Positions 1 through 22,506 of a stretch of 22,506 bases of DNA are shown here, piece by piece. The translations under genes and the position numbers were made by a program. Each line of letters begins with the position of its first letter. Positions within the stretch are counted from its first letter, which is position 1. The notes below the pieces were generated by a model. The model did not search any database, had not been told where the DNA came from, and saw only the letters and a list, made by a program, of their open reading frames with translations. The DNA is from Acidimicrobiia bacterium (lineage in GTDB: Bacteria > Actinomycetota > Acidimicrobiia > Spongiisociales > Spongiisociaceae): positions 1 to 22,506 of the forward strand of contig JBFGLM010000065.1 in NCBI GenBank assembly GCA_041576165.1, given 5' to 3'.

Positions 1-338
1 AGGAGCGCAGTGTGGCACGATGCGGCGCCCAGGGGCACTCCCTGGGCAGCTTTGAATTTCGCCAGCTGCGGATCCTCCGTCAGATCGATGCTGGCACCGA
101 GATCTTGCAGGTACCCGACCCACCCTGAGCAGCATCCTCAGCCGGGTGCCTGGTGAACCTCGAGGCTGAGGCCGGAGAGGTCGGGCCCGGAGGCCCCGGA
201 GGCCCCGGCAGTGGTCTGGGTGGCATCCGTGGTGCCTCCACCACACGCCGCCCCGGCCAACGCCAGCAGGATGAACCAAAGCCGGACTCTGATTGGCGCT
301 CCTTCCGCAGACGGCAGCAATCGTACAGGGACGGCCAC
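1..338 (-). CDS. DUF411/CopG-family copper-binding lipoprotein with in-frame TGA (138-140) at the first Cys of the CxCC motif; candidate selenoprotein; 3' end runs off the window
   Basis: Translating through the TGA gives ...LSLEVHQAPG-U-GCCSGWVGYLQDLGASIDLTEDPQLAKFKAAQGVPLGAASCHTAL, open to the window edge. This matches the DUF411 pattern xxxP.CGCC..W..L...G.....K...GVP....SCHTA. Signal peptide with lipobox-like LAGAAC and a Thr/Gly linker. Confidence 0.85.
87..136 (-). promoter_or_regulatory. Putative bacterial SECIS hairpin directly 3' of the UGA
   Basis: On the mRNA, GAUGCUG (136-130) pairs perfectly with CAGCAUC (93-87). An inner stem CAGG(G)UG/UACCUG closes a G-rich loop GGUCGGG that begins about 17 nt after the UGA. 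Folded by eye only. Confidence 0.55.
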
Positions 339-442
339 CGCTTGCTGACGTCAGGCCAGTCCGTTCCCCGGCCCACCCCCATGCCCAAATAGGGGGCATT
401 CCTGATGGCTCTTCGTACGAGATTCGATCACAGTGCGGGGCA

Positions 443-1021
443 GTGGATACTCCCAAGCCAGTGGCGCGGTTCAGTACCAGCCGGGAACGCAGACTCTGGC
501 TGCTCGCCGGCGCAGTGGTGGTCGCTATCTACTCCACCCTTAGCTTGGCGACCACTCTGGCGGCAGAGCTGACCAACAGCGAGCTGCTGGATAACATCTC
601 GGCGCTGGCGCTCCTGATTCTCTTTGCTGTCATCTTGCTGGTGGGCCTGAAGGGTCAGGCGCCGAGCGCGGCCCGGGTCGCCATCGCCGTCGGAATCGTG
701 GCCGTCTACGCACTCGTGTTTCTCCGGATGGCCAGCCCCATCGAACGATCGCATCTCTTCGAGTACAGCCTCCTGGCAATTCTCGTCCACGAAGCGCTGA
801 TCGAGCGGTCGAATGCCGGTCGCAAAGTGGCGCGTCCCGGCCTGCTTGCAGTTGGCGCAGTCTCATCGATAGGGGTGTTCGATGAGTTGATCCAGCTGAC
901 CATTCCGAGCCGCGTGTTCGATCCGATCGACATCGGATTCAACGTCTTTGCCGCAACCATGGGTGTGACCCTTAGTGCTGCCGTCGCTTGGGCCGTCCGC
1001 CGCCGGGACCGTGCTTCCTAG
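443..1021 (+). CDS. VanZ-like family membrane protein
   Basis: Several hydrophobic helices; motifs ERSHLFEYSLLA and DELIQLTIPSRVFDPIDIGFN are typical of VanZ-like proteins. Start taken at GTG 443 (GTG 461 is an alternative) because the longer ORF start at 293 overlaps the divergent gene. Confidence 0.8.
   Translation: MDTPKPVARFSTSRERRLWLLAGAVVVAIYSTLSLATTLAAELTNSELLDNISALALLILFAVILLVGLKGQAPSAARVAIAVGIVAVYALVFLRMASPIERSHLFEYSLLAILVHEALIERSNAGRKVARPGLLAVGAVSSIGVFDELIQLTIPSRVFDPIDIGFNVFAATMGVTLSAAVAWAVRRRDRAS
635..690 (+). repeat. 56-bp exact direct repeat, copy 1 (inside the VanZ-like gene)
   Basis: ttgctggtgggcctgaagggtcaggcgccgagcgcggcccgggtcgccatcgccgt is identical to 1525-1580. Confidence 0.95.
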
Positions 1022-1357
1022 TCGACGGCGAAACCGACTACGTACAACCTTCTCACTGCGTCAGCTTGTCATCCGGGCCGTGACTCCATCGGACTCGGAC
1101 GTGCGCCGCCCCGATCCACCGCGCCGATCCACCGCCAGGTGCGATATTGCACTTCCTGCCGAGAGCTCTGCACCTCCAGGAGCGGTTCGCAAACGAAGCG
1201 GGCGTTACGCAGCATTGCATCGGGTCATTCCCGTCTCATGTCTTGCTGCTATTCAGGCCTCTCATAGGGAGCGGTCGAAGGCCACGAGAAGAGTCGTCTG
1301 AGGTGCGTCTGATTGACTGCAGAGATCAGTGACCGCGGCCATGAGATTGTCCCCGCA

Positions 1358-1474
1358 GGCGGCCAAGTTCACCTCCGGTGCGCGGGACAGGTCTTGGAGG
1401 TCGCGACCGATCGCTCAACGAACTCTTCGGCGAGGGCAGCATCGGCCGTGAGTGTAGATCTGGCGGACGAGCTC
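1358..1474 (-). mobile_element. Frameshifted ISL3-family transposase fragment
   Basis: Joining frames gives ELVRQIYTH/ADAALAEEFVER/GRDLQDLSRAPEVN/LGR. This resembles the C-terminal part of actinobacterial ISL3 transposases as I recall them (KE.VR.IY...D...A.EFV..L..DLQD...P.EV..LGRT). Confidence 0.5.
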
Positions 1475-1524
1475 CGAGAGGCATCGATGTGGTGGACGTT
1501 CAACTCGCTGAGGCTGTCGCCGTG

Positions 1525-1580
1525 TTGCTGGTGGGCCTGAAGGGTCAGGCGCCGAGCGCGGCCCGGGTCGCCATCGCCGT
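1525..1580 (+). repeat. 56-bp exact direct repeat, copy 2 (orphan VanZ-like fragment in intergenic debris)
   Basis: Identical to 635-690, offset 890 bp. Confidence 0.95.
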
Positions 1581-1758
1581 GGGCCACGCAGAAGGGACAA
1601 CTGAATCCAAGCTCCTCGCTCCAGATCGCCGACGCCGACCCGGTCAACAATCCCGGATCAATGAAGCGTCAGGGACGGTCCAGGGCGTGGCGAGCATTCC
1701 CTTGTAGGGCGTGAGCGCCACCAAGCTTTGCGTTCGTCCATCAGAATCGAGACCGCAA

Positions 1759-2265
1759 CTACGAGTCGATGACCTCCAGATTCAGCCATTCGATCCGCGC
1801 GGCAAGATCCCCATCCAGCTCGATCTCGACCTCGCCGGAATACCGGTTCCCGTGCGCATCGAGCTCTGTGACAAAGATGAACGTACCCTCATCGGTTGGC
1901 GTCAACTCGCCGATGCGGCTCACGTTCGTGATCAGGGGGCCTCTGATTCCTACATCTCGAACCGTTTCCTCCACGGTCTTCGTTCCGCCACGTGTGAATC
2001 CGACATCGGAATACACCGCGTCGTCTGCGAAGACGGAGCGAACCGCCTCAGCGTCGTTCTCATCCCAGCCCCGCATCCAGGTGTCAGCCAATTCGGTCGC
2101 AACAGCCAGGTTGTCGGTGTCGTCGGTCTGGTTGGCCTCAATGATCGCCCATATGCCAACTGCGATCCCGGCCAGTGCGAGAATCACAACCACAATGATG
2201 AGCCACGGGCGGCGGAGGCGGCCCCGTGTCGTCTGGCGTGGGGCCTTGGGCGTGACTGTCTCCAT
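1759..2265 (-). CDS. Membrane-anchored SnoaL/NTF2-like domain protein
   Basis: Strong RBS (AAGGAGG) before the ATG; N-terminal TM helix; W...W...D.EAV..VFADDAVY.D pattern of NTF2-like folds. Confidence 0.75.
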   Translation of the reverse strand: METVTPKAPRQTTRGRLRRPWLIIVVVILALAGIAVGIWAIIEANQTDDTDNLAVATELADTWMRGWDENDAEAVRSVFADDAVYSDVGFTRGGTKTVEETVRDVGIRGPLITNVSRIGELTPTDEGTFIFVTELDAHGNRYSGEVEIELDGDLAARIEWLNLEVIDS

Positions 2266-2518
2266 AATCCACCCTCCTTCCGTGGACGGAGGACTGCCTC
2301 ACAATCTGATTCTGACCGGGCCGTATGGCATTGCCAGAGCCGATGTGCCCTGTGTTCGTCACTCCCAATCCGTCTGCCCGCTCAACGGAGCCCTGGCGGA
2401 GCTGACAGGCGAGGATTGTCCGAGCCTGCGCTTGGAGGATGTCAGCTCAGTCTCGCGGCCACGATGAGCGCGGGCCCTCGATAGCCGTGACCCCAACCGC
2501 ACCGATCACCAGATCTAC

Positions 2519-2788
2519 ATGCACGGTGGTTCCGCGCCCCAGGTTGTCGCCGCGGCACGGCGCCGACTGTTGGAGGCTGCTGATCCGGCTGCGGCCCGCC
2601 TGGTCGAGCTGATGGCAAGCGACGACGAGCGGATCGGTCTACGAGCGGCCCGGGACATCCTTGACAGGGCAGGCTTGGCCGCGCACGCCCGCGTCGAAAT
2701 CCCCGAGCAGGACGATCTTCCGCCGTTCGAGCAGGTCGAGGCCTGGGCCGAGCAATGGATCGTCCGGCTAAGCGGCGCGGCGTCGTGA
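2519..2788 (+). pseudogene. 5'-truncated phage-type HGG-motif protein (small-terminase-like); paralog of 9148-9441
   Basis: MHGGSAPQVVAAARRRLLEAADPAAARLVEL...RAARDILDRAGL aligns with the 9148 protein but lacks its N-terminal Cys-containing segment. Confidence 0.65.
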
Positions 2789-3031
2789 CCGTGGTGCTCG
2801 ACGACCACGGCAAAGATACGAAACGAGACACCCGGGAAAGTCCGGCCAAAGAAGACCAGCTCGATCTCGTATGTACCCATTCCGTTTCAGTGTCAGTGGC
2901 CCCGTCGGAAACCCTCCAACCGCCCGTTCTTAAGGGGGGACATGGTCGTGGGCTTCCCCGTTTTCGGCGCGGTTTGCGGTCGTGCCTGCGGGAACAGCTA
3001 CCACAAGGTGAGTGAGTGGCGCTTACCGGTG

Positions 3032-4621
3032 TCAGCCTGACGACAACGGTGCCCGAAAACGGATTGGGTTCATGCCGTCGATGCAGGACGTGTTGGGCGG
3101 GCTGTTGGGGTCGATGATGAACTGGCGGGCGATCCCGAAGGGGCATCCGTCGCTAAGTGTTGGCCAGTGGCTCTGTCCGGGGAACTCGAGCACCGCGGCG
3201 TTCGAGAGGTGGTCTGCTGCTTGATGGGCCCAGCGTGTCGGGGTGATGGGGTCGAGTTCGCCCTGGAGCGCGAGTACCGCCACGTCACTTGCAACAGGCT
3301 GGTTCTCCCCGGCAGCCGCCTCGCCCGCCTGCCACATGCTGCAGAAAGCGGCCACGTCGGTGACGGTCCCGAAAGTTGGCAGCCAGGTCACCGTGCGGAA
3401 GCCTTCACCAATTCGGCCGGCTCGATCCAGTGCAGCCTGGTAGGCGTCGCGGTCGACAAACGGGGCTTCTTCGTGACAGAAGACGGAGTTGACCAGACCG
3501 CCCGGATAGGCCTCATCGAGCAGGCTGAAGATGTCCTCCACGAACAGGCCAAGCGCGGAGTCGTCCCCGGTGTGAGCCGTGTCGAGGGCTCTCGGGATCG
3601 CAGGGATCAGATCGGTGAGACCGAGGGCCAGCACCACTGCTCCGATCAGGAAGTCACCGTCGACGATCGCCTCACGGGAGCTTCCTCCTTGGGGAGGAAC
3701 CGCCGCGATGGTGACTGGCGCCGCATCCAGCCGCTCCACTAGCTCCCAGAATGTGCCGTCGAGGTCCGGGTACTGCGATGCGCACGCCGGGTCGGCAGCG
3801 CATTCGTCGAACAGCGCCTCGATCGCGGCGGCTGCGTTGCCAGGTTCTTCGGCGACCGGGTCCACCTCGGGCGGATAAACAGAGTCGAGTACCACCGCTC
3901 TGATCTGTTCCGGGCGCTCACGGACCACGGTGAGTGCCAGGCGGGTTCCGTAGGAGACGCCGAACAGGTTGTACTGGCCGTAACCCAGAACATCCATCAG
4001 ATCAGCGATGTCGGCCGCGTTCTCCACCGTGTTGTAAGCAGATAGGTCGATACCTTCGTCGAGCAGCCGGTCCCGGCACGCCGCATAGCCGTCGGTGACT
4101 CGTCGTTCGGCTGCTTCGTCCGAGACGGACTCGTCCAACACGTCGTACTCGGCGGCGACACCTTCGGGGCATGTGAACAACGGCCCCGAATAGCCCGTGC
4201 CGCGCTGGTCAACCACGATCACATCCCGCTGCTCGGTGAATTGCCGCACCAGCTGAGTGTTGAACCACGCCGAAAGGTCCAGGCTCGGAGCCCCGGGTCC
4301 GCCGAACAGATACAGCACAGGATCCGGGTCGGGATCCGATCCAGTCGCCGCATAGACAGCAACGTGAAGCCGCAGCCACCGGCCGTTTCCGAGGTCGGCC
4401 CGGTTCTCAGGCACCTCAAGCCACCCGCATCCGACCTCAACCAACGGTGGCGGCTCGAACTCGCAGTCCGCAACCACGAACTCCCCAGGCGCGGTCGTGG
4501 TGACGTTCGGGGAACTGATTGTCGCCTCAGACGCACCACTCGTTGCTTCTGGATCGGTCCCCTGCCCACACGAAACGAGCACCACCACCAAGAAGAGAAC
4601 CAGAACCTGCCGATCAAGCAT
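3032..4621 (-). CDS. Alpha/beta-hydrolase lipoprotein, TAP-like (tripeptidyl aminopeptidase-type) family
   Basis: Lipobox LVSC; GGPG motif; DQRGTG; nucleophile elbow GVSYG; acid residue in GELDPITP; His in GQSH. Confidence 0.9.
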   Translation of the reverse strand: MLDRQVLVLFLVVVLVSCGQGTDPEATSGASEATISSPNVTTTAPGEFVVADCEFEPPPLVEVGCGWLEVPENRADLGNGRWLRLHVAVYAATGSDPDPDPVLYLFGGPGAPSLDLSAWFNTQLVRQFTEQRDVIVVDQRGTGYSGPLFTCPEGVAAEYDVLDESVSDEAAERRVTDGYAACRDRLLDEGIDLSAYNTVENAADIADLMDVLGYGQYNLFGVSYGTRLALTVVRERPEQIRAVVLDSVYPPEVDPVAEEPGNAAAAIEALFDECAADPACASQYPDLDGTFWELVERLDAAPVTIAAVPPQGGSSREAIVDGDFLIGAVVLALGLTDLIPAIPRALDTAHTGDDSALGLFVEDIFSLLDEAYPGGLVNSVFCHEEAPFVDRDAYQAALDRAGRIGEGFRTVTWLPTFGTVTDVAAFCSMWQAGEAAAGENQPVASDVAVLALQGELDPITPTRWAHQAADHLSNAAVLEFPGQSHWPTLSDGCPFGIARQFIIDPNSPPNTSCIDGMNPIRFRAPLSSG

Positions 4622-4729
4622 CGGGAATCCAACGACGCTTGCCCGCAGCCTCTCCTCACTGCAGGCGCGTTTCTAGTGCCGATCGTCCCACGATCGGCTC
4701 AGATCCACGCATCGCCCCTCATCGTCCCA

Positions 4730-4980
4730 GGCCAGGAGGTATTTCCCGCGCCGATCCATCGGCGAGACTACAACCTGGCCCACCTCCCCCACGCCGAGCA
4801 TGGAATCGTGCAGGTCAGCTGCCAAGACGGCGTGTTCAAATCGGCGTTCTGGCTATTGACGTGTGTGTCGGCAGCCGTCGGCCAGGACATCTGGAATTCT
4901 TCGTGCTGTCAAAGTCCGGGCGCGTACGGAGCAGCTGGTGGTCGGACGAGGAAGGTTGGAGCGACTGGCAGCTCGTTTAG
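4730..4980 (+). pseudogene. Remnant of a Trp-rich beta-propeller (PLL/fucose-lectin-like) repeat protein, C-terminal end
   Basis: VGSRRPGHLEFFVLSKSGRVRSSWWSDEEGWSDWQLV* resembles one propeller blade. A more decayed blade (QVSCQDGVFKSAFW) lies upstream in another frame. Confidence 0.35.
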
Positions 4981-5431
4981 CACATCGACACCGAACCGCG
5001 CCCCGTCGGGTTGAGTGTTGGTTCGCACTCGAACGACCAGATTGAAGTCGCCATCGTTCGCGATGACGGCACGATCACCCACGGATGGAGCCCTCCCCGC
5101 GGTGGCTGGCAGGGCTTCCGCCAACACACGGGCGCATGACCTAGAGAAGAGCCAAGGACGGCCTCCATCGATTCGCGCCACCCCGGCTTCCTGCCGCTGC
5201 CGTGTGAAAGCAGAACGAGGCTCTCTGCGTCACTGGCATTCGGCCGAAATCCCTTACGGGGCAAGGAAGAACGCCTGTCGTCAGTTCTCCTCGTTGATGG
5301 TCCTTTGATTGCCTGACGGACACCAGCTACTTCGAGATACACCCGTGTCTGATCTAGCCCAGGCACGCATAACACGAGCGTCGCCGTCTTGAAGACCGGT
5401 TCGGACGGTCTAGTGAACAAGGCTGACTCGC

Positions 5432-5604
5432 AGCGAGCACCCGGCGGCGGTGGCGTGTCTCGAAAACGACCTCGAGGCGCTCCTGAACGCGCATCGGGTC
5501 CCGGTGCGGCACCGGATCAACGTGCGCACCACCAACCTGGCGGAGCGTTCGTTCGTCGAGGAGCGGCGCCGCACCAGGTCATCCCCGGACTGTTGGATGA
5601 GAAG
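5432..5604 (+). mobile_element. IS256-family transposase fragment (frameshifted)
   Basis: HPAAVACLENDLEALLNAHRVPVRHRINVRTTNLAERSFVEERRRT, then a frameshift to VIPGLLDEK; carries the IS256 RTTN..ER...E..RRT.V signature. Confidence 0.8.
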
Positions 5605-5708
5605 TGTTCAATGCCGATACGGGGGAAGTGTTGTTTGAGGCAGGGCACCACGAGACGTTCAGTGGCGATGTCGATTCCTGCGCCCTCCTCGCTGGCAACG
5701 CCATCTGA
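5604..5708 (+). pseudogene. Orphan C-terminal fragment of an unknown gene abutting the IS256 remnant
   Basis: Protein-like frame VFNADTGEVLFEAGHHETFSGDVDSCALLAGNAI* begins exactly where transposase similarity ends. Confidence 0.3.
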
Positions 5709-5933
5709 CCGAGACAGAGGGAGACCAGAACCAGGAGCGCGCGGCGGTTGTCCTCCGACGGATGGGTGGTTGGCTAGTGAGTCGTGTGCGACTGCACATC
5801 TCGACAATGCTCACCTCCCGCCAGCGGCCGCCAACCCAAACTCGCAGCACGGCGCCCCACGGAGCTTGCCGGCCCCGGTCGGATTCGGCCATGACGCCGC
5901 AGGCTGGTGCGGTGTGGACGGAAGGTCGGAGCA

Positions 5934-7142
5934 CTATTTGTGTGTGTGGTACGTGAGCGATTCGTACGCGGTGGCCTTGCCCAAGCCCGCAGCGTAATTC
6001 TCGATGAACTCGTGAGTGAGTGCCCACTGGTACTCGTCGGATCGCTTGAGGTGGGTCGTGAAGAAGGCAAGCGCGAACCGCCGTATCTGGGCTACGACCT
6101 CGGGGTCCCGAACCATGTAATGGCCGGCTCCCTCGAAGGTGATCATGGTTGTCGTGTCCGGCTGACCCCGCTCGAAAAGCGGCACCGCTGCCAGCTCGTA
6201 AGGGTTACCTGTGTCCTCACCGGCCGCGGTATACAACACCGGAATGCTCAAATGTGACAGGCCGTCGGGTCCGACCAGGTCGTAGCCCTCGGGACCGACC
6301 GGCATCGCTGCTTTGATGCGATCGTCACCCAGCGAGTTCCACAGGCCCGACGAGGTAGCGATGCCGGTCTGTGACGCCCGCACAGCCAGTCGCTCCCACG
6401 CCTCGGGCGGTTCGCACACATATGTGAACCACCAGTCGCTCCAGTCCGCAGGAGGTTCATTGCAGCTACTCGCGTAGTGGTCGGGGTCGATCCTGGCGCC
6501 TCCGAGGGCAATCGCGGTCCATGAACCGAACGAGTAATCCACCACACCTGCCTGGTCAGTGTCGGCCGCCGCCGCCAGCGGGTCCGGGTCCAGCGCCTCG
6601 ACCGCGTCGAGCGCAAACGTCAGATCCAGCGGGAAATCGATCATGTCCGGGCTCGGATGCACTCCCCACGGGCCATGAGAACGAGCCCCGATCACCACGA
6701 ACCCGTGCGACGCCAGATGGGAACCAAGGCCGCCTGCCGTCATCCCGGAGCCGACAATCACCGGATACGGTGCCTCGGCGCTATCAGGAGCAGCATTTGC
6801 GGGGACTGCTCCCCCCGCGGAGCGTTCGGCCGGATAGTAGACAGTGACCCCGACGCTGCGATCATTCCGCGCGGGGTCGGTGAACGCCAGCTCCTGTCTC
6901 CCCACCGCGAACTTCCCAAGCTCAGACATCGCCGCTGCCACGGTGAGATCGATCGCCGATCGAGGAACCTGACCAGTCGCCTCCGCGGTGGAGCTTGTGT
7001 CACCGACCGTGGTGGCCGAACTGGACAGGGTTGCTGACGAGGTTGTGCTGGTAAGAGTCGGCGACGACGTCTCAGCACCGCACCCGGCGCTAGCCGCGAC
7101 CACCACTGCGACCAGCGGCACCCAGATAGACCGGCATCGCAT
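5934..7142 (-). CDS. Alpha/beta-hydrolase lipoprotein (dienelactone hydrolase/PAF-acetylhydrolase-like)
   Basis: RBS GAGGGG then ATG at 7142; lipobox SAGC; Ser/Thr linker; D.R.R....VYYP, HLASHGFVV, DYSFG elbow, DDRIKA, GAGH. Confidence 0.85.
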   Translation of the reverse strand: MRCRSIWVPLVAVVVAASAGCGAETSSPTLTSTTSSATLSSSATTVGDTSSTAEATGQVPRSAIDLTVAAAMSELGKFAVGRQELAFTDPARNDRSVGVTVYYPAERSAGGAVPANAAPDSAEAPYPVIVGSGMTAGGLGSHLASHGFVVIGARSHGPWGVHPSPDMIDFPLDLTFALDAVEALDPDPLAAAADTDQAGVVDYSFGSWTAIALGGARIDPDHYASSCNEPPADWSDWWFTYVCEPPEAWERLAVRASQTGIATSSGLWNSLGDDRIKAAMPVGPEGYDLVGPDGLSHLSIPVLYTAAGEDTGNPYELAAVPLFERGQPDTTTMITFEGAGHYMVRDPEVVAQIRRFALAFFTTHLKRSDEYQWALTHEFIENYAAGLGKATAYESLTYHTHK

Positions 7143-7576
7143 GTCGTCCCCTCTCGGTCCAAACGGCCCAGGGAGAATCTCACTCAGGTCCGACACCCAT
7201 ATGAGTGGCCACCAACCAGCATCCATACCACACAAACCGCGCGCCAGAGGCCATAAGCCCGAACCCGCACCAGCCACCTGGGGATTTCTCCATCGGGCTG
7301 ACAGCGCGATACGGGTCCGAGGACGGCTACCCTGAACCGCGCCGACGCGAACCCGCAGCCGGGGCTATCGACCGACTCCATCCGGGCGCCGAATTGCCGA
7401 ATTGGGCGTAACTGGGTCTTGGGACCCTGGGCGCCATACGAACATGAGAGTTCGGTATCGCATCGTGCCCGGCTAGCGCAGGACCAAGGTAGCTCAGCAA
7501 ACACCCGCGGTTACCCGTAGGCGCTCCGCGACTACGGACCCCTCAGCGGAGTCGTAGGAAGACGCGGACAGCGCAG

Positions 7577-8998
7577 CTAGCTACGGACGGCGAGGTGGTT
7601 GATCTCGGCTGGGCTGAGGGCCCGGTCAAAGACGTAGGCTTCGTCGATGAGCCCATCGAAAAAAGCGAACCGATTACCGGACACGTTCGCTTCGGCGGAG
7701 CCGATGTTGACCGGTGTGGCCGTGTCCGGGATCGCGGTGAAGATGTTGACCCCGTGGGCCGTTTCGACGCCGTTGATGTAGAGGCGCACATCGGTTCCGT
7801 CCCAGGTTCCCGCCACGTGGGTCCATGTGCCGGTGGGGACGGTGGTGGTTGCCGGTTCGTACTCTTCCCAGTTGTACACGAACCGCAGCACGCCGCCCTT
7901 GATGTCCAGACCCCACGCCACACCGGAGCCGGCACCGGCCGGGGCGAAGGGGCCACCGGAGGCGTACTTGGTGACGATTTCATACGGTCCGGCGGATACG
8001 GCATCGGGTCGGACCCATGCCGCGATCGTGATGGCGGAGAAGCCGTCCAGGTTGCCGGCACCGTCCGGGTCTGGGACGGAACCGTGATCGTCTACCCCAT
8101 CCAAACGCAGAGCCGCCACATTGCCGTCCACCGGTGCAATGGAGGCGGTTTCAAACGACGGCCCGACAAGGTTGGCCGGGTGCCCGTCTGCCCCATCGGC
8201 GGTGGGCGTGGCCTGGTCGTCAAAACACCAATAGGCCACCGCATCCCAGGTCGTGTAACAGCCCGCCACTGTGACGGTCGCCGACGCCTCCTGGCCGGTC
8301 TCGCGGATCAGCGCCGTGTTGACATATGTGCCCGACGCGGTGTACGACCGCCCGTAGTCGACTGCGCCGGTGTCGCTGAACACGAACGTGTCCGCCCCAT
8401 CATCGACATGGACGGTACCGTTCACAACCACGCTTGGGGACTCGGGCAAGACGAAGCCGGCTTCGCCGCTCGCCGCGCCATTCCTCCCCTTGGTGGCCTC
8501 CACCCCGACGGTCACCGCAGCCGTGTACACCGCGTCGGCCACCGGCGCGAACACGACCGAATACGGAAAGCAGTGGCTGGCCCCAGCGGGAAGGGTCGGC
8601 ATGCCTGTCGTGTCCACCGCAGCCACAGCCGCCGTGAAGGTCTTTCCCTTCCCGCCGATCCGATAGGTGACCGCTGCTGTGACATCCAACCGCCCAGATT
8701 CTCCCGCGGCAGGGTTGGTCACACACACCTCCCCGCCTGCAGAGACCTCATCAGACGGCGCGTTCTTGGTGACCGCCACGGTGTAGTCCGCCAACGCCGC
8801 CGTCCCACCCGACAGGGGAAGGTGATCGGACGCAGCGGTTTTGGCGATTGACCAGCTGAACGACTGCGACCAGTGGCCCGTCGCGGACACGGTCACATCC
8901 AACGTCGAACCCGGCTTGGGCGGTTTCGCCCCGGCCCCCGTCGCCACCAACGAAGCAGAGATCCCTAAGACGGTGGCGACGATCAACGCTCTGCGCAT
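7577..8998 (-). CDS. Secreted protein with a C-terminal LamG-like jellyroll (Laminin_G_3) domain
   Basis: RBS GAAAGGA then ATG at 8998; signal peptide ending AGA; AYW.FD, LDGVDD, TIAAWV, WTHVAGTWDG...RLYING, FFDGLIDE...FDRALS..EI. Confidence 0.88.
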   Translation of the reverse strand: MRRALIVATVLGISASLVATGAGAKPPKPGSTLDVTVSATGHWSQSFSWSIAKTAASDHLPLSGGTAALADYTVAVTKNAPSDEVSAGGEVCVTNPAAGESGRLDVTAAVTYRIGGKGKTFTAAVAAVDTTGMPTLPAGASHCFPYSVVFAPVADAVYTAAVTVGVEATKGRNGAASGEAGFVLPESPSVVVNGTVHVDDGADTFVFSDTGAVDYGRSYTASGTYVNTALIRETGQEASATVTVAGCYTTWDAVAYWCFDDQATPTADGADGHPANLVGPSFETASIAPVDGNVAALRLDGVDDHGSVPDPDGAGNLDGFSAITIAAWVRPDAVSAGPYEIVTKYASGGPFAPAGAGSGVAWGLDIKGGVLRFVYNWEEYEPATTTVPTGTWTHVAGTWDGTDVRLYINGVETAHGVNIFTAIPDTATPVNIGSAEANVSGNRFAFFDGLIDEAYVFDRALSPAEINHLAVRS

Positions 8999-9088
8999 GA
9001 CCCTGGTCCTTTCCCCACCCCGGACAGTCAACCTATCCGAGTCGGAGGTCATTGTGCAGACCTCGAAGAAGCACAGCACGGCCGGACC

Positions 9089-9117
9089 TACCCCATGGAT
9101 GCCCGATACCCCATGGA
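9089..9117 (+). repeat. TACCCCATGGA direct repeat x2 in a divergent promoter region
   Basis: Copies at 9089-9099 and 9107-9117, period 18 bp. Confidence 0.8.
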
Positions 9118-9147
9118 CCACACCGGCACCCAGGTAACCTTGCGGGC

Positions 9148-9441
9148 ATGTCCAGACGTTGCACCGCCACGAACCGGCAAGGCAAACCCTGCCGCCGATA
9201 CGCCGTGCCCGGCACCTGGGTGTGCCACATGCACGGCGGCGCCGCCCCACAGGTAGTCGCCGCAGCCCAACGACGCCTGCTCGCAGCGGCAGATCCTGCT
9301 GCTGCCACGCTCGTGGACCTGTTGGACGCCCATGATCAGGGGATCCGGCTGCGAGCCAGCCGGGAAATACTCGACCGGGCCGGACTGGCACCGCACGCAC
9401 GAGTCGACCTTGCTGACGCAGGGGCGTTGATGCCCGTCTAG
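9148..9441 (+). CDS. Phage-type HGG-motif protein (HGGxSTG-related, small-terminase-like); TAG at 9439 is probably premature (extends to 9507)
   Basis: MSRRCTATNRQGKPCRRYAVPGTWVCHMHGG gives a C-x9-C-x10-C-x2-H motif. A TAACCT -10-like box 7 nt before the ATG suggests a leaderless start. Confidence 0.7.
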   Translation: MSRRCTATNRQGKPCRRYAVPGTWVCHMHGGAAPQVVAAAQRRLLAAADPAAATLVDLLDAHDQGIRLRASREILDRAGLAPHARVDLADAGALMPV

Positions 9442-9889
9442 CAGCTGGCCGAGGGGCTGGACCTGTTGGTCGAGCGGGCCGAACGCGAGCTCGCCGCATC
9501 GACCTGACCCAGCCGTAGGACTTGTGACCTGGGACACTCGTCGACGCGGGGTTCCACAGCGGCACGCCACGTCGTACAGTTTGCAGCAGATGTTGGGTAA
9601 CGGCCACTTGGCCTCCGGACGGTGGCCTCTTTCACATTCTCGGTGGCCGGCCCGACATCTCACCACGTGATCAAACAGCCCGGTCGGTTCGACCTCGGCG
9701 TTGCGGTTGCTCCAGCCGAGCTGTGCGTGCGGTTTCACACTGGACATCGGTGGCCTGAGCGCGAAGACTCGAGCCACATCGCTTCCCCGACAGTCCGCAG
9801 CGAGTCCGCGCGATGCCGCGAAACGGTGCCGGATGGCGCGACCGAACGCACGTTCTAAACCCCAGGTCAGGGTCCCCTTCTGAGCGTTT

Positions 9890-9971
9890 GGCCAGGTCAC
9901 CGAATCGGCCCGCAGCGGACTTAAAATCCGCTGTCCGTGAGGGCATGTGGGTTCGAATCCCACCCCGGGCA
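9890..9971 (+). tRNA. tRNA-Leu(TAA), 3' part intact (9911-9971), 5' part degenerate: probable pseudo-tRNA / att-site remnant
   Basis: Anticodon arm GCGGA-CTTAAAA-TCCGC; long variable arm GTCC-GTGA-GGGC; T arm GTGGG-TTCGAAT-CCCAC; 3' acceptor strand CCCGGGC-A. The 5' strand GGCCAGG has two mismatches and there is no proper D arm. Confidence 0.8.
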
Positions 9972-10145
9972 CTAGGTCGTTCGCTCCGCCGACTCAGGGA
10001 CATTTCCCGGATTGCGACGAGAACTGTTCCCGACGCATCCCGACAGCCTCACGCGGTGGTGCCGATCGCCTGGCAAATTCCGATCCGTTGTCTCTGGCGC
10101 GCTGTGTATCACCGGTGAGCCCAGAAAACGCTGTGCAGTGAGCCG

Positions 10146-10769
10146 TCAGTGTCCGTGGCCCGGGTCGTCTCCGGCACCCGGCCAGTCCTCGCAACTGGCG
10201 AATATGTTGGCGTGCGTTGTGTAATCGATACCCGGGGTGACCAGGAACTCACCGTGATGGTTGAACACGAAGGTGTCGACTGCGGTGAGCTTGAGCACAT
10301 ACCCGGGATACGACCGACCGCGAATCAAGCCATCGTGATGGAGCGAGACCCCGAGCCAGTGGAAATGTGTGAATCCGCGTTCCCTCGGCATGTCCGCCGG
10401 ATCGATGGCCCAGGCCGGATGCTCAGCCATTCGGTGGCCACAATACGTCGCCATCATGGCGCGCCCCTTGACGTTCCATCCGACGGTGCATCCCTCGGGT
10501 CTGGTTGTGCAATCCCCGTGTTTGGCGATCACTACTCCATCTGCGTTTGTTTCATCCCCGGGCGTGATGTACAGAAAACCGGTGAGCCCGGACTTCCCGG
10601 TCAGCCGAGACTGCTGATGGGTGTCAATGTGGTTGCCGAACTCGAAATCGAACGGCGCTTCATGATCGCGCCACTCATACGTTGCTCCGGCAGTCCCTGT
10701 TGCCGCCAACATCGCAAGGATCGTCGTGATCACCAGAGTCGTTTTCCCGATCGTCATCAGCACATTCAT
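10146..10769 (-). CDS. Secreted His-rich hypothetical protein (possible metal binding)
   Basis: Signal peptide ending TAGA; 15 His and 4 Cys in the mature part (GNHIDTHQ, THFHW, HH pairs, C-terminal GHGH); start at ATG 10769 or the next Met. Confidence 0.75.
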   Translation of the reverse strand: MNVLMTIGKTTLVITTILAMLAATGTAGATYEWRDHEAPFDFEFGNHIDTHQQSRLTGKSGLTGFLYITPGDETNADGVVIAKHGDCTTRPEGCTVGWNVKGRAMMATYCGHRMAEHPAWAIDPADMPRERGFTHFHWLGVSLHHDGLIRGRSYPGYVLKLTAVDTFVFNHHGEFLVTPGIDYTTHANIFASCEDWPGAGDDPGHGH

Positions 10770-10949
10770 CCCGCAATTGTCTGGGTAGCAGCGACTGGTC
10801 ACTAGGGCCGGACGACTCTGCACCAGGCAACGCCTCGCCATCGGATGTAACGCGCAGAGAGCGGTGGAGAGGCCGGCGAGGGTGTCGAAACGCAGCAGGC
10901 GCGATGATTCGGTCGGGGGAGCGGGTCGGCGGGAGAAGAAGGTGCCGGG

Positions 10950-11147
10950 CTACGCGGCGTTGGGCGCCGCGGACGGGAAAGAGACCAAGGCGTGCATGCC
11001 GCCCACCTTCAGCCAGTGGTCGGCGTAGTCGGCGTGGGGTCCGTCGCCGCCCAGCAGTTCGTCGATCAGCACCGCCGTGGTAGCAGTGTCGGGCAGGCGA
11101 ACCCGGGCGCGGAGCGGCTGAGGTTGGTTTGGCGACTGGGCGATCAT
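10950..11147 (-). CDS. Small hypothetical protein (~65 aa), divergent from the response regulator
   Basis: GC3-rich codons, protein-like composition, fills the intergenic gap; start uncertain (ATG 11147 chosen). Confidence 0.5.
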   Translation of the reverse strand: MIAQSPNQPQPLRARVRLPDTATTAVLIDELLGGDGPHADYADHWLKVGGMHALVSFPSAAPNAA

Positions 11148-11293
11148 CTCTGGTGTCCCTAGCGTTCTCTTCAGGTATCGGCCGAGGACCACCGGGCCCT
11201 GAGCGGGAACTTTCGAGTAGCGGCCGTTTATACCTGCTTAACGGAGACGAGCGGTACGGTGGGTCGGGGAGAGGCGAAACTCGAGGCAGCTCC

Positions 11294-11974
11294 GTGCGAA
11301 TCTTGGTTGTGGAAGACGAAGTCGAATTGGCGGAAGCGCTGCAGACCGGCCTGCAACGAGAGGGCTACGCCGTGGACCTGGCGTTCGACGGCGAAGAGGC
11401 ATTGGAGAAGGTGGCCTACACCGCCTACGACCTCATCTGCCTCGACTTGAACCTGCCCGGCATCGATGGCCGGGAGGTGTGTCGCCGGGTGCGCGACGGC
11501 GAGCGGATGATCGCCGAAGAGGAACCGCGCATCCTGATGCTGACGGCTCGCGACGCTCTCGACGAGCGGGTGGCCGGTCTCGACGAAGGGGCCGACGACT
11601 ATCTCGTGAAGCCGTTCGCGTTCGCCGAGCTCAGCGCCCGGATCCGGGCGCTGATGCGACGGGACGCCGGAAGAGGCGGGGCCGTCATCCGGGTCGGGGC
11701 TCTGAGGCTCGATGCCGCCCGCCACGAGGCATTCCGTCACGACATCCCGCTCGATCTCACCGTCAAGGAGTTCGCGCTGCTGCGCTATCTGATGCTGCAC
11801 GCCGGCCAAGTGATCACATCCGAGCGACTGCTGGAACATGTGTGGGATGAGCACGCCGATCCGTTCACAAACACGGTGCGGGTCACGATCAGCAACCTGC
11901 GTCGCAAGCTGGGCGAAGATCAGCCGATCGAAACGGTGGTTGGTCGCGGCTACCGGCTGTCGGAGGCCGGATGA
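11294..11974 (+). CDS. OmpR/PhoB-family response regulator, CutR-like
   Basis: GTG start, then RILVVEDE, phosphoacceptor in LDLNLP, MLTARD, GADDYLVKPF; winged helix WDEHADPFTNTVRVTISNLRRKLG as in Streptomyces CutR-type regulators. Confidence 0.95.
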   Translation: MRILVVEDEVELAEALQTGLQREGYAVDLAFDGEEALEKVAYTAYDLICLDLNLPGIDGREVCRRVRDGERMIAEEEPRILMLTARDALDERVAGLDEGADDYLVKPFAFAELSARIRALMRRDAGRGGAVIRVGALRLDAARHEAFRHDIPLDLTVKEFALLRYLMLHAGQVITSERLLEHVWDEHADPFTNTVRVTISNLRRKLGEDQPIETVVGRGYRLSEAG

Positions 11975-13215
11975 TGCCCGGCTGGGTGCGCTCCGTCCGC
12001 TTCCGACTCGCGATCGTGTACTCGGCGATCGTGTTCGGGCTGGCGGCGCTGCTCGTTGCTGGGGTCTACATGGGTTTCTCCCGGCTGATCGAGGATCAGC
12101 GCGTCTCGCGTGATGTGATCATCTCTGAGTTCCACCGGCTCGGGCCGATCTTGGCGATCGAACAGCGAGCCTTCACCCAAACATTTGACACGGTGGAAAC
12201 CATCGTGAGCCAGCGGGCGCTCGACAAGCTGCGCGATGTATCGATTGTCGGCCTGATCGGACTCTTCCCGGTTTCGGTGCTGATCGGCTGGCTGGTGGCC
12301 GGCCGGGTGCTCCAGCCGATCGGGCGGATCACCGCCGTCGCGCGCGAGATCCAGGCCACCGACCTGTCGCGGCGGATCCAGCTGCGAGGGCCCGATGACG
12401 AACTCAAGAGGCTGGCCGACACCTTCGATGAGATGCTGACGCGTCTCGAGGCGAACGCCGAGCAGCAGCGGGCGTTCGTACACGACACGTCGCATGAACT
12501 GCGCAATCCGCTGGCGGTAATGGCCGCCAACCTCGACGTGGTCATGGCCGACGAGTCCGCCAGCCTCGAGGACTATCGCGAGATGTCCGGTGTCGTGCGA
12601 CGCTCGATCGATCGCATCACGACCACGGTGGAGGACCTCCTCACGTACGCCCGCCGCGGGGTTCGGTCCGGCCGGACCGATGTCGTGGAGCTGGGAAAGC
12701 TGGTCGACGACGTCGCCGGTGAGTTCGCCGGTCCCGCCGGTGAGCGCCAAATCAGCATCACGACGTCTGGCGCCGAGATGCCGGTGATCCAGGCGGACGA
12801 GGGCGCCCTGCGGCGCGCCCTCCAGAACCTCGTCGGCAACGCGGTGCGGCTGGCGCCGATGGCGTCAACGATTCGAATCGGTGCAGGTGCCCGGGACGGT
12901 TGGGTGTGGATGGGGGTCTGCGACGAGGGACCCGGCATACCTGAGGACCACCAGCCGCTGGTGTGGCAACGATACTGGCGGGGCGATGGACCGGGCCGGC
13001 GAGACCCAACTCGGTCCGGGCTCGGCTTGGCCATCGTCCGGCAGGTCGCCGAATCTCATGGCGGCGCCGTCCAGCTGCACTCGAGCGTTGGAGAGGGCTC
13101 CACTTTTCTGGTCTGGATCCCCCAGGACCGGCCTCCGCCCGGTCCGCCCCCGATCGAGACGCCAGACCCGATGGGCCCACGGGCGGACGGCCGCTGGCCG
13201 GACCATGGCAGCTGA
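11971..13215 (+). CDS. HAMP-domain sensor histidine kinase, CutS-like
   Basis: ATGA overlap with the regulator; two TM helices; HAMP (GPDDELKRLADTFDEML); H-box SHELRNPL; N-box NLVGNA; DEGPGI; SGLGLAIV. Confidence 0.95.
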   Translation: MMPGWVRSVRFRLAIVYSAIVFGLAALLVAGVYMGFSRLIEDQRVSRDVIISEFHRLGPILAIEQRAFTQTFDTVETIVSQRALDKLRDVSIVGLIGLFPVSVLIGWLVAGRVLQPIGRITAVAREIQATDLSRRIQLRGPDDELKRLADTFDEMLTRLEANAEQQRAFVHDTSHELRNPLAVMAANLDVVMADESASLEDYREMSGVVRRSIDRITTTVEDLLTYARRGVRSGRTDVVELGKLVDDVAGEFAGPAGERQISITTSGAEMPVIQADEGALRRALQNLVGNAVRLAPMASTIRIGAGARDGWVWMGVCDEGPGIPEDHQPLVWQRYWRGDGPGRRDPTRSGLGLAIVRQVAESHGGAVQLHSSVGEGSTFLVWIPQDRPPPGPPPIETPDPMGPRADGRWPDHGS

Positions 13216-13259
13216 GCGCCGGCAAACGACCGAATGGTCGGTGATTGCGGCGGCCACTT

Positions 13260-13291
13260 TTACATCCGTTTTAGCGGGTGGCTCGTAGCGT
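13260..13291 (+). promoter_or_regulatory. Putative OmpR-type direct repeat plus -10 box upstream of the 13325 gene
   Basis: TTACA-N6-TTAGC (11-bp period) followed by TAGCGT (TANNNT) at 13286-13291. Confidence 0.35.
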
Positions 13292-13324
13292 TCGGGGAAA
13301 CACATCTCGACGAGGGCAGTAGGG

Positions 13325-14152
13325 ATGACCAAACAACCGTGGCACGACCTACCCGACACGCCGCCGACACGTGCTCATATTTCTTCTGAGGCCGCCACCG
13401 CGGTCCTCGAACCCCACGCCGCCGACCTCGACCCGCCACCAGCTCCCCCTCCCCGTCGTGACTCCCCCTGGTGGCGGGTCGGCGGCGCCCTCGTGCTCAC
13501 CGCCTTGCTCGGGGCGGCGGCCTGGGTCATATCTGATCGGTCCGGTGCGGAAGCAACCGCCGCCGGCGATGCGCCGCCAACTACATCCGCATCGACCTTC
13601 CCACCGTCCGGTGGAAGCACCGGCCCGGACGAGCTCCAGCCCGGTGCTCCCGACGGGCGCTTCGACTTCTTCTTCGGCGATGGCACGCTCCCGCCCGAGA
13701 TCGAGCAGTTCCTGGAGGAAAACGGTTTCGGCCCGGGTGACTTTCCTCGCCGCGAGCTCCCGCCGGAGTTCGAGCAATTCTTCGGGGAGAACGGCTTCGA
13801 GTTCTTCCGCAACGGCGAACTGCCACCGGAGCTGCGGCGATTCCTCGAAGAGAACCGCTTCGGACCCGAGTTCTTCCGGGAGCGAGGGTTCTTCAACCCC
13901 GAGGATTTCTTCGGAGGGGATCGTGGCCCATTCGGCAAAGGTTTCTCGTTCTCGTTCGAAGGTGAGCTACCCGAACCGATGCAGCAGCTGATCGAGATGC
14001 TGCCCGGGTTGGTCTTGGCTCCCGATGAGGCCGAGCTGGCGGCGGCGGAGGAGCTGATCAACGAGCTGCTGGCCGACCCACAGACACCGGACGAAATCCG
14101 TCGCTTCGCAGAGAGTCTGGCCGACCGGCTGGGCGTCACGGTCGCGGGCTGA
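13325..14152 (+). CDS. Single-pass membrane protein with acidic, Phe-rich LPPE(I/F/L)xxF(L/F)xEN(G/R)F repeats
   Basis: Pro-rich N-terminus, TM helix (WWRVGGALVLTALLGAAAWVI), three clear repeats starting at 13688, 13757 and 13820, and a degenerate fourth near 13961. Confidence 0.8.
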   Translation: MTKQPWHDLPDTPPTRAHISSEAATAVLEPHAADLDPPPAPPPRRDSPWWRVGGALVLTALLGAAAWVISDRSGAEATAAGDAPPTTSASTFPPSGGSTGPDELQPGAPDGRFDFFFGDGTLPPEIEQFLEENGFGPGDFPRRELPPEFEQFFGENGFEFFRNGELPPELRRFLEENRFGPEFFRERGFFNPEDFFGGDRGPFGKGFSFSFEGELPEPMQQLIEMLPGLVLAPDEAELAAAEELINELLADPQTPDEIRRFAESLADRLGVTVAG

Positions 14153-14195
14153 CCGGATCTGAGCTGCGTGATGGACGCTACTCCCAGGAGACACC

Positions 14196-15332
14196 ATGAC
14201 CCCGTCCGAACGTATTGAGCACGCGCTGTTTGAAGTCCGGCGCGTGATCGTTGGCCAGGAGCGGCTCCTCGAACGCGTGATGGTGTGCATACTGGCCCGG
14301 GGCCACGCTTTGCTGGAAGGCGTGCCCGGCATCGGCAAGACGCTAACGGTCCGGACCCTGGCCGACGTCCTCGGGGGCACCTTTTCCCGAATCCAGTTCA
14401 CTCCCGATCTGATCCCGGCCGACATCGTTGGGACCCGGATGTACCGGCCCTCCACGGAGAGCTTCGACATCGAGGTTGGACCAATACTGGCCAACTTCGT
14501 CCTGGCCGATGAGATAAACCGGGCCCCCGCCAAGGTGCAATCGGCGCTGCTAGAGGCGATGGGCGAGCGGCAGGTCACGATCGGCGAACGTACGTTTGCA
14601 GCTCCGGATCCCTTCCTGGTGCTCGCCACCCAGAACCCGATCGAGAGCGAGGGCGTCTACCGCCTGCCAGAGGCGCAGCGGGACCGGTTCCTCATGCGGA
14701 TCCCCGTCGACTATCCGACCGATGTCGAAGAGCGGGCGATTGTCGCGCGTATGCACATCGATTCGCCGAAGGTGGCGAAACTGTTCGATCCGGAGGATGT
14801 CGTCGCCCTGCAGGCGCTCGCCGACACTGTGTTTGTGGATGAGAAGGTGACCGATTATGCGGTCCGGCTGGTGTTGGCAACCCGCCGGCCCGGAGAGCAT
14901 GGGCTGGAGGATCTTGCCGGCATGGTCGCCTATGGGGCGAGCCCTCGGGCCAGCATCGGGCTGATCCGGGCCGGCCGGGCCCTCGCGCTCGTACGTGGCC
15001 GGGAGTATGTGATCCCCCAGGACGTCTACGACGTTGCCTACGACGTGCTCAACCACCGCCTGGTGCTGTCCTACGAGGCCCTGGCCGACGGAGTCACGGT
15101 GGACGACATTCTCGTGCGAGTGCTCTCCCATGTCTGGGCCCCGCGTACCACCTCGATCGAGCGCCCTGGTGGCCACCGGCAACTGACCCCTGCGCCAGAA
15201 GAGCCGCCCGTGACGGATGGCTCGCAGGACTCGGCTGCGGCGGCGAGGCCGGCGGTCGACACCCACTCGTCGCAGCCCGAGGGTTCGGGTGATGACGCAG
15301 CAGGACCGGAGCCAGATGAGGTTCCGGCATGA
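14196..15332 (+). CDS. moxR: MoxR-family AAA+ ATPase
   Basis: RBS AGGAG; Walker A EGVPGIGKT; RIQFTPDL; Walker B LADEINRAPAKVQSALLEAM; ATQNPIESEG.Y.LPEAQRDRF; GASPRAS. Confidence 0.96.
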   Translation: MTPSERIEHALFEVRRVIVGQERLLERVMVCILARGHALLEGVPGIGKTLTVRTLADVLGGTFSRIQFTPDLIPADIVGTRMYRPSTESFDIEVGPILANFVLADEINRAPAKVQSALLEAMGERQVTIGERTFAAPDPFLVLATQNPIESEGVYRLPEAQRDRFLMRIPVDYPTDVEERAIVARMHIDSPKVAKLFDPEDVVALQALADTVFVDEKVTDYAVRLVLATRRPGEHGLEDLAGMVAYGASPRASIGLIRAGRALALVRGREYVIPQDVYDVAYDVLNHRLVLSYEALADGVTVDDILVRVLSHVWAPRTTSIERPGGHRQLTPAPEEPPVTDGSQDSAAAARPAVDTHSSQPEGSGDDAAGPEPDEVPA

Positions 15333-16222
15333 ACAACGTTGAGCCGGCGCTGCTCAGGCGCCTCGAGCTCACGGTGCTGCGGCGGGTCGACGGTCTTCTC
15401 CAGGGTGATTATCAGGGTCTGCTGCCTGCCCCTGGGTGGGAGAAAGGTGATGCGCGTCCCTACATGCCCGGCGACGACGTACGGCGCATTGATTGGACGG
15501 TGACCGCCCGCACCAACGAGCCTCACGTGCGGACGACCGTGGCCGATCACGAGCTCGAAGTGACGTTCCTGGTGGACATGTCGTCGTCGATGGCGTTCGG
15601 CACCGGTATGAACGAAAAACATGAGGTCGCGGCCGGCATCGTCGGCGTGCTCGGCCTGGTAGCCGTGCGAGGCGGCAACCGCGTGGGAGCGCTGGTCGCC
15701 GCGCAGGATCGGATACACATCATCCCTCCCGGAGCGGGGCGGGATCACCTCTATCGGATCCTCACCAAAGTGGTCGAGCCAACCCGGGATGGCGAGGCCG
15801 TGCTGCTGCGCGTTGCGATCACCCGGGTGGGCCGGCTGGCCAAGAAACGAGGCCTGATCGTGGTCGTGTCGGACTTCCTGGACGATCATGACTGGATCCG
15901 GGCGTTACGTCCGGTCGTCGACCGGCACACCGTGCTGGCCGTGGAAGTAGTAGATCCGCGTGAGCTGGATATCCCGCCGGTCGGGGTGCTGGCTGTGGTG
16001 GATCCCGAAACCGGCCGTCGTCGCCACGTGGATACGAACTCTGCCAAGTTACGGGCCCGTTTTCGAGAAGCCGCGGCTCGGCAGCGGAAAGAAATCGCCG
16101 ACAGCCTGGCCGCAGCCGGTGCCCAGCATCTCGTCCTGCGCACCGACAAAGATTGGATTCCGGCGCTGGTCCGGCACATGGAGCTTTCCCGCCAGCGAGC
16201 CCGGCTGGGGGCGAGGGTATGA
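15329..16222 (+). CDS. DUF58 domain protein (MoxR-associated)
   Basis: ATGA overlap; RPYMPGDDVRRIDWTVTART, VDMSSSMAFG, VVVSDFL. Confidence 0.93.
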   Translation: MNNVEPALLRRLELTVLRRVDGLLQGDYQGLLPAPGWEKGDARPYMPGDDVRRIDWTVTARTNEPHVRTTVADHELEVTFLVDMSSSMAFGTGMNEKHEVAAGIVGVLGLVAVRGGNRVGALVAAQDRIHIIPPGAGRDHLYRILTKVVEPTRDGEAVLLRVAITRVGRLAKKRGLIVVVSDFLDDHDWIRALRPVVDRHTVLAVEVVDPRELDIPPVGVLAVVDPETGRRRHVDTNSAKLRARFREAAARQRKEIADSLAAAGAQHLVLRTDKDWIPALVRHMELSRQRARLGARV

Positions 16223-17202
16223 GTTTCTTGGCGCCGGAGCGCTTGTTTCTCCTGGCCGTGCCGGCGGTGGTGGCCGGCGCGTACATCTGGGCCCAGCACC
16301 GTAGGGCCACCTACGCAGTCCGCTTCACCAACCTCGAGCTGCTCGACCGGGTCGCACCGGAGGCTCCGGGGTGGCGACGTCACCTCCCGGCGGCTGCTCT
16401 CCTGGCCGCTCTCATCTCGCTGGCGGTGGCTACCGCCCGCCCGGCTGCCAGCGTCGAGGTCCCGCAGGAGGAAGCGACGGTGGTGCTGGCCATCGACGTG
16501 TCGCTGTCGATGGACGCCGACGACGTCGAGCCCAACCGTCTGGAGGCCGCCAAGGCTGCTGCAGCCTCGTTCCTCGAGCAAGTCCCTGAAGAGATGAACG
16601 TCGGTCTTGTATCGTTCTCGGGCGCGGTCACCGTCCTGGTGCCTCCGACCACAGATCACACCGCGGTCGAGGCATCGATCGGCCGGCTGCAGCTCGGTCC
16701 GGGCACGGCGATCGGCGAGGCGATCTTCTCGTCCCTAGACCTGATCGCTGAGACAGAGGCGTCGTCCTCCGACCCGGCGTCGTCCGACTCAGACACCAAT
16801 GGTGACCGACAGCAGCCGGCAGCCACCATCCTCGTGCTCTCGGACGGTGAGACCACCGCCGGCCGGCCGGATGCGATGGCGAGCGCCGCGGCGGGGGAGC
16901 GTGGCATCCCCATATCGACCGTGGCGTTTGGCACCGATCAAGGCGAGGTTTCACTTCCCGACGGGATCGTGCCGGTGCCGGTGAACGAAGGGGCGCTGGC
17001 ACAGGTCGCCGGGGACACCGGCGGTGAGTTTTTCGACGCAGACTCCTCAGACGACCTGCGATCTGTCTTCGAGGGGATCGGGTCGGAGATCGGCCGGGAA
17101 GTGGAGGAACGCGAGCTCACCGACTGGTTTGCCGCCGCCGGGCTCCTCTTCGCCGGACTGGCGGCGGCCGGCTCGATCGTGTGGTTCTCCCGCCTGCCCT
17201 GA
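16219..17202 (+). CDS. Membrane-anchored VWA-domain protein (BatA-like)
   Basis: ATGA overlap; MSFLAP..L N-terminus; MIDAS motif DVSLS, GTAIG, LSDG; C-terminal TM ending SRLP. Confidence 0.93.
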   Translation: MSFLAPERLFLLAVPAVVAGAYIWAQHRRATYAVRFTNLELLDRVAPEAPGWRRHLPAAALLAALISLAVATARPAASVEVPQEEATVVLAIDVSLSMDADDVEPNRLEAAKAAAASFLEQVPEEMNVGLVSFSGAVTVLVPPTTDHTAVEASIGRLQLGPGTAIGEAIFSSLDLIAETEASSSDPASSDSDTNGDRQQPAATILVLSDGETTAGRPDAMASAAAGERGIPISTVAFGTDQGEVSLPDGIVPVPVNEGALAQVAGDTGGEFFDADSSDDLRSVFEGIGSEIGREVEERELTDWFAAAGLLFAGLAAAGSIVWFSRLP

Positions 17203-17280
17203 CCCACGCTGCCTGCGACAAAGAACCGAACCGGCCGCTCCACCGTATCTGAGACCGACAGGTGCGATGGGAGGGCGACC

Positions 17281-18276
17281 GTGGGGTCAACCACGTTGCT
17301 GCGAAATTCGGTTCGAATCGGGGGAGCACTCGTAGTGATCCTGCTCCTCGTGGCCGGGCCGGTGGTCAGTGTGAGCGGCGCCCAGGCCGGCGGGCTCCCT
17401 CCCGGTGGCACCTTCACCGATGATGACGGCAACATCCATGAGGGTTTCATCGAGGCGATCGCGGCTGCGGGCGTCACCCAGGGCTGTGACGCCTCGGGCA
17501 CCCTCTACTGTCCCGGCCGGCTTGTCACCCGAGGGCAGATGGCCTCGTTCCTGGCGCGGGCGCTGGGCCTGGCCCCGTCCGCGGTGGATTTCTTCGCAGA
17601 CGATGACACCTCGGCCCACGAGGCCAGCATCAACTCCATCGCCGCAGCCGGTATCACCCTTGGGCTTCCCGACGGGAGTTTCGATCCCGGCGGCACGGTG
17701 AGCAGGGCCCAGATGGCTTCGTTCCTGGCGCGGGGGATTCCCGGCTTGGCAGCCGCCACCCAGGACCATTTCGGCGACGACGACGGGACCACCCATGAGG
17801 CCAACATCAACCTCGTGGCCGAGAATGGCATAACCCTCGGCTGTGACGCCGCCGGGTTGCTCTACTGCCCCCTCCAGCGGGTGCGCCGTGACCACATGGC
17901 GTCCTTCATCGGGCGGGCGCTCGGGCTCACAGAGATGTTCCCTCCGACCACAACGACGACAACCACGACCACCACCGCTCCACCCACCACGACAACGGTC
18001 GACGTCCCTCAGACTTTCGCCGTGACGGTCGGTGACGATTTCTTCAGCCCGAGCAGCCGGACGATTGACGCCGGTGATTCGATCCTCTTCAACAAGACGA
18101 CCGATGGATTCCACGACGTCACGTTTGTCGACCCTTCAATCGGCGGCAATCCCCAGGGGACCACGACCAGCACATTCACGTGGACCGTGCAGTTCGACCA
18201 GCCGGGCACATACACGTATTTCTGCACCATCCACTCTGGCGTGGGCATGAACGGGGCCATCACGGTGAATGGGTGA
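17281..18276 (+). CDS. Secreted S-layer homology (SLH) domain protein with Thr linker and C-terminal cupredoxin (plastocyanin/azurin-like) domain
   Basis: RBS GGAGG; signal peptide; three F.DD....HE..I..(I/V)A..G(I/V)T.G....(T/S/R)R.(Q/H)MASF repeats; type-1 Cu ligands FHDV and YFCTIHSGVGM. Confidence 0.9.
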   Translation: MGSTTLLRNSVRIGGALVVILLLVAGPVVSVSGAQAGGLPPGGTFTDDDGNIHEGFIEAIAAAGVTQGCDASGTLYCPGRLVTRGQMASFLARALGLAPSAVDFFADDDTSAHEASINSIAAAGITLGLPDGSFDPGGTVSRAQMASFLARGIPGLAAATQDHFGDDDGTTHEANINLVAENGITLGCDAAGLLYCPLQRVRRDHMASFIGRALGLTEMFPPTTTTTTTTTTAPPTTTTVDVPQTFAVTVGDDFFSPSSRTIDAGDSILFNKTTDGFHDVTFVDPSIGGNPQGTTTSTFTWTVQFDQPGTYTYFCTIHSGVGMNGAITVNG

Positions 18277-18321
18277 TCTGGAATGGTCGAACGACAGATG
18301 CAAAACGAAAGGAGATTCGGA

Positions 18322-19380
18322 ATGGGTGGACGGGTTGCTCGCAGTGGGCGGCTGCTGGCCGCAATCATGGTCGTCATGCTGCTGGCGACGGGTGTGACCT
18401 TTGTGGCCGGGGGTCAAGCCGCGGCCGGTGGGCTCCCGCCTGGAGGCACCTTCACCGACGACGATGGCAACACCCACGAGGGTTTCATCGAGGCTATCGC
18501 CGCCGCCGGCATCACCCAGGGTTGTGACGCCTCGGGCACCCTGTACTGTCCCGACGCCCTCGTCACACGGGGCCAGATGGCATCGTTCCTGGCGAGAGCG
18601 CTGGGGTTGCCGCCCTCCAATACGGATTGGTTCTCTGACGACGACAGCTCCACCCACCAGGACAACATCAACGCGATCGCCACGGCTGGGATAACGCTTG
18701 GCTTTGCCGACGGCACCTTCCGACCAGACGGATTCGTCAGCCGGGCCCAGATGGCTTCTTTCCTCGCCCGCGGAGTGCCGAATCTCGCCCCCGCCGGCCA
18801 AGACTTCTTCACCGACGACACCGGCAACACCCACGAGGCCAATATCAACCTGATGGCGGAGAACGGGATCACCCTCGGATGTGACGCCTCGGGCACCCTC
18901 TACTGCCCCGACGCCGAAGTCCGGCGTGACCAGATGGCGTCGTTCATCGGCCGGGCGCTCGACCTGAACCCGGTCGTACCGCCGCCGCCCACAACCGGCG
19001 CCACGACCACGACCTCCAGCGCCACCACCAGCGCTCCGACGACCGCGCCCACTACCACGACCAGCACGACGATGCCCACCACGACGAGCACTTCTGCCAC
19101 GACGACTACAACCATGCCAGCGCAAGTGGTGAATGTGCTCGACAACCTGTTCCAACCGAACAATGTCGCGATCACCGTGGGCGATACGGTCTCGTTCAGC
19201 AAGATGACCGGCGGTTTCCACAACGTGAACTTCGCCGACCCGTCGATTGCCGACTCGGGTTCGCCGACCACCGCGACATTCACTCACAACGTGACCTTCA
19301 ACAGCTCTGGGGTGTTCACTTACGTGTGTGATATCCACCAGGGAATAGGAATGACCGGGTCGGTCACGGTGAATCCGTAA
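18322..19380 (+). CDS. Second SLH + Thr linker + cupredoxin protein (tandem paralog)
   Basis: RBS AAAGGAG before ATG 18322; same architecture; ligands FHNV and YVCDIHQGIGM. Confidence 0.9.
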   Translation: MGGRVARSGRLLAAIMVVMLLATGVTFVAGGQAAAGGLPPGGTFTDDDGNTHEGFIEAIAAAGITQGCDASGTLYCPDALVTRGQMASFLARALGLPPSNTDWFSDDDSSTHQDNINAIATAGITLGFADGTFRPDGFVSRAQMASFLARGVPNLAPAGQDFFTDDTGNTHEANINLMAENGITLGCDASGTLYCPDAEVRRDQMASFIGRALDLNPVVPPPPTTGATTTTSSATTSAPTTAPTTTTSTTMPTTTSTSATTTTTMPAQVVNVLDNLFQPNNVAITVGDTVSFSKMTGGFHNVNFADPSIADSGSPTTATFTHNVTFNSSGVFTYVCDIHQGIGMTGSVTVNP

Positions 19381-19527
19381 CGCTCCACGAGAAGGGCGAT
19401 CGGCAGAGAAGTCGGGCGAGCGAGGAGCTGGGGAGGCGAAGACGGGGACTGATGAGAACGGACGGAGGGCCGGCGGGGTTGGAGCCGGTTACGGGCGCGC
19501 GGAATGCCGCGCCGTCCTTAGCTGGAG

Positions 19528-19550
19528 GGTGGGCGTCTGCGCAGCCCACC
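19528..19550. terminator. GC-rich hairpin between convergent genes, possible terminator
   Basis: GGTGGGC-N9-GCCCACC; no U-tract. Confidence 0.3.
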
Positions 19551-19603
19551 GCTCGGGCAGCACTGGCACCAACGCACCGGGATTCGCGTGCAGCCGGGGA
19601 ATA

Positions 19604-19753
19604 TCAGGCTGCTACTTCGAGTTCGGGTTCGACGGTCTGCTCGACCATCGATCGCAGATCCAGGGCGAAATCAACCGTCACATTGGGGAGCCAGTCGGCA
19701 TGAGCCGTCAGGAAAGTGTCGATGAAATTGAGGATCTCGTTGGTATCTCTCAT
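19604..19753 (-). CDS. Small hypothetical protein (49 aa), absent from the ORF track
   Basis: GAGGTGAGAGGT RBS-like sequence before the ATG; MRDTNEILNFIDTFLTAHADWLPNVTVDFALDLRSMVEQTVEPELEVAA*, two amphipathic helices. Confidence 0.65.
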   Translation of the reverse strand: MRDTNEILNFIDTFLTAHADWLPNVTVDFALDLRSMVEQTVEPELEVAA

Positions 19754-20070
19754 GGTCTGTACCTCTCACCTCGTGAAACAAACCCAACACCCGGATGATT
19801 CCGTCACCTAAACGTGTCGCCGGATTTGTCCTTCTGCTTAGGACCCAAGAGTCATGTCGGTGCATGTACCCATCGGGATCGGGTTGTAACCTCTGCTTGC
19901 CCTTTGGTACGTGCACGCCGCTTGGACGTGACGACTGGCCGTCAAAGTTCCTTCGTCCGATCGCCGTTGCGGCTTGAAGATCATCTCCGTTGCCGCCGCA
20001 CTGACCAGTTACTCCAATAGACCACTGGATGCGCGCCGGAATACCTCGGATCTGCGACCAGCTGTGCTGG

Positions 20071-21291
20071 TCAGGCGAATGTCCGGCCGAGCAACAACGC
20101 CGCCGCCATCAACGTCAGCGCCCCGGCGGTGACCATCCGGATGTAGCGCCACGGTCCCCGGCGAACCCACGCCCGCAGGAACGCTCCGGCTCCGACGGCT
20201 ACTGCGCCGGCGGCCGCCCCGCCGTAGCCCAGCCTGCTCCACGTATTTGGATCGTCGGGGCCGACCAGCGACAGAAACCCGAGCGCGACGAGAAGCAGCT
20301 CTGGCCGCCAGCCCCGGCTTGGGCGCGTGGGCTGCCGGCGGAAAGGGCGCAGCGCCATGATGTTCGCCGGTCTCGGTGTTGGTGTCGTCGCGGCCGGCGC
20401 GGACGTCGGCGACACCGGTTGGATCAGCTGGTCGCGGATAGCGGGCGGGTCTGCCCCGAGCGCACGCAGGATGTCTTGGTCGTCACCGATTGCATGGTCG
20501 ATCAGCGCCGCTAGAACATGGTGCGGGGCAATCAGGCCGGTGGCGAGTTCGGCTGCGTCGTCGAGTACCGCCCGCATCTCCCGGCTGAACGGAACGTGAT
20601 CCTTCGGTCCCTCGTCGCCCCGGCCGATGATCTCCTCGAACGCCACCCGGGCCGCCTCCAGGCTGATCCGTTGATGCTGCAGCGCCGTACGCGCTTCCGA
20701 AGGCGTGTCGAGGATCCCCAACAGCACGTGGCCAGGACCCACCTCGGGGTACGCCAGCTCGCGAGCGTACGCGCCGGCCTTGACGATCATCGCTCGTGTG
20801 GTATCGGTGAAACGCTCCATGACGGCCGGCGCCGGCGGCATCGACAGGACCGACTCGATCAGCCGGTGCAGCCGCTCATGCGAGATGCCCTGGGCCCGGA
20901 TCATGCTCACTCCGTCGAGTTCATGTGATTCGGTAGCGGCCTCCAACAGGTGTTGAGCTGCGACTCGCCGAGCTCCGCGCTCAGCGGCGATCTCACGAAC
21001 TCTGGTCAGGAACGCTGGATCGAAATGGGGGTTGCCCGAGCGCGAGTCCGGGCGTATCTCGTGGTTGATCCAGGCCTTGGCGATCCGTCCGCTCATGCCG
21101 GCCTCCCGCAAAGCCTGGGCGGCCGGGGTGTTCACCGCCAGCCAGTTGGCGAGGACGATGTGAGCCGACGACACCACCGGATGCCGGGCCATCCGGGCCT
21201 CGGCGCTCGCCACCACCAGGATCCATCTCGCCGACGGCTCGAAGTCGCCGAAGTCGTTCTTGTCGAATATGCGGTCAAGTGCGGCGGTCAT
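20071..21291 (-). CDS. Clp protease N-terminal (Clp repeat) domain protein: two Clp-N domains plus C-terminal TM helices, no ATPase
   Basis: F...AR.IL..A..EAR...H..V...HIVLA and MERFTD..R..I..A...AREL....VGPGHVLLGIL ... HVPFS.....VL..A......I...HVL.AL; hydrophobic C-terminus. Confidence 0.82.
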   Translation of the reverse strand: MTAALDRIFDKNDFGDFEPSARWILVVASAEARMARHPVVSSAHIVLANWLAVNTPAAQALREAGMSGRIAKAWINHEIRPDSRSGNPHFDPAFLTRVREIAAERGARRVAAQHLLEAATESHELDGVSMIRAQGISHERLHRLIESVLSMPPAPAVMERFTDTTRAMIVKAGAYARELAYPEVGPGHVLLGILDTPSEARTALQHQRISLEAARVAFEEIIGRGDEGPKDHVPFSREMRAVLDDAAELATGLIAPHHVLAALIDHAIGDDQDILRALGADPPAIRDQLIQPVSPTSAPAATTPTPRPANIMALRPFRRQPTRPSRGWRPELLLVALGFLSLVGPDDPNTWSRLGYGGAAAGAVAVGAGAFLRAWVRRGPWRYIRMVTAGALTLMAAALLLGRTFA

Positions 21292-21547
21292 GGGCGAGCC
21301 CTCGGGCGGCGCCGGTCCCCGGCGCGGGCGGGAGTGTGGATCTGATCACCCGGCCAACCTGAGCGGTGTGTTGGTGAGCCCATACGATCCCGGTCGAGCC
21401 TCCGGCCGGTCCCCTCCGGCGCGTGGTCGCCCCGGGCTCCTTCCCATCACGGATGCTATTGATCATTGCATCGGCAGCGCTAATGGCGACTTGACCGTAA
21501 CGTCTCGGTGAGGCAGCGGGCCGCTGCACGCCATCCGGTGATTGGTC

Positions 21548-22506
21548 TCAGGCCAGGCGCGCCACGTGGCCAAGCGTCGTGTCCAACTCGTGCTCAGTAT
21601 TGAAATAGTGGGGTGACGCCCGAACCAAGGTGGGCAGTCCCCTGCGTACTGCGTCGAGCAGCGTCGAGTTCGGTGTCGATACGCTGACGGCTACTCCAGC
21701 CGCCGCCAGGCGGGCCTGCACATCTTCGGCCTGCAGACCAGCCACCGAGAAGGACACGATGGCACCCTGGTGCTGTCCGATGTCATGAACCGTGACGGCG
21801 GGCAGCGTCGACAGGCGCTCCCTCAGCCCGGCGCCGAGCGCGGTAGCGCGCGCTTCTATCGCCGGCATCCCCAGGTCGAGGGCGTAACGGGCCGCCGCCC
21901 CCAGCCCGAGTAGCGACGCCACGTTGAACTCCCATGTCTCGTAGCGTCGCGCGTCGGGCCGCATCTCGAAGGCATTCGGGCTGGTCCAGGTGGCGCCGTG
22001 CAAGTCGAGGAACGGTGGGCGGCTGCGTTCCAGCATCTGGCGGCGCACGAAGAGAAATCCGGTGCCGCGCGGACCGCGCAGGAACTTCCGCCCGGTGGCG
22101 CTCAACATATCGCACCCGATGCCCCGCACATCGATATCGATCTGGCCGATCGACTGGCAGGCGTCGAGCAAGTACGGGATTCCGTGCTCGTTGGCCACCC
22201 GGCCGATGGCAGCGGCAGGGTTGATTAACCCGCCGTTTGTTGGGATATGGGTGAGAGAGATCAGACGGACCCTATCGTCCAGGATGCCCCGCAGAGCTTC
22301 GGCCGAGGTTGCCCCCTGGTCGTCCGACGGGATCACGTCCACCGTGACGCCGCGCTCATCCCGCAGCTTGAGAAAGGAGATGAAATTGGAGGCGTACTCG
22401 GCCTCGCCGGTGAGGATTCGGTCGCCCGGCTCCAACGCCAGGCTGTGCAAACCCAGTTGCCAGGACTCGGTAGCGTTTGACGTGATAGCTACCTCGTCGG
22501 GCTCGC
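21548..22506 (-). CDS. Aminotransferase class V PLP-dependent enzyme (cysteine desulfurase/C-S lyase-like); 5' end outside the window
   Basis: EVAITSNATESW, LTHIPTNGGLINP, LLDACQSIGQ, PLP-Lys motif SATGRKFLRGPRGTG, VRASPHYFNT; frame open to the window edge. Confidence 0.92.
   Translation of the reverse strand, partial: EPDEVAITSNATESWQLGLHSLALEPGDRILTGEAEYASNFISFLKLRDERGVTVDVIPSDDQGATSAEALRGILDDRVRLISLTHIPTNGGLINPAAAIGRVANEHGIPYLLDACQSIGQIDIDVRGIGCDMLSATGRKFLRGPRGTGFLFVRRQMLERSRPPFLDLHGATWTSPNAFEMRPDARRYETWEFNVASLLGLGAAARYALDLGMPAIEARATALGAGLRERLSTLPAVTVHDIGQHQGAIVSFSVAGLQAEDVQARLAAAGVAVSVSTPNSTLLDAVRRGLPTLVRASPHYFNTEHELDTTLGHVARLA

Follow-up and report, generated by a model that had tools for sequence, protein, structure and literature searches.

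A probable selenocysteine variant of the CopG/DUF411 copper-handling proteins, encoded across an in-frame TGA in Acidimicrobiia

The window analyzed here is a stretch of 22,506 nucleotides from an Acidimicrobiia bacterium and corresponds to the first 22.5 kb of contig C65 of the source bin (161 contigs, 5.1 Mb, 96.5% complete, 7.5% contaminated), with window base 1 being the contig end. At this end, a minus-strand open reading frame with a GTG start at window 338 runs for 66 codons to a TGA at 140..138. The original prediction held that the frame stays open past this TGA, and this is borne out: it continues as GCCSGWVGYLQDLGASIDLTEDPQLAKFKAAQGVPLGAASCHTAL, which amounts to 45 stop-free codons as far as window base 3. 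The read-through product comprises 112 residues, with the TGA (written U) at residue 67 in the context HQAPG-U-GCC, and is ordered as a signal-peptide-like N-terminus (…IRVRLWFILLALAGAAC), a Thr/Ala/Gly-rich linker, and the segment …LEVHQAPG-U-GCCSGWVGYLQDLGAS…GAASCHTAL. The window begins with the first base of contig C65, so it is the end of the contig itself that truncates the gene. The features of the locus are as follows.

1..338, minus strand: proposed selenocysteine (Sec)-type CopG/DUF411 lipoprotein gene, 5' two-thirds (112 of ~175 codons); 104/112 residues are identical to the orthologue L061

246..338, minus strand: putative signal peptide, residues 1-31, with an Arg-containing n-region and the hydrophobic stretch LWFILLALAGAA; orthologues are alike

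243..245, minus strand: lipobox-like Cys, residue 32, putative lipid-attachment site; the Cys is invariant in 12/12 and 52/52 sequences

138..140, minus strand: in-frame TGA, proposed Sec codon, residue 67 and first position of U-G-C-C, placed by alignment to homologues

129..137, minus strand: G-C-C, the rest of the CxCC motif (here UxCC, containing UxxC); G, C and C are invariant and align with the CGCC of 6wis_A

107..123, minus strand: candidate SECIS hairpin GUGGGU-CGGGU-ACCUGC, 6 bp with a 5-nt loop, 14 nt after the UGA, from the RNAalifold consensus

12..20, minus strand: S-C-H motif, residues 107-109, start of the Pfam DUF411 model; S, C, H and T are invariant in 52/52 sequences

The start codon of the gene is uncertain and may be the GTG at 338 or a TTG at 320. 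The adjacent and divergent ORF at 293-1021 encodes a membrane protein with a sub-threshold VanZ match. The residues leading to the lipobox Cys are G-A-A-C in the window, with an atypical Gly at -3, compared with L/V-A/T-A/G-C in orthologues. It is plausible that the gene product is an exported lipoprotein, as originally proposed, in view of the conserved signal-peptide-like N-terminus and the invariant Cys, with both the signal peptide and the lipidation putative. The assignment to an actinobacterial lineage fits the records of the nearest loci, which are titled as Acidimicrobiia MAGs.

The window fragment alone has no Pfam match and no NCBIfam match, the former because PF04214 (a 48-position model with a gathering cut-off of 27 bits, whose matches start at the SCH motif in orthologues) covers only the C-terminal half of the protein and starts where the window ends. 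The DUF411/CopG identity claimed for the locus is supported by way of the complete orthologues, which score 85-90 bits on PF04214, and not by a Pfam match of the fragment itself. The nearest full-length orthologue (L061, from an Acidimicrobiia MAG) shares 94% nucleotide identity with the window fragment; it is a complete, intact gene of 175 codons that ends …PFEF-TGA and scores 85 bits on the same model. In a profile search, a profile of the read-through proteins matched PDB 6wis_A/6wje with E = 4.6e-29 over the whole domain, and the U column was aligned with the first C of '...nCGCCkdW...' in 6wis_A, which places the TGA at the first Cys of the family's CGCC, precisely where it had been proposed to lie. 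The codon aligned with the TGA is TGT or TGC in the Cys-form homologues. The matched chains carry the names 'DUF411 domain-containing protein' in the profile search and 'Copper resistance protein copG' in the Foldseek search.

The fold was modelled with AlphaFold2 for the orthologue L061, in place of the window fragment, from an alignment of 52 sequences (mean pLDDT 84.8; domain blocks 86-98 except for the PGMP…PGM loop at 72). This model superposes on CopG (6WJE/6WIS; Foldseek) with TM 0.80-0.82, rmsd 2.4-2.7 A, 36-39% identity and E of about 2e-11 to 8e-11, and matches thioredoxins and glutaredoxins weakly. U64 of the model comes after strand 55-60 and before helix 68-76, at the place taken by the N-terminal Cys in the CxxC of a thioredoxin, which gives U-G-C-C a UxxC arrangement. 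Several features of CopG are conserved in the homologue alignment, namely the CxCC position, SCH, GHVP and both Met of PGMP...PGM; these Met (M142 and M149) are invariant in 52/52 aligned homologues and both fall in the portion absent from the window.

The in-frame TGA is a recurrent feature of this gene. Of 61 related genomes, 16 gave a match at E ≤ 0.001. Exactly one in-frame TGA is present at each of the 12 strong places, of which 2 are in the genome itself and 10 in nine other genomes, and all of these TGAs fall in one shared alignment column, a pattern that is far beyond chance. Nine weaker places (E 2.9e-5 to 9.3e-4), with no stops and matching in the signal-peptide and linker part only, were treated as unrelated lipoproteins and dropped. 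When 401 genomes were sampled evenly from the class, 18 had the gene, and 19 of the 22 places carry one TGA; the other three are two full-length Cys forms (G419 and G393) and one C-terminal fragment. A scan of species representatives returned 79 loci and 71 motif instances (17 TGA, 49 TGC and 5 TGT; nine loci gave no motif with the pattern used), proportions that are biased towards Cys because one of the two scan patterns required Cys. After removal of duplicates, the DNA sequences retained were 31 distinct TGA forms and 54 distinct Cys forms. Several carriers of the gene, G360 and G351 among them, are complete genomes. The TGA forms are spread over many families of the class, and all those of full length read through to a conserved C-terminus, ...PF[DE][FY] in most. 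Recurrence at the same column together with conserved downstream coding is thereby seen in the related genomes.

In a tree of 85 distinct domains (125 columns with the trait column masked, built by a quick method and with SH-aLRT support only), 31/31 TGA forms and two Cys forms make up one group (SH-aLRT 93). This group lies in a clade (98) with two Cys sisters, and the opposite side of the tree is made up of the 50 other Cys forms, most of them from Alphaproteobacteria. The Cys forms nested within the group are G419/L043 and an Ilumatobacteraceae MAG (L075), and the tree requires at least three Sec/Cys state changes. Among the close homologues the TGA form predominates; apart from the two that are nested, the Cys forms stand as sisters, and this pairing of putative Sec and Cys forms is consistent with the usual selenoprotein pattern. 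Cys-type DUF411 proteins, which occur in the same class as well as in Alphaproteobacteria, Gemmatimonadota, Chloroflexota and Vulcanimicrobiota, are of equal length and share the same motifs; unlike the TGA forms, they have a TGT/TGC codon, a variable WVGYL stretch and, with one exception, no 6-bp hairpin (see below).

Public gene calls of this family are truncated. The original prediction had expected standard pipelines to split the gene; gene callers and NCBI records in fact cut it behind the TGA, and 64 of the best 120 database matches begin after the CxCC motif. The remnants are named 'DUF411 domain-containing protein' and lack the metal-binding motif; one of them (P0027) is on the contig of the locus L060, where the TGA is present. 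Such calls might be taken to mean that the UGA mostly terminates translation, yielding a 66-residue lipopeptide, with the DUF411 part produced from an internal start or made only with selenium, as a switch. UGA recoding is not known to be fully efficient in bacteria, and downstream starts do appear in gene calls, with 104-aa ORFs that begin [MV]YLQ making up 44 of the best 120 matches. However, the split would detach the initial residue of CxCC from the others and remove the signal peptide from a domain that needs export. The internal start positions also vary between homologues (95, 102, 104 and 112 aa), and the codon at the 104-aa position is GGG, not a start codon, in the window and in most orthologues. 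We regard this reading as very unlikely in comparison with decoding of the UGA as Sec.

Purifying selection acts on the sequence behind the TGA, with a median pairwise dN/dS of 0.22 (range 0.04-0.54; 182 usable of 190 pairs from 20 sequences), and the 45 downstream codons of the window give values of 0.14-0.17 against near relatives at dS 0.64-0.82. The sequence of the codon itself is also supported, in that public contigs from four runs of four studies keep the TGA, with no variant at 138-140 and a synonymous variant present at base 135; contigs drop rare variants, and the best-matching run may be the source sample itself. A metatranscriptome contig (X15) covers window 125-276 and was discarded as expression evidence: to one side of the codon it reaches just 13 nt, which is too short to bridge the TGA under a 31-nt rule, and DNA carry-over is possible.

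A second copy of the gene is present in the same genome, where contig C119 ends within it. This copy is 96.7% identical to the window at the nucleotide level over 332 nt, has unrelated flanks, contains the same TGA and differs by a 9-nt in-frame deletion in the linker; the codon after the TGA differs synonymously between the two copies (GGA/GGG). Each copy is interrupted by the end of its contig, and the ~66 codons of the C-terminal part, which hold the Pfam core and the Met pair, were not found anywhere in the 96.5%-complete bin with PF04214, with tblastn of the orthologue C-terminal part or with blastn. Among the public contigs that match the window, many short alternative ones cover this stretch and one of 390 nt, in run X1, continues 346 nt past window base 1, a picture that fits an assembly break at a near-identical repeat or a strain bubble. 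The expectation that no lesions lie downstream stands for L061, the last ~66 codons of the source copy being unassembled.

These observations bear on whether the gene is a recent pseudogene, in which a TGY-to-TGA nonsense mutation has struck a Cys-type CopG and the open frame behind it is residual. The gene is a fragment at a contig end with its 3' end unassembled in the source genome, and a duplicated gene fragment lies nearby, although the latter, of 59 nt, is all that was found of the pseudogenes originally claimed for the neighbourhood. Against decay stand the occurrence of this TGA in 31 distinct sequences from numerous families of the class, the low dN/dS downstream, the intact frame of L061, and a second copy in which the TGA is retained and followed directly by a synonymous change. 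A pseudogene is most improbable on this evidence.

If the UGA is decoded as Sec, a SECIS element would be expected among the features that follow it, and a candidate was identified in an RNAalifold consensus of 21 TGA forms: a 6-bp helix with a 5-nt loop, 17 nt in total, whose first base is 14 nt after the UGA. Its partners can pair in 96% of cells, compared with 34-65% when the partners are slid. One change in the alignment is compensatory (G-C to C-G) and six others turn U-G into U-A; scores for covariation as high as those observed arise in 20 of 500 shuffles. All six pairs form in 29/31 TGA forms versus 1/54 Cys forms, a contrast confounded by ancestry since the TGA forms are one clade, and the one hairpin-capable Cys form is nested inside that group. 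The two TGA forms without the 6-bp hairpin fold other hairpins at the same place. The helix includes two G-U pairs, the 42 nt of the window are not stabler than shuffled sequences (z = +0.79; 150/200 shuffles fold as well or better), and TGA forms have no lower mean folding energy behind the codon than Cys forms (-15.5 vs -18.7 kcal/mol). A search of window 1-400 against Rfam at E <= 10 gave chance-level eukaryotic snoRNA/miRNA rows only. Given the lack of excess stability and of an Rfam match, the overlap of the helix with the conserved WVGYL codons and the confounding by ancestry, the hairpin at 123..107 is a SECIS candidate that is weak on its own.

Two other foldings of this region were rejected. 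A longer lower stem (GAUGCUG with CAGCAUC), given by RNAfold for the window, is lost by eye in several orthologues and is not predicted by RNAalifold; and the GGUCGGG-loop register, which is the RNAfold choice for the window sequence, is broken, by alignment reasoning, in orthologues with GAG and CTA codons. In the E. coli fdhF SECIS, a 17-nt upper stem-loop located 11 nt after the UGA is sufficient. The candidate resembles it in being a 17-nt hairpin close behind the UGA with a G at the second loop position, and differs from it in its spacing of 14 nt, in its loop (CGGGU vs GGUC) and in that no bulged U was seen.

The source genome contains the machinery for Sec: selA, selB, selD and tRNA-Sec were all found. 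There are two tRNA-Sec genes, two selA and two selB (selA and selB above curated cut-offs), and one selD, which itself has an in-frame TGA (GAG-U-ACK). Megablast gives no match between the two selA/selB regions, and the two tRNA-Sec genes are 88.75% identical over 80 nt. In view of the 7.5% contamination and the two divergent selA/selB sets, the bin may mix two Sec-using organisms, or it may carry two sets. Across the class sample, SelA is present in 275/401 genomes, a tally that includes four unpublished genomes (G254, G315, G424 and G295), and it is found in 16/16 TGA-form and 2/2 Cys-form genomes, a co-occurrence that we take as supportive only since related genomes are not independent. TGA ends 1551 of the 2041 long open frames of the genome and is also the terminal stop in 14 of 19 TGA-form genes; the codon is not reassigned in the source genome. 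The SECIS candidate is weak, which leaves some room for read-through by near-cognate Cys or Trp insertion or by a local suppressor, giving an ordinary CxCC or WxCC protein; this is hardly credible, however, in a genome with its own selA, selB, selD and tRNA-Sec and with SelA in every TGA-form genome of the sample, where the codon is aligned with Cys, which is the usual counterpart of Sec, where TGA is the main stop and also ends most of these genes, and where the only tRNAs found with anticodon UCA are typed tRNA-SeC.

Taken together, the recurrence of the TGA, the intact downstream frames, the dN/dS of 0.22, the intact L061 gene and the Sec machinery indicate that the TGA is no lesion. From the sequence comparisons, we consider it very probable that the UGA at 140..138 is decoded as Sec and that the gene is a Sec variant of CopG.

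The proposed Sec-CopG can be compared with CopG of Pseudomonas aeruginosa. According to a passage of the review PMC7558416, CopG holds a tetranuclear Cu cluster by means of CxCC and two adjacent Met, contributes to anaerobic copper resistance, and has been proposed to oxidise Cu(I) and to pass Cu to cuproproteins. The two proteins are alike in their homology (PF04214; 6WIS and 6WJE), in the thioredoxin-like fold (as modelled for L061), in the CxCC position, SCH, GHVP and the two Met, and, putatively, in being exported. Unlike P. aeruginosa CopG, the window protein has a UGA (proposed Sec) for the first CxCC Cys, a lipoprotein-type signal and a Thr/Ala/Gly-rich linker, and its setting is a probably monoderm actinobacterial lineage as opposed to a Gram-negative periplasm. 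The loci examined also differ in having no conserved link to copA, cus or a multicopper oxidase. ORF clustering of 16 TGA-form loci and the window revealed no conserved or copper-related neighbours, and only the overlapping frames of the gene itself recurred widely. Pfam matches in five flanking ORFs of TGA-form loci were to acyl-CoA dehydrogenase, DUF222-HNH, ABC transporter and CoA-binding domains, with one ORF having no match, and the two flanking ORFs of the window gave the VanZ match noted above and SnoaL-like matches, all sub-threshold.

Sec-CopG may also be set beside thioredoxin-fold UxxC selenoproteins, which it resembles in having a proposed Sec for the N-terminal Cys at the start of helix 1, Cys homologues and a SECIS candidate inside the coding region. 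Predicted metal-related selenoproteins in Table 1 of PMC13188914 include a CopZ-family 2Fe-2S-binding protein and the SO_0444 Cu/Zn efflux transporter; Sec-CopG belongs to a different protein family.

In the mechanism that we propose, window 338..1 would cover the opening two-thirds of a functional gene whose CopG/DUF411 product handles copper, is exported and is probably lipid-anchored; in this product Sec, encoded by the UGA at 140..138, would substitute for the first Cys of CxCC. The short hairpin (window 123..107), located 14 nt after the UGA, would recruit SelB carrying Sec-tRNA(Sec), and the ribosome would continue past the UGA to give a product of ~175 residues. By homology to Pseudomonas CopG, the Sec would occupy the N-terminus of helix 1 in a thioredoxin-like fold, as part of UxxC, and could act as a soft ligand and/or redox-active residue of a copper site formed with CxCC and the two Met. 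Such a site would support the transfer of copper, or its redox handling as Cu(I)/Cu(II), on the outer side of the cytoplasmic membrane. Sec insertion itself, the function of the hairpin, lipidation and the selenium-copper chemistry are the steps that we infer. By analogy with the Pseudomonas protein, there is perhaps an even chance that Sec-CopG forms a natural copper-selenolate site, with Sec as a bridging or terminal ligand, or as a redox residue, of the multinuclear Cu cluster of an extracytoplasmic CopG.

Sec-CopG appears to be new to the catalogues searched. NCBIfam release 20.0 has no model matching these proteins. A full-text search of the literature returned no paper joining DUF411 with selenocysteine; among the matches listed, none relevant was found, by title or abstract, for CopG with selenocysteine or selenoprotein, and none of those listed combines a selenoprotein with a copper resistance protein. 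In the 2026 inventory of 119 prokaryotic selenoprotein families (PMC13188914), term searches found no mention of PF04214, DUF411, CopG, COG3019, UxCC or UGCC, the one DUF4 string there being DUF466, and Sec-CopG is likewise absent from passages of PMC9312934, BSepDB (PMC13326102) and deep-Sep (PMC12013277). In the main-text passages covered, Sec-CopG is thus uncatalogued, and supplements of surveys, such as that of a groundwater-MAG study mentioned in PMC13188914, might list the family. With high confidence, we consider Sec-CopG to be a widespread selenoprotein family that is cut short by annotation and absent from the catalogues searched; what the window itself adds is modest, being one more, truncated, member of the family.

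If this interpretation is true, an exported protein from a class of mostly aerobic actinobacteria would carry selenium at its copper site. It would also link selenium use to copper homeostasis and provide a natural system for the study of selenium-copper chemistry. The proposed site, if it exists, would be to our knowledge the first instance of a natural protein with selenium bound to copper. In that case, aerobic Acidimicrobiia would gain a selenium-dependent means of Cu(I) oxidation or of copper delivery.

Sec-CopG genes, that is, CopG/DUF411 genes with an in-frame TGA at the first Cys of the CxCC motif, occur as two copies per genome in several genomes, including the source bin, where one copy lies at the start of the window (contig C65) and the other on contig C119. 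The gene duplication is recurrent, and in some cases the paired copies are spaced about 2.5 kb apart on the same contig:

G049:C57:5761-6279 and 8307-8807, paired copies in one genome
L058, at 634 and 3180, paired copies at one homologue locus
G360:C1, two places, paired copies in one genome

Within the window there is also a direct repeat (59 nt, 98% identity):

635-693, repeat copy 1
1525-1583, repeat copy 2
293-1021, VanZ-like membrane-protein ORF

Repeat copy 2 matches part of the VanZ-like ORF and its surroundings hold no convincing gene; the repeat looks like a duplicated gene fragment.

Three Sec-CopG genes come from MAGs titled outside the phylum, namely L063 (Gemmatimonadetes), L064 (Gemmatimonadales) and L071 (Saprospiraceae). 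In the tree very short branches separate them from neighbouring sequences of Acidimicrobiia or Actinomycetota, a pattern that points to contig mis-binning or to a recent transfer.

In the Sec-CopG orthologues L041, L050 and L051, as well as L049 (RRHF), which belong mostly to family f18, the lipobox is preceded by a signal peptide of twin-arginine-like type (RRSFL, RRHFL); the window's copy and most other orthologues lack such a signal. The family may be divided between Tat and Sec (secretion pathway) export.

The source bin carries selA, selB and tRNA-Sec in duplicate and one selD, together with further RNA calls by ARAGORN:

C24:55713-58621 and C100:605-3505, divergent selA-selB regions
C1:33378-33466 and C145:1292-1384, tRNA-Sec genes
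C1:171385-172317, minus strand, selD with in-frame TGA
C12:72185-72278, tRNA of unknown identity, four-base anticodon (ccgc)
C151:1207-1732, second tmRNA call, permuted-type, besides the normal tmRNA on C25

Megablast found no match between the two selA-selB regions, and the tRNA-Sec genes are 88.75% identical. The bin's contamination is 7.5%, and the doubling reflects either two selenocysteine-using organisms in one bin or two sets in a single genome. The selD TGA lies in the context …SFSHGAG-U-ACKLGP…, with two hairpins 3' of it; the organism's selenophosphate synthetase would therefore itself be a selenoprotein.
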